A DNA stretch of 64,000 nucleotides, taken from NCBI GenBank assembly GCA_963727625.1, contig CAVSHR010000012.1:96001-160000 (forward strand). Direction: 5' to 3'. Below, piece after piece: positions 1 through 64,000 of the stretch (positions are counted from its first letter, which is position 1; every line of letters begins with the position of its first letter). This DNA is from an uncultured delta proteobacterium. Lineage in GTDB: Bacteria > Desulfobacterota > Binatia > UBA9968. The position numbers were made by a program, and so were the translations under genes. The notes under the pieces are model-generated. The model did not search any database and had not been told where the DNA came from. It worked only from the letters and a program-made list of their open reading frames with translations.

Positions 1-382
1 AGTCGTTGTTGTCGGGCTTGTCGAAGTCAATCACTTTCGCCTGCGCGCCTGCGATTGAGCCGTCTTTTCGGCGATACTCCACCGTCACTCCGTCCACGAG
101 CATGCGGTGCACGGCGCGGTTGCGCTCTAACATAGACGGCGCCTCGGTGCGTGTTAGTTTGCGGTAGGCGTCTTCCAGCGCTTCCGCGGGGAGGTCAGGA
201 TTGAGACGCACTAGCGCCTGGCGCAAGCGGCCTTCGAGAAAAACGTCGCGGTAGTTCGGATCGCTGCGCTCAGCGCCAAGCATACCGACCGCCAGGTCTG
301 GGCCGTGCCGTACCGCGTAGCCGAGCGCTTCGAGCCAGGCGAGTGCGGCTTGCTCGACGACGGATTCGGTGAAGTTGCTCAT
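1..382 (-). CDS. hsdR: Type I restriction endonuclease subunit R, 5' part (runs off window start)
   Basis: Hand translation from ATG at 382: [22 protein letters not shown]...[20 protein letters not shown]...[16 protein letters not shown]...[10 protein letters not shown], a typical HsdR N-terminus. It overlaps the upstream stop (ATGA) and lies downstream of hsdM/hsdS. Confidence 0.93.
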
Positions 383-1382
383 GCGCCGCGCTCCGTCAGC
401 AGATTGATGATCAGCCGCACCATCAAATCCTTGTTAGCTGGAGCGCTTTCGGCGATGAGCAACGCAAGCGCCGTCAGCGCCGACGGGTTCAATGAATGCG
501 CGATATGCTCTTGCCGCAGGTACAGCATGAACAGAAACGAGCCGATGCGCTTGTTGCCGTCAGAAAACGGATGATCCTTGATGACCAGATAGAGCAAGTT
601 GGCGGCTTTCTCTTCGCACGAACGGTACAGGCCCGCGCCGAACATGGTCTGTTCGATGCTGCCGAGAATACCTTCCAACGCCCCGCCACGCGGGTTTCCA
701 AACAACGGCGTGGCTTCCTGGCGCGCCATCAGTTCGCGCTTGAATTCAGCAATCGCCGCGCTGGCTCGGGTGAAATCCAGCACGCCCGACGACTGGCCGG
801 GCACCCGGCGGCAACCCCAGCCGATCCTCGTCATACTCAAGCAAGCAGCCGCCAGGTGTCGGCGTAGCCAGTGATCAATTCCAGGACTGCGCGGCCGGTG
901 TCATCCACCAGCGCCTGGTTTTGCAGAGTGCGCGCTAGAAGATCAAGCGTCTGCCGCGCTTCCAGCAGGCCGCGCTCAGCTAGGCGGGTTTGGTTGAAGC
1001 TGTAACCCCGGACCAAATGCTCGCGCAATACACGCGTGGCCCATTGGCGGAAGCGTACGCCCCGGCGAGAGTTAACCCTGTATCCGACGGAAATGATCGC
1101 GTCTAAATTGTAGTGTTTGAGGCTGCGCCGCACCTGCCGCTTGCCCTCAGTTTGAACTACTAAGAAATCCTTAGCAGTTGCCGCCTCCTCCAATTCACCG
1201 TCATCAAAGACATTTCTCAGGTGCATGAGCACATTTTCAGGGGTAGTGTCGAACAAGTCCGCCACTTGTCGCTGCGTCAGCCAGACCGTCTCCTGCTCCA
1301 GACGAACGTCTACCCGAACCTGACCGTCTGGCGCTTCATACAGTAAAACTTCGCCGCCAGGTGCTTCGGTCGGAGTGCTCAT
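379..1382 (-). pseudogene. rhuM: RhuM-family/Fic-Doc fusion, split by two single-base frameshifts (or sequence errors)
   Basis: ORF 837-1382 has RhuM motifs (ETVWLTQRQVADLF, HYNLDAIISVGYRVNS, FRQWAT). ORF 379-840 has the Fic/Doc motif HPFSDGNKR. The third frame between them reads LEYDEDRLGLPPGARP and would link the two. Confidence 0.85.
1155..1179. repeat. Intragenic inverted repeat in rhuM
   Basis: AACTACTAAG-aaatc-CTTAGCAGTT, 9 of 10 pairs (the mismatch is G-U on the coding-strand RNA). Encodes TAKDFLVV. Confidence 0.8.
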
Positions 1383-1414
1383 GACAGTAGTCCCAATTTA
1401 TGTTCGGGCCAGAC

Positions 1415-1507
1415 TCCTTCGGTTTGAACCGGTGCAATTTTTGCACTTACTGCCCCCGGATCACAATCGCCATCCTTGAAGGCGTTGCGAATATACTTGG
1501 AAAACAC
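1415..1507 (-). pseudogene. Fragment of a second rhuM allele
   Basis: VFSKYIRNAFKDGDCDPGAVSAKIAPVQTEG aligns without gaps to NVLMHLRNVFDDGELEEAATAKDFLVVQTEG of the adjacent RhuM. Contains the palindrome GTGCAA-ttt-TTGCAC (1432-1446). Confidence 0.75.
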
Positions 1508-1522
1508 CGGCTCTGAGCGTAC

Positions 1523-1714
1523 GTCGGGATTGAGACAGACAAGCGACTGCCGCAAGCGGACTCCGAGTACCACATCGCGATAGTTCAGATCACTCCGCTC
1601 GGCGCCGAGCATACCCGACGCGATGTCGGGGCCGTGCAGCACCGCGGAGCCCAGCGCTTCGAGCCAGGCGAGAGCAGCGTCTTCGACGCCGGATTCTGTG
1701 AAGACTGTTGTCAC
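1523..1714 (-). repeat. Diverged copy of the first ~63 codons of hsdR (matches 194-382)
   Basis: [64 protein letters not shown] versus Hsd[64 protein letters not shown]. The GTG start overlaps the stop of the 1711-2781 gene. Confidence 0.92.
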
Positions 1715-2781
1715 GATGTAGCCTTTTTCAAGCAGCGCTTTGCCCAAATGTCATCCACGCTGTCCTTTGTAAATGCTGTTTTGAATTCATCCAAAGCCTT
1801 TTGCGAATAGCGTTTATATAGTTGGCTGCCTATTTTGAATTCCTTATAGCATTCAGGCTTATTTCGAAGCCCAAGATAATCGACGACCGCAATGGCCTTG
1901 GGAATCGATGTTCCAAACTTATCCGCAAGTTGTTTTGCGCCGAGATTGTAAAAATCGAGTTCGTTGACGCGCTTTGCGGCAACGACAGATGCGCCTGGAG
2001 TTCCTTCAGCGACAAGTTGAATGGGGATACCTTCCTTTTTTGATAGACGAAGCGATAGGGTTGCGCCGGCTCCGTCCGCCGCGATCTCAACCGCTGATGC
2101 GCCTTTAAACGCATCGACCCATGTCTTTCCACCCAGAATATCCTTACTCCTCCGTCTTAAGTCCGCGTCGCTCGGCTGTCCTTTTTCGCCTTGGATCGTC
2201 GAGTCTAGTATTGCAAGCGGGCGCAGTCTTGCTAGGGCCTCAATCTGACGACGCTTCCCTGGACGCAGTAGCTTCTTAATCTCTTCGACCTCCGACTCAA
2301 AAAGCGTCGCCAAACTTGTCGGAGGCGAGGTCGAGACTGGCAGCACGCGGGTTGGCAGGTGGCTAACGAGGTCTTCATTGAAGACCTTCTTCAAAAGATC
2401 ACGAAAAAGTGTGACACCCGATTGTATGTGGACATAGAGTTGGCCTTCCGAGATATCAAGAAGGTGATGTTGCGCTGCGTCCCGCAAGCCGTTGATGGTC
2501 TGCAGGACTAGCGCCTGTTCTTCACTGAGAAACTTGATCCTCCCGTCGCTCAAGGCGCGACGTACGCACGCATCAAATCCGATTGTTTCCTTGGCGCGCT
2601 TCTCGCGTATCCGTCCACCTCGATGTAGCAGCGCTGCCTTAAGTAGCATTTCAAAAGCATGATCGAGCTGGATAAGGGTACTACTGACCCGACCACGGTC
2701 GTTCGGTCGATTGAAGAGTTCGATACTAAGCACCAGCGAATCACATGCCTTCTCCAGCAGGAGCTTCGCTTCGCGCTTCAT
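1711..2781 (-). CDS. DUF3644-like protein with HEPN-type Rx4H motif (putative RNase effector)
   Basis: N-terminus LLEKACDSLVLSIELFNRP...AFEMLLKA resembles DUF3644; contains LRDAAQH (R-x4-H); translationally coupled to hsdS (TAATG). Confidence 0.7.
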   Translation of the reverse strand: MKREAKLLLEKACDSLVLSIELFNRPNDRGRVSSTLIQLDHAFEMLLKAALLHRGGRIREKRAKETIGFDACVRRALSDGRIKFLSEEQALVLQTINGLRDAAQHHLLDISEGQLYVHIQSGVTLFRDLLKKVFNEDLVSHLPTRVLPVSTSPPTSLATLFESEVEEIKKLLRPGKRRQIEALARLRPLAILDSTIQGEKGQPSDADLRRRSKDILGGKTWVDAFKGASAVEIAADGAGATLSLRLSKKEGIPIQLVAEGTPGASVVAAKRVNELDFYNLGAKQLADKFGTSIPKAIAVVDYLGLRNKPECYKEFKIGSQLYKRYSQKALDEFKTAFTKDSVDDIWAKRCLKKATS

Positions 2782-4060
2782 TAGGCAACGCTCTCCACAA
2801 TCCGCTCGGCGGCATTTAAACGCAGCTCGCCAGAGATGAGTTTAGGCAGCAACGCGTCGCGCAGTGCCGCGACGGTGCGGTTTTCTCGAATTTTATTCAG
2901 AATAGAAGTGAATTGCGGATGTACTGCTTCGTTGAAACCGTCCACGATTGCCGCAAGCGGTTTAACGAATTGTGCCGCCTTGATTCCAGCCGCGCTTACA
3001 TTCGGTTGTGCACTTCCTTCAGCCCTCGACACAATCTGATCTAAGATGTCGTCGTTCAGAAGCAAACAAAACACAAACCACGGACGGCTCAATTTTGAAC
3101 GAGGGACAAAGCGAGCGACACGTTGATTAAGGACCGCTCGGAGCCTTCGATTCACAAGCAGGCCAAATTTTGCGACGTTGGCACCAGTCATCGCCATTAG
3201 TAAATCACCATCGGTAAGGTGAAGTCCTGAAATTGTGATGCCAACTCGGCCGGCACGTATTCAACATCATAAACGTCAACCGTGCGATCCTCTTTGATGT
3301 TCTTGATCTTCACGACCGGGAAACCGCAATCAACGAAGTCTTTACTCTTGAAAGCAAACCCGCCTTGAACTTCAGTAACCTCCCCAACTGTCCCGACAGC
3401 CCACCCCTTGGGAATCTCCCCCAGTTCCGAGTCCTCGAAGGCATCCGGGAAAAGGTCGGCGAGGGGTTTGGGGAGGCCGGGGTCGCGGCGTTCGGCTTTA
3501 GCGCGGGTGGGGTCAAAGTCCACGAACCACGATTTGAAGAGCGCCCGCGCCATCGCCTCCAGCGTTTCGTTCATTCGCCGGTTCAGTTCGATTTTGTCGT
3601 CCAGTGTACCGAGTATATGGGCGATGGCGCGTTGTTCCTGCTCCGGGAGCGGTGGCCACCAAATCCCTGCGAGCTGCTCACTGGACACATTGGGAAAGGT
3701 CGAGCCTGTGGCCTGTGCGAGGAGATCGGGGAGGTTGTACTCGATGACTGCTCGAACGAAGGGCTGAAGATCAGGCTTCGTCTTATGTCGGATCGCCGCC
3801 ACTCCGCGCCCGATCGCGTACTCGCGATCGGCCCAGTTCATCCGGCCCGTCGTTGACCCACGAACGCAAAACAGCACGTCGCCTGGGCGCGCTCGCTTAC
3901 GCGCGTCTGTTGTGAACTGCACAGGTGTCGGGTGATGTGGGCCGTACTCTGTTGGCCCATTCAGCAACGGCAGGCCGATGCTCGCCTCGTTACAAGTCTC
4001 TCCGGGCGGAGACTGACCCATCACGATATCGGCGAATGCACTGAGCGAGCTACCCGCCAT
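2781..4060 (-). pseudogene. hsdS: Type I R-M specificity subunit S, frameshifted near 3218-3222
   Basis: TRD1 (IVMGQSP...AIGRGVAAI...GSTF), central conserved region (EQRAIAHILGTLDDKIELNRRMNETLEAMARALFKSWFVDF...SELGEIPKGW), and TRD2 plus C-terminal LRDALLPKLISGELR in the second ORF. Adding one base restores ...DF(x)LTDGDLLMAMTGA. Confidence 0.9.
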
Positions 4061-4124
4061 ACCCAAGCTCCTTCAAGTTTGCGGCGATAGCGGCGTCAAG
4101 CTTCGCTGCTTCTTTCTGCTTCAC
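4050..4124 (-). repeat. hsdM 3'-tail copy 3 (mini-[27 protein letters not shown])
   Basis: Matches the HsdM C-terminus [22 protein letters not shown]. Its GTG overlaps the yhcG stop (GTGA) and its end contains the hsdS ATG. Confidence 0.93.
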
Positions 4125-5245
4125 GACTTCTTCGTCCTTACTCTATGCCTTGGTTTCGCCGACAACTCCGCTTCAATTTCCTCGACAGTCGGCAGGGCCG
4201 ATCGCAGTTCGCTTGGCAGCGCTCGCGTCAGTTCATAGATGGAGATCCCGATGGGCTTGTCGATGCCGGCGAAACTATATTCCGCCAGCAATCTGCCGTG
4301 CTCCTGGCAAAGGATCAGGCCGATGGTGGGCTGATCGTCGGGCCGCTTGAGGCGGTCGTTGACGACGTTGCAGTAGAAGTTGAGCTTGCCGGCGTACTCG
4401 GGTTTGAACTTCCCCTTCTTCAAATCGATGACGACGAAGGCGCGCAGGCGCAGATGATAGAAAAGCAGATCGATGTAGAAATCCTCGTCACCGACATCGA
4501 GCCGGTACTGCCGCCCCACGAAGGCGAACCCCTGGCCGAGCTCAAGCAGGAACGCTTCGAGATGGCGCATCAGCTGGGTCTCGAGCTCGCGCTCGTGGAA
4601 AGGTTCGCTCAAGGTGAGAAAGTCGAAGATGTAGGGATCTTTCAGCGCTTGCTGCGCGAGATCCGACTGCGGCGCGGGAAGAGTGGCCGCAAAATTGGAA
4701 ACCGTCTTGCCGTGCCGGACGTGAGCCTTGGCGCCGATCTGCAAGGCAAGGACGTTGCGGCTCCAACCGTTGGCGAGCGTCTGCTCCATGTACCAGTGGC
4801 GAGTGGAAATATCCTTGATCTTCTCGATCAGCATAACGTGGTGCGCCCAGGGAACTGTCCAGAACAAGCTTTCCCCCAAAAGTGCCACCGGCTGTGGCAC
4901 TTTTGGCGCGGAGCGAATTTGTGCCGCAGCCTGCGGCACAATTGCAGCCGGGGCGCGGTATTCCCGGTAGAAAGAAAGCATCCGTTTGATGTTTCGCTCG
5001 GAAAAGCCTTTAACCTCGGGCAGTTCATTGTGCAGAGCAAGTGCCAGACGGGGAATGACAGCCGCGCCCCAGCCTTCGCGCTGTTGACGACCATCAATGA
5101 TCCTGCCGATATCCCAGTACAGACGAACCAGCTCCGCGTTGACCGACAACACTGCCCGGGTCTGCGCCGCTTGGATGCGGCTCTTCACATCGGCGAGCAA
5201 CGCCGCAAAGTCGGAGCGAACGACGGCGGAGTTCTTACCCGCCAT
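4121..5245 (-). CDS. yhcG: YhcG/DUF1016 family PD-(D/E)XK nuclease-like protein
   Basis: Motifs [72 protein letters not shown]. Confidence 0.92.
4876..4941. repeat. Two tandem intragenic palindromes in yhcG
   Basis: CCAAAAGTGCCAC-cggct-GTGGCACTTTTGG (4876-4906, perfect 13-bp arms) and TTGTGCCGCAG-c-CTGCGGCACAA (4919-4941). Centres are 39 bp apart. They encode KVPQPVALL and IVPQAAAQI. Confidence 0.9.
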
Positions 5246-5336
5246 ATCCCAGCTCTTTCAGGTTAGCGGCAATGGCAGCATCGAGTTTCGCGGCTTCTTT
5301 CTGCTGCTCACGCAGCGTCGCGGCGAGGCGCTTCAT
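5235..5336 (-). repeat. hsdM 3'-tail copy 2 (mini-[36 protein letters not shown])
   Basis: 102 bp, 89/102 identical by hand count to hsdM 6223-6324. Differences are mostly synonymous. Its end contains the yhcG ATG. Confidence 0.95.
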
Positions 5337-5365
5337 TTTTTTATTCCAATAGATCGTAGTTGGTT

Positions 5366-5995
5366 TCATTTCTTCTTCGGCCTGTAATCATTGGGATCAA
5401 GGCATTGATCGTAGGTTGCCCTGTCGATCTTGATCCACTCCGTGCCATTGATGCCACGGCGGTTCCCGGCAGTTGGGCTACTGGGAAAAGCGCAAGCTAC
5501 TTTGATCCACCGGGACTGTTCGACGGAAATAGCCCTGACTTCATCCGCCGCCTCCGAGAGATCCTGGTCCTGGCTAAAAACCAGCGCGACATCGTAAAGA
5601 TTCTCACGCGCCAGCCGTACCATATCTAGAGCGATCCTGATGTCGATGCCTTTCTCTTGGCCGACAAGGATTGTCGTGACGCTGCGATCCGGCAGTTGAA
5701 TCGTCTGGTTGCGGTAGCGCAGGGAACGGGAAAACGTATTAATTCCCCTTGTTCCCATGACAGCCAATTTTGCGGACCAAAAATGATTCCAGAAAGGGTT
5801 GTCCGTGGCGTCGGGTATTCCGCTGTAAAAAAACGTCTCTGCCAGGGTCCAGCCGCGAGCGGACGCAATGGATGCGGCTAGATTTTTGGGCTCGTAGTTA
5901 GGATAGGGATAGCCGAAGGCTTTTTTCGCGGCGTAGAAAAGGTTCTGTCCGTCAACGAACGCGTAAGTTCGTTTGACCGTGGGCTCAGGAGGCAT
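5366..5995 (-). CDS. NYN-domain (LabA/DUF88, PIN-like) ribonuclease
   Basis: Acidic motifs [23 protein letters not shown]; RBS GGGGAGG upstream. Confidence 0.9.
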
Positions 5996-6009
5996 ATTCG
6001 CCTCCCCAG

Positions 6010-6062
6010 AAAAACAAAACCCCGCTGGAGGCCTTGCGGCTGATCCAACGGGGGGAAAATAC
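6010..6062 (-). ncRNA. Candidate structured leader / small RNA upstream of the NYN gene
   Basis: Minus-strand RNA CCCCGUUGGA-uca-GCC-GCAA-GGC-c-UCCAGCGGGG followed by UUUUGUUUUU: a 10-bp stem with a G-U pair, a GNRA tetraloop and a U-tract. Confidence 0.55.
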
Positions 6063-6069
6063 TGAATGT

Positions 6070-6098
6070 AATTTAGCCTGGGAGAGGGGGAGTGTCAA
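6070..6098 (-). promoter_or_regulatory. sigma70-type promoter for the NYN leader and gene
   Basis: TTGACA (6098-6093), 17-bp spacer, TAAATT (6075-6070). Confidence 0.7.
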
Positions 6099-6161
6099 GT
6101 GTGCAAAGGATCGATATCTCCCATCGTGGTCGCTAAAGGCATCGGGCCGATAGCGCATCTC

Positions 6162-6222
6162 CCAGGGGATTTGTCCAACAAGCTTTTGAACAAATCCGCG
6201 CCTTCTGAACTTTGCAGCGCTC

Positions 6223-6233
<11 letters not shown>
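6162..6233 (-). pseudogene. Remnant of a second yhcG-like allele directly after hsdM
   Basis: Starts MASKSAA (intact YhcG starts MAGKNSA), then FVQKLVGQIPW, similar to the DUF1016 VQQxxxQIPW segment. Contains the inverted repeat GGATTTGT...ACAAATCC (6167-6197). Confidence 0.55.
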
Positions 6234-7794
<1,561 letters not shown>

Positions 7795-8291
7795 GTGATT
7801 TACATCGATTTATTTTACTCTAGCGGAAATGCTTCTTTCGCCTCACGTTATGACGAAATTTACGTGAGTTCATAGGCGGACTTTATTGATGTGTTTCCAC
7901 GTTCCCGCAATTTGCGTGTTCCGAGTTGGAGTCGGAACACCGGCAGGGTGGAATTCGCCAATTCCCGGATCGCCGCTCGGAAGATTCTAGTCGAAACGGC
8001 TAAACGTGCCAAGACTTAAACAAGGCGGGAGTGGAAAAGCCGTGGGCGTGCTCGTGGGGGATGACGTACGTGGGCGGGGATGGATTGTTTTCGTTTAATC
8101 CATTTAAGTTGATTATTGAGGTTTGTAAAATATTGTGACGGATCGCAATGCTTTTTCCCCTATGAATGTCGGCCAAAAGCTAGTCACTATAATCTGCAAA
8201 CATCAATAATCGCTACGCTCCGTCCAAATCGTCTAAATCGGATAGGCAACGGAGAATGGAGAAAGGATGGAGGGGAACCCAGCCAGGCCTT

Positions 8292-10010
8292 CTAGTCGAT
8301 CGAGTCCATCGAGCGCTGCCGACTGAATCTACGCGAGATTACCGACAGCAGCGTCAATACGGCGATGAACACAACTGAGACCACGCCGAGCTCGCCCAGG
8401 CTCCCTTCTTGCCACAGCTGCCAAATGAAGATTGAAAAAATGATGCTCTTCGGGGTCCAGAGAATCGCCGCCATGGACATCACTTTGACCGAAAGGATCA
8501 AGACGTAAAGCCCGCCGCCGATGAGCGAGGGAAGCATGAGCGGCACAAGGATTTTGAAAAACTTCGACCCAAATCCGGCGCCGGAAACCTCCGCCGCCTC
8601 TTCGAGCTCCTTGTGCACTTGAAGCAGACCGGCGTGGGTGAAGCGCGTGCCGTAGGGCAGGTAGCGAACCACATAGGCCACAAACAAAATCCAAATCGTC
8701 CCGTAAATTGGATTGGGAAAACTGAGAAACAAGATCATGACCGCGACTCCCATGACGATCGATGGCATCGCGTAGGGAAGAAACGCCACGGTATCGAGAA
8801 CTTTGTGGCCGCGCGGGCGTTGTCGGATCACGATCCAGGAGATGGCCAGGGAGACCAGCATCACCACCACCGCCGTTCCGAGCGCCAGCAGGACCGTGTT
8901 CTGCGTCATCGGCCACAGATCGGTGCGGTCAAACGCCGTGCGGTAGTTTTCCAGGCTAAGCTTCGGTAATAGCTTCAGCGCCGGCGGACGATAAAAGCTC
9001 AAAAATGACGCCCATAAGAGAATCACGAACGGCAGCAGCACCGCGGTGATAAAATAGAAGAGAATGAAGCCAATCCCCGCGAGCCTCCATTTGCCGAGAT
9101 CGATCAGCCGCGGGCGAAACCCCTTGCCGGTGATGGTCGTATATCGCTCCGCGCGCGAGATATTTTTTTGATAGAGGAAAAGTCCTATCAAGGTAAACAA
9201 GACCAGGGCCATGCTATACGCAAATCCTAATCCATAGTCCGGCGGAAAATGTTCGCGCACCGCCAAATAAATGTTGGTGCTGAACACGATAAGACCGCTC
9301 GGCAGACCCATGAGCGCCGGGACCTCAAAGGCTTCCAAACCGCGAACAAATTGCAGGATCGCTACACCCGAGAGCGCCGGCACCATCAACCGCAGGGTCA
9401 CGGACCTCACCGTTTTGAATTGGCTTGCGCCGGCGGCGAGTGAGGCTTCCTCCAGGGACGGGTCCATGCGTCGCAGCACCCCGCCGAGTAGGAGAAAGGT
9501 AAGCGGCGCCATGCTGATCCCTTCGACCCAGGCCATTGAATAAATGTTGTAAGGATTGAACAGCGGCCCGCTCGCGCCGAGGTTCATCGCCAGGCTATTC
9601 AGGAGCCCGATGCGCGGACTGAGAAGCAAGATCCAGGCGATCCCCTTGAGCACGCTCGGCATGATCAAGGGAATCAGCATCAAGCTATAGGCGGTATTGC
9701 GCAGCGGAACATTGGTTCGCTCAACCAGAAATGCGATGGTGCCGCCGAAGACCGAGGCGACGAACATGGAACCTAAGGCAAAGGCGAAGCTATTCCAGAG
9801 CATGCCATAGGTGCGCGGATCGCCGTAGGCCCGGCTGAAGTTGTCCAGGGTCAGGCCCGACAACCCGAAGCCGATATCGCCGATGGAAATGGTGCGAAAA
9901 CTATTGAGCAGGAGAAGGAGCAGCGGAACCAGAATTAGCACCGCCAGCGGCGCCAATAACGCCCACAGGAACCAACGGGAGTCGGAAAAATGCCACGTCG
10001 CGGCCTTCAT
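8292..10010 (-). CDS. ABC transporter permease (FbpB/ThiP-like, two BPD_transp_1 domains)
   Basis: Many TM segments and two EAA motifs (LEEASLAAGAS, LEEAAEVSGAG). Start codon uncertain (10010 or 10034). Confidence 0.9.
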   Translation of the reverse strand: MKAATWHFSDSRWFLWALLAPLAVLILVPLLLLLLNSFRTISIGDIGFGLSGLTLDNFSRAYGDPRTYGMLWNSFAFALGSMFVASVFGGTIAFLVERTNVPLRNTAYSLMLIPLIMPSVLKGIAWILLLSPRIGLLNSLAMNLGASGPLFNPYNIYSMAWVEGISMAPLTFLLLGGVLRRMDPSLEEASLAAGASQFKTVRSVTLRLMVPALSGVAILQFVRGLEAFEVPALMGLPSGLIVFSTNIYLAVREHFPPDYGLGFAYSMALVLFTLIGLFLYQKNISRAERYTTITGKGFRPRLIDLGKWRLAGIGFILFYFITAVLLPFVILLWASFLSFYRPPALKLLPKLSLENYRTAFDRTDLWPMTQNTVLLALGTAVVVMLVSLAISWIVIRQRPRGHKVLDTVAFLPYAMPSIVMGVAVMILFLSFPNPIYGTIWILFVAYVVRYLPYGTRFTHAGLLQVHKELEEAAEVSGAGFGSKFFKILVPLMLPSLIGGGLYVLILSVKVMSMAAILWTPKSIIFSIFIWQLWQEGSLGELGVVSVVFIAVLTLLSVISRRFSRQRSMDSID

Positions 10011-10039
10011 GAATGTACCGATGAATGATTGCAAGCGGT

Positions 10040-10066
10040 GCGGGAGGCCGCATACGGGCCTCCCGC
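10040..10066. promoter_or_regulatory. Intercistronic stem-loop between the SBP and permease genes
   Basis: GCGGGAGGCC-7nt-GGCCTCCCGC with no U-tract, at the usual position for an mRNA-stabilising or attenuating hairpin. Confidence 0.6.
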
Positions 10067-10076
10067 CATGAGCTCG

Positions 10077-11183
10077 CTATTTGAACTTGATCAGCTTGTA
10101 GTAAAAGTTTGCCGATTTCTCGGTATCCGCCTTGGTCCAGGCTTCGGTCGGAATCCGGTGCAGCATGGACCGCGTAATGCCGTTTTTCTTGGCCACCTTG
10201 ACCGGCTTGGCATTGGCGGCCGTTGGATCGTAGGGGAATTTACCCAAGAGATTGGCGTAGATTTCTGAACCTTCCGACGTCGTGATCCAGTGCCCAAAAA
10301 GCTTGGCGGCATTGGGGTGCGGCGCGTTTTTTAAAATCCCAAACGCCCGGACCGAGCCGTACATCGGATCGAGCGGCACCAGCGCCAACGGTGCCCCCTT
10401 GTTGAGCATTTGATAAGCCCGGGAAAAAAGCCCGATGTGGAACAGGCCGAATTCGCCCGCGGCCAGCAGGCGAGTCGGCCCGGTGTAGCCGTCGACGATT
10501 CGCGGTGCGGTCGTCTTGACCAGGCGCCGGAAAAAGTCGAACGACTTGTCCCACGCCAATTTATTTCCTTGGCGCCAAAAATAAGCGTAGATAAACGGAA
10601 ACTCTTCCGAAGCGCTCGATAGCGCGCTCATGCCTTTATATTTAGCATTGATCAAGCCCTCCAACGATTTCGGCGCGTCCGCTTCTTTGAGGACGTCCGT
10701 ATTGTAGTACGCGGGGCGAGGGTCGATCGCCACGTTGGCCCATAGCCCGTCGGCCGGCTGGACATCGGTATGCCAAGCCTTGACGTTAGGCCAGTCATAT
10801 TTTGCCAATAGATCGGCTGCTTTGAGTCGATTGTACCAATCCTCGCTCATCGAGATGAAATCGGCGCTGAAACGGCCGGCTTTCGCTTCGGTAACCACAC
10901 GTTCGACAACTTCGTTGCTGTTGGCGTCCCAGAACTCGATGTTGCCCTTCATGAAGGGATATTTCGCCTCGAATTTTTTGACGATTTTCGGCGCCGTCTC
11001 GGCGTCGGTTCCCCAGTAGACCAGCTTGCCTTCTTTCTTCGCCGCATCGACAAGCGCCTGCGGCGGGTCACCGGCGAATAGCGACGACGGTGCAGGAACA
11101 CTCAACAGGATTGCAGCACAAGCGATCCCTAAGGTCGTACGCCGCAAATAATCCCGCATTTTTCGGTTATTCGAATGATACAT
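10077..11183 (-). CDS. Extracellular solute-binding protein (Fe3+/thiamine/polyamine-type)
   Basis: Signal-like N-terminus, AAKKEGKLVYW, NAPHPNAAKLF; adjacent to the permease. Confidence 0.88.
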   Translation of the reverse strand: MYHSNNRKMRDYLRRTTLGIACAAILLSVPAPSSLFAGDPPQALVDAAKKEGKLVYWGTDAETAPKIVKKFEAKYPFMKGNIEFWDANSNEVVERVVTEAKAGRFSADFISMSEDWYNRLKAADLLAKYDWPNVKAWHTDVQPADGLWANVAIDPRPAYYNTDVLKEADAPKSLEGLINAKYKGMSALSSASEEFPFIYAYFWRQGNKLAWDKSFDFFRRLVKTTAPRIVDGYTGPTRLLAAGEFGLFHIGLFSRAYQMLNKGAPLALVPLDPMYGSVRAFGILKNAPHPNAAKLFGHWITTSEGSEIYANLLGKFPYDPTAANAKPVKVAKKNGITRSMLHRIPTEAWTKADTEKSANFYYKLIKFK

Positions 11184-11666
11184 TTTTACCTCCTAAGTTT
11201 TTAGCATTTCCCGTCTGAATATGGATGACTTCCGCAAAATCTTACGATGCATATCCCCTCAACGAGGACCGAAAGACAATTTTCTCACCTTGCCGCACCA
11301 GCGCTGCCAGCCGGAAAGTTTGACGAACTTACCGGTCGCGAACTAAACGAACTACAACCAAACAGATTTAGGTACAGCGGCGAATTTGGGATGGCTCCTC
11401 GTCCGGTCTGGAGTCAGTGTATAGATATGAAATCTCAAGGCAAGGCCTATTTTCGTAGAACGTCGAGGTCGTCGATGACCACGTCGATTCCAGCGATTTT
11501 TGTGTCCAGTCAAACTCGGTTAGTTATTTCCGGGTTTGGGATGGAACAACGAGGTTGCGCGGGTGGCCCCGATTGGTTACAGAAACTCCGCGTCAACAAC
11601 GTCCATTGAAATTTCTCGATCAACGAGATAATCGATGGGCAAAACTCGGTCCGAGGAGCGCGTCTC

Positions 11667-12635
11667 ATGAAGGCGATACGAGTCCATCAATACGGCGGTC
11701 CCGAAGTTTTAGCGCTCGAGGATATTCCCGTTCCCGAGCCGAAAGCGGGCGAGGCGCGGGTAAAAATCGAAGCGATCGGTGTCAATTTCATCGACCTCTA
11801 TCAGCGCACCGGACTCTATCCGATGACGACGCCGTTTACGCTGGGAATGGAAGGCGCAGGTGTTGTCGATGCCATCGGCAACGGCGTCGCTGAAGTAAAA
11901 ATAGGCGAGCGCGTCGCCTATGCGATGATTCTCGGATCCTATGCGGAGTACGCGATCGTGCCGGCGGCGAAGCTGGTCCCCGTGCCGGAGGAAGTCGATG
12001 CAAAAACCGCGGCGGCGTTAATGCTGCAAGGCATGACCGCGCATTATCTGACACACGACACCTATGCCTTGAAACCGGGCGAAACCGCGCTGGTTCACGC
12101 AGCGGCGGGAGGCGTCGGCTTGCTGTTGGTGCAAATCGCCAAGATGCTCGGCGCCCGCGTCATCGGCACGGTCTCCACCGAGGCCAAGGCGCAACTCGCC
12201 AAACAGGCCGGCGCTGACGAAGTGATATTGTACACGCAAGCGGACTTTCTTACGGAAGTGAAGCGACTGACCGGTGGGGACGGCGTTCACGTCGTCTACG
12301 ATTCCGTCGGCGCTACGACGTTCGAGAAGAGCCTGGAGTGTCTTAAGCCGCGCGGCTATCTAGTTCTCTTCGGCCAATCGAGCGGCCCGGTGGCCCCCTT
12401 CGATCCGGGAAAACTCGCGGCGAAGGGATCGCTCTTTCTCACCCGCCCGAGCTTGGCGCACTACACCTTGGATCGCGCCGAGCTGTTGCTGCGCGCCGGC
12501 ACTCTGTTCCGGTGGATCGCCACGGAGAATCTGAAATTGCGCGTCGAAAAAACCTTCGCTTTGAATCAAGCCTCCGATGCGCAGCGCCTTTTAGAAAGCC
12601 GAAAAACTAGGGGGAAACTCCTTCTCGTTCCTTAG
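11667..12635 (+). CDS. qor: NADPH:quinone oxidoreductase (zeta-crystallin family)
   Basis: GGPEVL, GVNFID, HAAAGGVG, VVYDSVG, GSLFLTRPSL. Confidence 0.93.
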   Translation: MKAIRVHQYGGPEVLALEDIPVPEPKAGEARVKIEAIGVNFIDLYQRTGLYPMTTPFTLGMEGAGVVDAIGNGVAEVKIGERVAYAMILGSYAEYAIVPAAKLVPVPEEVDAKTAAALMLQGMTAHYLTHDTYALKPGETALVHAAAGGVGLLLVQIAKMLGARVIGTVSTEAKAQLAKQAGADEVILYTQADFLTEVKRLTGGDGVHVVYDSVGATTFEKSLECLKPRGYLVLFGQSSGPVAPFDPGKLAAKGSLFLTRPSLAHYTLDRAELLLRAGTLFRWIATENLKLRVEKTFALNQASDAQRLLESRKTRGKLLLVP

Positions 12636-13191
12636 CGGGAGGATTTTGTCCTTTGCGCGGCTCGCGAACCGGACGCGGCTCGATGGACTCGTCAAATTTC
12701 TTGCGCTGCTCGGCGTTGAGCACCGCTTTGGCGCGCTCGACGGCGCGAATCCGCGCGATGCGCAGATCGGCGCGGAGCTTTTCCACCGAGCGAATCTTCG
12801 CCTCGACTTTGGCGATGTCGACATGGGGCTGATCGAGCAGCTCGGCGATGTCTACCTCGAGGATGCGCGTATCGGCGTCGTGGCGGATGCTCTGGCGCTG
12901 GAAATCGTCGCGCAATTGCTCCAGTTTTTTCACCTGCTCGGGAGACAACCGAAGATAGTCTTTGTAGTTCAAAATTAGCGAGATCACCGGTCGGTTCTCG
13001 CGCGACTCGCGGGTTCCAAAGCGCTCCACGAGCTGCCCGCTCCAGTCTTGCAGGGCGCGCTGCACCTTTTCCCAGGCCTCGGCCAATTCTTCCGGAAGCG
13101 CAGACTGCGCTCTTTCCGTTTGAGCGCCTCGCACGGGCTGAGCGAGCGTAAAAACGAAGACTAGAGCGCCGAGGAGAATAAATTTTGCCAT
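12607..13191 (-). CDS. Spy/CpxP-like (periplasmic heavy-metal sensor type) helical protein
   Basis: Signal peptide MAKFILLGALVFVFTLAQPVRG; LSPEQ and LNAEQRKKF (LTxxQ-like) motifs. Confidence 0.75.
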   Translation of the reverse strand: MAKFILLGALVFVFTLAQPVRGAQTERAQSALPEELAEAWEKVQRALQDWSGQLVERFGTRESRENRPVISLILNYKDYLRLSPEQVKKLEQLRDDFQRQSIRHDADTRILEVDIAELLDQPHVDIAKVEAKIRSVEKLRADLRIARIRAVERAKAVLNAEQRKKFDESIEPRPVREPRKGQNPPAKEREGVSP

Positions 13192-13317
13192 GGTCAATTC
13201 CCTCTTGATGGTGCGTCGCTTCCTACGAATTAAAACTCGCGGCACTCCGCGAGTCAAACGAATAAAGTGCCTTTCGAAGGCCCCTCGCTTCGGCCCGGTT
13301 TCGCTCAACGGAGTTTT

Positions 13318-14730
13318 CTATTTCTGATTTCCAATTGGCGACGGCCCGCTCATGCGCCGGGGATCGAGCAGCCTGTTCAATTCTTCAGCCGCCAGCAGTT
13401 TTTGTTTTTGCGCCACCTCCCGGATGGTTTGGCCGCTCGTTAATGCATCCCGGGCGACTTCGGCGGCGCGCTCGTAGCCGAGCGCCGGGGCCAGGGCCGT
13501 GACCATGGCAAGGCTGCGTTCAACCATTTCTTCGCAGCGTTCTCGATTGGCGGCGATTCCGGCCACGCAATGGTCGGCGAACAATGCCGCAACGTTGGCG
13601 CTGAATTGAATCGCTTCGAGCAAGCGCAGCGCCAGGATCGGCAGCATGGTATTCAATTCGAAGTTGCCGGCTTGCCCGCACAAGGTGATCGTGGCGTCGC
13701 AACCGATCACATGTGCGGCCACTTGGAGCACCGACTCGCACAGAACCGGATTGACCTTGCCCGGCATGATCGAGGAGCCAGGCTGCAGGTCGGGCAAAAC
13801 GATCTCGCCGATGCCGCAGCGCGGCCCGGAAGCGAGCCAGCGTAAATCCTGGGCGATCTTGGTCAAGCTGACGGCGAGGGTTTTCAAGCTGCCGCTCAGC
13901 TGCACCGCCGCATCCCGCGCCGCCTGGGCCTCGAAATGATTTTCAGCCTGGTAGAATTTCACCGCGGTCATTTTCTCAAGCTCGTCGATGGCGCGTTTGG
14001 CAAACTCGGGATGGGCGTTGATGCCGGTGCCGATGGCGGTGCCGCCGAGGGGCAGTTCTTGCAAACCTGCGGCGGCCGTTTTGATGCGCTCGATGCTTAA
14101 CTCGATCTGGCGCGTGTAACCGCCGAACTCCTGTCCCAAGCGCATGGGCGTGGCGTCGGCCAAGTGGGTGCGGCCAATTTTGATCACCGCATCGTACTCC
14201 TGCGCCTTGCCCTCGAGCGCGGCGCGCAGCCGCACCAGCGCCGGTATTAATTCTCTCTCGATCGCCAGCAGCGCGGCGCAATGCAAGGCGGTGGGCATCG
14301 CATCGTTGCTCGACTGGCCCATGTTGACGTGATCATTGGGATGAATTTCCCCGCTGCCTCGCGCCTCGCCGAGTATCTCCAGGGCGCGGTTGGCGATCAC
14401 TTCGTTGGCGTTCATGTTGGTCGACGTGCCCGAGCCGGTTTGAAAAATGTCGACGACAAACTCGCCGTCGAGTTTGCCGTCGATAACCTCTCGCGCCGCC
14501 CGGCGGATGGCCCCGGCGCGGCGCGCGTCGAGCAGGCCTAGTTGTTCATTGGCCGCGGCGGCGGCGTACTTGACCATGCCGAGCGCGTGAATGAATGGGC
14601 GCGGGAAACCGATGCCGCTGATGGGAAAATTGTCCGCCGCTCGTTGGGTCTGCGCGCCATAGTAGGCCCGCGCCGGCACTTTGACCTCGCCCATCGAGTC
14701 CCTTTCCATACGAAAACTTTGCCCGGCCAT
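13318..14730 (-). CDS. fumC: Class II fumarate hydratase
   Basis: YGAQTQRA, QTGSGTSTNMNANE, GRTHLADATP, signature GSSIMPGKVNP. Confidence 0.93.
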   Translation of the reverse strand: MAGQSFRMERDSMGEVKVPARAYYGAQTQRAADNFPISGIGFPRPFIHALGMVKYAAAAANEQLGLLDARRAGAIRRAAREVIDGKLDGEFVVDIFQTGSGTSTNMNANEVIANRALEILGEARGSGEIHPNDHVNMGQSSNDAMPTALHCAALLAIERELIPALVRLRAALEGKAQEYDAVIKIGRTHLADATPMRLGQEFGGYTRQIELSIERIKTAAAGLQELPLGGTAIGTGINAHPEFAKRAIDELEKMTAVKFYQAENHFEAQAARDAAVQLSGSLKTLAVSLTKIAQDLRWLASGPRCGIGEIVLPDLQPGSSIMPGKVNPVLCESVLQVAAHVIGCDATITLCGQAGNFELNTMLPILALRLLEAIQFSANVAALFADHCVAGIAANRERCEEMVERSLAMVTALAPALGYERAAEVARDALTSGQTIREVAQKQKLLAAEELNRLLDPRRMSGPSPIGNQK

Positions 14731-14814
14731 TGGACCTCCGATTCCGTTTGCGTGTCGAATCCGGTGATCGTTCAAGACTAGCACCGGCGCGATCGAAGCA
14801 AAACAACCGGCTTG

Positions 14815-16041
14815 CTACGGCGCTTGCGGCTCACGGCGCGGTTCCTTGAGCAGCAGCGTCACGCCGGCGATGCCGAGCGTCACCAAGCCGGCGAGCATTT
14901 GCCAAGCCATGCCGTAGGAGCCCGTGCGATCGACGATATAGCCGAACAGCGGGGTTCCCACCGTCGCCGCGCCGGCGTTGATCGTGATCATCATGCCCAA
15001 GCCTGCGCCGGTTCGCGCTTTACCCGAGATCTCGCCGATCAACGCGTAAGAGACGCCCTGATAACCGACAATGGAAACGCCGGCAAGAAATAGGATCGGC
15101 AGCAATAAGTACGCCGAAGAATCTCGCGTCATCAAACTCAGCGCGGCGATGAAGATCACGGACGCCGTCCCGATCGCGATCAAGACGATTTTGCGCCGGC
15201 CGCCGAATATGCGGTCGCTCGCGACGCCCCAGCCAACCCGCCCGAGCATGGCGCCGGCCTGGGTCAGAGCGAGTGCCTGGCTCGCCCAATAGGGCGAGTA
15301 GCCCATGACGTCTTTGAGATAGAGCGGCAGGTAAGTGATCAACACCATCTGGCCGACGAGGTAGATCGCGGTGGCGCAACTGACCGGCAGCAAGGCCCAG
15401 ACATTCAACGGCGGCGTCGCCTTGGGGCCGTTTTCGCGCTCGTTCACGGCCAGAGCGACGTTCGTGGGCTCGCGCCACAGCGACGAGAAGAAAAATCCGA
15501 AAATGAAATTGATAATGCCGAGCGCCGACAGCGAACCGCGCCAGCCGATCAGCAAGACCAGCGACGGCGCCAGGATCGCCGCAAGGACACCGCCGGCGGG
15601 GACGCCGGTCTGCTTCGCGCCCATGGCGGTGGCGCGCTCGTCGCGCCGAAACCAGGTCATGACGCCGATCGTCGACGCCGGATTGAGAAAGCTGTAGCCG
15701 AAACCGGCAAAGAAAAAACTCACGAAAGCCAGCTCGAAAGAGGGCGACAGCGCTGCGGCGATCGTGCAGAATCCCAGACCGAGATGACCGAGCAGCGTGG
15801 TCCTGCGCACGCCGAAGCGGTCGGCGAGCCAACCGGTGCCGAAGGACGCGCCGGTCATCGCCAGATAAAAGGCCGAGAAAAAAAGTCCCACCTGGGCGCG
15901 CGAGAGACCGAGCTCGTCTTTATAAAAGGGCGCCAGCGTGTTGATGCCGTACTGCGCCGCCGCGCCGACGGTATGCGACAAGCAGATCAGCGCCAGAATC
16001 GTCCAGCGAAAGGAATCGCGCGTCGAGGATGTTTCGGCCAT
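14815..16041 (-). CDS. MFS transporter
   Basis: About 12 TM segments; motif A GWLADRFGVRR and GVASDRIFGGRRK. Confidence 0.9.
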   Translation of the reverse strand: MAETSSTRDSFRWTILALICLSHTVGAAAQYGINTLAPFYKDELGLSRAQVGLFFSAFYLAMTGASFGTGWLADRFGVRRTTLLGHLGLGFCTIAAALSPSFELAFVSFFFAGFGYSFLNPASTIGVMTWFRRDERATAMGAKQTGVPAGGVLAAILAPSLVLLIGWRGSLSALGIINFIFGFFFSSLWREPTNVALAVNERENGPKATPPLNVWALLPVSCATAIYLVGQMVLITYLPLYLKDVMGYSPYWASQALALTQAGAMLGRVGWGVASDRIFGGRRKIVLIAIGTASVIFIAALSLMTRDSSAYLLLPILFLAGVSIVGYQGVSYALIGEISGKARTGAGLGMMITINAGAATVGTPLFGYIVDRTGSYGMAWQMLAGLVTLGIAGVTLLLKEPRREPQAP

Positions 16042-16064
16042 GAAAGATGAGTCGGAAAGAAGGT

Positions 16065-17660
16065 TCAATCGAACACTGTGCTCGAATAGGCCTCGGCGTC
16101 GACGAACGCTTCGATGACCGTGGGGCCGGTGCAATCGAACGCCCAGTCGAGCGCCGCTGCGAATTCGGCGCAGTTTTTCGCCGCGCGGCACGGCACGCCG
16201 AAATAATGCGCCGGTGACTCCGGCGGCGCGCCGAGGTAAACTCCCGCGAGCGGATACCTCCTTTTCTCTTGTTTGACCTTCATCAAGCCGAGCCAGCCGT
16301 CATTGAGCACGATGACCGGAACGGCCAAGTTCAATCGACGCGCCAGCGCCAACTCGCCCACGGTCATCTGAAAGCCACCGTCGCCGACAACGCAGACCAC
16401 GGTGCGATCCGGATGCGCGAGTTTCGCCGCGTAAGCCGACGGCATGCCGTAGCCCATCGACGACCAGCCATTGGTCGCCAGCAAAGTTCCCGGTTGATCG
16501 GTGCGCCATTGGCTGGCGATCTGATGCGTATGCGCGCCGACGTCGTAGGCGAGGATGCCGGCGGCGGGCAGCTTGTCGCGGAGAATATCCAGCGCTTGAA
16601 ACGGCGCAAAATTTTCGACCTTCGGACGAAGCGCCTTTTCGAAGGCTTCGCGGTGCGGGCGCCATTGCTGCGCCGACCAATGAATCATGACCGGTTCAAT
16701 TCCGCTCATGGCGCCGATGGCCCGGTCCAAGTCGCAGGCGCGGTTCCAGATAAAATTTAACCCGCCGCTTTCGGCGGCTTCGCTACTGACATGAATGATT
16801 GGCGTGCCCTGCGTCACCCACTCTTCGTAATTGATCTCGATGGGATCGTAACCGACGGCGATGATGAGATCGGCCTGATCGGTGAACTTTTTGACGTCGC
16901 TGCGCCGCGCCCGGCCGATGACACCGGCCCAATTCGCGTGGCTTTCCGGCAGGAAGCCCTTGCCGTGCAGCGTCGTCACGAACGGCAGGTTCTGCCGTTC
17001 GATGAATCTCAGCAACGTCTCGCACGCTTCGCTGCGCGCGAAAGACAGCCCGGTGACGAGCAGGGGCCGTTGGGCGTTCCTCAGCGCATCGGCAATCGCG
17101 CCGGCGACGCTGTTGGCTAGATCCGGCAACGACTTGGGTGGCACCGGCGCACCGCGAGTTTCCAGTGCCGCCGCCTGCGCGACATCCTCGGGTAGATCGA
17201 GATGCACGGGTCCGGGCGGTTCTTGCATCGCCGTCGTGAGCGCCTGGGCGAAAAGTTCACCGACGTTTCCCTGCCGGCAAGCCAAGCTGGCTTTGCTCAG
17301 CGGCTCAAAGAGTTTGTGATGATCGATGCGCATCTGGATGCGTCGTTCGAGCCATGGCGTCGCCACATTGCAGGTGATCGCAAGCACCGGCGCTCGGTCC
17401 AACCACGCGCAACCGACGCCGGTCGTGAGGTTAGTCGCGCCCGGACCCACCGTCGACACGCACACCCCCGGTATGCCGGTTAAAGTCCCGATCGCGCTGG
17501 CCATGAACCCCGCGCTGGTCTCACTGGCGGTGAGGATAAATCGAATGGAGCTTTTGCGCAGCGATTCGATTAGTGGCAACACCGGCCCGCTCGGTACGCC
17601 GAAAACCCAGCGCACGCCGGCCTGCTCAAGCGTGCGAACGATCAGGTCGCTGTTGTTCAT
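16065..17660 (-). CDS. Thiamine-diphosphate-dependent enzyme (acetolactate synthase-like)
   Basis: FGVPSG, SETSAGFMA, GPGATN, PGPVHLDLPED, ThDP motif GDGGF...VLND. Confidence 0.9.
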   Translation of the reverse strand: MNNSDLIVRTLEQAGVRWVFGVPSGPVLPLIESLRKSSIRFILTASETSAGFMASAIGTLTGIPGVCVSTVGPGATNLTTGVGCAWLDRAPVLAITCNVATPWLERRIQMRIDHHKLFEPLSKASLACRQGNVGELFAQALTTAMQEPPGPVHLDLPEDVAQAAALETRGAPVPPKSLPDLANSVAGAIADALRNAQRPLLVTGLSFARSEACETLLRFIERQNLPFVTTLHGKGFLPESHANWAGVIGRARRSDVKKFTDQADLIIAVGYDPIEINYEEWVTQGTPIIHVSSEAAESGGLNFIWNRACDLDRAIGAMSGIEPVMIHWSAQQWRPHREAFEKALRPKVENFAPFQALDILRDKLPAAGILAYDVGAHTHQIASQWRTDQPGTLLATNGWSSMGYGMPSAYAAKLAHPDRTVVCVVGDGGFQMTVGELALARRLNLAVPVIVLNDGWLGLMKVKQEKRRYPLAGVYLGAPPESPAHYFGVPCRAAKNCAEFAAALDWAFDCTGPTVIEAFVDAEAYSSTVFD

Positions 17661-17724
17661 TGTGCGAAAGTATCATGCACCACGGAGAGCCCAGCGGAGA
17701 AAAGCTGCAACCAAATTCCCGAAA

Positions 17725-17837
17725 ATCTCGCGCAAAGACGCCAAGGCCGCAAAGGTCGGAATTAAATAGTGACGATCGTTAATCAGATAATGTATCGTTC
17801 CCTTCCGAACTTGGCGTGCTTTGCACCTTGGCGCGAG
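17725..17837. repeat. Intergenic inverted-repeat element, GCAAAG family (copy 1)
   Basis: Left arm CTCGCGCAAAGACGCCAAGGCCGCAAAGGTCGGAA, right arm TTCCGAACTTGGCGTGCTTTGCACCTTGGCGCGAG. The left arm is 34/36 identical to 48159-48194. Confidence 0.85.
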
Positions 17838-17904
17838 TCAATCCCCGCGTTCGAGTATTTGTCGTTTAGTATCGAAAGGTGCAATTCCGAAAATTTAATC
17901 TGAA

Positions 17905-18711
17905 TTAATTGCCGATCCGCACCGAGTCGACGACATCTTGCACCGCGCGAATGATCGACAGCGCGGTCAGTTTTCCGGTCTTGGGATTTTCGCTGGGCAC
18001 GTTTTCGATATGAATATGCAGTTTGCCGAACTCCCCCTCCACGTCGATGTCATGGCAGTTGCGCGCCAGGCCCGGCACGGCGAGGATGCGCACGCGGGTT
18101 TTGTCCGGACCGATGCCGGCCAAACTGACCGCGCCCGTCACGTTGACGTTGGCAGGAAAGCCGCGGCAGGCTTCGCGCGCCGAACCGGAAAAAACTTCTT
18201 TTTCTTCCTGTAATCCCGCCAGTGAAACGCCGCGCTCGACCAAATAAGGCGCGCCTTGGAGGCCGAGCGGCGGCTTGCGCGTGGTGTGCGTCACATGGGT
18301 GATCGCGCCGACACACGCCGACTTGATGCCATCAAGCCCGGCAATCGCGCCCGACGGCAGGTACAATCGGCAGCCGGTGCGCCGCGATTCGGCCATCACC
18401 TCGGGATGATCGAGCAGCGCGCCGACGCTGATCACCATGAGGTCTTTGCCGGCGCCGAAGGTTTTCTGCGCCAGTTCGGCCACCACATGCCCGCCCGCCG
18501 CCTCGACGATCAAATCCGACGCGGCAATGAGCTCGGTCAGCGGCAAATAGGGCGGCGGATTTTTGCACGCAGCGAGAAATTCTCGCGCGTTCCTTTCGGT
18601 CCGGCTCGTCACGCCGGCGACGCGCACCGCGAGATTGCCGCTTTCGACGGCGCGAATCAGGGCTTTGCCGATCGCGCCGCAGCCGACGATGCCGATGGAT
18701 GTCACGTTCAC
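17905..18711 (-). CDS. nadX: L-aspartate dehydrogenase
   Basis: IGIVGCGAIG, VEAAG, SVGAL, PSGAIAGLD, FPANVNV, NPKTG. Confidence 0.9.
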   Translation of the reverse strand: MNVTSIGIVGCGAIGKALIRAVESGNLAVRVAGVTSRTERNAREFLAACKNPPPYLPLTELIAASDLIVEAAGGHVVAELAQKTFGAGKDLMVISVGALLDHPEVMAESRRTGCRLYLPSGAIAGLDGIKSACVGAITHVTHTTRKPPLGLQGAPYLVERGVSLAGLQEEKEVFSGSAREACRGFPANVNVTGAVSLAGIGPDKTRVRILAVPGLARNCHDIDVEGEFGKLHIHIENVPSENPKTGKLTALSIIRAVQDVVDSVRIGN

Positions 18712-18753
18712 CTCCCCACGATAGCTTTGCCTATCGCGAAGCCTTTTTCTCTG

Positions 18754-19179
18754 TCACCGAGAGGGCACCAGCCAATAGAGCATCCAATAAACAATGACGC
18801 CGGTGACTGAAACGTATAACCATATGGGAAACGTCCATCGGGCGACCCGGCGGTGCGCGGAAAAATTTTCGCGCCAGGCTCGGCGCAGTGTGACAAGCGC
18901 AAGTGGCACCACCGTTACCGCCAAAATCGTATGCGTCAAGAGTATCGCGAAATAGATGGGCCGAATCCAACCTTGGCCTTTAAAGGGCACCGAACCGACC
19001 CGGTAGTGATAGATCAAGTAGGAAACCAGGAACAGCGTCGAGCAGCCGAACGCCGTCAGCATGCAGGCCCGATGCGCGTCGCGGTGACCGGATTTGATGA
19101 AAAGAAACCCGGCCAAAAGAAAAACGGCGCTGAGAGAATTCAGCGCCGCGTTCAAACTTGGTAATTGGGCAAAAGACAT
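18754..19179 (-). CDS. DUF420 membrane protein (cytochrome oxidase cluster)
   Basis: LPSLNAALN, HRACM, FLVSYLIYH, THTILA, WLYVSVTGVIVY; TAATG coupling to subunit IV. Confidence 0.9.
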   Translation of the reverse strand: MSFAQLPSLNAALNSLSAVFLLAGFLFIKSGHRDAHRACMLTAFGCSTLFLVSYLIYHYRVGSVPFKGQGWIRPIYFAILLTHTILAVTVVPLALVTLRRAWRENFSAHRRVARWTFPIWLYVSVTGVIVYWMLYWLVPSR

Positions 19180-19457
19180 TACCGGGGAAAGATGTCCGGC
19201 ATCAGCATGAGAATCAAAAAAACACAGAGGACGAACGGCGCCAAGGCGACGAACGTCAGAGTCTTCCTTTCGAATTTTAAGTGCATAAAGTGCATGGCCA
19301 CCAGAGAGGCTTTCCAAACCGCAAAGATCACCAGCAAGCTGGCGAGCAGAAGTTGCGGCAAGCCCATGTAAACTATCGCGACCTCAGCGATCGTCAGCAC
19401 CAAAAGGATATAGAAAATCTTGATATAATTGGACGCCGAGTGGGCGGTTGAGGTCAT
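19179..19457 (-). CDS. Cytochrome c oxidase subunit IV family protein
   Basis: Three TM segments, LTIAEV and KASLVAMHFMHLKFE. Confidence 0.88.
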   Translation of the reverse strand: MTSTAHSASNYIKIFYILLVLTIAEVAIVYMGLPQLLLASLLVIFAVWKASLVAMHFMHLKFERKTLTFVALAPFVLCVFLILMLMPDIFPR

Positions 19458-19480
19458 GTCGGTTTCCCCCCAGGGTTAAG

Positions 19481-20092
19481 CTACAATAGATAGACAAAAG
19501 TGAAAATCAAGATCCACACAAGATCGACAAAATGCCAATACAGGCCCGCGATCTCCACATGCTTCGCTTCGTATCGACCCCGGTTCACGGCGGTTAAGAC
19601 GCAGGCATTGTAGATCACCCCTCCGGTGACGTGCATGCCGTGAAAGCCGGTCAAAATGAAAAATGTGGTTGCAAAAAGATTAGTGGTAAAGGAAATTCCC
19701 AGTTCCGGCAATCGATGACCGAGCAAATGGGTCCATTCGTATGCCTGGCAGCCCAAAAAGAAAAGCCCGCCAAGAATCACTAGGCCAAGAAATTTATTGA
19801 ACTTCGCTCGGTTGTTTTCTTGAATCGCTGCAAGCGCCAATACCATCCAAACGCTGCTCACAATCAATAAAAACGTCATAAACGCGGTGAGATTGATTCC
19901 GAGGACGTCTTTGGGGACCGGCCAGGTGGAGCTCGCGTGGCGCAAAATCCCGTAGCCCACGATCAAGCAGCCAAACGACATAGCGTCGCCGGCGAGGAAC
20001 AACCACATGCCGAGCTTGCCCCAATTCTCCGGGGTTAAGGGCGCTTCTGCAGGCTCGGTGGCGTCCGCATGCATTGCCGCAACTTCACTCAT
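19481..20092 (-). CDS. ctaE: Heme-copper oxidase subunit III
   Basis: KLGMWLFLAGD, TFLLIVSS, TGFHGMHV, GLYWHFVDLVW. Confidence 0.9.
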   Translation of the reverse strand: MSEVAAMHADATEPAEAPLTPENWGKLGMWLFLAGDAMSFGCLIVGYGILRHASSTWPVPKDVLGINLTAFMTFLLIVSSVWMVLALAAIQENNRAKFNKFLGLVILGGLFFLGCQAYEWTHLLGHRLPELGISFTTNLFATTFFILTGFHGMHVTGGVIYNACVLTAVNRGRYEAKHVEIAGLYWHFVDLVWILIFTFVYLL

Positions 20093-20385
20093 CTACCCTT
20101 CTCCTCTTGATTCCAGGCTAATGGTCCGACCGGTTCCGCAGCCTCGGCATTCTCGGCCTGTTCGCGCCGCTTAAGCGCGCGCCGATAACTGAAGATCAAC
20201 GTCCCGACGATCGAACCGATAACCAAATAAGGCGTTGACATGAGGAACAATACGCTGGCGTTGAAGCCGTCGGTGACGGAATCGCTGTCGCCGCCGAGAC
20301 AAACGGCACAAGCCCACGAAGTAGTCGCGCTAGCAAGCACCGCCAACCCAAAGGCCAATAAGGTCAAAGGAAACTTTTTACGCAT
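20089..20385 (-). CDS. Small exported/membrane protein with N-terminal CxxC
   Basis: Signal peptide ending SWA, then CAVC, then one TM helix; lies inside the cox operon. Confidence 0.65.
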   Translation of the reverse strand: MRKKFPLTLLAFGLAVLASATTSWACAVCLGGDSDSVTDGFNASVLFLMSTPYLVIGSIVGTLIFSYRRALKRREQAENAEAAEPVGPLAWNQEEKGR

Positions 20386-20439
20386 CGGAAATCGCTCCCG
20401 CAAATTAGCCCATCGATTATGGAGTGTCAACCAAACCGC

Positions 20440-21102
20440 TTAATAAAGATAAACGAACCCATAGAGAACCGGCCATAAACCCACTACGAATGTCCAGTAC
20501 ATGCCACAGGTTTGTAAACCGACGTAATTTTGTCGCGTGTAATTTCCGGTTCTGGCTTTCTGCCAAACGACAACCAACCAAATTAACGCGCCGAAAACAT
20601 GCAACCCGTGACAGCCGATAATCGTGTAAAACAAACCGCCGTAGACGCTGCTCGACACGGTCAAGCCAAAATGAATCAGGCGAAACCACTCGAATCCCTG
20701 AATCAATAAAAACATCGTGCCCGCTGCCGCCGTCCACGACAGCAAGCGCACTAGGCGCGCGCGATCGCCACGTTGATTCGCTCTCAATCCTAGCCTGATC
20801 GTTACGGCGCTCGCGAGTAAAATCAGCGTATTGATTCCCGTTACCCCCGCCGGCAGTCGCGGCTGAAACGGCGGCGGCCAAATCGGACTGGCAATGCGAA
20901 AAACCAGAAATGCGCCGATCAGACCTGCGAAAAACATCGCCTCGGCGCCGAGAAACATGAGCACCGCGAGCCACGCGTTACTCGCGATCGGTATATTGGG
21001 CCAAACCGGCGGCGGCGGCTCGCCACCGCCGAAACCCGGGCGCCGAGCTACGGTCAGCGTGGGCGTGTCATCCAAGTTGCGCGCAGTGGAACTTTTCGCC
21101 AT
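20440..21102 (-). CDS. Second heme-copper oxidase subunit III family protein
   Basis: FLGAEAMFFAGL, NTLILLAS, HGLHV, MYWTFV. Confidence 0.87.
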   Translation of the reverse strand: MAKSSTARNLDDTPTLTVARRPGFGGGEPPPPVWPNIPIASNAWLAVLMFLGAEAMFFAGLIGAFLVFRIASPIWPPPFQPRLPAGVTGINTLILLASAVTIRLGLRANQRGDRARLVRLLSWTAAAGTMFLLIQGFEWFRLIHFGLTVSSSVYGGLFYTIIGCHGLHVFGALIWLVVVWQKARTGNYTRQNYVGLQTCGMYWTFVVGLWPVLYGFVYLY

Positions 21103-21119
21103 GGCCGATCAACCAATGC

Positions 21120-21245
21120 TCAATACATTATAATAAACGCGATCACCGCCGCCACATACAGCAGCGCCAGCAATGCCAGCCCAAGACCGAGGCGCCGATT
21201 ACGAGACTCGGCTCCGTTCGGAGGTTCCATGATCCACTGATTCAT
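21120..21245 (-). CDS. Small single-TM protein (about 41 aa)
   Basis: MNQWIMEPPNGAESRNRRLGLGLALLALLYVAAVIAFIIMY. ATGA overlap with the ctaB stop; fills the operon gap. Confidence 0.55.
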   Translation of the reverse strand: MNQWIMEPPNGAESRNRRLGLGLALLALLYVAAVIAFIIMY

Positions 21246-22147
21246 AGCGGCACGCGGTCCAAGGCCATCACCAGCAGCAAGACCGGAAGATAAATCAGCG
21301 ACGTGAATAACAACCGGCGCGCACCGGCCCGCGATGGCGCCATTACCAGGCCGATACCGCTGGCGAGAAAACCCGCGCCCAAAAGAAATGCGGCAAAGAA
21401 ATAAATCGCGCCGGCTAGCCCAATGAGCGTGGGCAGAAGGCTGACAACCAGCAGCGCTGAACAATGGACGAGAATCTGCCGGTTCGTGCTGTCACCGTCC
21501 GGCTCGATCACCGGGAGAAACTGGATTCCCGCCTTGGCAAAGTCTTCACGGTAGAGAAAAGCGATCGCTAGGGTATGGGGGATTTGCCATAAAAACATGA
21601 TCGCGAAGAGCACCCAGGCATCCACCGACAACTCACCGCGCGCGGCGACCCAGCCGATCACCGGCGGCAACGCCCCGGGCACGGCACCGACCGGCACGCA
21701 GAGCGAGCTCATGCGCTTCATCGGCGTATAAGCCCAAAGATAACTAACCGTGATCGACGCCGCGACGACTGCGCTCAGCAAATTGACTGAAAGAACCAAA
21801 TAGCTGAGCCCCGAAAGTGTCAATGCGATACCAAACCACAGCGCGTCGTTGGGATGGACCCGGCCGTCGGGCAAGGGGCGCCGGCAAGTGCGCGCCATGC
21901 GCGCGTCGGTCTCGCGTTCGAGAAACTGGTTTAGGGTCAGGGTTCCGCCCGCGGCAAGGGCCGTCCCGAGGAGCATTTGCAGCAAATGCGAATAATCGGG
22001 AACGCTGCCCGAACCGGCGTAGTAGCCGACGAAGGCCGTCACCAGCACCATCAGGACGATGCGGGGTTTGGTCAGCTCGTAGAAATCGGCGACTCGGCGG
22101 CTGGCGCTCGCTGTCGCAATATTGAAGGCCTCCATGCTCGAGCTCAT
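21242..22147 (-). CDS. ctaB: Heme o synthase (protoheme IX farnesyltransferase)
   Basis: ELTKPRI, NQFLERETDARMART..RPLP, YTPMKR, WQIPH. Confidence 0.95.
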   Translation of the reverse strand: MSSSMEAFNIATASASRRVADFYELTKPRIVLMVLVTAFVGYYAGSGSVPDYSHLLQMLLGTALAAGGTLTLNQFLERETDARMARTCRRPLPDGRVHPNDALWFGIALTLSGLSYLVLSVNLLSAVVAASITVSYLWAYTPMKRMSSLCVPVGAVPGALPPVIGWVAARGELSVDAWVLFAIMFLWQIPHTLAIAFLYREDFAKAGIQFLPVIEPDGDSTNRQILVHCSALLVVSLLPTLIGLAGAIYFFAAFLLGAGFLASGIGLVMAPSRAGARRLLFTSLIYLPVLLLVMALDRVPL

Positions 22148-23115
22148 ACGGAAAATTGCTCCGTCAATACTTCACGGCCCGGGCGGCGATCCATCGCCGG
22201 CAGGGACAAACGATAAGCCCCGAGCGTCAGCACCACGGCAGTTGCGAGCATCAACGCACCCACGGCCAGATGAGTCGTCGTCAGGACAACGACCCAGCCG
22301 CTGGAAAGCCGCAATAGAGTAGTGAACTTGCCGACATAGGATAAGCCACCCAGCACCAGTTGCACGAGCAAAAGCGCAAACAACAGCAGCGCCGGCCGGC
22401 TCAAGCGGGCGGTGGCGGCATGGTGCTTGGCAACACGCACGACGATCAAGATAACATGGAGCGCCACCAGAGCGGCAAAAACCAGATGGGCATCCACCCG
22501 CTCTCCGGTGTGGCGCAGGACGGCGCCGAAAACGATCTGCAAATAAATCAGTCCGGTCGTGGCCGCGCACAACCGGCGCAGCCGCCCGCCATCGCTAAGC
22601 GGCCGGTCGGCAGGTACGGCACGCCAATCGCCTGAGGTAAAAGTCGCCAAACAAATCGTCACGGCGAAAAAAAACTGCGCCGTGGCCGCGTGCACGATCG
22701 CGAGCACATGCTCGAGCAACACCACGCGCAAACCGCCGAGGACGCCTTGCAAAACCACCAGCGCCAAGGCGGCAAGCGCCAGCCGACGCAGCCAGTTGCG
22801 CGGTTCGCGTAGCCAAAAAGTTAGGGCCAAGCCGATGGTCAACAGGCCGACGAAGGAAGCGACCAAGCGGTGGCTATGCTCGTAAAAGATATTGCCGACC
22901 ATTTTTGACCATGGGTAGAGAAACATGTTGTAGCCGAAGGTGGTCGGCCAGTCGGGCACGGCAAGCCCCGCGCCTTTGCTGGTGACGAGCCCGCCGATGA
23001 AGAGCAACGGGAAGGTCGCGCAAGCGAGCAGCACCGCGATGCGGTGCGGCCATAACGAAAAAGTTGAAGCATGAGCGGCGGACGCGCCCCCCATTCCCCT
23101 GCTCTCCGCGTTCAT
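22144..23115 (-). CDS. ctaA: Heme A synthase (COX15/CtaA)
   Basis: GGLVTSKGAGLAVPDWP, EHSHRL, QGVLGG, conserved His residues in TM segments. Confidence 0.9.
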   Translation of the reverse strand: MNAESRGMGGASAAHASTFSLWPHRIAVLLACATFPLLFIGGLVTSKGAGLAVPDWPTTFGYNMFLYPWSKMVGNIFYEHSHRLVASFVGLLTIGLALTFWLREPRNWLRRLALAALALVVLQGVLGGLRVVLLEHVLAIVHAATAQFFFAVTICLATFTSGDWRAVPADRPLSDGGRLRRLCAATTGLIYLQIVFGAVLRHTGERVDAHLVFAALVALHVILIVVRVAKHHAATARLSRPALLLFALLLVQLVLGGLSYVGKFTTLLRLSSGWVVVLTTTHLAVGALMLATAVVLTLGAYRLSLPAMDRRPGREVLTEQFSV

Positions 23116-23130
23116 GATACCGTCTATCCT

Positions 23131-24891
23131 TTAATGCCCTCGAGCCACGGCAGCGTTGCCCAAGTTTTTGTCCTGCGGCAGCCAGTCTTCCTCGACTTCC
23201 GGGGAGCTATACTCGTAGGCGCCGCGGTAAACCACCGGCTGGACCTCGAAATTGCCGTGCGGCGGCGGCGTCGGCGCGGTCCATTCCAGCGTGTTCGCCT
23301 GCCAGGGATTTTTTTCAGCCTTCTTGCCCGCAAACAGGCTCCAAAAGAAGTTTACCAGGAAGAAGATTTGTGAAGCACCGAGGAGCAAGGCGCTGATCGT
23401 GATGAACACGTTCCAATGCTGCACCGGCAGTAAGAACTCGTACTGCGTCGGATTGTAAATGCGCCGCATATGGCCGGCGACACCGAGGAAATGCATGGGA
23501 AAAAACACGCCGTTGAAAAAAATGTAGGTCAAGACGAAATGAATCTTCGCCAGCCCTTCGTTCATCTGGTGCCCGAACATTTTAGGGAACCAGTAATAAA
23601 CCGCCGCGAACAAAGCGAAGACGATCCCGGCAACGACATAGTGGAAATGGGCCACGATGTAGTAGGTGTCGTGGATATAAATATCCACCGGCGTAGCGGC
23701 CATGAAAATGCCGCTCAGGCCGCCGATCAGAAAATTCGAGACAAATCCCAGAGCGAATAACATCGGCGAGGTCAACCGAATGTTGCCGCCCCAAAGCGTT
23801 CCAAGCCAGTTAAAAACTTTGATCGCGGACGGAACCGCGATCACCATCGTCGTCATCATGAACGCCGTACCGAGCAGCGGATTCATGCCGCTGACAAACA
23901 TATGATGGCCCCACACGAGCCAAGACAGAAAAGCGATGGCGATCATTGAGAATGCCATGGCGTGGTAACCGAAAATAGGTTTGCGCGAAAAAGTGGAAAG
24001 AATATCCGAGGTCACGCCCATGGCGGGCAAAACCAAAATATAGACCTCGGGATGGCCGAAAAACCAAAACATATGCTGCCAAAGCAAGGGCTGTCCGCCG
24101 CCTTCGGGCAGAAAAAAGCTGGTGCCCGCGAACCGGTCGAAAAGCAACATGGCCAGTGCGGCGGTTAGCACCGGCAACGCGAGGAGCAGCAAGATTGCGG
24201 TGATAAACAGCGACCAGATCGTCAGCGGCATGCGGAAATACGTCATGCCGGGCGCGCGCATGTTGACGATCGTCGTGATGTAATTGATCGACCCCATCAA
24301 GGACGAAACGCCTAGGATCAATAAACTAATGATCCAAAGATCCTGCCCCAAATCGACACCCGTGTACTGGGGCCGCGCCGAGAGCGGCGCGTAACTGGTC
24401 CAGCCGCCGGCGGCCGGCCCGCCGGGGACGAAGAAACTCGAAAGCATCACAAGGGTCGCAAGCGCAGCGACCCAAAAAGACAGCATGTTCAATTTCGGAA
24501 AGGCCATGTCTCTCGTGCCGATCATCAAGGGAATCAGAAAATTGCCGAAGCATCCGACCATGATCGGCATGACCACGAAAAATATCATGATCGTAGCATG
24601 CATGGTGAATAGCGCATTGTACGTCGGGGGCGGAATGATGCCGCCGCCGTGCTCGCCGGGATAAATGTAAGGCTCGGGAATAAAGCCCAGTCCGGGCACC
24701 GCCGTCTCCGGCCAGGCCAGCTCCCAGCGCACGAGCATGGCGAGCAAGCCGCCGACAATAATCATCAACAGCCCCATGAACAAAAATTGCCGGCCGATCA
24801 TCTTGTGATCGAGCGAAAAAATATAGGTTCGGACAAAACCCAGCTGTGGGTGTTGATCGTGCGGTGCGTGCGCCGCCGCTGTATCGCTCAT
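23131..24891 (-). CDS. ctaD: Cytochrome c oxidase subunit I (A1-type)
   Basis: DHKMIG, TMHAT, WFFGHPEVY, WGHHM, HDTYYIVAHFHY, MRR. Confidence 0.97.
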   Translation of the reverse strand: MSDTAAAHAPHDQHPQLGFVRTYIFSLDHKMIGRQFLFMGLLMIIVGGLLAMLVRWELAWPETAVPGLGFIPEPYIYPGEHGGGIIPPPTYNALFTMHATIMIFFVVMPIMVGCFGNFLIPLMIGTRDMAFPKLNMLSFWVAALATLVMLSSFFVPGGPAAGGWTSYAPLSARPQYTGVDLGQDLWIISLLILGVSSLMGSINYITTIVNMRAPGMTYFRMPLTIWSLFITAILLLLALPVLTAALAMLLFDRFAGTSFFLPEGGGQPLLWQHMFWFFGHPEVYILVLPAMGVTSDILSTFSRKPIFGYHAMAFSMIAIAFLSWLVWGHHMFVSGMNPLLGTAFMMTTMVIAVPSAIKVFNWLGTLWGGNIRLTSPMLFALGFVSNFLIGGLSGIFMAATPVDIYIHDTYYIVAHFHYVVAGIVFALFAAVYYWFPKMFGHQMNEGLAKIHFVLTYIFFNGVFFPMHFLGVAGHMRRIYNPTQYEFLLPVQHWNVFITISALLLGASQIFFLVNFFWSLFAGKKAEKNPWQANTLEWTAPTPPPHGNFEVQPVVYRGAYEYSSPEVEEDWLPQDKNLGNAAVARGH

Positions 24892-24944
24892 CTCTCAAAA
24901 TCCTCCGTATTGCCTTCGGATATAGTTGCAGGGGTTGGGATAAT

Positions 24945-25610
24945 TTATTGCGCCTTCGCAGCCAGGTTCTCGTCGGCCCATTTCTTATAATCTTCGGGTG
25001 TATGGACGTAGAGCCAACCTTTCATGCCGGAATGGCCGAAGCCGCAAAGCTCGGCGCAGGGAACCTCGTATTTCCCAGTCTTGGTTCCTTCGAACCAGGC
25101 GACGATTTGACGTCCCGGAACCGCATCTTGTTTGAAGCGCATGTTCGGGATGAAGAAACTGTGGATGACATCTTTCGAGGTAATAAACAGGCGGATGGGT
25201 TTATGGACCGGAACATGAAGATCGTTGTCGAATTTTATGTCGTCATCGCTGCCGAGCTTTCCGTCCGGGCCAGGGTAGCTGATTTCCCAGTTGAATTGTT
25301 TGGCCGCGACGCCGATTTCAAAATCCGTGTCCGGCACATGGCGCTTCACCTTGGCCCAAGTCGACGCGCTCATGAACGCGAGTACCACCAGGATCGCCGC
25401 CGGAATAATCGTCCAGATGATCTCAAGTGTGGTGTTGCCGTGACTATAGATTGCGCGTCGCCCCGGCTGCTCGCGGTACTTGATCAAAAAAATCACCATG
25501 AGGACAGTGACGAGAATAAAGGTTGCCCCCGTGATGTAATAGATCAGGTAAAATAACGAATCGATTTCTTGACCAAACGTCGACACGTCTTCGGGCAACC
25601 AAGTGAGCAT
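24945..25610 (-). CDS. ctaC: Cytochrome c oxidase subunit II (CuA)
   Basis: LEIIWT, DVIHSF, CAELCGFGHSGM. Confidence 0.96.
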   Translation of the reverse strand: MLTWLPEDVSTFGQEIDSLFYLIYYITGATFILVTVLMVIFLIKYREQPGRRAIYSHGNTTLEIIWTIIPAAILVVLAFMSASTWAKVKRHVPDTDFEIGVAAKQFNWEISYPGPDGKLGSDDDIKFDNDLHVPVHKPIRLFITSKDVIHSFFIPNMRFKQDAVPGRQIVAWFEGTKTGKYEVPCAELCGFGHSGMKGWLYVHTPEDYKKWADENLAAKAQ

Positions 25611-25766
25611 CTAACGATCCATCCTTGTGTAATTTTGGAAGTGGAAGAAAAAACTTAGCCCTACCTAACATAGCTACCAGGTCAATACAAGGGAGATGGC
25701 TTTGAATTGCAAAGGATTTCTCTCAGTGCTACGAAAAGCAATGCTGACCGCAGGCAAAAAACTTTC

Positions 25767-26261
25767 GTGACGTGGTATTTCTTAAGCCTAACGGTTCATT
25801 TGATCGCGCTGGCGCTCTGGCTCGGCGGGATCGTGTTCTTTTTGGTTGTCTTGGGCCCCGCAGTACAAGAGCTGGAGCCGCGCAATGCCGTCAGAACGCT
25901 CAATCAAGGAAGAATCGGCTTGGAGTCGCTTTCGTGGATCGCCATCGGGCTGCTGCTGGCAACGGGAATTTTTAACCTGATGGTGCGCCTTCCGGTCGCA
26001 GGCGCATCGCTTAGTAAATCCTACGGCTTCATTCTGGGTATCAAGCTGTTTATTTTCGGCGCCATGGTCGTGCATCACTGCCTGCAAGTTTTCAAATACG
26101 CGCCCGCCATCGCCAGTTTGACCGCCGAGCTGCCACAGAATCTTTCGGCTTGGCCCGAGCCATTGTTGTCGCACTGGCGCCGATGGTTCCTTTTGCTCAA
26201 AATCAATGCCGCGCTCGGACCGATCGCCGTGCTGCTCGGCCTCGCCCTGATCAAAAATTAG
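25767..26261 (+). CDS. CopD/DUF4149-like membrane protein
   Basis: HLIALALWLGG, LLLATG, four TM segments; divergent from the cox operon; start uncertain. Confidence 0.65.
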   Translation: MTWYFLSLTVHLIALALWLGGIVFFLVVLGPAVQELEPRNAVRTLNQGRIGLESLSWIAIGLLLATGIFNLMVRLPVAGASLSKSYGFILGIKLFIFGAMVVHHCLQVFKYAPAIASLTAELPQNLSAWPEPLLSHWRRWFLLLKINAALGPIAVLLGLALIKN

Positions 26262-26482
26262 AGAACGATGCGCGAAGGTCGGCGCGAATTTTTTACTCCC
26301 GTGCCAAGCATAGACCGACACACCACGCGGCGACGTTGACGCAAAAGTGCGGCAATGGCCCCATTCGCGCTCACCGCCGGGTTTCCTCAAACTTGATTCA
26401 ACTTGGGTTCGGCAGTATAGGGGTAAGCGATGATCGTGGTTAACTGAAAGATCGGGTTCGCTATCGCGAAAAGGAGTTTTAC

Positions 26483-27469
26483 ATGAAATTAAATCGTTGG
26501 GTTCGGTATTTCACAGCTGCCTTGCTGCTTTTTTACGCTGGGCCGGCTTCCGCCGCGAATATCAACATCGTGTGGACCAGCGAGGTTGGCCAATTCGCGC
26601 CCTTGTGGGTTACCAAGGAAGCCAAGCTGTTTGAAAAATACGGCAACAATGGCCAGCTTATTTTTATTCAGGGCGCGAGCTCGGCGGCGGCGGCTTTGAT
26701 TTCCGGCGACGCGCAGGTCGGCATGTTCTCGCCTCAAGTGGTGATCGAAACTTCTTTGAAGGGTCTGGATCTCACCATGTTCGGCCGTCTCGGCAACACC
26801 ATGGACAACCGCATCTACGGGCGTAGGGGAATCAAAAGTCTCAAAGAAGTAAAGACGATCGCGATCAGCCGCTTCGGCAGCAACGCCGATTTCGCGGCGC
26901 GTTTCCTGTTGCAACGCGAAGGCATCAAACCTGATGTCGACGTCGCCCTGCTTCAAGTCGGCAACCAGTCCAACCGCATCGCCGCCGTGGAAACCAACAA
27001 CGCCGACGCCGCGATGCTCACCCCGCCGATGACCCTAAAGGCGCGCAAGCTGGGCATGACCCTGCTGGTCGACGCTTCCAAGCTGGGCATTCCCTATTCC
27101 AGTCTGTTTTTCGTGGCGCGACGCTCTTACATAAACAAAAACCGCGCCGACTTGCTCAACCTCACCAAAGCCATGATCGAAGGTGTGCACCTTTATAAAA
27201 CCAACAAGGAGTTCGCCATGAAAGTCCTGGCAAAGTACATGAAAGTCCAGGATCGCGATGTGCTCGAAGAAAATTTTCGCGAGTATGACTTTCCCTTGAA
27301 GCCCTATCCGTCGAAGGAATACTACGCGTTGCCGATCCAGGCAGTCGGCAAAAAACATCCGGAGGTCCTCAAGGACGACCCCGATCGCTTCGTCGACATG
27401 TCGCTGGTCAAGGAACTCGACAGCAGCGGCTTTATCGACAAGCTCACCCGGGAATATAAACTAAAATAG
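26483..27469 (+). CDS. ABC substrate-binding protein (SsuA/THI5/NMT1-like)
   Basis: Signal peptide, LFEKYG, ISRFGSNADF, C-terminal ELDSSGFIDKL. Confidence 0.85.
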   Translation: MKLNRWVRYFTAALLLFYAGPASAANINIVWTSEVGQFAPLWVTKEAKLFEKYGNNGQLIFIQGASSAAAALISGDAQVGMFSPQVVIETSLKGLDLTMFGRLGNTMDNRIYGRRGIKSLKEVKTIAISRFGSNADFAARFLLQREGIKPDVDVALLQVGNQSNRIAAVETNNADAAMLTPPMTLKARKLGMTLLVDASKLGIPYSSLFFVARRSYINKNRADLLNLTKAMIEGVHLYKTNKEFAMKVLAKYMKVQDRDVLEENFREYDFPLKPYPSKEYYALPIQAVGKKHPEVLKDDPDRFVDMSLVKELDSSGFIDKLTREYKLK

Positions 27470-27491
27470 TTTAGCGACCAGCGGAGGGGTT

Positions 27492-28586
27492 ATGGCAAGC
27501 GCGCGCGGAGCGACTCTTTTGGGACCGGACAAACTGGAAATCCGCGAGTATCCGATGCCGGATATTCCGCCGGACGGCGGCCTGGTTAAAATTGAGATGG
27601 GCGGCGTCTGCGGCACGGACGTCAAGTATCTCCACGGCAAGCTCAAGGTCGACTATCCGATCATTCTCGGCCATGAAATTCTCGGCCGGGTCGATAAGCT
27701 CGGGCGCGACGCCGGGCGCATTCACAGAATCAAAGAAGGTGATCGCGTCATCCTGAAAGGGGCTCTCGGCTGCGGCCGCTGCGCCGACTGCCGGCGCGGC
27801 AACGCCCGCTTCTGCCGGCAGCGCACCAATTACGGTGGCCGAACCAAATGCGACAAGCCGCCGCACCTTTTCGGCGGCTTTGCCGACTATCTTTATTTGG
27901 CGCCCGATGTGCTCGCCACCAAAGTGAGCGACTCGCTCCCCGCCGAAGCAGCGGCGTTGATCGGCTCGGTGATGGCCAACGGCTTTCAATGGGCGATTCG
28001 CCGCGGCGGCGTAAAGATGGGCGACTACGTTTTGATCCAGGGCCCCGGCCAACAAGGCCTGTCTTGCACCTTCGCATCCAAACACGCCGGCGCGGCGAAG
28101 GTTTTCATCACCGGCATCGGGCGCGACAAGCCTCGCCTCGATCTCGCAAAAAACTTCGGCGCCACGCGCACCATCAACGTTGAAGAAGAAGACGTCGTCG
28201 AAGTGATCCGCAAAGAAACCAACGGCGAGATGTGCGACGTGGTCGTCGACGTCTCTGGAAACCCCAACGCGATTCTCAAATCGGTCGACTGCCTGCATCG
28301 CCAGTCGACCATGGTCCTCGGCGGCCTGACCGGCGACGCCACAGTCACGCCGATGCTCATGGATAAACTGGTGTGGAACGAGATCAAGCTCCAGGGCTGC
28401 TTCACCGCCGACAACGACGCGACCGAAGCCGCGCTGCGCATCATCGAAGAGACCAAGTTTCCGGTCGAGCAGATGGTCAGCCATGTCTTTCCGTTGAAGG
28501 ACATCGAGCACTGCATCCGCGCCATCGGCGGCGAAGTGCCGGGCGTGTTCCCGACCAAGGCGCTGATCAACCCCGCGATGGGCTAA
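27492..28586 (+). CDS. Zn-dependent alcohol dehydrogenase (MDR family)
   Basis: CGTD, GHE, CGRCADC...C structural Zn site, GPGQQG. Confidence 0.9.
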   Translation: MASARGATLLGPDKLEIREYPMPDIPPDGGLVKIEMGGVCGTDVKYLHGKLKVDYPIILGHEILGRVDKLGRDAGRIHRIKEGDRVILKGALGCGRCADCRRGNARFCRQRTNYGGRTKCDKPPHLFGGFADYLYLAPDVLATKVSDSLPAEAAALIGSVMANGFQWAIRRGGVKMGDYVLIQGPGQQGLSCTFASKHAGAAKVFITGIGRDKPRLDLAKNFGATRTINVEEEDVVEVIRKETNGEMCDVVVDVSGNPNAILKSVDCLHRQSTMVLGGLTGDATVTPMLMDKLVWNEIKLQGCFTADNDATEAALRIIEETKFPVEQMVSHVFPLKDIEHCIRAIGGEVPGVFPTKALINPAMG

Positions 28587-28592
28587 GAAGAC

Positions 28593-28669
28593 TGGAGGGA
28601 TGGAGTCTTGGAATAATGGAGTGATGTTCCGAATCGAAATCTCCGGCACTCCAACCCTCCAACGCCCCG
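28593..28669. repeat. Intergenic inverted element with 8-bp periodic arms (TGGAGTRA-like)
   Basis: TGGAGGGA TGGAGTCT TGGAATAA TGGAGTGA ... CTCCGGCA CTCCAACC CTCCAACG; a related left arm is at about 29483-29518. Confidence 0.7.
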
Positions 28670-28684
28670 ATTGATTGACCTGAC

Positions 28685-29479
28685 ATGATTGAAGGGTTGA
28701 AGGAGAAAGTCGTCATTGTCACCGGCGGGGCCCACGGCATCGGTAAAGCCTACTGCTTGGGCTTCGCCAAAGCGGGCGCGAAAGTTGTCATCGCGGACAT
28801 CGATGAACCCGCAGCGGAGCGTGCGGTCGGCGAAATTAGCGAGGCCATCGGTATCGGCGTAGGGGCGATTCATGAATCGCCCCTACATGCGCTGCAGGTC
28901 GATGTATCGAATGAAGAGGCGACCCAGCGAATGGCAGCGCGCACGCTCGAGCGCTTCGGCCGCCTCGATGTGCTGATTAACAACGCGGCGGTTTTTTCCG
29001 TCGTGCCGATGAACCGCGGCCGGATCGAGACCATCGACCCCGAGGAGTGGGACCGGCTGATGGCGGTCAATCTGCGCGGCCTATTTTTCTGCTGCCGAGC
29101 CGTGCTGCCGGCCATGCGCCGGCAGAAATCCGGCAAGATCATCACCATTGCGTCGGGCACGGTCTTCGCCGGCGCGCCCGGGAGGATTCACTACGTCACA
29201 TCGAAAGCGGCGACCATCGGTTTCACCCGCACGCTCGCCCGCGAGGCCGGCGACGACAACATCACCGTCAACTGTCTGGCGCCCGGCAACACGCTATCGG
29301 AAGAAAACCCGACCAAACAGATGATCAAGTTCCGCGAATCGTCAGTCGTCATGAGATCGCTCAAAAGAATCCAGCTGCCGCAAGATGTCGTCGGTGCCAT
29401 GTTGTTCCTCGCCTCGCCGCTGAGCGATTTCATCACCGGGCAGACCATCAACGTCGACGGCGGGATATCGTTCCTGTGA
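28685..29479 (+). CDS. Short-chain dehydrogenase/reductase (carries an in-frame REP)
   Basis: TGGAHGIG, NNAA, YVTSK, ITGQTINVDGG. Confidence 0.93.
   Translation: MIEGLKEKVVIVTGGAHGIGKAYCLGFAKAGAKVVIADIDEPAAERAVGEISEAIGIGVGAIHESPLHALQVDVSNEEATQRMAARTLERFGRLDVLINNAAVFSVVPMNRGRIETIDPEEWDRLMAVNLRGLFFCCRAVLPAMRRQKSGKIITIASGTVFAGAPGRIHYVTSKAATIGFTRTLAREAGDDNITVNCLAPGNTLSEENPTKQMIKFRESSVVMRSLKRIQLPQDVVGAMLFLASPLSDFITGQTINVDGGISFL
28859..28886. repeat. GTAG-family REP palindrome inside the SDR gene
   Basis: Perfect 28-bp palindrome GTAGGGGCGATTCATGAATCGCCCCTAC, translated as VGAIHESPL. Confidence 0.88.
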
Positions 29480-29549
29480 GGGTTGGAGTGATGGAGTAAC
29501 ACAGTGTTGGAGTAACGGGAAGAACACTTCGCGCTCCCTAATCCGATTC

Positions 29550-29576
29550 GTTTTGAACGACTTGAACGCTTTGAAC
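29550..29576. repeat. Solo right arm of the 9-bp periodic TTGAAC family
   Basis: GTTTTGAAC GACTTGAAC GCTTTGAAC immediately before the RBS of the amidohydrolase gene. Confidence 0.7.
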
Positions 29577-29587
29577 GGAGAAAAATT

Positions 29588-30628
29588 ATGAACTTGAACT
29601 ATCCGATCATCGATGCCGACGGCCACGTGTTGGAAAAAGACCGCGAGCTGCACGATTATTTGGGCGGCAGATATTCGAGCGCGCCTCGTTTCGAAACCTA
29701 CGCCTACTTTCCTTCGCTCGACGGCTGGAACCGCGGCACGGGAGTTCCCGGAAAAGATCCGGAGACGCCGGCGCCACGCTGGCTCGATTTTCTCGACGAG
29801 CTCGGCGTGCACACCACAGTGCTCTATCCCACCGGCGGGCTCGGGCTCGGCCTGGTGCAAAATCCGGAATGGGCGTGCGTGCTCGCGCGCGCCTATAACT
29901 CGTGGATCGCCGATCGCTTCGTGAAACAAAATCCGCGCCTTCAGGCTGTCGCACTGTTGCCGGTGCACGAACCGCTGGAGGCAGCCAAAGAACTTGAGCG
30001 GGCAAAATCGCTCGGACTGGTCGCTGGTTTGTTGCCCGCGGTGACTTGGTTAAATAAAGGTTACGGGCACGCCGACTTCGATCCGATTTACCAGACAGCG
30101 GAGCGCCTTGATATGGCGCTGACCGTGCACGGTGCGCCGAGCCGCGGCATGGGCTTCGATTTTTTCAGCAGGTTTCTCCATGTCCATACTCTCGAACATC
30201 CTTTCGCGATCTTGATTCAGTTTACTCATATGGTATTTGAAGGCGTCTTCGTGCGTTTTCCCAAGTTGCGCGTGGCGTTTCTCGAAGCCGGTTCCGGTTG
30301 GCTACCCTACATGATGGATCGGATGGACGAGGAAATGGAAAAACCGTACCGCGTCCAAGCACCGCTGCTCAAGCAAAAGCCCAGCGAGCTGATCCGCAAC
30401 GGCCAGATCTGGGCTACCTGCGAAGTGGAAGAAAAGGCCCTGCCCCATGTGCTCAAGCAATTTAATCCAAAATGTCTCATGTGGCCGTCGGACTATCCGC
30501 ACGAGCGCCTCCCCGACATATTCAAGCGTGACATTCCCGAATTTCTCGAACGCGATGACATCGATGACGGAGCTAAAAAGGCCATCTTGCACGACAACCC
30601 GATCGATTTTTACCGGCTGAAGATCTGA
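29588..30628 (+). CDS. Amidohydrolase_2 family metalloenzyme
   Basis: IIDADGH, ARAYN, LTVHG, FLEAGSGW, SDYPH. Confidence 0.9.
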   Translation: MNLNYPIIDADGHVLEKDRELHDYLGGRYSSAPRFETYAYFPSLDGWNRGTGVPGKDPETPAPRWLDFLDELGVHTTVLYPTGGLGLGLVQNPEWACVLARAYNSWIADRFVKQNPRLQAVALLPVHEPLEAAKELERAKSLGLVAGLLPAVTWLNKGYGHADFDPIYQTAERLDMALTVHGAPSRGMGFDFFSRFLHVHTLEHPFAILIQFTHMVFEGVFVRFPKLRVAFLEAGSGWLPYMMDRMDEEMEKPYRVQAPLLKQKPSELIRNGQIWATCEVEEKALPHVLKQFNPKCLMWPSDYPHERLPDIFKRDIPEFLERDDIDDGAKKAILHDNPIDFYRLKI

Positions 30629-30644
30629 GGACGCAAGAGGAATC

Positions 30645-30710
30645 TCCCGCAAAGGCGCAAAGACGCAAAAGCAAGAAGACTCAGATTCCTAACTTTGCGC
30701 CTTTGCGGGA
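30645..30710. repeat. Intergenic inverted-repeat element, GCAAAG family (copy 2)
   Basis: Perfect 18-bp arms TCCCGCAAAGGCGCAAAG / CTTTGCGCCTTTGCGGGA with a 30-bp spacer. Confidence 0.85.
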
Positions 30711-30754
30711 AAACTTTTTAAATGACATCAAAAAAGAATCTACGGAGGCGGACC

Positions 30755-31513
30755 ATGCGTTTAAAAGATAAAGTGGCGATTGTCACCGGCGGCGGCGTGG
30801 GCATCGGCAAAGCTTATGCGCATGGCTTGGCCAAGGAAGGCTCCAAGGTCGTCGTCGCGGACATTCAAGACGGTGAAGCCAAAAAAGTCGCCGCGGAGAT
30901 CAAGGCAGCGGGCGGCGAAGCGACGGCGATGTATGTCGATGTCACGTCCCCGGAAAAAACCCAGGCGATGGCCGACGCGGCGCTCAAAAGCTACGGCCGC
31001 ATCGACATTCTCGTCAACAACGCCGGGCTCTATTCCGCGCTCAAGAAGAAAGGCTTCATGGAGATCGACGGCGAGGAATGGGACCGGGTCATGGCGGTCA
31101 ACGTCAAAGGGTTATGGCACTGCGTTAAAGCGGTTTATCCGGCAATGAAGCAGCAGGGCAAAGGCAAGATCATTAATATTTCGTCAGGCACCGTGCTCGG
31201 CGGCTCGCCCTACTTTCTCCACTATGTCTCCTCGAAGGGCGCGGTCATCGGCTTCACCCGCGCTTTGGCGCGGGAGCTGGGCGAAGACAATATCTGCGTG
31301 AATTCGATCATGCCCGGTTTGACGATTTCCAGCGCCAATCAGGAAGGCGTGATGACCGCCGAGCAACTCGCCGACCGGCGCAAGCGCCGCGCCTTTCACC
31401 GCGATCAGTACCCCGCCGATCTCGTCGGCACGGTGATCTTTCTCGCCTCCGACGACAGCGATTTCATGACCGGCCAGTCGATCAGCGTCGACGGCGGCAT
31501 GAACATGCACTGA
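30755..31513 (+). CDS. Short-chain dehydrogenase/reductase
   Basis: TGGGVGIG, NNAG, YVSSK, MTGQSISVDGG; RBS GGAGG. Confidence 0.93.
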   Translation: MRLKDKVAIVTGGGVGIGKAYAHGLAKEGSKVVVADIQDGEAKKVAAEIKAAGGEATAMYVDVTSPEKTQAMADAALKSYGRIDILVNNAGLYSALKKKGFMEIDGEEWDRVMAVNVKGLWHCVKAVYPAMKQQGKGKIINISSGTVLGGSPYFLHYVSSKGAVIGFTRALARELGEDNICVNSIMPGLTISSANQEGVMTAEQLADRRKRRAFHRDQYPADLVGTVIFLASDDSDFMTGQSISVDGGMNMH

Positions 31514-31542
31514 AACATGATTGCGCCGCTCGCTCCCTGCAG

Positions 31543-32793
31543 TTATTCGAAGATGAGACTGGTAAAAGTCACAGCCGAAGCGGTCTCCGGCGTAAACGCC
31601 TGACCGTAGTGAAGAGGATTGCCGCGCGCGCCGTCGAGCAGGTGAATGAGCGAATAAAGCGGTGAGAACCCGCAGATCCTGCGTTTATCCTGATCCTTGG
31701 CCACGGCGTGAAAAAATCCCGGCGCGTCGAGTTGCGCCAATCGGTCGACTAACTTGCGATCTTCGTTTTCGACCCACTTGAGAAAATCCTCGGTGATCGG
31801 CTCGCTATCGCCGAACTGCCGTCCCACATGAGCCAAATCAACGCCGGCGACGAAACAGACGCGCCGGGTTTCCCGCTCCGCCAATTCGCGCAGCGTCGTC
31901 AAAAATCTGCCAACCGCCAAGTTTTTTTCCGGAGCCGTCCGGCTCATCACCGCGGCATGAAACGATGAGACGAGAATCGGCACGATTTTAAACGGCTTCT
32001 CCGCTTGGCCGGTTAACGAGGCGCGCTTCTGCGCGAGATATTTTAGAAAGACGACTTGAAACTCCAGCGAATGTTCGCCGCGGTGGAGATATTCGTCGGC
32101 GAAGCAATCGTCATCGTACCTGGCTTGCAAGCGGTTGACGAAGGCTCTATCGGTTTCCACCAGTCCCAGCGGGGTTTCGAAATCCTTGAGCGTCAAAATA
32201 TACGGCGTTTGGCCGCCGCAGTGCGACGTGCCGAGCAGGATGTAGAGATCGGCGCCCTCGCTTTCGGCCAGAGATTTATATGCCCAAGCGTAGGCCGGAC
32301 CGCCGCGCTGAAAATCGATATGCGGCGCGACGATCGCTTTGGGGGTCGAGCCGATTTTTTGCCACGCAGGCAGACCGGGTCCCGCCGGCTCGGCAAAATA
32401 GTCTTCGAGCTGGCGAATCAACTCAACGGCATCAGCCTTATACACCCCGCCCACGTGGGCGGGGGCGCGCGTTGGCATGCGGCGGAATTCGCTAACGACC
32501 GAAGCGCGGTAGTTACGAAAGCCCTCGCTCTGTAAATAGTAACGTTGATCGAGCATGGCGACGAAGCTATTTAGATCGTCGCTCGTCAGTAAAGAGCCGA
32601 ATTGTTTGGCGTAAGCTGCTTGGATATCGACGTAGGAATGGCGCCCGTCAAAATGGGTTAGAATGAAATAACCCGGCGGCGAAAGCCCCAGCGGCGCGGC
32701 AAAATTCAACGGATCTTTTAAATAGACCAGAGTTTTACCCTCTTGCTCGATAGGAAACGCTTCGATCGGGCGCAGTTTGGGCTTGTCGTCCAT
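31543..32793 (-). CDS. amrB: MEMO1 family protein (AmmeMemoRadiSam protein B) with N-terminal extension
   Basis: IVAPHID, LGTSH, FETPLG, EHSLEFQ, DLAHVG, ICG. Confidence 0.88.
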   Translation of the reverse strand: MDDKPKLRPIEAFPIEQEGKTLVYLKDPLNFAAPLGLSPPGYFILTHFDGRHSYVDIQAAYAKQFGSLLTSDDLNSFVAMLDQRYYLQSEGFRNYRASVVSEFRRMPTRAPAHVGGVYKADAVELIRQLEDYFAEPAGPGLPAWQKIGSTPKAIVAPHIDFQRGGPAYAWAYKSLAESEGADLYILLGTSHCGGQTPYILTLKDFETPLGLVETDRAFVNRLQARYDDDCFADEYLHRGEHSLEFQVVFLKYLAQKRASLTGQAEKPFKIVPILVSSFHAAVMSRTAPEKNLAVGRFLTTLRELAERETRRVCFVAGVDLAHVGRQFGDSEPITEDFLKWVENEDRKLVDRLAQLDAPGFFHAVAKDQDKRRICGFSPLYSLIHLLDGARGNPLHYGQAFTPETASAVTFTSLIFE

Positions 32794-32857
32794 GGTCGCG
32801 GAGCTAGCGCGCCCAATTCGAGGGCGGCCAGGTGAAACGGATCAGTAAAGTTTGCAG

Positions 32858-33157
32858 CTAGACGATCCCGAGCCGCTGCTTTGCTTCCTCGCTGATCATG
32901 CTCGGATTCCACGGCGGCTCCCAGACCAGATCCACGGTGGCTTCACCGACGCCCTCCAGCGCCAAGATTTTTTGCTTGGCGTCGGCGGCAATCATGGTTC
33001 CCATGCCGCAACCAGGCGCGGTCAGCGTCATTTTTACCGCGACATTGCCGTCGGTAATTGCAACATCGTAGATCAATCCGAGGTCGACGATATTGACTGG
33101 AATTTCCGGGTCGTAACAGTCTTGCAATGCTTCATAGACCTGTTCTTTGGTAACCAT
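32858..33157 (-). CDS. DUF59/SufT-like Fe-S assembly protein
   Basis: DPEIPVNIVDLGLIY, MTLTAPGC, VWEPPW. Confidence 0.92.
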   Translation of the reverse strand: MVTKEQVYEALQDCYDPEIPVNIVDLGLIYDVAITDGNVAVKMTLTAPGCGMGTMIAADAKQKILALEGVGEATVDLVWEPPWNPSMISEEAKQRLGIV

Positions 33158-33198
33158 CTGATTGCTCCTTACAGGTAAACCGGCCAGTCGGCGCCATG

Positions 33199-34299
33199 TT
33201 AGCTGGAAACGATTTTGAGTCCCTGGGTTTTATTTGCCTGTTCCGACGCGATGGACAATTGCCCCGCCAATTTCGCGGCAATTTCCAAAAAGCACTTGCT
33301 CACTTCGCTGTGGGGATCTTGCACCAGGCTCGGCACGCCGTTGTCGGCGCCTTCGCGCAATGCTGGCGTGATCGGGATTTCGCCGAGATAGGGAATTTTG
33401 AATCGCACCGCGGCTTGCTGCACCCCGCCGCGCGAGAAAATCTCATGCTTCTTGCCGCAGCCGTCGCAAACAAAATAGCTCATGTTTTCGATGATGCCGA
33501 CAATCGGGATATTAACCTTGTCGAACATTGACTTGGCGCGCACCACGTCGGCGAGCGCGACGACTTGCGGCGTCGCCACTAACAGCGCGCCGCTGACTTT
33601 CAGTTGCTGGGAAAATGTGATTTGCACATCGCCCGTGCCCGGCGGCATGTCGACGACCAGATAGTCGAGATCGCCCCAATGAACATCCGCCATAAGCTGG
33701 TGCAACGCCTTGCCGAGCATGGGACCGCGCCAGATGACCGCCTGGTCGGGGTCGAGAAAAAAGCCGATCGACATCACCGGCAAACCATGCGCCATGGCCG
33801 GCTCGATCTTGTGAACGCCGCCTACCTCGATTTTTTTCGGCTCGCCTTTGACGCCCATGATAATCGGCACCGAGGGGCCATAAATATCGGCGTCGAGTAA
33901 ACCCGTCGCCGCCCCGTGCATTTTTAACGCAACGGCTAAATTGGCCGCGACGGTCGATTTCCCGACGCCGCCTTTGCCGGCCGCCACCAAGACGACATTT
34001 TTGACGGTGGGCAGCAAGTCAGTCTGGCCTGCCCCGGCCTTGCTGCCGCGCACCTGGGCGCCGAAATTGATCTCGACACCGCTTACGCCGGGAACCCGAC
34101 CGAGCGCTTTTTTGCAGTCGGTTTCAATCGATTCGCGCAGCGGACAAGCCGGCGTGGTCAATTCGACGGTGAAACGCACCAAGCCTTGGGCAATGGTTAG
34201 GTCTTTCACCATTCCCAGGCTGACGATGTCGCGATGCAGCTCGGGATCGTCGACTTTGCGCAACGCTTCGATCACTTGTTCTTGAGTCAAATTTTCCAC
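33199..34299 (-). CDS. mrp: Mrp/NBP35 (ApbC) Fe-S carrier ATPase with N-terminal DUF59
   Basis: DPEL..DIVSLG, TTPACP, GKGGVGKST, DADIYGPS, DMPPGTGD, ENMS..CDGC. Confidence 0.95.
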   Translation of the reverse strand: MENLTQEQVIEALRKVDDPELHRDIVSLGMVKDLTIAQGLVRFTVELTTPACPLRESIETDCKKALGRVPGVSGVEINFGAQVRGSKAGAGQTDLLPTVKNVVLVAAGKGGVGKSTVAANLAVALKMHGAATGLLDADIYGPSVPIIMGVKGEPKKIEVGGVHKIEPAMAHGLPVMSIGFFLDPDQAVIWRGPMLGKALHQLMADVHWGDLDYLVVDMPPGTGDVQITFSQQLKVSGALLVATPQVVALADVVRAKSMFDKVNIPIVGIIENMSYFVCDGCGKKHEIFSRGGVQQAAVRFKIPYLGEIPITPALREGADNGVPSLVQDPHSEVSKCFLEIAAKLAGQLSIASEQANKTQGLKIVSS

Positions 34300-34511
34300 G
34301 GCACTCCTTCCACCTAAAAAGTATTGACTTATAAGGTCTACGATGTCAACAGCGCTCTACCGCGCTAACAATCGCTCTACGACGACGTCCAAATGCTGAG
34401 CGCGCGGCGCTGCGCAAGAGCGAGAAATGTCGGCGCAACTTGATGGGCCAAAAGCGTTTTGCTACTATCAGAGCGTCTCTAAATTGTTTATTTTGATCTT
34501 CAGGAGTCACT

Positions 34512-35216
34512 ATGAAAAAATCTCTGCCGACATTGTTCGCGGTCTTGGTTTTGAGCGCACTAATGGGCTGCGCCGGTGGTAGTTTAACGACGCGCGAAAA
34601 AGGCGCTGGGATCGGCGCCCTAGGCGGCGCGGCGGCCGGCGGCATTATCGGCGCGGCGGTCGGCCATCCGGGCGCGGGGGCGGCGATCGGCGGCGCCCTC
34701 GGATTAGGCACCGGCGCGGTCGTCGGCGATCAACTCCAAGGCCAGGAAAATAAACAAAAGGAGCAACAGAAGGCCCTCGATCAGCAGCGCGCGGAGATCG
34801 ATAAGAACCGCGCCCTGATCGAAGAGCTGAAAAAGCGCAATGTCGAAGCGCGCGAAACCAGCCGCGGCGTCCTGGTTAATCTGCCGAGCGTCAACTTCCA
34901 GTTCGACAGTTCCGACTTGACGCCCGATGGCAGATCGAAAGTCAATCAGATCGCTAACATCATCCGCCGCGATGCGCCTAATCGACGCGTCACGGTCGAA
35001 GGCCACGCCAGCCGTGAAAGCGCCGCTCAGGAAGCCTACAACCAGCGTCTATCGGAACGGCGTGCGAATACCGTTGCGGATGCGCTGGAGCGCGATGGCG
35101 TGAACGGCCGAAACATCTCCGCCCAGGGTCTCGGAACGCGCGCGCCGGTCGCCTCCAACGATACGGAGAGCGGCCGGCAACAAAATAGGCGCGTCGAAGT
35201 GATTATCGAGAACTAA
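34512..35216 (+). CDS. OmpA-family lipoprotein with glycine zipper
   Basis: Lipobox LMGC, Gly zipper, VEGHA, LSERRA, NRRVE. Confidence 0.9.
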   Translation: MKKSLPTLFAVLVLSALMGCAGGSLTTREKGAGIGALGGAAAGGIIGAAVGHPGAGAAIGGALGLGTGAVVGDQLQGQENKQKEQQKALDQQRAEIDKNRALIEELKKRNVEARETSRGVLVNLPSVNFQFDSSDLTPDGRSKVNQIANIIRRDAPNRRVTVEGHASRESAAQEAYNQRLSERRANTVADALERDGVNGRNISAQGLGTRAPVASNDTESGRQQNRRVEVIIEN

Positions 35217-35794
35217 GGCTGGCCGAATCGCGGCTCGGTGCCGGCGAGCAGGCGCTGAACATTGGCGCGATGGCGCAGGATCACCATCGCGCCAAAAAAC
35301 GCGCCCATGCCTATCAGCGGCGGCGGATAGGACAAAAACCAGAGAGTAATGGGCGCCGCCGTGGCGGCGGCGATGGAACCCAGAGAAACGATCCGGCTGA
35401 TTAGAAGCGCGCTACCAAACACACCCATCAAAATCAAAGTCGCCAACGGCGCCACCACAAGCAACGCCCCCAGCGCCGTGGCCACCCCTTTACCGCCGCG
35501 AAACTTTAAGTACACCGGATATATGTGGCCTAGGAATGCGGCGACGGCCACCCATGCAACCGCCTCGTAATCGAAGCCGAGCTGAAGGACTAGAAAGACC
35601 GGCAAGAATCCCTTCGCCGCATCCGCGAGCAGCGTCAATACGCCCCTACCTTTCCCCAAAACGCGGGCCACATTGGTCGCGCCAATATTGCCGCTACCGG
35701 CGCTCCTGACGTCGATTCCCGCGAAGGTTCCAATGATAAAACCGCTGGGGACCGATCCCACCAAGTAAGAAATTATCATCGCCAGGATTTTCAT
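35213..35794 (-). CDS. plsY: Glycerol-3-phosphate acyltransferase PlsY
   Basis: YLVGSVP, GSGNIGATNVAR, GHIYP..FRGGKGVAT, RHRAN. Confidence 0.96.
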   Translation of the reverse strand: MKILAMIISYLVGSVPSGFIIGTFAGIDVRSAGSGNIGATNVARVLGKGRGVLTLLADAAKGFLPVFLVLQLGFDYEAVAWVAVAAFLGHIYPVYLKFRGGKGVATALGALLVVAPLATLILMGVFGSALLISRIVSLGSIAAATAAPITLWFLSYPPPLIGMGAFFGAMVILRHRANVQRLLAGTEPRFGQP

Positions 35795-35822
35795 CGTAGC
35801 CGGCAAACGGAAGGCGAGATGT

Positions 35823-36386
35823 TCAGAAGCGCAGTTTCGTCCTGCGCCGTCGCTCTCGACGCAGATAGTAATTGCCTCCGCCGATCCAACCGATTAAAAA
35901 GAACGCCGTGGCGATAGCAGCGCCGATCAATACCTCTTGTTCATGGCCTTCTAACATCTGTAGAATCGAGGGCGATTTCTTCGGCTGAGATTTTGAATCA
36001 GCGGGGCGCTCGACTGGAACGCCTGGGATGCTTTGCGATGGCGCCTTCGATGGGTCAATGTCAGCCGTCGCTTTAGCTTTCGCCACTGGTAGATTCGAGG
36101 CATCCCCTGCTGCCAGCAAAAAGGATCTAGCCGAAAAATCCCCAGCCTGACCGCCGAGCAAAACGGCAATGAGCGAGCTTTGCTCTTTGTCACCGGTGGG
36201 TGGATGAATCCTTTCTCTAAAATGCGGCGCAATCGCGCGACGCGTCGCCGATGGGGCGTTGGCTCGCGCCGAAGGCGTATCGGAGTCGGATGTTCCGCCT
36301 GCGCCCGACACCGCGCCGAATTCATAAAAAAACAGCAATATGCTGACCGGAATCACCAGCAGTTGGACCAGCCGCGCGTGCAACAT
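35823..36386 (-). CDS. Hypothetical membrane-anchored protein
   Basis: Hydrophobic N-terminus, low-complexity middle, C-terminal TM followed by an Arg-rich tail; no family recognised. Confidence 0.5.
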   Translation of the reverse strand: MLHARLVQLLVIPVSILLFFYEFGAVSGAGGTSDSDTPSARANAPSATRRAIAPHFRERIHPPTGDKEQSSLIAVLLGGQAGDFSARSFLLAAGDASNLPVAKAKATADIDPSKAPSQSIPGVPVERPADSKSQPKKSPSILQMLEGHEQEVLIGAAIATAFFLIGWIGGGNYYLRRERRRRTKLRF

Positions 36387-36449
36387 TTGCCTAATTTAAC
36401 ACAAGCGTTCCAAAACTCTCAATCTTTTAATGACATGGAACCTTCGCCG

Positions 36450-36491
36450 AAAACAAAAATGCCCTGCGCGGAAGTTAGCCGGACAGGGCAT
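36450..36491 (-). terminator. Probable intrinsic terminator after the cupin gene
   Basis: ATGCCCTG...CAGGGCAT stem followed on the minus strand by TTTTGTTTT. Confidence 0.55.
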
Positions 36492-36515
36492 CGATCGCGG
36501 GGAAATGCAGGCAGC

Positions 36516-37613
36516 TTAATTAGCCGGTTTCTTATAGAAATCAGGATTCATTTTGGTGGTGGTTCCCGACTTGGCAAGCTCCTCTTCGAACATTTTGCGG
36601 ATCCACGGCGCTTCGTCATAATACTCGATCTGGTTGCCGCCTTGTTTGACGTCTTTATCGACCTTGGTTATATCGCCAAAGCCTTCGCCGAGGCTGTATT
36701 TGATGCCACCCAGGCGCGGCGGCAGATAGCGGGCCCCCGTGGCGCCAATGTTGAAGTGCTGGTGAAACATCATCGCGGGCGGCGTGAAAACACTGCCATC
36801 CTGCCAGTCATAGCGCTTTGGCTCTTCTCCCTGGCGCCAGAACAACGAGAAGCCTTGGCCTTTGATGACGATGACATTGAAACCAGGTCCGTGGCGATGG
36901 GCTTTCTTATACGTGCCGACCGGAAATTCCGAAATGTGCGCCGCCATGGAACCGCCGGCTAATTCCAACATGACGTTCTTTCCGGCCGCGCCCCGCTCCT
37001 TCCAATCCTCGAGGGCAAAACTGCGCGCGTCGGCAATGAAGTTGGTGTCCCACACCCGGCCGGGATAGGCTTTGCCTTTGCCGCTGAAGTAATCCGGATC
37101 GCCGTCGAAACGCTCGGTGAAATCCCGCGGAGTGTTGAAGATAAAATCCGCGTTGTGAAACAAATTAAAGACGATCGGCATGCTGTTGACGGAGAAAAAT
37201 CTGGCAGGCTCGCTGCCCGTACCATTGAAGTGCTGATACCAGCTGTTAAGCGGCAACGCGAACAGGCTTCCCTCCTGCCATTCAAAGGTCTGTTTGGCGC
37301 CATTATCGTTCCATATCGTCGTCGCACCGCGCCCTTTGAGAACAAAAATCAGATCTTCATAGAGGTGTCTTTGCGGGTTAGTGTGTTTGCCCGGCGCAAT
37401 TTCCAGCACGTAGGCGCCCGTCGCTCCTTCCGCGCCTTCCATGTTGATAAACGCGCCATTACCACCGGTTCTGTCCCAAGGTTTCAACTCAACCTTTTTA
37501 AGATCCTGAACGAAAAAAGTTTTAACGATCGGAATTCCCTCGCCCATTTGCCATTTATCGTAGTAGGGAATGTTATCCATCACATTGTCAAATTGCACTG
37601 CCGGTTTGGACAT
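36516..37613 (-). CDS. Bicupin protein (gentisate-dioxygenase-like fold, function unknown)
   Basis: Two cupin motifs: QRHLYE...YQHFN and KAHRHGPG...FHQHFN. Confidence 0.82.
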   Translation of the reverse strand: MSKPAVQFDNVMDNIPYYDKWQMGEGIPIVKTFFVQDLKKVELKPWDRTGGNGAFINMEGAEGATGAYVLEIAPGKHTNPQRHLYEDLIFVLKGRGATTIWNDNGAKQTFEWQEGSLFALPLNSWYQHFNGTGSEPARFFSVNSMPIVFNLFHNADFIFNTPRDFTERFDGDPDYFSGKGKAYPGRVWDTNFIADARSFALEDWKERGAAGKNVMLELAGGSMAAHISEFPVGTYKKAHRHGPGFNVIVIKGQGFSLFWRQGEEPKRYDWQDGSVFTPPAMMFHQHFNIGATGARYLPPRLGGIKYSLGEGFGDITKVDKDVKQGGNQIEYYDEAPWIRKMFEEELAKSGTTTKMNPDFYKKPAN

Positions 37614-37852
37614 AATTTCCTCCAATGAAACTCTGTTTGGTTCATATCGTATACAACCTGCAAAAGCAAGTTAGCGTGGCTACGAAAAAATTTTCGATCA
37701 CAGGCGCTATACTGTCAATTTTACGGCTAAAAAAGCCCAGATAGCATTGACAACCCAGCTCAAACTCTACTAAATGGCAACTTAATGTGTTAGTCGCGCT
37801 ATCTGACCTCAACCGTGAACGGGCGGATAGGTCAAAAAGAAGGAGACAAGCC

Positions 37853-38068
37853 TTGGCTACAACGGTCGAAGCACCCATGGTGGGCAAGATTCTAAAGATT
37901 GAGAAAAACCTCGGCGACCATGTCGATGAAGACGAAGTGATCATTGTAATGGAAGCGATGAAGATGGAGATTCCTATCGTCGCGCCGGCTAGTGGAACGG
38001 TGAAAGAGTTAAACGTTTCAGTCGGTCAAGCCGTAGAAGCCGAGCAAGCGCTCGCCGTCATCGAATAA
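37853..38068 (+). CDS. Stand-alone biotin carboxyl carrier protein
   Basis: EAMKM biotinylation motif; TTG start after AAGGAG. Confidence 0.92.
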   Translation: MATTVEAPMVGKILKIEKNLGDHVDEDEVIIVMEAMKMEIPIVAPASGTVKELNVSVGQAVEAEQALAVIE

Positions 38069-38121
38069 TCCCGCCGGTCAAGTTCGCGATTTCCGTAAGA
38101 GATAACCTAAGGAGAGCCCTC

Positions 38122-38268
38122 ATGGATACTTGGACGTTCGGCCTGACCTTGGCAGTGATAGGCATGATCGGAACCATGTTGCTGCTGTGGATTCTAAGCC
38201 TGCTCATCCTGCTCATGAAAAAGGTCTTTCCGGCTCAACCCGAAGAATCGGCGGCTAAGAAAGGCTGA
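38122..38268 (+). CDS. OadG/MmdD-like small membrane subunit (48 aa, absent from the ORF track)
   Basis: MDTWTFGLTLAVIGMIGTMLLLWILSLLILLMKKVFPAQPEESAAKKG; RBS AAGGAG; directly upstream of the beta subunit. Confidence 0.8.
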   Translation: MDTWTFGLTLAVIGMIGTMLLLWILSLLILLMKKVFPAQPEESAAKKG

Positions 38269-38277
38269 TCTTACCTC

Positions 38278-39426
38278 ATGGAATCCGCGCTCGTTTCCGG
38301 TGTTCAAGGACTGTTTCTGGGAGTTTTGAATCTCGGACCAGGTCATGTCGTCATGATCCTGATCGGATCGTTGCTGCTCTATTTGGGCATCAGCAAGGGC
38401 TACGAGCCTCTGCTTCTGGTGCCCATCGGTTTTGGCGCGATCCTGGTCAACATTCCGCTTTCCGAAATGATGGCGGATGGCGGATTTATTCGCTACTTCT
38501 ACGATAACGGTGTGCGCACCGAGGTATTCCCGCTGCTGATTTTTCTCGGCATCGGCGCCATGACTGATTTCAAACCGTTATTGGAGAACCCCAAGATCAT
38601 CTTGCTCGGCGCCGCCGGTCAATTTGGTATCTTCATCACGCTGTTGCTCGCTCTCGCCTTGGGATTCGACAAGCTCGACGCCGTCGCCGTCTCGATCATC
38701 GGCGCCTGCGACGGGCCGACCGCGATCTACGTCAGCTCAAAATTCGCGCCGCATATGCTTGGCGCCGTGTCCATCGCCGCCTATTCTTACATGTCTTTGG
38801 TACCGCTCATTCAGCCCCCTATTATGCGCGCCCTGACCACCGAGAAGGAAAGACAAATCATCATGGGGGCAGCCAAAAGCCAACCCATATCGAAGACGAC
38901 CAAGATTGTCTTCCCCATCGCCGTCACCGTTTTCGCCTCGATTCTGGCTCCCAAAGGCGCGCCCTTGATCGGCACCATCATGCTCGGCAACTTGATGCGG
39001 GAGTGCGGCGTCGTCGACCGGTTAAAAAGCGCTTCGGAAAACGAGATCACCAATATCGTTACGCTGCTTCTCGGTCTTTGCATCGGTGCGACTATGGAGG
39101 CGGAGAAATTTCTCCGCGGTGAGACCCTGCTGGTCTTGGCGCTCGGCTTCGTCGCGATCAGTCTTGACACGGCGGTCGGAGTGCTATTCGGCAAGCTGAT
39201 GTGCCTCATGACGGGCGGCAAGATTAACCCGCTCATCGGCGCCGCCGGAATATCGGCGTTCCCTATGTCGGCGCGCGTGGTGCAGACGGAAGGGCAGAAG
39301 TACAATAAAAAAAGCTATCTCTTAATGCACGCCATGAGCGCCAACGCCGGCGGCCAGATCGGTTCGGTCATCGCGGCAGCGGTCATGCTCTCGGTTCTCC
39401 AGGGAATGGGAATTGTCGGCCAGTAA
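38278..39426 (+). CDS. oadB: Na+-translocating decarboxylase beta subunit
   Basis: EPLLLVPIGFG, GIGAMTDF, IIGACDGPT, AAYSYMSLVP, NPLIGAAGISAFP. Confidence 0.95.
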   Translation: MESALVSGVQGLFLGVLNLGPGHVVMILIGSLLLYLGISKGYEPLLLVPIGFGAILVNIPLSEMMADGGFIRYFYDNGVRTEVFPLLIFLGIGAMTDFKPLLENPKIILLGAAGQFGIFITLLLALALGFDKLDAVAVSIIGACDGPTAIYVSSKFAPHMLGAVSIAAYSYMSLVPLIQPPIMRALTTEKERQIIMGAAKSQPISKTTKIVFPIAVTVFASILAPKGAPLIGTIMLGNLMRECGVVDRLKSASENEITNIVTLLLGLCIGATMEAEKFLRGETLLVLALGFVAISLDTAVGVLFGKLMCLMTGGKINPLIGAAGISAFPMSARVVQTEGQKYNKKSYLLMHAMSANAGGQIGSVIAAAVMLSVLQGMGIVGQ

Positions 39427-39438
39427 ACCAGTAACGCC

Positions 39439-40992
39439 ATGGCGCAAACCCGAGAAGAACTCGAAAATAAGCTCGCGGCGCTGGAGAAAGTCGCCCTCGA
39501 TGCAGATCCCAAGGCCGCCGCCAAACAGCGCGCCGAAGGCAAGCTGACCGCCCGCGAGCGCATCGACAAGCTCCTCGACCCCGGCACCTTCGTTGAAGAG
39601 TTCATGCTCGCCGAAACCCAGTGCAGCGATTTCGGCATGGCGGAAAAAAGACTGCCGTCCGACGGCGTGGTCACAGGCTTTGGCAAGATTGACGGCAGGC
39701 CCGTCTACGTCTATTCGCAGGAGCGCGCCGTGCTCGCCGGCAGCGTCGGCAGCGCCCATGCGGAAAAAATCGCCTATGTGATTCAAACCGCGCGCAAGCT
39801 CGGCGTACCGGTCATCGGCTTGAACGATTCCGCCGGCGCGCGCATCCAGGAAGGCTTGTCCGTCACCTCGGCGATCGGCAAGATCTTTTTCGAAAACAGC
39901 ATCGCTTCCGGTTGTATCCCGCAAATCTCTGCGATCATGGGACCCTGCATCGGCGTCGGTTCCTACTCGCCGGCGCTCACAGACTTCATCATCCAAGTGC
40001 AGAACACCAGTCAGATGTTCATCACCGGCCCGGCGGTGATCAAGGAAGTCCTCGGCGAGACGGTCACGATGGAAGAATTGGGTGGCGCGAAAATCCATTC
40101 CGAAGTTTCCGGCGTAACCGATCTGGTCGCCAAAAATGACGCGGAATGTCTGGCGACCATCAGAAAGCTCGTCGGCTTCTTGCCTTCAAGCTTCGAATCC
40201 TCGCCGCCCCGCAAGGAGAGCGGCGACGACCCGGCGCGTGCTCTCGACTCGCTCGTGAAAATCGTTCCCGACGACATGAAGCGAGCCTACAATATCATTC
40301 AAGTCATCAAGGCGATCGTCGACGACGGCGACTTTCTCGAGTTAAAAGCGAAGTTCGCGCGCAATCTGGTCATCGGTTTTGGCCGGCTCGACGGTTACCC
40401 GGTCGGTTTCGTTGCCAATCAGCCGATGTTCCTTGCCGGCAGCCTCGACGTCGACGCTTCGGATAAGGCTGCACGCTTCATCCGCTTCTGCGACGCGTTT
40501 AACATTCCGGTGATCACCTTGATGGACGTCCCAGGCTTTTTCCCGGGCAAACAGCAAGAGGAAAAAGGCATCATCCGACACGGCGCTAAAATGCTCTACG
40601 CTTACGCTGAAGCGACGGTGCCAAAAATCACCGTCGTGTTGCGCAAAGGCTATGGCGGCGCCAAACAGGCGCTGTGCACCCGCGAAATGGGCGCGGATCA
40701 GCTGTTTGTTTGGCCCGGAGTAGAACTGGCGGTCATGGGTGGTGGCGGCGCGGTCAACGTGCTTTACCGTCGCGAGATCGAGCAGTCGGCTGACCCGGCG
40801 CAGACCCGCGCGGAAAAAATCGCGCAGTTTCAGGAGCGATTCAACGGACCTTTCGAAGCCCTTTCAAAGCAATTCGCCCACGCCGCGATCCGGCCGGGCG
40901 AGACGCGCCGGCGCCTGATTCAATCTCTGGAAATTTTACGCTCTAAAAAAGAAGAAAGACCGCGTAAAAAACACGGCATCATGCCGGTGTAG
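39439..40992 (+). CDS. Acyl-CoA carboxyltransferase (MmdA/PccB-like alpha subunit)
   Basis: GKLTARERI, GARIQEG, MFITGP, RFCDAFNIP, DVPGF, RKKHG. Confidence 0.92.
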   Translation: MAQTREELENKLAALEKVALDADPKAAAKQRAEGKLTARERIDKLLDPGTFVEEFMLAETQCSDFGMAEKRLPSDGVVTGFGKIDGRPVYVYSQERAVLAGSVGSAHAEKIAYVIQTARKLGVPVIGLNDSAGARIQEGLSVTSAIGKIFFENSIASGCIPQISAIMGPCIGVGSYSPALTDFIIQVQNTSQMFITGPAVIKEVLGETVTMEELGGAKIHSEVSGVTDLVAKNDAECLATIRKLVGFLPSSFESSPPRKESGDDPARALDSLVKIVPDDMKRAYNIIQVIKAIVDDGDFLELKAKFARNLVIGFGRLDGYPVGFVANQPMFLAGSLDVDASDKAARFIRFCDAFNIPVITLMDVPGFFPGKQQEEKGIIRHGAKMLYAYAEATVPKITVVLRKGYGGAKQALCTREMGADQLFVWPGVELAVMGGGGAVNVLYRREIEQSADPAQTRAEKIAQFQERFNGPFEALSKQFAHAAIRPGETRRRLIQSLEILRSKKEERPRKKHGIMPV

Positions 40993-43615
40993 CGCAACTC
41001 TGGTCGGCGGCATAAACCGGCAGCGATACAAAAAACGTCGTGCCTTTCTCAGGTTCGCTTTCCACCCAGATTCGACCGCCGTGCGCCTCAACAACTTTCT
41101 TGCAAATCGCCAGACCAAGCCCCGTTCCGTCGCGGCTCGAATGTTGTCCGGTGATCACTTGGCGGTATTTATTGAAAATCAATTCGAACTCCTCTCGGGG
41201 TAGGCCGATGCCGGAATCTTTAACCCAGAAAACGACTTCGTTATCGCCCCAGGCACGCGCCGCGAGATCGATCTCCCCTCCGCTTGACGTAAACTTGAAA
41301 GCGTTGCTGAGGAGATTTTCCACCACCTGGCTTATGCGCCGCACGTCGAGCTCCAAGCGCGGCAAGTCATCGCTGATCTCGGCTTTAAGCGCGATCCGTT
41401 TCTTGTCCGCCTCCACCAGATGATCGAGGTGGCATTCATGGAGCAGCGCCTTGAGATCCACCGGTGTTTTGACCAGGTGTAATGCGCCGGCATCGATCTT
41501 GGAGATATCGAGGAAGTCGCCGACATGGTTGATTAAGCTCCGGCAGCTCTCTTGCACCCTCCACAACCACTTGTGCTGCAGATCGGTTACCGTCCCGAAG
41601 ACCCCGTCGCGAATCGAATCGGTGATCGAGAGAATGTTCGACAGCGGCGATCGCAGATCATGGGCGACCATTGCGGTAAAATCAGCAAGAGTTTGCTCCG
41701 CCCGCCTACGTTCTTCGATTTCCCGGCGTAGTTCTTCGTTCGCCTGCACGGTTGCGCTGTAAAGTCTTGCGTTTTCCACTCCGAGCGCGATTTGCCGCGA
41801 CATCGCTTGCAAAAAATGTCTTTCGTCGGCGCTGAACGGGTGCGGCTCCAAACCCATAATCGTAATCGCCGCATGGAGTTGGGATTCCTGACTGAGCGGC
41901 AAAACCGCCAGTGCACGGATCTCGTTGGTCCTAGACGCGGAGGCAAATTCCGGCGCAACCGCAACATCCTCGATAAACCAGGGATTCGTGCAGTCCTCCA
42001 CACATTGCTGAAATTCGCCTCTGAGCCACGTCCATTTCGCCTCGAGATCAATTAAGGAAGTCGGCTTGGCGCCGGTGCCGTAGAAAGTCCGGCCGCCGAC
42101 ATCCTGTGAAAAGCTCGCAAACGCAAAATCAAATCCGCTGGCCCTGGTCAAACGGTTCAAGCCGCGCTCAATCACCTGTTCGATCGAAAGCGTTTCGGCG
42201 ATTTCCTGAGAGACAAGGTTAAGAGACTCAAGCTGATCCGTGTAAGCCAACAGCCGTTCCTCGCCCTTTCGCAGCACGGTGATATCCCGAGTGATGGTAG
42301 CGGCGCCGATAACGTTTCGGTGCACATCGCGAATCGGCGACAGCGACGCAGAAACGTCGAATAGCTGTCCGCTCTTGTGCACTCGCTTGCTCTCATAGCG
42401 ATTGATGCCGCGGCCCTGTTTGACAACCTCTAAAAGCTCCCAGACTTCATCACGGTGCGTCGGTGGAATCAGTTGTAATACCGGACGCCCAAGGACTTCG
42501 GCAGCGGTGAAACCATAGGTCGATTCCGCGCCGTCGTTCCAACTGGTGACGACGCCGTCCAGCGTCATGCCGATGATCGCTTCCTCCGAAGATTCCACGA
42601 TCGCTGCTAGGCGAGCTCGTTCCTCCTCGGCTTGAACCCTGTCTTTCACATAGCCGACGACGAATTTGCTGCCAACCAACCAGGCCAAACCGCCGGCCGC
42701 CAGCGACACAACGATCAACCAGCTTAAATTGCGCGCCAAATCTCGATTGACCTGGCCGAACGCCAGCGCTTTGGGAATTCCGACCATCACGTACATCTGC
42801 CCGGCGGAAGGTTTGAGAGACAGAAGCTTTAGCGCGTAGAGACGATCGACGCCGTCCAAGCCGACCAATTCCCGGCTCATTCGGCGTCGGAGCTGGAGTA
42901 TTTCAAAAAGCGGGGCGTCCGGAATATGTTTGCCCACCCATTTTTCCGAGTCGGGGAACCTCGCCAGCAGAATGCCCTTGCTATCCACGATCGATAGGGA
43001 GACACCGTCAGGCAAGCCGCTTTCCATCGCGAGCTGATTAATCCAATTGACATCGAGAGCCGCAAAGATGACGGCGCGGACGTTGCCCGCGCTATTCAAC
43101 ACCGGCATAGCAAAACTGAGGCTCTGCCTTGCCGGCCTGCCGCGGACATGATAATCGCCGATGGCGAATGCTTTGACCTTGAGCGCTCGGCGAAAGAAGC
43201 TGGCCTGCGTGACTCTTTCGCCGGTCTCGTCGGCGTGAGCGCGGCAGCGCACGAGACCATCCGGATCGGCAACGCCGAGATCGACATATATCCTGTTGTG
43301 CTCGGCGAAGCGGCGCAGAAACTCGCCGCATGCCGCCTCGTTCTCTTTCGCCAATTCCGGCGTCTCGGCCAACAACGACAACAACTGCCTGGCTGAATCA
43401 ATATAGCGCGACTCCCGGATCGCGACATTTTCAGCTATCTCCCAGGCATTCTCCTGCGCCTCCACAATCCGTATGTCCCGGGTTACCTTGGCCTGGTAGA
43501 GGATCAAGCCGAGAATCGGTAAGACGGCAACCAGGATAATGACGATCAGCCGTTGACGGAGTTTGCGTAAGAACGATTCCGTGGCTTGAAGGATGATTTG
43601 GTCAAGTTTCCACAT
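40979..43615 (-). CDS. Sensor histidine kinase (Cache-PAS-GAF-HisKA-HATPase)
   Basis: Two TM segments around an extracellular domain; PAS (AIVESSEEAIIG..WNDGAE); GAF (ALGVENARLY); H-box AHDLRSPL; N-box NLLSNAFKF; G-boxes. Confidence 0.93.
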   Translation of the reverse strand: MWKLDQIILQATESFLRKLRQRLIVIILVAVLPILGLILYQAKVTRDIRIVEAQENAWEIAENVAIRESRYIDSARQLLSLLAETPELAKENEAACGEFLRRFAEHNRIYVDLGVADPDGLVRCRAHADETGERVTQASFFRRALKVKAFAIGDYHVRGRPARQSLSFAMPVLNSAGNVRAVIFAALDVNWINQLAMESGLPDGVSLSIVDSKGILLARFPDSEKWVGKHIPDAPLFEILQLRRRMSRELVGLDGVDRLYALKLLSLKPSAGQMYVMVGIPKALAFGQVNRDLARNLSWLIVVSLAAGGLAWLVGSKFVVGYVKDRVQAEEERARLAAIVESSEEAIIGMTLDGVVTSWNDGAESTYGFTAAEVLGRPVLQLIPPTHRDEVWELLEVVKQGRGINRYESKRVHKSGQLFDVSASLSPIRDVHRNVIGAATITRDITVLRKGEERLLAYTDQLESLNLVSQEIAETLSIEQVIERGLNRLTRASGFDFAFASFSQDVGGRTFYGTGAKPTSLIDLEAKWTWLRGEFQQCVEDCTNPWFIEDVAVAPEFASASRTNEIRALAVLPLSQESQLHAAITIMGLEPHPFSADERHFLQAMSRQIALGVENARLYSATVQANEELRREIEERRRAEQTLADFTAMVAHDLRSPLSNILSITDSIRDGVFGTVTDLQHKWLWRVQESCRSLINHVGDFLDISKIDAGALHLVKTPVDLKALLHECHLDHLVEADKKRIALKAEISDDLPRLELDVRRISQVVENLLSNAFKFTSSGGEIDLAARAWGDNEVVFWVKDSGIGLPREEFELIFNKYRQVITGQHSSRDGTGLGLAICKKVVEAHGGRIWVESEPEKGTTFFVSLPVYAADQSCATPA

Positions 43616-43812
43616 GATCGTTTTTAGCCGCGGCGCGAGGCCGCGAGCGCCTGACTGTGGCAGTCGCGACGGTGCGGTGCGCCTTTGAGAGAATCACGCC
43701 GAGCAGTGATATTGAAGTAAACCATTGTCAATACCGGGAGTTTATTTCCGCGCCCGGAAACCGAGATGCTATGTTGGAGGTTGAGCGAGGCCACAGCGCA
43801 GTTCCCGTCGCT

Positions 43813-44034
43813 TCAGAAATCAGGGTCCCCTTTGTTCAAGCCGGCCGAAGAATTCTCCCGGCGTTCGATCCACTCAGTCAACTGGCTTTCCCGCAGGCGC
43901 CACTGCCCGCCGACTTTAAAAGCCGGCAAATCTCTTCTTCGGATCATTCTTTGCAGCGTACGGGTGGAGACATGGAGCAGCTCCGCTGCCTCCGGCAAGG
44001 TCAAAAGTCTCAATCGATCAAGATGATTGTCCAT
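43813..44034 (-). CDS. Excisionase-like (HTH_17) DNA-binding protein
   Basis: LLTLPEAAELLHVSTRTLQRMI...LPAFKVGGQWR. Confidence 0.88.
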   Translation of the reverse strand: MDNHLDRLRLLTLPEAAELLHVSTRTLQRMIRRRDLPAFKVGGQWRLRESQLTEWIERRENSSAGLNKGDPDF

Positions 44035-44060
44035 CGGCCATTCTCAAGAGCAATTTGATG

Positions 44061-44076
44061 AGCAATGCCGGTGCCA
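44061..44076 (-). promoter_or_regulatory. sigma54 (-24/-12) promoter
   Basis: Minus strand TGGCAC-CGGCA-TTGCT, matching TGGCAC-N5-TTGCW, 26 bp upstream of the HTH start codon. Confidence 0.8.
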
Positions 44077-44339
44077 TTTTTCTTACCGTCGTAATTGTCT
44101 GGTTTTATTGAATAACCCGATGCCGACCTGAGACGATGCAGTACAGAATTGGACAGGTGATGACGACACGCCACAGCCTATGGAACACGGTCTGGGACGG
44201 CCAATCTGATTCAAGCGGTGAAAGGCTAACGATATCGGCGCACGCGATTCGAGCCATTCCAAAACACGCGAAACTTCTGTGCAGAGATTTGGTAGAAATG
44301 TTTTTCTGAGGAGTTGGGTACGGCGCAACCGGGTCGGGT

Positions 44340-46271
44340 CTACTGCTGATAAACAACTACGCCGGCTCGCTCCGGGTCGTAGCCACCGAGCGCCTCGACG
44401 GCCTGCTTAAAAGCATCAGAACGAAGGATTTGCATCAACTTGGCGCCGTAGTCGGATTGGTAAAACGATCGCGTCATCGCCAAATCATACTGTTCATTGG
44501 CCACCGGGATGAAATCGAGCTCCAGCGCCGTCGCCGCCGCGCGCACACCGAGCCCGGCATCGGCAAGCCCGCTGGCGATCGCCACGCCGACGGCCATGTG
44601 GGTAAATTCTTCGCGCTCGTAACCAAAAATCGCCGTCGGATCGACACCGCATTTTTTTAATTCATGGTCGAGCAGGACTCTGGTGCCGGAGCCCGGTTGC
44701 CGATTGACGAAGCGGATGTCAGACCTGGCAAGGTCTTTGAGATCCGTGAGTGCATGAGGATTGCCGCGCGCGACGAGAATCCCCTGCTCGCGCTGGGCCA
44801 GGTGCACGAGCACCAACGGAACCTTGAGAATGGCTTTTTTTATGTCGGGGATATTGTAAACACCGCTCGCCGAATCAAGCAGATGGGTTCCCGCGATGTG
44901 AGTCTCGCCGCGCTCCAACGCGAGCAGACCGCCCAGACTGCCGACGTTGGTGGCGGCGATCTTGAGTTCCGGATGGCTGAGCTTCAATTGATCTTCCAGC
45001 ACGGCGATGGCGAGATCATGGCTGCCGGTGCAGAGTATTGTGTTTTCAATATCGGCCGCCGGCCGAAGCAGTTCGACCTCGGCTACCTCGCCGGCGTTGA
45101 GCCCCTCGACCAGGCTGGGGATTCGCATCAAGCCGTCGGCGCGGACCATCGTCGTGATCACTCCGGCGCCGCGCGCCAGCGGCACCGCCACCAACTTGTC
45201 GCCGACTCTGCCCACGGTCACGCGAATGAACTCTTCCAAACCGAGATGCGAGGCAATTTTTTTTGGCACGACGGCGCGCACCGTCGGCTGCGCGGGCGCG
45301 GCGGAGCCGAGAAACTTTTCCAGCGCAGGGCGAAGCATTTCGCGGGCGATGACGATGGCCGACACTGGATAACCCGGCACGCCGAGGACCGGTTTATTTT
45401 GCGTCCGACCCAAGACCGCCGGTTTGCCAGGCATGACATCGATCCCGTGAGCCAGCAATTCTCCCCCATCAGCGATTACCTCCGAAGTGAAATCATGTTC
45501 GCCGGCCGACGATCCGGCGATGATCGTCACCAAATCGCACTCATCCGCCGCTCGCCGGAGCGCTTGTGTGAGCGCGGTCAAATCATCTTTCGCGCGCGGA
45601 TATTTGACCGGCGTGCCGCCCCATTCGCGAACAAAGGCGGCGAGCACGGTGGAATTGAAATCGATCACCGCGCCCGGCTTGGCTTCCTCGCCGGGTTGAA
45701 TAATTTCGTCGCCGGTGGGAATGATACCCACTCTAGGGCGAGCTTTAACGCGAACCATGGTATGGCCGGCAGCCAACAGCGCGCCAAGATCGTAAGGGCG
45801 CAGCCGATGGGACCTCGGTAAAAGCAGCTCGGTGGCGACCACGTCTTCACCGACCAAGCGAACATGATTCCACGGCGCCACCGACTCGAAAATTTCAATT
45901 GTGTGATCATCGATCTGATGCACCTTTTCGATCATAATCACCGCGTTGGCCCACGGCGGTAGCGCATTCCCGGTATCGACATATTTGAATGCCGCAGGAC
46001 CGGGCGCATCGGAAGCTGTCAAACTGAGCTTCTTACCGGCGAACTCCGTGGCGCCGAAAGTATCTTCAGCGCGCATGCAAATACCGTCCATGGCGGAGGC
46101 GTGATAGTGCGGCGAAGAAATTTTGGCGAAGACCGGCGCCGCCGTGATCCGGTCGAGCGCATCGTCGACGGCGACTTGTTCTGCTCTAATCCCAGACGGA
46201 TCAACGGTCGAAAGGAACAGCTCTCTGGCTTCGATTAGAGTGGTTTTCTTAAGGTAGCGTTTGCGCGCCAT
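44340..46271 (-). CDS. moeA: MoeA fused to a C-terminal PBP-like (molybdate/tungstate-binding type) domain
   Basis: SAMDG, TGDE, AGSSAG..D, PGKP, PGYPVS, then GSHD, GSLGGL, NRQPGSGTR. Confidence 0.93.
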   Translation of the reverse strand: MARKRYLKKTTLIEARELFLSTVDPSGIRAEQVAVDDALDRITAAPVFAKISSPHYHASAMDGICMRAEDTFGATEFAGKKLSLTASDAPGPAAFKYVDTGNALPPWANAVIMIEKVHQIDDHTIEIFESVAPWNHVRLVGEDVVATELLLPRSHRLRPYDLGALLAAGHTMVRVKARPRVGIIPTGDEIIQPGEEAKPGAVIDFNSTVLAAFVREWGGTPVKYPRAKDDLTALTQALRRAADECDLVTIIAGSSAGEHDFTSEVIADGGELLAHGIDVMPGKPAVLGRTQNKPVLGVPGYPVSAIVIAREMLRPALEKFLGSAAPAQPTVRAVVPKKIASHLGLEEFIRVTVGRVGDKLVAVPLARGAGVITTMVRADGLMRIPSLVEGLNAGEVAEVELLRPAADIENTILCTGSHDLAIAVLEDQLKLSHPELKIAATNVGSLGGLLALERGETHIAGTHLLDSASGVYNIPDIKKAILKVPLVLVHLAQREQGILVARGNPHALTDLKDLARSDIRFVNRQPGSGTRVLLDHELKKCGVDPTAIFGYEREEFTHMAVGVAIASGLADAGLGVRAAATALELDFIPVANEQYDLAMTRSFYQSDYGAKLMQILRSDAFKQAVEALGGYDPERAGVVVYQQ

Positions 46272-46286
46272 GGCTTAAAAAGGCCC

Positions 46287-46347
46287 AGGGTTGAGGGTCT
46301 AGAGTCTGGTGTTCGCGAACTCTAGACGCTAAACCCTAAACACTAGA
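46287..46347. repeat. Intergenic inverted element with 7-bp periodic arms (AGAGTCT-like)
   Basis: AGGGTTG AGGGTCT AGAGTCT GGTGTTC ... GAACTCT AGACGCT AAACCCT AAACACT AGAC; related units at about 62188-62220 and 63256-63285. Confidence 0.7.
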
Positions 46348-47586
46348 CTAGAAGAGAATCACATCCACCGCTTCACCCAGCTCCAAACCGTCTTGATTCA
46401 TTTCGATGCGCACCATGCCATCGGCTTTCACCAGGGTAAAAATCGCGCCGGACTTGCTCGGCAGGGGCGTTGCGATAAGCGCTGGCGGATCGCCCTCCAG
46501 CGTCACGCGCACATAATCCTCCCGGCCGATCTGCGAGGCGATGTTGGTCTTCAACGTTGCTTTAACTGTTTTCGTGAAGCGGGTGAGTGCCGCCGCGTTC
46601 TCGCCACCGAGACGGCGAATCATCGGCGCGGCGAACAGATCGAAGATCACCAAGGCCGACACCGGATAACCGGGCAGGCCGAGAATCGGCTTGCCGCACG
46701 CCTTGGCGAAAATCGTCGGCTTCCCCGGCGCGATTGAGATTCCGTGAAAAATAAATTGCGAATCCGGGAAAGAAAGAATGGTTTCGAGCGCGATGTCCTT
46801 GGCGCCCATGGAACTGCCGCCCGATAGCAAAACCAGATTACTCCACTCGAGCGCCTCGCCGATTGCTTTGGTCAGTTCGGCGCGGTCGTCGCGAATCACA
46901 CCCCAATCTCTAAGCGCGCCGCCGCACTCTTCGATCAAACCCGCCAACGAGTGCTGGTTGATGTTGCGCACCTGCCCCGGCAACGGCACCGTGTCGGCAT
47001 CGACGATCTCATCGCCGGTGGAGATCAGCGCAACCCGCGGTCGCTGGTAGACGAGAATCGATGAGATCCCGACGCCGGTCAAGGCGCCGAGGTCATGGGC
47101 ACGCAGGCGCCGACCGTGTTGGAACACCAGCTCGTCTTTTTTGATATCATCGCCGATCTGAATGACGTTTTGCCATGGCGACACGCCGCGATGAATTTCG
47201 ACCAGCCCGGCTGCGGTTTCATCGGTATATTCCACCATCACCACGGCGTCGCTTTCAGGCGGCATCATGCCGCCCGTAGAGATACGGATCGCTTCGCCGG
47301 TCGCTAGCGGTTGCAGCGCCGGTTTGCCCATCTCCACCACGCCGGCCAATTTTAAATACGCCGGCAAACTCTGACTGGCGCCGAAAGTGTCTTTCGCTTT
47401 GACCGCGTAACCGTCCATGGCCGCGCGATGAAAGTGCGGCAGATCAACGCCCGAGTGAAGGTCTTCCGCCATGACGCGGCCCCGCCCTTTCACGGAAGGA
47501 ACCCGCTCGGTGTCAACCGGTTCGACGGCGAGCAAAAGCCGCAGCGCTTCATGCGGCGCTAATACTTTAAAAAACCTCTGAGCCAT
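46348..47586 (-). CDS. moeA: Molybdopterin molybdo/tungsto-transferase MoeA
   Basis: AAMDGYAV, ISTGG, STGDE, SGGSSMG..D, PGKPT, LPGYPVS. Confidence 0.95.
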   Translation of the reverse strand: MAQRFFKVLAPHEALRLLLAVEPVDTERVPSVKGRGRVMAEDLHSGVDLPHFHRAAMDGYAVKAKDTFGASQSLPAYLKLAGVVEMGKPALQPLATGEAIRISTGGMMPPESDAVVMVEYTDETAAGLVEIHRGVSPWQNVIQIGDDIKKDELVFQHGRRLRAHDLGALTGVGISSILVYQRPRVALISTGDEIVDADTVPLPGQVRNINQHSLAGLIEECGGALRDWGVIRDDRAELTKAIGEALEWSNLVLLSGGSSMGAKDIALETILSFPDSQFIFHGISIAPGKPTIFAKACGKPILGLPGYPVSALVIFDLFAAPMIRRLGGENAAALTRFTKTVKATLKTNIASQIGREDYVRVTLEGDPPALIATPLPSKSGAIFTLVKADGMVRIEMNQDGLELGEAVDVILF

Positions 47587-47707
47587 CTTTACCGGATCAT
47601 AAGCAGAACCATGCGCGGAAGCAAATCTTAAACCGGTGAGGCTGTGCTTGACAGAGCGGGAGCTTAGGCAGAAAATCACGCCCGCGAGCCAAACGGAGGA
47701 AAATTCT

Positions 47708-48148
47708 ATGAAGTTGCAGAAGGTCTACCACATGGGCATACCGGTGGATAATTTGGATCGCGCTAAGGATTTCTACACCAACGTGCTCGGCATGGAATAT
47801 CTCGGCCGCGTCGGCGGCAATCCGAATAATCCGGATTCGTTTCCGATCCACGGCGTGGCGCAAAAGCTCGATCGTTTGCACTGCGGCAACGACGATGTGG
47901 TTCTTTTCGAACGGCCGCGCGCGATCGCGCGCGATGCCCTCGAAGAAGACGGCATTGCGCACCAGGCCTTCGACATGGCCTGGGAAGATTATGACGATGC
48001 GTTGAAAACCGCCAAGGAGTTGGGCAAGTATCATCGCAGCGTCGAGCGCGACAGCGGCAACACGATTTATATGTTCGACTCCGAAGGAAACTATTTGGAA
48101 CTACATTTCCCCCGCCCCGGCGGCCGGCGCGCGCGCCCATCGAACTGA
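47708..48148 (+). CDS. VOC/glyoxalase family protein
   Basis: HMGIPVDNLDRAKDFYTNVLGM, HQAF, YMFDSEGNYLEL. Confidence 0.9.
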   Translation: MKLQKVYHMGIPVDNLDRAKDFYTNVLGMEYLGRVGGNPNNPDSFPIHGVAQKLDRLHCGNDDVVLFERPRAIARDALEEDGIAHQAFDMAWEDYDDALKTAKELGKYHRSVERDSGNTIYMFDSEGNYLELHFPRPGGRRARPSN

Positions 48149-48158
48149 ATTTCGGAAT

Positions 48159-48262
48159 ATCTCGCGCAAAGACGCAAAGGCCGCAAAGTTCGGAGATTAA
48201 GGGTGAAAATCATTGATCAGAGTTTTTTCCAATAACCTTGGCGCCTTCGCGCCTTTGCGAGA
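48159..48262. repeat. Intergenic inverted-repeat element, GCAAAG family (copy 3)
   Basis: ATCTCGCGCAAAGACGCAAAGGCCGCAAAGTTCGGA ... CTTGGCGCCTTCGCGCCTTTGCGAGA. Confidence 0.85.
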
Positions 48263-48326
48263 AATGCTCCGAGATAGGGTAAATACTCCGACTCAACCCA
48301 GCAGAATAATTCGTTAGGAACACAAC

Positions 48327-49274
48327 ATGGACAAACCTATTAAGCTCACCATCGGCGGAACCTCCAAGCGCGTCGACATCGCCAACGTCGTCGCTCTGAC
48401 TTTTTTCAATAACGCGGATCTGCCGCGCCAATCCCGGCTCGACGTCGCCATGGGCTGGCGCGACTCCGACCTCGGCGGCACTGGCCCGGCTATTCTGGTC
48501 GACAAAAAGAAAATCGATTTCGGCTTCGGCAATCCGGTCGGTTTATCGGCGATGGCCTATCTCGGCTGCGGCTTTTACAAAAAGAAAATTCCCCTGCGCG
48601 CCATCGGCGTATTTCCGACCTGGGACCGGCTGATCTTCGCGGTGCGCAAAAACATCGGCATCGAGTCCCTCGAAGACGTCAAGAAACAGAAATATCCGCT
48701 GTGCATCTCGACGCGGCGGCGCGGCAAGCTGCAAACCACCATCTACGCCATCGAAGAAGTGCTCAAGGCCTACGGCATGAGCTACCGCGACATCGAGCGC
48801 TGGGGCGGCAAAATCATGGAAGCGCCCAACCCGAGCGGACCCATGCGCAAAGATCATATTCAATCCGGCAAGGCGGACGCCGTGTTCGACGAAGGCGTCA
48901 AAAGCTGGGGGCCGACGGCGCTCAACGCCGGCATGCGGTTTCTGCCGATCAACGACGCCGCGGCGCGCCATATGAGCAAACTCGGGTTTCCCAGCGCCAT
49001 GCTGACGCGCAAGCATTACGCCAAGCTCGACCGCGATATTCGCTGCGTGGATTTCAGCGGCTGGACCTTTTTCTGTCATGCCGATCTGCCCGCGCCTATC
49101 GCTTACGCGATGGCCAAAGCCGTCGATCTTTGTCATAAGCAGATTCCGGTGGACCATTTCGACAAGCGGGCGATGACCATGCGCGAGTTCTGCCGCGGCG
49201 GCGAAGCCGGACAGTTGAATATTCCGCTCCATCCCGGGGCGAAGAAATATTTTCGTGAGAAAGGTTATCTTTAA
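48327..49274 (+). CDS. TAXI-type solute-binding-fold protein, no evident signal peptide
   Basis: C-terminal IPLHPGAKKYFREKGYL typical of TAXI receptors; GIESLEDVK, GKADAVFD. Confidence 0.75.
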   Translation: MDKPIKLTIGGTSKRVDIANVVALTFFNNADLPRQSRLDVAMGWRDSDLGGTGPAILVDKKKIDFGFGNPVGLSAMAYLGCGFYKKKIPLRAIGVFPTWDRLIFAVRKNIGIESLEDVKKQKYPLCISTRRRGKLQTTIYAIEEVLKAYGMSYRDIERWGGKIMEAPNPSGPMRKDHIQSGKADAVFDEGVKSWGPTALNAGMRFLPINDAAARHMSKLGFPSAMLTRKHYAKLDRDIRCVDFSGWTFFCHADLPAPIAYAMAKAVDLCHKQIPVDHFDKRAMTMREFCRGGEAGQLNIPLHPGAKKYFREKGYL

Positions 49275-49431
49275 GCTATTGTTTACGCGCTGATGTTCTT
49301 CGTAGCCGAGAGTCACCTTTTGGAAGGCCAGGACGTGCGCACGCCGGATATTTTTGATATTGGGAAGAACTATCAGGCCATCGGCACCCGCTACCCGGAC
49401 ATTTTCGGAGGAGCAAAATGAAAACCTCTTG

Positions 49432-49581
49432 GTTCAAAGCGTTCAAAAAGTTCAAGCCGTTCAAATCGTCACGGAGGTTCAAAACTCCCTCCCTCCTTCG
49501 ATCCTCCCCGCGACGCTGGGGAGGACGTAAGGAGGAGGTTTGAACGGAGCGCAGTGGTTGAACGGCTTCAACGATTTGAAC
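49432..49581. repeat. Inverted element with 9-bp periodic GTTCAA/TTGAAC arms and a central GC hairpin
   Basis: GTTCAAAGC GTTCAAAAA GTTCAAGCC GTTCAAATC ... TCCTCCCC-8nt-GGGGAGGA ... GGTTGAAC GGCTTCAAC GATTTGAAC. Confidence 0.85.
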
Positions 49582-49615
49582 AAGAATTTTTTCTGTCTCT
49601 TGAAAGGAATTCGCT

Positions 49616-50596
49616 ATGTCTCTTAAACCTAAAATCACCTTGGGTCTTCCGGACCATCCGCGCTGCCAGGCAATTATCCACGGCAAGGTCGGCATCGAGG
49701 GTTACGACCTCGAGGTTGACCCAAACTTTACGAGTTCCGGCGAGCGGCACTACAAATATTTGCACGGTCAGTGGGATGTCGGCGAAGTGTCGGCCGCAAG
49801 CTTGTTGCGTGCCATCGAAAACGGCCAAGAGCTGCTGGCCATCCCGGTGTTCTTCGAGCGTGGGCCAAGGCAGCGCAATATCTATCATTGCGAAGACAAG
49901 CTCAAGCACCCTTCGGAACTGCGCGGCAAGAAGTTCGGCTGTTTCCGCTACGGCGCAACGGCGGTGGTTTGGGCACGCGGTTATCTGCTCGATGCCCACG
50001 ACATCAAAACCACCGACATGCAGTGGTTCGTCTCAGGCCGCGAGGTTTTCATCGGCCATGAGCTACCGGTCAAAGTGCAGCGCATCGAGCCGCCGCCGCC
50101 CTTCGGCGGCGAGAAGCTCGTGCTTTCAAAAATGCTGAACGAAGGCGAACTGCACGGCGCGGTGGTACCGGGGGATAACGGCTATGCCGGATTTTTCGGC
50201 GGCGGCGAAACGCCGAAGATGATGTCCGCCTATTCCGGCGTAAAGCCGCTCTTCGACGACAGCCAGGAAATCATCGACTACGTCAAGAAAACCGGCATCA
50301 ATCCGATCATGCACGTCTTGTCGGTCCGCCGCGAGGTCGCCGAGCGCCACCCGGATTTACCGGCAAAATTGACCCGGGCTTTCATGGAAGCGCGCGACGT
50401 CGCCGCGCAGTACATGACCGAGGAAGAGCGCGCGGGCTATCAAAAAGAACGCGAAGTGCTCGGCGAAGACCCTTACGCCTACGTGATGGGCGGGAACGAG
50501 AAGCGCACGCTGGCGGCGATGAATCGCTATCAGATCGAGCAAGGTCTGATGAAAACCACACTGCCGATGGATGATCTGTTCGTCGGCTATGTTTAA
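49616..50596 (+). CDS. 4,5-dihydroxyphthalate decarboxylase-like protein (SBP fold)
   Basis: GKVGIEG, WDVGEVS, AIPVF, ELRGKKFG, TAVVWARG, TGINPIMH, DPYAY, EQGL. Confidence 0.75.
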   Translation: MSLKPKITLGLPDHPRCQAIIHGKVGIEGYDLEVDPNFTSSGERHYKYLHGQWDVGEVSAASLLRAIENGQELLAIPVFFERGPRQRNIYHCEDKLKHPSELRGKKFGCFRYGATAVVWARGYLLDAHDIKTTDMQWFVSGREVFIGHELPVKVQRIEPPPPFGGEKLVLSKMLNEGELHGAVVPGDNGYAGFFGGGETPKMMSAYSGVKPLFDDSQEIIDYVKKTGINPIMHVLSVRREVAERHPDLPAKLTRAFMEARDVAAQYMTEEERAGYQKEREVLGEDPYAYVMGGNEKRTLAAMNRYQIEQGLMKTTLPMDDLFVGYV

Positions 50597-50615
50597 CAAA
50601 GGGGGAAGCGAAATA

Positions 50616-51620
50616 ATGAGAAAACACATGTCCGGCGTTCTTTTACTGATAGGGATTTTGGCGATTTTAGTCTATGCCCAGTCTTCGGCTGCGGCAACGC
50701 TCGAAGAAGCAGCAAAGGCGGAAGGGGAAGTGGTATTTTATAGCTCGCTCAATAATGAACAAATTAAAACTCTGGTCGACCGATTCCAGAAAAAGTATCC
50801 GCCGATCAAAGCCTCGTTCTATCGCGGTACCAGCGACCGGGTTTTGCAACGAATTACGACTGAAGCGAAGGCCGGTCGTCATAGCGTCGATGTTTTTTCC
50901 GCGGCGGGCTTTCAACTCCAGTTGCTGAAGGAGAGCGGCTTAACGGCCAAATATATCCCCATGGAAGCCGCCGCCTATGACGGTGGTTTCAAGGACGCCG
51001 ACGGTCATTGGGTGAGCGTCCACTCCTTGCTCAATAGCATGGCCTACAACACGAATCTGGTTGCGGCGAAAGACGCCCCAAAAAAGATTGAAGATCTGCT
51101 ACAACCCAGGTGGAAAGGCAGGATCGGCATCGATGTCGGCGACGCCGAGTGGTACGCCAACGTCCAACGGATCATGGGGAAAGAAAGGGCGCGCAATTTT
51201 CTCAAAGCGTTGGCCGCGCAAAAAGTCGGGCTGAGGAACGGCCACAATCTCCTGGCACAACTCACCGCCGCCGGAGAATTTCACGTGATTCTGAACACCT
51301 ACGCCCACATCGCCGCGCGCATGAAAAAACAAGGAGCGCCGATTCAATGGGTTTTCGACGAGCCGGTCATCACCTACGTGCATCCCATCGCCGTGGCACG
51401 GCAGGCGCTCCACCCAAACGCCGGGCGCCTGTTCGAGAGTTTTGTCCTGTCTGAAGAAGGACAAAAGATGCTGCGAGATCAAGGCCGAATTCCCAGCCAT
51501 AGGGACGTTGACCCGAAGGTCTTTTCCCTGCGCAACATCAAACTTTTTCCCAGCGACCCGCAATGGGCCAAAGAATATCCGGCGGCGCTGGAAGAGATGG
51601 AAAAAATTCTCGGCAAGTGA
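50616..51620 (+). CDS. Extracellular solute-binding protein (Fe3+/thiamine-type)
   Basis: Signal peptide, AAKAEGEVVFYSS, EDLLQPRWKG, HPNAGRLF, SEEGQ. Confidence 0.88.
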   Translation: MRKHMSGVLLLIGILAILVYAQSSAAATLEEAAKAEGEVVFYSSLNNEQIKTLVDRFQKKYPPIKASFYRGTSDRVLQRITTEAKAGRHSVDVFSAAGFQLQLLKESGLTAKYIPMEAAAYDGGFKDADGHWVSVHSLLNSMAYNTNLVAAKDAPKKIEDLLQPRWKGRIGIDVGDAEWYANVQRIMGKERARNFLKALAAQKVGLRNGHNLLAQLTAAGEFHVILNTYAHIAARMKKQGAPIQWVFDEPVITYVHPIAVARQALHPNAGRLFESFVLSEEGQKMLRDQGRIPSHRDVDPKVFSLRNIKLFPSDPQWAKEYPAALEEMEKILGK

Positions 51621-51694
51621 CCAGTTCGATTCTCTAACCTATTTAGGTCGTTGGCGACCAACGTCTCAGAAGGCGCCAGCGAGGACGGTTACCG

Positions 51695-53563
51695 ATGAAA
51701 GACTCACTCCCCGGCGGCTACATGGGCAGGATCCTCCGCGTCGATCTCAGCGCCGGTGTGCTGACGGATAACGACCTACCCTCTGAGCCGATACTCAGAA
51801 AATTCATCGGCGGGCAGGCGCTGGGAACCTACATTCTGTTGAATGAACTGCCTCTCGATGCCACGCCCTTCGGTCCGGAAAATATTGTCGTCATGATGAC
51901 CGGCCCGCTCACCGGCAACGGCTTCACCCCCGGCGGCACCAAGATGACCGCGGTTTATTTAAGCCCGCTCACCGGCAATACGCTCGGACGCGGCGCGACC
52001 AGCGGTTACTGGGGAACCTATCTCAAAGCAGCTGGGTATGACGGCATCATCCTCAAGGGCGCTTCATTGAAACCGGTTTATCTCTATATCAAGGACGGCA
52101 AGCCCGAATTACGCGACGCTACGCAGGTCTGGGGCCTCGGCACGCGTGAAACGGAAGATCGCTTGCGTGAGATCGTCGGCAACCGCGATGCCCGAGTGCT
52201 GTGCATCGGCCCTGCCGGCGAACACATGAACCGCGCCGCCATGCTCGCCAACGACTATAATCACTTTGCCGCGCATAGCGGTGGCGCCGTGCTCGGCTCG
52301 AAAAAACTCAAAGCCATCGTCGTCTCCGGCACACTCAGGCCAAGCTACCGCGACAAAGCCAAGCTCGCTGACGCGGGCGCGCGTTGGCGCGCCGTGTTGC
52401 AGCAGCACGATGTGAAAAAGAAAAAAACCAAATACGGCCACGGCGATTCCTGGGGCGCTTTGAATAATCTCAACTGGCGCAGCACCGACATCCAACCCGC
52501 ACACATCAAAGGCTTCGATCGAAACGACGTCGTTCTTCGTCCGTGCTTTCAATGCGCGCGCATGTGCCCATGGGACGCCAAGCTCGGCGAAGGCGAGTTC
52601 AAAGGCACGGTAGTGCATTTCAACGCCGGCGGCGAATGGCTCGATACTTTTTTCAATCTCGGCATCAAAGGCAACGCCGTTCTTTACTTAGCCGAGAAAA
52701 TCAACAATCTCGGTATCGAGTGCAGCCACTTTTCCTGCGGCGCCGGTGTCGCCTTTGAAGCCTGGGAAAAAGGACTGCTCGGTCCCGACCGCACCAACGG
52801 CTTGAAGCTCGAATGGGGCAACGTCGAAGCCGTCGATAAACTCTTGGACATGGCAGCGCGTCGCGATGGCTGGCTCGGCAACCTACTCGCCGAGGGTCCG
52901 AAACAGCTTGCCGAAGCCCTCGGCGGCGACGCCCCCAAATGGGCCGTGCATACCAAAGGCGGCACGCCGGCAATGCACGAATGGCGCCCGTTGCTCGGGC
53001 AAATGCTCAGAGAATTAGTCGCCAGCGGCGGCATGAAACCGCAGGGCGGCGGTTCGACCAATCCGCCTCCGGATCTGCGCGACAAAGAGAAATGGGGACC
53101 GCTGACGATGGACAATCCCGAGGGTTGGGTCTGGTCCCATGTTCTGTCCGAGCAGTATCGCCAGTTCACCGGCATCTTCGGCGGCTGCTGGTTCGCCCAA
53201 GAGAGTCACAAAAAAGACGGCCTCAACAGCATCGTCGATGCCTTCAATGCCATCACCGGCTGGAATTTCACCATGGGCGAGGCCCTCCAAGCCGGCCAGC
53301 GCAGCATGATTTTGCAAAGCCTCTTCGGCACCCAACGCGGCTGGATCGCCGACTTCGACTGGCAGGACGTCGGCCCAAGATTTTTGGAACCGATCCCCGA
53401 CGGCAAGTACCAAGGCTTCACCATCGCCAAGTGGCTCCCCGACATGATCTGGGAATACTACAAATTATCCGGCAGGCATGAGCGCACCGGAAGACCTTTC
53501 AAGGACACGCTGGAAAGATTGGGACTGCAGGAATTCATGAAGTGGAGCCACGAAATAACCTAG
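51695..53563 (+). CDS. Aldehyde:ferredoxin oxidoreductase (AOR/WOR) family protein, divergent (copy 1)
   Basis: GRILRVDLS, GPLTG, SPLTG, LKAAGYDG, IGPAGE, GSKKLKA, CxxCxxxC (CFQCARMC), distal GCWF. Confidence 0.9.
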   Translation: MKDSLPGGYMGRILRVDLSAGVLTDNDLPSEPILRKFIGGQALGTYILLNELPLDATPFGPENIVVMMTGPLTGNGFTPGGTKMTAVYLSPLTGNTLGRGATSGYWGTYLKAAGYDGIILKGASLKPVYLYIKDGKPELRDATQVWGLGTRETEDRLREIVGNRDARVLCIGPAGEHMNRAAMLANDYNHFAAHSGGAVLGSKKLKAIVVSGTLRPSYRDKAKLADAGARWRAVLQQHDVKKKKTKYGHGDSWGALNNLNWRSTDIQPAHIKGFDRNDVVLRPCFQCARMCPWDAKLGEGEFKGTVVHFNAGGEWLDTFFNLGIKGNAVLYLAEKINNLGIECSHFSCGAGVAFEAWEKGLLGPDRTNGLKLEWGNVEAVDKLLDMAARRDGWLGNLLAEGPKQLAEALGGDAPKWAVHTKGGTPAMHEWRPLLGQMLRELVASGGMKPQGGGSTNPPPDLRDKEKWGPLTMDNPEGWVWSHVLSEQYRQFTGIFGGCWFAQESHKKDGLNSIVDAFNAITGWNFTMGEALQAGQRSMILQSLFGTQRGWIADFDWQDVGPRFLEPIPDGKYQGFTIAKWLPDMIWEYYKLSGRHERTGRPFKDTLERLGLQEFMKWSHEIT

Positions 53564-53696
53564 CTCAATGACATTGACCGCTCGACAGGGCCGTAAAGTT
53601 GATGCGTATCATCCCTTCGTCAACGACCCGAGACCTTCGGCTCTGGCTTTTCTGTACAGGAGGGATGACCACAACGCTATCGCAATTTAGGACGAG

Positions 53697-55184
53697 ATGG
53701 ACTCTCCGAATACCGCGCTCTCGACTTGCCATTTGGGGAAAATGCAGTGGTTAATTCTGAGTGCGATCCTCGCGGCATCCTTTTGCCTGCGCCTTACCTT
53801 TGTACACGAGCCCTTTGAGAGAGACGAAGGTTCCTACGCTTACATCGGCCAGGAGATTTTGCGGGGTGCCGTTCCCTATAAGGACGTCATCGAGATCAAG
53901 CCGCCGGCTATCTATTATCTCTACGCCGCGGGAATGACAATTTTTGGCGAAACCACAGAAGGGATACGAATCTTCACTGCATTGTATTCGCTTCTAACCG
54001 TGTACGCGGTATTTCTGGTAACCTGTCAGATTGCGGGTCGAAAAGCCGGCTTGATCTCATCGGTCCTCTATGGAGTCTTCTCCTCTGCGCCTTTGCTGCA
54101 GGGGAGCAGCAGCAATACAGAAGTTTTCCTAGCCCTACCTTGGGTACTCGGTATCTACTTTATCTTGCGGGCCATGGCCAACGGAGAGCGAAGATACCTT
54201 TTCCTTTGCGGCGTATCTTGCGCGGCCGCAATGCTAGTCAAGACTGTAGCGATTCCGCTGGTGTTATTAGCTGCGCTAGGCGCAGCCTCTTTGCCCAGGC
54301 CAGATCAGACGATCCGTGAGAAAGCCTTGGATCTAGCGATGCTGGGTTTCGGTGCAGCTATTTTGGCGTCAATCACCGTGGCGTATTTTTTCTTGAATGG
54401 AACGCTCGATGATTTTCTTTATTGGAATGTAACATTCGCGCTTCGATACTTGTCTACGAAGGTCGGCGGTCCGCCGTTCCTGTGGACATCCTACGTCCTC
54501 GTTCCTGAATTACTTCCACTGGTTCTTGCGGCGATCCCGACATTTTTCAGGCTGCTATTCAAGGTGCGCGGCCGGAGGGAATGTATCGTCGCCTTGACCC
54601 TGCCGGCCGCACTGATCGGAGTGATCCTCCCGGGAAAGAATTTTCCACACTATTTTATCCAATTAGTCCCGCCCCTCGCGATCCTTGCGGGGATTGAAAT
54701 TGCCCGGCTTTCTACAATGAACGGATGGCCGCTTAATATCAAATCCTTGTTACTTGTGTCCGCAACTTTCCTTTCGGTCTATATGCGGTACGACTATTAT
54801 CTGCTGTACACGCCCAATCAGGTCTCCATTAAAAAATACGGCCCTGTCTTCGTGGAATCGTTGGAAGTGGCGCGCTACCTGAGAGAGCGAACTCTTCCCT
54901 CGGACTACGTATTCCAGTGGGGATTCGAAATGGAACTGTACTATCTGACGTCACGAAGATCCCCGGTGCCCTTCATAGCAAGCCTATTTGTCGGTTGGTC
55001 GAAGGATCCCGCAAACGCCGCGCGTCGGATGGCCAAAGGAATCAATGAAAAGAAACCGAAATACATCGTCTTCCAAGAAAAGTGGGGGAATGTTCCCGGG
55101 CACGCGGAAATCATCAGGATTCTGATGCGGGACTATGTTTTTGAAGCGACAATTGCCTATGCACAGATCTACCGCCGAAAATAG
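53697..55184 (+). CDS. GT-C fold membrane glycosyltransferase (ArnT/PMT-like)
   Basis: ERDEGSYAYIG, PYKD...KPPAIYYLY, NTEVF, FPHYF; many TM segments. Confidence 0.82.
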   Translation: MDSPNTALSTCHLGKMQWLILSAILAASFCLRLTFVHEPFERDEGSYAYIGQEILRGAVPYKDVIEIKPPAIYYLYAAGMTIFGETTEGIRIFTALYSLLTVYAVFLVTCQIAGRKAGLISSVLYGVFSSAPLLQGSSSNTEVFLALPWVLGIYFILRAMANGERRYLFLCGVSCAAAMLVKTVAIPLVLLAALGAASLPRPDQTIREKALDLAMLGFGAAILASITVAYFFLNGTLDDFLYWNVTFALRYLSTKVGGPPFLWTSYVLVPELLPLVLAAIPTFFRLLFKVRGRRECIVALTLPAALIGVILPGKNFPHYFIQLVPPLAILAGIEIARLSTMNGWPLNIKSLLLVSATFLSVYMRYDYYLLYTPNQVSIKKYGPVFVESLEVARYLRERTLPSDYVFQWGFEMELYYLTSRRSPVPFIASLFVGWSKDPANAARRMAKGINEKKPKYIVFQEKWGNVPGHAEIIRILMRDYVFEATIAYAQIYRRK

Positions 55185-55219
55185 ACGCCTCGAGCAATTT
55201 CGATTTTGGACGCATTGCA

Positions 55220-55957
55220 CTACGATATCATTGGTAGTGCGTCCAATAACCGGCTTGCGCCTTTTATCGAATTTCGCACTCGCAACTTCTTTTGTACCAG
55301 CCAGACCCGCGCCGCGATTGGATGAACGACTGGTATTCCCAAATCGTTTTCTATGGCGACTATATCCTTCACTTGCCAGGCGCCGGAGCCGAGAAGATAG
55401 ATGCCCTGCGCCGCGGGATGTTTATTGAATGAAGATTTGAGATGCTGGTAAATCGTGTCCGTCGAGATTTTGTCTGCCTCGTACGGCGTCGTATCCATGC
55501 CTTCCATTCCCAACACTTCGAAACCGGCATCGGTAAAATAGCGCGAAAAAAGAGCATTGAGTTTGTTGTCGTTAAAATAAGTGCAGCCGACGAACTTCTT
55601 GATCCCGAGCGCACGCATAGCTTCGGTTTGTGACATTCCGGAAGTGAAAATGGGAATTTTATATTTTGCCTCCCAGCCGCCGACGATCTCCTGCTCGGCC
55701 TTATAACCGCGCACCATGAACGGCGGCCCGCCCTCGGGATGAATCAAATCGACGCCGATCTCGGCAAGATCGGCTACTTTTGCGTTGTAAGTCTCCAGAG
55801 CGCCGAGATAGCCCCGTTCGGAATGCTCTTTGATGCCGGCATACATGGGGATACAGCCCACGCCCTCCGGCAATAATCGAATGAACTCCACCAGCGAACC
55901 CGAACCGTACGTCGGCTTTACGACGCCAACCGTTCCACGCCATGTTCCAGACGACAT
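55220..55957 (-). CDS. Asp/Glu racemase superfamily protein (maleate isomerase/arylmalonate decarboxylase-like)
   Basis: VGVVKP, LPEGVG, AMRALGIKK, YFTDAGFEV, IENDLGIPVV. Confidence 0.78.
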   Translation of the reverse strand: MSSGTWRGTVGVVKPTYGSGSLVEFIRLLPEGVGCIPMYAGIKEHSERGYLGALETYNAKVADLAEIGVDLIHPEGGPPFMVRGYKAEQEIVGGWEAKYKIPIFTSGMSQTEAMRALGIKKFVGCTYFNDNKLNALFSRYFTDAGFEVLGMEGMDTTPYEADKISTDTIYQHLKSSFNKHPAAQGIYLLGSGAWQVKDIVAIENDLGIPVVHPIAARVWLVQKKLRVRNSIKGASRLLDALPMIS

Positions 55958-56179
55958 ATGAACCTCCCTGAAAGTAAATTGTCCGTCTCGATTCGAGGCA
56001 TGCTAAGCGTTCTTGCGGGATAAAAACAAGCGCCTCGCGCCCGCTTTTTGCCGCCGATCAAGTTCCTCTTGGATGGCAACCGAAACTTTGTCCATTTTGC
56101 GCTCGGCTACAGGTTGACGCATGTAAAAGTTAAGTGATAGATGACGCATTTAGCAAGTTTGAATTAGAAAGGATGCCGA

Positions 56180-56986
56180 ATGGCTATCAATCCAACCGTT
56201 ACTTTGAAACAACAATATGGCAACCTCGTGCCTACGGCGCGTTTGATAGATGGCAAACCGCGCAGTATTCTTTTCGACGCCACCAAGTGCATCGGCTGCC
56301 GCCACTGCGTGCAAGCTTGCAAAGACTGGAACGATCACGCCCGCACTAGCCTCTACGAACTTTCCAGCACCAATTGGATCACCATGGAGCCGCCGGTGCT
56401 CGAAGGCATGTCACCTTTGTGGGCGCGCAACAGCTGCATGCACTGCAACTTCGCCGCCTGCGCCGCCGTCTGCCCGGTGGAGGCGATCACGAAATATGAA
56501 GAAGGCCCGGTGGTCATCAATAAAGACGTCTGCATCGGCTGCGAATACTGCATCCACGCCTGTCCCTGGGAAGTGATCACCAAGAACGACATCACCGACA
56601 AAGCCAGCAAATGCACGATGTGTAGCGACCGAATCAGCGAGGATAAGCAGCCCTTCTGTGTCCAGGCCTGCCCGGTCAACGCTCTCGATTTCGGTCTGTC
56701 GGAAGAAATCTCCGACAAAGCAAAAAAGCAGGCCGACGCGGTCGGCGGTTACACCTACGGCGAGAACGAAGCCGGCGGCGGCAACGTCGTCTACGTGTTT
56801 AAAGAAAGCAAGGACAAATACGGCGTGCGTCACATCGACCCAGAAAAATTTCCCAAGCATCGAATTCCCCTCGGTTTGATGCTCAAAGATCTGTTCACGC
56901 CGCGCTGCGGTATCGCCGGCAAGATGCGTGCGCTTTGGCTCGCGATCACTCACCCCAAGAGGCTGATCTACCGGTATTTTTCCTGA
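56180..56986 (+). CDS. 4x[4Fe-4S] electron-transfer subunit (FdnH/HybA/DmsB-like)
   Basis: CIGCRHCVQAC, CMHC...CAAVCP, CIGCEYCIHACP, KCTMC...CVQACP. Confidence 0.93.
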   Translation: MAINPTVTLKQQYGNLVPTARLIDGKPRSILFDATKCIGCRHCVQACKDWNDHARTSLYELSSTNWITMEPPVLEGMSPLWARNSCMHCNFAACAAVCPVEAITKYEEGPVVINKDVCIGCEYCIHACPWEVITKNDITDKASKCTMCSDRISEDKQPFCVQACPVNALDFGLSEEISDKAKKQADAVGGYTYGENEAGGGNVVYVFKESKDKYGVRHIDPEKFPKHRIPLGLMLKDLFTPRCGIAGKMRALWLAITHPKRLIYRYFS

Positions 56987-57086
56987 GAGCAGCGATTCGT
57001 GTGGGAGATAAATAACCGGCCTTTTAAAATAGTGAGGGACTGCAAGCCCTGTCTCGACGAAAACACCAATAGAAGGAAGAACTAAA

Positions 57087-57815
57087 ATGACTTCGGAACC
57101 GCAACTACGCGAACAACTGGCGACCTGCACGCGAATCTTCGCCATGCAGGGAGTGATTGGCCTGTTCGGCCATGTAAGCGTCTACCAGCCGGAAACTAAG
57201 ACTGTGTTCGTGACCCCCGGCTCGGGGTCGGACAAGGCCAACTTTTTGCCCTCGGACATGATACCCATCAATCTGGACGGCAAACCCCATGACGGCAAGA
57301 CCATGCCTCCGGTGGAATGGCCCATCCACACGGCACTGCACGCCGCGCGCTCGGACGCGCTGGCGGTGGCACACTTGCACACGCCCTATGCAACCCTGTT
57401 CGCTATCGCCAAAAGGGATTTTCATCCGGTGACGCTGCAAGGAACGATTTTCGGCGAGGGCGTGCCGCTCTACAAAGAAGCCCACCTGGTCACCACGCCG
57501 CAGCGCGGCGAAGCGTTGCTCAAAACCATCGGCGATCATCGCGCCGTGCTCATGCGCGGCCATGGCATCGTGGTCGCGGGAAAGAGCCTCGCCGAGGTTC
57601 TCTTCGCGTCCCTAATACTTGAAGACGATGCGAAAAAAACCATGCAGGCGGCGGCGCTCGGCCCGGTTGAGCATTTCACTGCGGACGAATGCAAAACCTT
57701 CAACGCCGAAATCGATTTCGGGCGGCGCGCCAACCGGGCTTGGGAATATTTTTCGCGCGTCGAATCGCAATGGGATAAACAAGGTGGAACTGGAAAAATT
57801 GAGTTGTTCCCTTAA
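57087..57815 (+). CDS. Class II aldolase/adducin family protein
   Basis: GHVS, EWPIHTALH, HLH, LMRGHG. Confidence 0.92.
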   Translation: MTSEPQLREQLATCTRIFAMQGVIGLFGHVSVYQPETKTVFVTPGSGSDKANFLPSDMIPINLDGKPHDGKTMPPVEWPIHTALHAARSDALAVAHLHTPYATLFAIAKRDFHPVTLQGTIFGEGVPLYKEAHLVTTPQRGEALLKTIGDHRAVLMRGHGIVVAGKSLAEVLFASLILEDDAKKTMQAAALGPVEHFTADECKTFNAEIDFGRRANRAWEYFSRVESQWDKQGGTGKIELFP

Positions 57816-57827
57816 TTGTGGATACCT

Positions 57828-57918
57828 GTTCAAATCGTTCAAAATGTTTAAGCCGTTCAAAACGTTCGAACCTCCGAAACACGGATGGAACGAATGGAAC
57901 TACTTGAACGGCTTGAAC
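57828..57918. repeat. Inverted element with 9-bp periodic GTTCAA/TTGAAC arms
   Basis: GTTCAAATC GTTCAAAAT GTTTAAGCC GTTCAAAAC ... GATGGAAC GAATGGAAC TACTTGAAC GGCTTGAAC. Confidence 0.85.
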
Positions 57919-57932
57919 AGAGGAGCAAAAAA

Positions 57933-58988
57933 ATGAGCGAAGGAGTAAGACTTTACGCCGGCACGCAGCATGGACTGATCACCTGGCGTTCAACGGATAG
58001 CGGCTGGCAGGAAGTGGCGCGTCATTTCGAAGAAGGCATTATCGACTCGATATACGGCTGCCAAGAATCGCCGGAGCGGATCTTCGTCGGCGTGACCCAC
58101 GACGGGCTATACCGCACCACCGACGGCGGCAAAAGCTGGGCGAAGGTGCTTGACGGCGACATTCGCTCGGTCACAGTCGATCCAATCGCCGATAAGGTCA
58201 TTTATTCAGGCGTTGAACCTGTGGCATTGTTTCGCAGCGAAGACGGTGGCGACAGCTGGCAAGAACTCACGGCGTTGAAAGCCTTACCGCAGTCGGTTCG
58301 GAAAAACTGGTGGTATCCGCAAGCACCGCACCACGGCCATGTGCGCAATATTCATATTCACCCGGATGATCCAAATACGATCTATCTCTGTCTCGAACAT
58401 GGCGGAATCGTGCGCAGCTTCGACCGCGGCAAAACTTGGGAAGACGTCAGCAAGGGCATCGACTATCTCGACATTCACGTTGTCTCGAACTTCCCCAAAC
58501 GAGACGATCGTTACTTTGTCGCGTCGGCGCGGGGCTTTTTTACCAGCGACAAACCGGAAGAGGGTTGGGTGCGCGCCGAGAAGGGTCTCACTCGGGATTA
58601 TTTTCATGACTTTCTTTTCTTACCGCCGGAGCGTGACAACGACCAACCGACAATGCTGATCGCGACGGCGGACGCCTCTCCCGGTTTCTGGCGTAGAGAA
58701 AACCGCGGCGCCCGGGCGGCAATGTTCAAGAGCACCGATGGCGCGCAATCGTGGACGCGCATCACCAACGGGCTCGCGGATGATCTCGACTCGATGATCT
58801 GGGCATTGGTCCACCATCCGACCGATCACCGAGCAGTCTTCGCCGGTTTCGGTAACGTCGCGCGCGGCCACGCTCACGGCGCTGGCGGCGCCGGTGATCT
58901 GATGATCAGCCGGGACATGGGCGACAGCTGGGAGAGACTCGACATCGACTTACCGGCCGACCGGGTGCTGTGGGCGGCGGCGGACTAA
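57933..58988 (+). CDS. BNR/Asp-box repeat beta-propeller protein
   Basis: Repeated S/T-x-D-x-G-x-S/T-W boxes (TTDGGKSW, SEDGGDSW, SFDRGKTW, STDGAQSW, SRDMGDSW); no signal peptide. Confidence 0.88.
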   Translation: MSEGVRLYAGTQHGLITWRSTDSGWQEVARHFEEGIIDSIYGCQESPERIFVGVTHDGLYRTTDGGKSWAKVLDGDIRSVTVDPIADKVIYSGVEPVALFRSEDGGDSWQELTALKALPQSVRKNWWYPQAPHHGHVRNIHIHPDDPNTIYLCLEHGGIVRSFDRGKTWEDVSKGIDYLDIHVVSNFPKRDDRYFVASARGFFTSDKPEEGWVRAEKGLTRDYFHDFLFLPPERDNDQPTMLIATADASPGFWRRENRGARAAMFKSTDGAQSWTRITNGLADDLDSMIWALVHHPTDHRAVFAGFGNVARGHAHGAGGAGDLMISRDMGDSWERLDIDLPADRVLWAAAD

Positions 58989-59008
58989 CTGAAGCGCTTC
59001 GCGCTTCT

Positions 59009-59098
59009 GTTCAAGACGTTCAAGCAGTTCAAAATCGTTCAAAACGTATTGAATCGCCGAACGGTTTGAACGGCTCGAACATTTTGAGCGTTTTGAAC
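59009..59098. repeat. Inverted element with 9-bp periodic GTTCAA/TTGAAC arms
   Basis: GTTCAAGAC GTTCAAGCA GTTCAAAATC GTTCAAAAC ... GGTTTGAAC GGCTCGAAC ATTTTGAGC GTTTTGAAC. Confidence 0.85.
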
Positions 59099-59119
59099 GA
59101 GTAATTTGGAGTATCGTTT

Positions 59120-61027
59120 ATGGCAAATCCTGATTACGCGAACTTCTTTCCGAGTCAGCGCCGGACCCGCTTTCCCGGCGGCTACATGGGAAAAATCCTG
59201 CGCGTCGATATGACCAGCGGTAAGCTGACCGATGTTAACCTCCCTGAAGAGCCGTTCTTGCGCAAATATTGGGGCGGCCAACTATTTGCCGAATACGTGT
59301 TGCTGAACGAACTTCCCCGCGACATCGATCCATACGACGCTAAAAACATTATCGTCGGCATGACCGGTCCGATCACCGGCACCGGTTTTACGCCGGGCGG
59401 GACGAAGATGTGCTTCGTTTACCTGAGCCCCGCCACGCGCCGCACTCTCGGCCGCGGCGCGACCAGCGGTTACTTCGGAACGTCGCTTAAAGCCGCCGGC
59501 TATGACGGTCTGATTATCACCGGCGCGGCGCAGACGCCGAACTATCTCTACATCGGCGAAGACAAAGTTGAGCTCCGCGACGCAAGCCACGTCTGGGGCA
59601 AGGGCATCAGAGACACCGAAGATATGCTCCGCAAGGAATCCGGTCACCGGGACGCGCGCGTCGGCTGCATCGGCCCGGCCGGTGAAAATCTTATTCGCGC
59701 GGCGATGCTGGTCAACGACTACAATCACACCGCCGCGCACGGCTTGGGCGCGGTCATGGGTTCGAAGAAATTAAAAGCCTTTGTCGCCTGGGGCACCAAA
59801 CGACCGCGTCTGCACGACAAGCATCGACTGATCGATGCCGGTATGCGGTGGGCAAAAGCGATTGCGTCGCGAAAAACCACAGTCAAAAAAAGATTGACCA
59901 GCGTCGGCCACGGTGAAGATTGGGGTGCGATTACAAAACTCAACTGGCGCAGCACGATCATCACCGACGAGGCCAAGGGCTTGGATCAAAACCGCGTGAC
60001 CTTGCGTCCTTGCTTCCAATGCCCGCGCATGTGCCCCTGGGATGTCGAAATCGGCGAAGGTCGCCACACCGGCAAGATCGGTCATTTCAACGCCGGCAGC
60101 GAGTGGATGGACACTTTTTACAACCTCGGCTTCAAAGGCAACGACGTCCTCTATCTCTCCGAACGGATCAACGATCTCGGCATCGAGTGCAGCCACTTCG
60201 CTTGCGGCGCGGGGCTGGCCTTCGAAGCCTGGGAGAAAGGCGTCCTCGGTCCCGGCAAGACCGACGGCTTGAAACTCGAATGGGGCGATCTCGAAGCCGT
60301 GGAAACCTTGCTCGAGCGTTGCGCTCGGCGGGAAACTTGGCTCGGCAACATTCTCGCCGACGGCCCAAAAGAGCTCGCTGAAGAATTGGGCGGCGAAGCC
60401 AAGAATTGGGTCGTGCACACCAAGGGCGGCACACCGGCGCAGCATGAGTGGCGACCGCTGCTGAGCCAAATGCTGCGGGAACTAGTCGCCAGCGGCGGTA
60501 TGAAACCGCAGGGCGCGGGCGGTACGGAACCCCCTGCCGACTTGCATTACCGGGAAAAATGGGGACCTCTCGTTCCCAATCAACCGGATGGCTGGACGAG
60601 TTCGCATCTCATCACCGAGCAGATTCGCCAGGCCTGTGGTTTGATGGGTGGTTGCTGGTTCGCGTTGAATGACAAACCGCCCGATGGCATCCAGAGCATG
60701 CTCGACTCGCTCAATGCCACCACCGGCTGGGACGTCAGTCTGGATGAGCTGGTGGACGCCGGCCACCGGGCAATTATTTTACAGAGCCTCTTCGGCACCC
60801 AGCGCGGTTGGATTGCCGAGGATGACTGGCAAGATGTCGGCCCCCGTTTTTTAGAGCCGATCCCCGACGGCAAATACAAAGGATTCACCATCGCCAAGTG
60901 GCTCCCGGATCTGGTCTATGAGTACTATCGGATCTCCGGCCGTCATGAAAAAACCGGCCGCCCTTATAGGGATACGCTGACCCGGCTCGGCCTTGAAGAG
61001 TTTCAAGAGTGGAGTCAGTTGGATTGA
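59120..61027 (+). CDS. Aldehyde:ferredoxin oxidoreductase (AOR/WOR) family protein, divergent (copy 2)
   Basis: Paralogue of 51695-53563 with long identical runs (LFGTQRGWIA, GFTIAKWLPD); CFQCPRMC and GCWF. Confidence 0.9.
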   Translation: MANPDYANFFPSQRRTRFPGGYMGKILRVDMTSGKLTDVNLPEEPFLRKYWGGQLFAEYVLLNELPRDIDPYDAKNIIVGMTGPITGTGFTPGGTKMCFVYLSPATRRTLGRGATSGYFGTSLKAAGYDGLIITGAAQTPNYLYIGEDKVELRDASHVWGKGIRDTEDMLRKESGHRDARVGCIGPAGENLIRAAMLVNDYNHTAAHGLGAVMGSKKLKAFVAWGTKRPRLHDKHRLIDAGMRWAKAIASRKTTVKKRLTSVGHGEDWGAITKLNWRSTIITDEAKGLDQNRVTLRPCFQCPRMCPWDVEIGEGRHTGKIGHFNAGSEWMDTFYNLGFKGNDVLYLSERINDLGIECSHFACGAGLAFEAWEKGVLGPGKTDGLKLEWGDLEAVETLLERCARRETWLGNILADGPKELAEELGGEAKNWVVHTKGGTPAQHEWRPLLSQMLRELVASGGMKPQGAGGTEPPADLHYREKWGPLVPNQPDGWTSSHLITEQIRQACGLMGGCWFALNDKPPDGIQSMLDSLNATTGWDVSLDELVDAGHRAIILQSLFGTQRGWIAEDDWQDVGPRFLEPIPDGKYKGFTIAKWLPDLVYEYYRISGRHEKTGRPYRDTLTRLGLEEFQEWSQLD

Positions 61028-61049
61028 ATGCAGCCACAAGGAGAGGACG

Positions 61050-62042
61050 ATGCGAAAATTTAAGCAAGTAACGACGACCCTTTTTATTCTTCTACTCGCC
61101 ACCCTATTTTTCGTTCCGCGCGGTCAGGCCCAAACCCTCAAGAAAGTCCGCATGGGCAGCTCGTCGACCAACGTTTCCTTTCTCGCCATTTACACCGCGT
61201 TACACCGCGGCTTTTACAAAGACGAGGGCATCGATTTGGAAATTATCCAGATGTCGGCGAACCTGACCAGCGCGGCGATTTTATCGGGAGATCTGGACTA
61301 CAGCGCCGCGGTAACCGGGTTGATCGGCGGCGCCGTGCGTGGCCAACCCATGAAGGTGTTGTTATTTACCGTAGAGCGGCCCCTATTGTTTCTCATGAGC
61401 AGAAAGGAGATCAAAGACCCCAAACAGCTCAGAGGTAAAAAAATCGCCGGTAGTTCGCCCGGGGGGTCGGCAACACTACTTGGCTACCGAGTCTTGCGGC
61501 ATTTCGGCCTTGAGCCGGGACGGGATGTCTCTGTCCTGCCGATGGGTGGCACCGCCGCCGGGCGATTTGCCGTGTTGGAATCGGGAGTGGTCGACGCCTC
61601 GCTGCTGTCCGTGCCGGAAAACATCATTGCCTTGGAAAAAGGTTACAACGAACTGATCTTTCTCGGCGATATCCTGCAATTTGCCCAAAACGGATTTGGC
61701 ACCTCGGAAAAGAAAATACGGGACAATCCCGACCAGGTTTACCGGATGGTGCGGGCGACGCTGCGCGGATTACAGTTCATTTGGGATAAGAACAACCGGG
61801 ATGCCGTGACCGACGTGATGATGAAGCAATGGCGAGTGACCGACCGAAAGATGGCCGCAGAAATGGCCAAGCAAGTTTCCCGCGTTTTAACCAAAGACGC
61901 CAAGGTCAGCCCCGAGTCCGTGCAGGTGGTCATCGATTCACAGCGGGAAAATGCCAAGGTGACGAAGCCCATCTCCGTGTCCGATGTGGTCGACTACAGT
62001 TTTTTAGATAAGGCGCGGAAGGAGTTGGGATTCACGAGGTAA
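61050..62042 (+). CDS. ABC substrate-binding protein (SsuA/THI5/NMT1-like)
   Basis: Signal peptide, GFYKDEGIDLE, LRGKKIA, C-terminal DYSFLDKARKELG. Confidence 0.87.
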   Translation: MRKFKQVTTTLFILLLATLFFVPRGQAQTLKKVRMGSSSTNVSFLAIYTALHRGFYKDEGIDLEIIQMSANLTSAAILSGDLDYSAAVTGLIGGAVRGQPMKVLLFTVERPLLFLMSRKEIKDPKQLRGKKIAGSSPGGSATLLGYRVLRHFGLEPGRDVSVLPMGGTAAGRFAVLESGVVDASLLSVPENIIALEKGYNELIFLGDILQFAQNGFGTSEKKIRDNPDQVYRMVRATLRGLQFIWDKNNRDAVTDVMMKQWRVTDRKMAAEMAKQVSRVLTKDAKVSPESVQVVIDSQRENAKVTKPISVSDVVDYSFLDKARKELGFTR

Positions 62043-62211
62043 TCTGGACTTTGGGGCCTCCTGTCCAGCGTCTCGATTCCAAAACTCGCAAAACCGCGGC
62101 GAACCCCTGCAAATCACATCTACTCGGGACTCAAGCCCGTAATGAAAACCAATAAGATTGAATCAAGTCAAAACCTTAAATCCGGAAACTCTAGAGTCTA
62201 GACCCGAGGCT

Positions 62212-63243
62212 CTAGACTCTTATGAGAGGATCAATAATCACCTTGATTGAATCCTGCCCGCTGGCCGTTAGTCGGAAACCCAAGCCGGCTTGCGCCAGCG
62301 GCAGACGATGCGTGACCATTTCACCGACGCGCACCTTGCGATTGCGGATAAGCCCCAGCGATTCTTTCAGATCATCGCCGCTCCCGGCGTAGGAAGTCAC
62401 CACGTTTATTTCATCGCGCCAGAAATCGAATAACGGAATCGCTACATCGACACCGGCAACCGTCGGAGCGAAGAACAGTAAGGTGCCGCCTCGATCGATC
62501 GACCGGACTGCCTGTTGGATCGCCGGCATGGCGCCGGTGCAAACGATGACAAGATCCGCCAATCGTCCTTCGTTCAAATCGCGCAGCCGTACCGGTACCT
62601 CCTCAGCCCCATGAATCGTCGCGTCGGCACCGAACTGCACGGCGGCCTTGAGACGAAAATCGCTGATGTCGGTCGCAACGATGCGCGTCGCGCCGCGCGC
62701 GCGGGCGAGCTGGATATGCATCAATCCGGAAATGCCGCTGCCGATCACCAGCACGGTCTGGCCCGCCGCCACGCCGGCAAATCGCTGCGACCGCACGACA
62801 CAGGCGAGCGGCTCGATGAACGAGCCCTCATCGAAGGTCATCGTGTCGGGAATACGCAAAGTGCCCAACTCGACGTTGATTTGCGGCACGCGAATATACT
62901 CGGCGAAGCCGCCGGGATCGAAATGCGTCGTGCGCAGCAGGTCGCAAACCGACTGATGGCCGGCAAGACAATAGCGGCACTTGCCGCAGGGCACATGGTG
63001 AGAGGAAAACACTCGATCGCCGACCTTAAAGTCTTTGACGCCCTCACCGGCTTCGACCACTTGGCCGGTAATTTCATGGCCCAAGACAAGCGGCGCCTTT
63101 TTGACCCGGTACCACTCCATAAGATCGCTGCCGCAGATGCCGCTCGCGCGTGTGCGGATGAGCAACTCGCCAGGGCCGATCTTCGGAACCGGTATTTCCT
63201 CCAACCGGACATCCTGGTTGTTGTAGTAGACCGCAACTTTCAT
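62212..63243 (-). CDS. Zn-dependent (sugar-alcohol-type) dehydrogenase
   Basis: ICGSD, GHE, CGKCRYC...C, EPLAC, GSGISG. Confidence 0.9.
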   Translation of the reverse strand: MKVAVYYNNQDVRLEEIPVPKIGPGELLIRTRASGICGSDLMEWYRVKKAPLVLGHEITGQVVEAGEGVKDFKVGDRVFSSHHVPCGKCRYCLAGHQSVCDLLRTTHFDPGGFAEYIRVPQINVELGTLRIPDTMTFDEGSFIEPLACVVRSQRFAGVAAGQTVLVIGSGISGLMHIQLARARGATRIVATDISDFRLKAAVQFGADATIHGAEEVPVRLRDLNEGRLADLVIVCTGAMPAIQQAVRSIDRGGTLLFFAPTVAGVDVAIPLFDFWRDEINVVTSYAGSGDDLKESLGLIRNRKVRVGEMVTHRLPLAQAGLGFRLTASGQDSIKVIIDPLIRV

Positions 63244-63433
63244 CAAGTTGCGGCGGTCTAGAGTCTCACGTCTCGGGTTCAGAGTAGAATGCTCGGATGA
63301 ACTCATAGAGTTACTTTAGCTGGTGATGCTAGCGTGCATACTTTGCGCCTCTGACACTCGACTTCACGATGTACTTCATGAGTCCACCGAAAAGCGGCTG
63401 TCCCGCTCTTTCAATCCGAGACGCGAGACGATT

Positions 63434-64000
63434 CTAACTGGCTCGCCTCTCCTTCGCTCCCTTCTCACTCTCGTAAATCTTATACGCCTCCTTAACCGAG
63501 ACATTTTCATGCACGATCGCCCGCACGGCTTTGATCATCCCGACTGGCGAATCGGATTGAAAGATATTCCGCCCCATATCGACGCCAACCGCGCCGCCTT
63601 TGACGGCGTTGTGGGTCAGTTCCAAAGCTTCCAGCTCGGGCGTCTTCTTGCCACCGGCGATGATCACGGGGATCGGACAGCTTTCAATCAGCTGCTCGAA
63701 ATCGTCGCAATAGTAAGTCTTCACGACATGCGCGCCGAGCTCGGCGGCGATGCGGCAAGACAACCCTAGATAGCGCACGTCGCGCGCCATGTCCTTGCCG
63801 ACGGCGGTAACCGCGAGCACTGGGATGCCGTATTTTTCTCCTTCGTTGACGAGCTTGGTCAAGCTGACCAGCGTTTCCTTTTCGAACTCCGAACCGACGA
63901 AAATCGACAGCGCCATGGCGGAAACGTTGAGGCGAATGCAATCGTCGATGGAGACCGTAATCTCTTCGTTGGAAAGTTCCTTGAGGATGCTGGTGCCGCC
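63434..64000 (-). CDS. lsrF: LsrF-like class I aldolase/thiolase, 3' part (5' end beyond the window)
   Basis: GGTSILKELSNE, AVTAVGKDM.RD.RY, RIAAELGA..VKTYY, IAGGKK, GVDMGRNIFQS. Confidence 0.9.
   Translation of the reverse strand, partial: GGTSILKELSNEEITVSIDDCIRLNVSAMALSIFVGSEFEKETLVSLTKLVNEGEKYGIPVLAVTAVGKDMARDVRYLGLSCRIAAELGAHVVKTYYCDDFEQLIESCPIPVIIAGGKKTPELEALELTHNAVKGGAVGVDMGRNIFQSDSPVGMIKAVRAIVHENVSVKEAYKIYESEKGAKERRAS

Follow-up and report, generated by a model that had tools for sequence, protein, structure and literature searches.

The window analysed here, a stretch of 64 kb, carries on its minus strand genes of two defence-candidate families, rhuM and yhcG, together with a remnant (scar) of each. 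The locus is stacked, the 3' end of hsdM being present three times and the 5' end of hsdR twice. The features concerned are the following, all on the minus strand:

837-1382, minus strand: rhuM ORF (PF13310; PADLOC PDC-S05/PDC-S23)
1155-1179, minus strand: rhuM palindrome, 10-nt arms with 9 of 10 positions paired, 5-nt centre; encodes residues 68-76
1167, minus strand: axis of the rhuM palindrome, third base of codon 72; axis common to 64 of 70 RhuM hairpins
1379-1747, minus strand: chimeric ORF, duplicated hsdR 5' end fused to a RhuM fragment (about 1415-1516)
1427-1451, minus strand: RhuM-type palindrome of the rhuM scar, decayed to 6 of 10 family arm pairs
1432-1446, minus strand: core of the rhuM scar palindrome, perfect 6-bp arms; axis 1439, third codon base
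4121-5245, minus strand: yhcG, DUF1016_N (PF17761) and YhcG_C (PF06250); PADLOC PDC-S02
4876-4906, minus strand: first yhcG palindrome, perfect 13-bp arms, 5-nt centre; axis 4891, first base of codon 119
4919-4941, minus strand: second yhcG palindrome, perfect 11-bp arms, 1-nt centre; axis 4930, first base of codon 106
5985-6239, minus strand: yhcG-like scar ORF immediately following hsdM; contains the palindrome segment and a second, weak remnant
6167-6197, minus strand: palindrome of YhcG type within the yhcG-like scar, with 12 of 15 positions paired; axis 6182, first codon base

Genes, scars and palindromes of the locus

The rhuM ORF was identified by profile search, with 90.7 bits for PF13310 (cut-off 33.7) and E=2.1e-74 for PDC-S05. 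It continues as a Fic part at 379-840, the reading frame being broken between both ORFs, and the PDC-S23 models cover the two ORFs together. For yhcG, the YhcG_C and DUF1016_N domains scored 213.5 and 128.6 bits, both above cut-off, and PDC-S02 gave E=2.7e-139. The duplicated hsdR 5' end of the chimeric ORF (1505-1703) is 78% identical to positions 176-374. The rhuM scar to which it is fused corresponds to RhuM residues about 46-80 according to blastx, that is 35 codons, and to positions 47-80 of the RhuM HMM. The yhcG-like scar matches YhcG residues about 84-111. The initial annotation of this DNA had described both scars as consisting largely of the palindrome segment. This is correct in part: in the yhcG-like scar, blastx also recovered at 5989-6030, with E values of 4.6-8.4, a weak trace of residues about 214-227, which contain the nuclease motif GFAFVGRQ.

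All five palindromes were found in the sequence at the centres proposed by the initial annotation, and the fixed codon register that it proposed was likewise recovered: the axis falls on the third codon base in rhuM and its scar, and on the first codon base in both yhcG copies and the yhcG-like scar. The two yhcG axes are spaced by 39 nt (13 codons). The scars hold decaying copies of palindromes from other alleles, with the 6/10 and 12/15 pairs listed above still in place.

The yhcG palindromes are the second and third longest perfect hairpins of the window, for which a uniform model predicts 0.137 hairpins with arms of at least 11 and 0.009 with arms of at least 13. Genome-wide (6.6 Mb), 168 hairpins with arms of at least 11 were counted, about one per 39 kb, while the yhcG pair lies 39 nt apart within one ORF. 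Each of the two is thus far beyond chance. By chance alone, 64 kb should contain about 140 perfect 6-bp hairpins, so that the rhuM hairpin and both scar hairpins, unremarkable alone, are meaningful only because they occupy the axis found throughout their families. In the 6.6-Mb genome the 13-mer arm is found once, as is each full palindrome pattern, and the 11-mer arm three times; for the arm sequences checked, no other palindromic partner site was found anywhere in this genome. Possession of the palindrome follows the N-terminal module: each of the 3 DUF1016_N genes in the genome has it, and a truncated DUF1016_N gene lacking the nuclease domain retains two copies.

Conservation and covariation across the two families

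A wide sample was assembled from 80 and 80 loci, taken as best matches to the window's proteins, and 92 RhuM and 106 YhcG genes were analysed, in which counts overstate independence as the sequences are related. Three of the 106 YhcG, two of the 92 RhuM and two of the 30 control rows came from the unpublished genomes G005, G035 and G041. The strongest hairpin of the whole gene lay at the palindrome site or its linker in 79 of 92 RhuM genes (6-10 codons before the anchor G) and in 101 of 106 YhcG genes (at most 60 codons before the anchor W). A palindrome at a single register was detected in 99/106 YhcG and at least 70/92 RhuM genes, from bacteria and archaea, and the palindrome is present in more than 90% of the sampled bacterial and archaeal relatives. 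In E. coli K-12, yhcG has three copies and dinD also carries the palindrome. The axis fell on the third codon base in 64 of 70 RhuM hairpins and on the first in 138 of 147 YhcG hairpins, the YhcG set used for register and mismatch counts having been chosen by hairpin score.

The RhuM form can be written C-AACT-N6-(5 nt)-N6-AGTT-C and stands just before the VQTEG motif. The YhcG form, AATT-N8-(1-5 nt)-N8-AATT with a G+C-rich centre, occurs in 1-4 tandem copies before the PW.H motif, and only the number of extra copies varies among YhcG genes. Elements are 25-31 bp long, and their centres are always odd in length, the axis lying on a base. Their outer 4 bp show partial conservation, with a centre-to-centre distance of 21-23 bp. 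The inner arms are hypervariable, with 64 distinct types in 140 YhcG hairpins and at least 20 types in RhuM, and the arms are nonetheless complementary at 92-100% at every one of their 10-12 positions, the complementarity of the 10-13-bp arms extending nearly to the centre. Between copies within one gene, arm identity ranges from 0 to 1.0, with a mean of 0.64 against a background of 0.53.

The two families show no detectable homology (hhalign probability 0.3%), which agrees with the earlier proposal of a symmetry conserved in two unrelated families. In both proteins an HTH-like segment lies just upstream of the palindrome, which in turn precedes the effector part. The RhuM palindrome, placed after the predicted recognition helix and before the first wing strand, codes for a strand that is modelled with confidence, and in YhcG the palindromes are contained in the stretch 99-125, a low-confidence linker with AlphaFold2 pLDDT below 50.

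Covariation was calculated for 92 RhuM 37-mers, all excised at one codon offset and not filtered by hairpin score. Pairing was observed in 92.1% of cells versus 69.5% in shuffled controls, a value reached by none of 500 shuffles, and 237 cells were altered in both arms versus 70.9 in shuffles. Nine of the ten pairs showed two-sided changes, for a covariation score of 0.666 versus 0.242 in shuffles, and sliding the partner by 1-3 columns lowered pairing to 21-41%. In YhcG, Watson-Crick pairing at the fixed axis was 66.2%, versus 23-29% when slid. Synonymous shuffles yielded mean best scores of 4.87 for RhuM and 4.37 for YhcG, against 9.48 and 8.15 observed. Double arm changes outnumber single ones at all divergence levels, and 262 of the 308 RhuM pairs formed by two third-codon bases are Watson-Crick. 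The comparison with shuffled controls that the initial annotation had called for therefore found excess symmetry in both families, and the compensated arm changes across homologues bear out its view that symmetry and position are kept while sequence and residues change. Since both arms vary in concert among relatives belonging to many phyla, it is the symmetry of the DNA that is preserved. The constraint is on the nucleic acid and not on the peptide, and the paired arm changes keep the symmetry at the expense of amino-acid changes.

Two controls did not show this behaviour. The palindrome of the neighbouring DUF3644 gene was kept in none of 5 homologues. In a 10-bp quasi-palindrome driven by the peptide GKIRGPRIW of an amidohydrolase, the freely variable synonymous pair was complementary in 13 of 30 homologues, counted by hand within the same group of organisms, so that compensation was slight.

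Origin and possible role of the palindromes

From these data we consider it very probable that the palindrome is a selected element acting at the DNA level. The symmetry could also belong to the messenger, as a hairpin in the ORF that might, for instance, pause translation, be cut by an RNase or bind the gene's own product. The covariation is of the kind that an RNA helix shows, the earliest few mismatches noticed were mainly G:T on the sense strand, and pairs of third bases contain 14 G:T versus 4 A:C. Over all arm positions, however, G:T mismatches do not exceed A:C (25 versus 33 in RhuM, 9 versus 15 in YhcG), and wobble pairs make up only about 3% of RhuM cells, a proportion that real RNA helices usually exceed. 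A search with Rfam 15 over positions 1-8000 of the window, with E up to 5, returned four weak matches, none of them at the palindromes. G:T being no commoner than A:C points to DNA rather than mRNA, and the mRNA structure put forward in the initial annotation is disfavoured by the lack of a G:U excess over A:C in either family; we regard it as very unlikely.

Alternatively, the element might be a quasi-palindrome with no function, whose symmetry would be maintained by mutational bias at sites where the protein allows it. Quasi-palindrome correction, in which intrastrand template switching during replication reverts a mismatch or copies it to the other arm, provides such a bias. Strict Watson-Crick pairing with no wobble preference, centres of always odd length, the excess of double over single arm changes at each divergence level and tandem duplication to 1-4 copies per gene are all consistent with it, as are the location of the YhcG copies in a low-confidence, probably tolerant linker and the presence in one linker of extra palindromes that are not of the family type. 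On the other hand, the peptide-driven amidohydrolase pair is complementary in only 13/30 homologues versus 262/308 for the RhuM third-base pairs, and the two scar copies are decaying (6/10 and 12/15 pairs). Retention of a single register in 99/106 and at least 70/92 genes of bacteria and archaea, and the fact that the RhuM palindrome encodes a confidently modelled strand and not a free linker, also argue against mutational bias alone, which we judge unlikely while deserving more weight than an mRNA hairpin.

Returning to a selected DNA element, we propose that a 25-31-bp sequence able to form a hairpin or cruciform has been written into the codons of two defence-candidate families, and that its symmetry would be under purifying selection as a DNA structure. 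The mechanism that we prefer is a self-contained cis site that would travel with the ORF. The host genes would ride promoter-less within foreign operons, and the site may be read as DNA, either by the N-terminal DNA-binding module that the gene itself encodes or by some other structure-specific factor, in a way that would control transcription into the downstream effector part. Such cis control is put forward tentatively and is itself doubtful; the statement as a whole, a selected and family-wide DNA element with cis control by a site travelling with the ORF, we hold at somewhat under an even chance. The G+C-rich centres of YhcG speak against a cruciform reading, since such centres disfavour the extrusion of a cruciform, and arms of 10-14 bp are close to the lower limit of length for extrusion in living cells. 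Pairs of genes sharing an arm type have an N-domain identity of 0.58 versus 0.47 for pairs with different types, the corresponding values for the core being 0.66 and 0.60. Judged from these identities, arm type tracks the N-terminal domain only slightly better than the downstream core, which counts against the proposal.

A narrower and rather unlikely version of the cis site would be a portable intragenic operator defined by structure, its hairpin or cruciform being recognised by shape by the gene's own N-terminal module. If true, this would give defence genes inside foreign operons a promoter-independent self-control and possibly a means of sensing a trigger by titration, with a sequence free to drift provided both arms change together. 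Being written into codons, such an operator would be inseparable from its gene by recombination. The initial annotation had instead suggested allele-specific operators bound by the product of the gene. This idea was considered as a sequence-specific, double-stranded site to which the product would bind as a dimer. The symmetry of the site, the HTH-like segment just upstream in both proteins, the semi-conserved outer 4 bp spaced by 21-23 bp and the distribution of arms into discrete types would all fit. Yet half-site readout needs less than full-arm complementarity, whereas complementarity here is 92-100% through all 10-12 arm positions. Moreover, within a single gene the copies can be anything from identical to wholly unlike, the checked arms have no further palindromic copy in the genome, and orphan palindromes near a gene differ from the resident one. 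With full-arm complementarity, divergent copies in the same gene and no genomic partner sites, a sequence-specific operator is disfavoured and appears quite improbable.

The palindromes might finally be break or recombination hot spots that drive cargo replacement and stacking in restriction-modification operons, in line with the cassette turnover suggested in the initial annotation. As read from the sequence, both scars in the window retain the segment and stop 7-12 nt beyond the palindrome, in a locus that is visibly stacked. Orphan palindromes adjoin genes at five further loci (L116, L076, L174, L192 and L169), the last showing the same layout as the window, with an hsdR 5' fragment, a RhuM palindrome and then a new rhuM. 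RhuM-signature palindromes outside RhuM genes numbered 4 in 257 kb of RhuM loci (one, at L042, probably in a truncated RhuM gene) versus 2, both unrelated, in the 6.6-Mb genome. This orphan search targeted palindromes and is thus biased towards them. Conversely, an HMM search blind to palindromes recovered four orphan gene fragments elsewhere (RhuM positions 7-29, 81-110 and 154-191; YhcG positions 193-232), and these lack the segment. Retention of the segment in scars, as proposed in the initial annotation, is supported in part. The arms differ between alleles and so provide no homologous sequence for exchange, a scan of ten ORFs showed no recombinase, and second-order selection for turnover would be a weak force for retention above 90%. 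Function as a single-stranded hairpin or recombination site is possible, and a hot spot driving cargo turnover is, in our estimation, improbable, if less so than a sequence-specific operator.

Comparison with known systems

Our literature search found no description of such palindromes. A structured RNA element shares with them the compensatory pair changes; a tolerance of G:U above A:C and an Rfam match were not observed. Template-switching correction could, as here, make paired arm changes in one step, but it is a process and not an element, and leaves the family restriction, the fixed register and the retention above 90% unexplained.

Integron attC sites and the hairpins of REP/RAYT and IS200/IS605 elements have a conserved structure and a variable sequence, are accompanied by a recombinase or transposase of their own, and are found between genes or at the ends of cassettes or elements. 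The likeness is that the hairpin structure defines the site while its sequence is variable. attC sites are located at the 3' end of cassettes, with imperfect arms, extrahelical bases and an integrase; the present sites are in mid-ORF with perfect arms, and no integrase was detected among the ten ORFs scanned, so that attC was rejected. REP/REPIN elements were rejected as well, the present sites being intragenic and the full palindromes single-copy. Intragenic operators such as lac O2 in lacZ serve one regulator and have a conserved sequence. They have in common with the present elements a cis-acting DNA site (putative here) within a coding sequence, and differ in that the elements here retain symmetry alone, their sequence being free (64 distinct inner arms in 140 hairpins).

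Rickettsia palindromic elements (RPE; Ogata et al. 2000, 2002, as cited in PMC4316617) are 100-150-nt mobile repeats of few classes, inserted in many unrelated genes of one genome. RPEs and in-frame MITEs resemble the present case in placing palindromic DNA in ORFs with the frame unbroken. This candidate was rejected because the 13-mer arm and both full patterns are single-copy in 6.6 Mb (three copies for the 11-mer arm) and because the palindrome is constant in each family (99/106 YhcG, at least 70/92 RhuM) and not present or absent as an insertion would be.

The case described for Nematomorpha (PMC6649704, 2019) consists of perfect inverted repeats of up to 284 bp, in frame in conserved coding regions of genes whose proteins remain functional, with many repeats distributed over one organelle genome and its genes. 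Both cases combine perfect inverted repeats in conserved coding regions with most ORFs remaining open, and both balance protein sequence against the secondary structure of the DNA. By comparison, the present elements are not genome-wide, the neighbouring DUF3644 gene having no conserved palindrome; they are 25-31 bp long, belong to particular families, occur in bacteria and archaea, and combine a fixed codon register with covariation of the arms between homologues.

The restriction-modification operon and its palindromes

All genes in window positions 1-7800 are oriented on the minus strand, and the locus is a Type I restriction-modification operon with candidate defence genes stacked into it. 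Its features are as follows, starting from hsdM, the first in transcription order.

Features of the operon (window positions)
6223-7794, minus strand: hsdM
5985-6239, minus strand: short yhcG-like scar ORF, after hsdM
5366-5995, minus strand: NYN-domain gene (PADLOC HEC-09), after the yhcG-like scar ORF
6224-6293, 5236-5305 and 4051-4120, minus strand: copies of the hsdM 3' end, 83-89% identical, the duplicates lying one between the NYN gene and yhcG and another between yhcG and hsdS
4121-5245, minus strand: yhcG (DUF1016_N and YhcG_C domains; PDC-S02)
3197-4066 (289 aa) and 2781-3197 (138 aa), minus strand: hsdS in two pieces, with a Methylase_S match in the first only
1711-2781, minus strand: DUF3644 gene (PDC-S19)
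1379-1747, minus strand: chimeric ORF, a duplicated hsdR 5' end fused to a RhuM fragment
1505-1703 and 176-374, minus strand: copies of the hsdR 5' end, 78% identical
837-1382, minus strand: rhuM (PF13310)
379-840, minus strand: Fic ORF, directly after rhuM
2-382, minus strand: true start of hsdR

The restriction system may be defective, hsdS being split. The PADLOC PDC-S23 models cover the rhuM and Fic ORFs as a single protein of about 330 aa, indicating that the reading frame is broken here, and a short third ORF (746-844) encodes the expected peptide joining the two parts. The rhuM-Fic gene is probably a pseudogene, or else affected by indel errors in the assembly. Every extra copy of an hsdM or hsdR end flanks an inserted cargo gene (NYN, yhcG or rhuM-Fic), and the operon thus seems to have grown by module stacking through recombination in its conserved ends. 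Another case of cargo replacing a cargo tail was observed in a metagenome locus (L194:1133-1510), where a YhcG gene cut about 30 codons past its second palindrome comes after an hsdM 3' end, with a complete rhuM directly behind the shortened gene.

The initial annotation had described five in-frame palindromes in this operon, two of them in scars, the remnants of lost rhuM and yhcG-like alleles. All five were recovered at the same coordinates.

Palindromes of the operon (window positions)
1155-1179, minus strand: rhuM palindrome, 9/10 arm pairs
1427-1451 (family frame), minus strand: rhuM-scar palindrome, 6/10 pairs, perfect core at 1432-1446
4876-4906, minus strand: yhcG palindrome, perfect 13-bp arms
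4919-4941, minus strand: second yhcG palindrome, perfect 11-bp arms, 13 codons from the first
6167-6197, minus strand: yhcG-scar palindrome, 12/15 pairs

The shared codon register also held, the axis (palindrome centre) falling on the third codon base in rhuM and its scar and, for yhcG, on the first codon base in the scar as well as in the two palindromes of the gene. Among the perfect hairpins of the 64-kb window, the two yhcG palindromes rank second and third by length. A uniform model predicts 0.137 hairpins with arms of at least 11 and 0.009 with arms of at least 13 in 64 kb; the whole 6.6-Mb genome contains 168 with arms of at least 11. Only the two yhcG palindromes are improbable alone, the other three being at chance level taken singly. 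Genome-wide there is one copy of the 13-mer arm and one of each full yhcG palindrome pattern, and there are three of the 11-mer arm, copy numbers so low that a repeat family or MITE was ruled out.

The DUF3644 gene, which contains a perfect 9-bp in-frame palindrome at 2369-2387, was considered as a third cargo family. None of 5 homologues retains this palindrome, which is therefore a chance feature usable as a negative control. A perfect 28-bp palindrome of the form GTAGGGGC...GCCCCTAC was also observed at 28859-28886 and, in the same genome (G000), at C2:49050, C2:52066, C2:263472 and C11:25396. These copies look like a REP-like, GTAG-tagged palindromic repeat family; such repeats appear to be the topic of PMC3733652.

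Position, register and anatomy across homologues

In related genomes, hairpins scoring at least 8 were detected at the aligned motif before PW.H in 25 of 27 YhcG genes, in 1-3 copies per gene and with arms of 9-15 bp that differ in each gene. Similarly, all 11 RhuM genes exhibit a palindrome with 9-13-bp arms at the aligned A-T-x-x-K-x-x-x-V, just before VQTEG. We added 80 YhcG loci from one-genome-per-species contigs, with taxa including Planctomycetota, Cyanobacteria, Chlamydiae, Bacteroidota, Deinococcus and three archaeal genomes (two Methanotrichaceae/Methanosaeta and one Nanoarchaeota), and 80 RhuM loci, all metagenomic. The final sets comprised 106 YhcG and 92 RhuM coding sequences. These sequences are related to each other, with many of them being the best hits of the window's own proteins; three unpublished genomes (G005, G035 and G041), within alignments A1 and A2, supply 3/106 YhcG, 2/92 RhuM and 2/30 control rows, and several small counts were read by eye from printed rows.

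The top-scoring hairpin of the whole coding sequence is centred 6 to 10 codons before the anchor glycine of VQTEG in 79 of the 92 RhuM genes, and at the same distance from the anchor tryptophan of PW.H in 53 of the 106 YhcG genes. In the remaining YhcG genes it lies within the variable linker, at most 60 codons upstream (48/106), or elsewhere (5/106). The centre occupies the third base of the same codon in 64 of 70 RhuM hairpins (score of at least 8) and the first codon base in 138 of 147 YhcG hairpins, a set chosen by score. Most of the 22 RhuM genes scoring under 8, the window's rhuM among them, keep 10-nt arms with one mismatch. One palindrome per gene was found in 61 YhcG genes, two in 30, three in 6 and four in 2. 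In a YhcG subfamily (L023-L026 and L194), an extra palindrome of the family type was observed earlier, at about residues 60-70 of the N-terminal domain, besides the one preceding W-x-H.

The RhuM palindrome can be written C-AACT-N6-(5 nt, A/T-rich)-N6-AGTT-C, with a complementarity of 92-100% at positions 3-12 that drops to 27% at position 13, and the YhcG palindrome AATT-N8-(1-5 nt)-N8-AATT, with its edge at positions 13/14. The unpaired centre is of 1, 3 or 5 nt in nearly all hairpins. In both families, the four outermost base pairs are semi-conserved and the arms inside them hypervariable: the 140 YhcG hairpins yield 64 different inner arms, and RhuM has at least 20 types. Arm type follows the N-terminal domain just slightly more closely than the core.

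All three DUF1016_N genes of the window's genome carry in-register palindromes of the family type, with different arms in each. One of them (L213, C5:699920-700529) encodes only DUF1016_N, in 203 aa, without the nuclease domain, and its linker contains two family-type palindromes and two unrelated perfect ones (9- and 10-bp arms). We also scanned the genome for hairpins inside ORFs, a noisy listing (132 of 275) since many frames are open by chance at this high G+C content. It led to an amidohydrolase control and to an ORF6N-domain gene (PF10543, E=7.5e-34) on the window's contig but outside the window (C12:309126-309671), which has a perfect palindrome with 13-bp arms at about residue 70. Another palindrome, with 15-bp arms, lies just beyond the 3' end of this gene (309081-309110). 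In E. coli K-12, yhcG contains a tandem of three palindromes (arms of 13, 16 and 15 nt; axes on the first codon base), and dinD one with 15-nt arms and one mismatch. No homology was detectable between RhuM and YhcG with hhalign (probability 0.3%), and on this value common ancestry of their palindrome segments was rejected.

Symmetry, encoded peptide and strand

A palindrome within an ORF could be a by-product of the encoded peptide, and this is the case in two amidohydrolase paralogues of the window's genome (C5:488651-490330 and C4:1068023-1069693), which carry a palindrome with 10-bp arms at the same codon. The peptide GKIRGPRIW is nearly invariant across 30 homologues, and the single freely variable synonymous pair is complementary in only 13 of the 30 (counted from printed rows).

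In RhuM and YhcG this origin was ruled out by synonymous shuffles and third-base pairing. For each gene, the 16 codons preceding the anchor were redrawn 200 times among synonymous codons, following the codon usage of that gene. The mean best hairpin score was 9.48 observed versus 4.87 in shuffles for RhuM, and 8.15 versus 4.37 for YhcG. The observed score was reached by at most 10 of 200 shuffles in 74/92 RhuM and 61/106 YhcG genes; in the other YhcG genes the palindrome lies further upstream. When the axis was fixed and hairpins were not chosen by score, the 77 distinct RhuM 25-mers proved Watson-Crick paired at 668 of 770 arm positions, including 262 of the 308 pairs that join two third codon bases.

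Pairs were further counted in 92 RhuM 37-mers cut at a fixed codon offset. Paired cells made up 92.1% versus 69.5% in shuffles, and changes on both sides were found in 237 cells versus 70.9, values reached by 0 of 500 shuffles in either case. Double changes affect 9 of 10 RhuM arm pairs, and sliding the partner by 1 to 3 columns leaves a pairing of just 21-41%. For YhcG, an axis fixed 6 codons before the tryptophan gave 66.2% Watson-Crick pairs versus 23-29% when slid, and 41 of 106 genes with at least 10 of 11 pairs versus 0-1. The symmetry thus exceeds that of the codon-shuffled controls in both families, and the RhuM arms covary beyond the shuffles. This agrees with the proposal of the initial annotation that symmetry and position are conserved in two cargo families while the sequence and the encoded residues change.

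The RhuM register sets the first two bases of a codon opposite those of its mirror codon in reverse order (1 with 2, 2 with 1), which results in the residue covariations T-V, I-I, R-R, K-F, C-H and E-S. The RhuM peptide follows the DNA, and the compensatory evolution of the arms overrides the identity of the encoded residues. In an AlphaFold2 model of YhcG (17-row alignment), residues 99-125, which include both palindromes, have a pLDDT below 50; located between helix 83-95 and the PW.H helices, they look like a tolerant linker. The RhuM model (11 rows) has a mean pLDDT of 58, yet 71-90 over residues 30-110, and exhibits helices at 37-43 and 48-60, a short helix at 66-69 and a beta hairpin at 70-79/82-91. 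The palindrome, residues 68-76, falls in this confidently modelled part and is predicted to encode the end of the short helix together with the first of the two strands in the wing-like hairpin. No relative of YhcG or RhuM was found among PDB structures by sequence search (E of at most 1), and Foldseek gave no PDB match at E of at most 0.001 for the RhuM model, given its mean pLDDT of 58.

If the element acted as an RNA hairpin, sense-strand G:U should be tolerated in the transcribed helix, and A:C should not. The unselected RhuM arms contain 33 A:C against 25 G:T, and the hairpin sets 7 G:T versus 5 A:C (RhuM) and 9 versus 15 (YhcG); third-base pairs alone gave 14 G:T versus 4 A:C, which is weak evidence. 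In the absence of an overall G:T lead, the constraint is one of strict Watson-Crick symmetry, which fits DNA better than mRNA, whether as a palindromic duplex, as a cruciform or as hairpins formed by either strand. An Rfam search detected no family at the palindrome sites. The RNA hairpin and a sequence-specific operator jointly fit the data least well.

Scars, proposed role and known systems

The element is thus a conserved DNA-level one of structural type, whose codon register is fixed within each of two unrelated families. The rhuM scar corresponds to RhuM residues 46-80 and ends right after the EG of VQTEG; the yhcG scar corresponds to YhcG residues ~84-111 and ends after PW, with a weak second remnant of the nuclease motif past it (5989-6030). 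Both scar palindromes are unlike those of the resident genes in sequence and are decaying. In 443 kb of unmasked flanks of other loci, orphan palindromes of the family type were found at L116, L076, L174, L192 and L169, some shrunk to little beyond the 25-bp unit. The layout of L169 is that of the window: hsdR 5' fragment, RhuM palindrome, new rhuM. The RhuM loci (257 kb) contain 47 perfect RhuM-signature palindromes inside RhuM genes and 4 outside them, although one of these four (L042) probably lies in a truncated RhuM gene; the entire 6.6-Mb genome contains 2.

The orphans agree with a break or recombination hot spot, although this support comes from a search that itself targets palindromes and so cannot show that scars prefer this segment. 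A palindrome-independent HMM search of the flanks, insensitive to scars of 9-25 codons and missing the window's yhcG scar, recovered four orphan fragments elsewhere, none spanning the palindrome segment. In this census true orphans are few, and only the window's own includes the segment.

The main rival is a neutral palindrome that corrects itself arm to arm. It is weakened by the decay of the scar copies and by the amidohydrolase control, which shows that such correction alone does not hold a 10-bp quasi-palindrome symmetric in these organisms. We favour a cis-acting DNA hairpin or cruciform site travelling with the ORF. The candidate defence genes would be promoter-less passengers in foreign operons, with the site placed past a DNA-binding-like N-terminal module and ahead of the effector part; it is also retained with the N-terminal module where the nuclease domain is absent, as in the L213 gene.

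If the symmetry is selected, widespread genes contain within their codons a DNA element conserved by structure, not sequence, and strong enough to set the amino acids encoded. Should it instead be a product of mutation that maintains itself, it would offer an exceptionally clear example from nature of protein sequence shaped by template-switch drive over long evolutionary periods. Both families are uncharacterised candidate anti-phage genes, including yhcG and dinD of E. coli K-12, and the palindrome may be a first handle on their recognition or control; synonymous and compensatory mutations in this laboratory strain would allow a direct test. For annotation, the "peptide motifs" I-V-Q-Q-L-V-G-Q-L and A-T-x-x-K-x-x-x-V reflect, at least in part, a constraint on the DNA, and small orphan palindromes can flag former positions of such genes.

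Full-text literature searches turned up no account of palindromes in yhcG/DUF1016, rhuM, Bro-N or ORF6N genes. The yhcG repeats might be among those tabulated in the supplement of an E. coli inverted-repeat map (PMC6060812). Where "DUF1016" and "palindrome" occur together, the excerpts concerned use them in unrelated contexts. The passages of PMC9881135 that deal with DUF1016 and RhuM genes report them as enriched beside programmed-inversion targets and say nothing further on them. The nearest published parallels include the coding palindromes of hairworm mitochondria (PMC6649704) and the Rickettsia palindromic elements (cited in PMC4316617), and, as far as these texts describe them, the palindromes of rhuM and yhcG differ from both in the defining features tested here.
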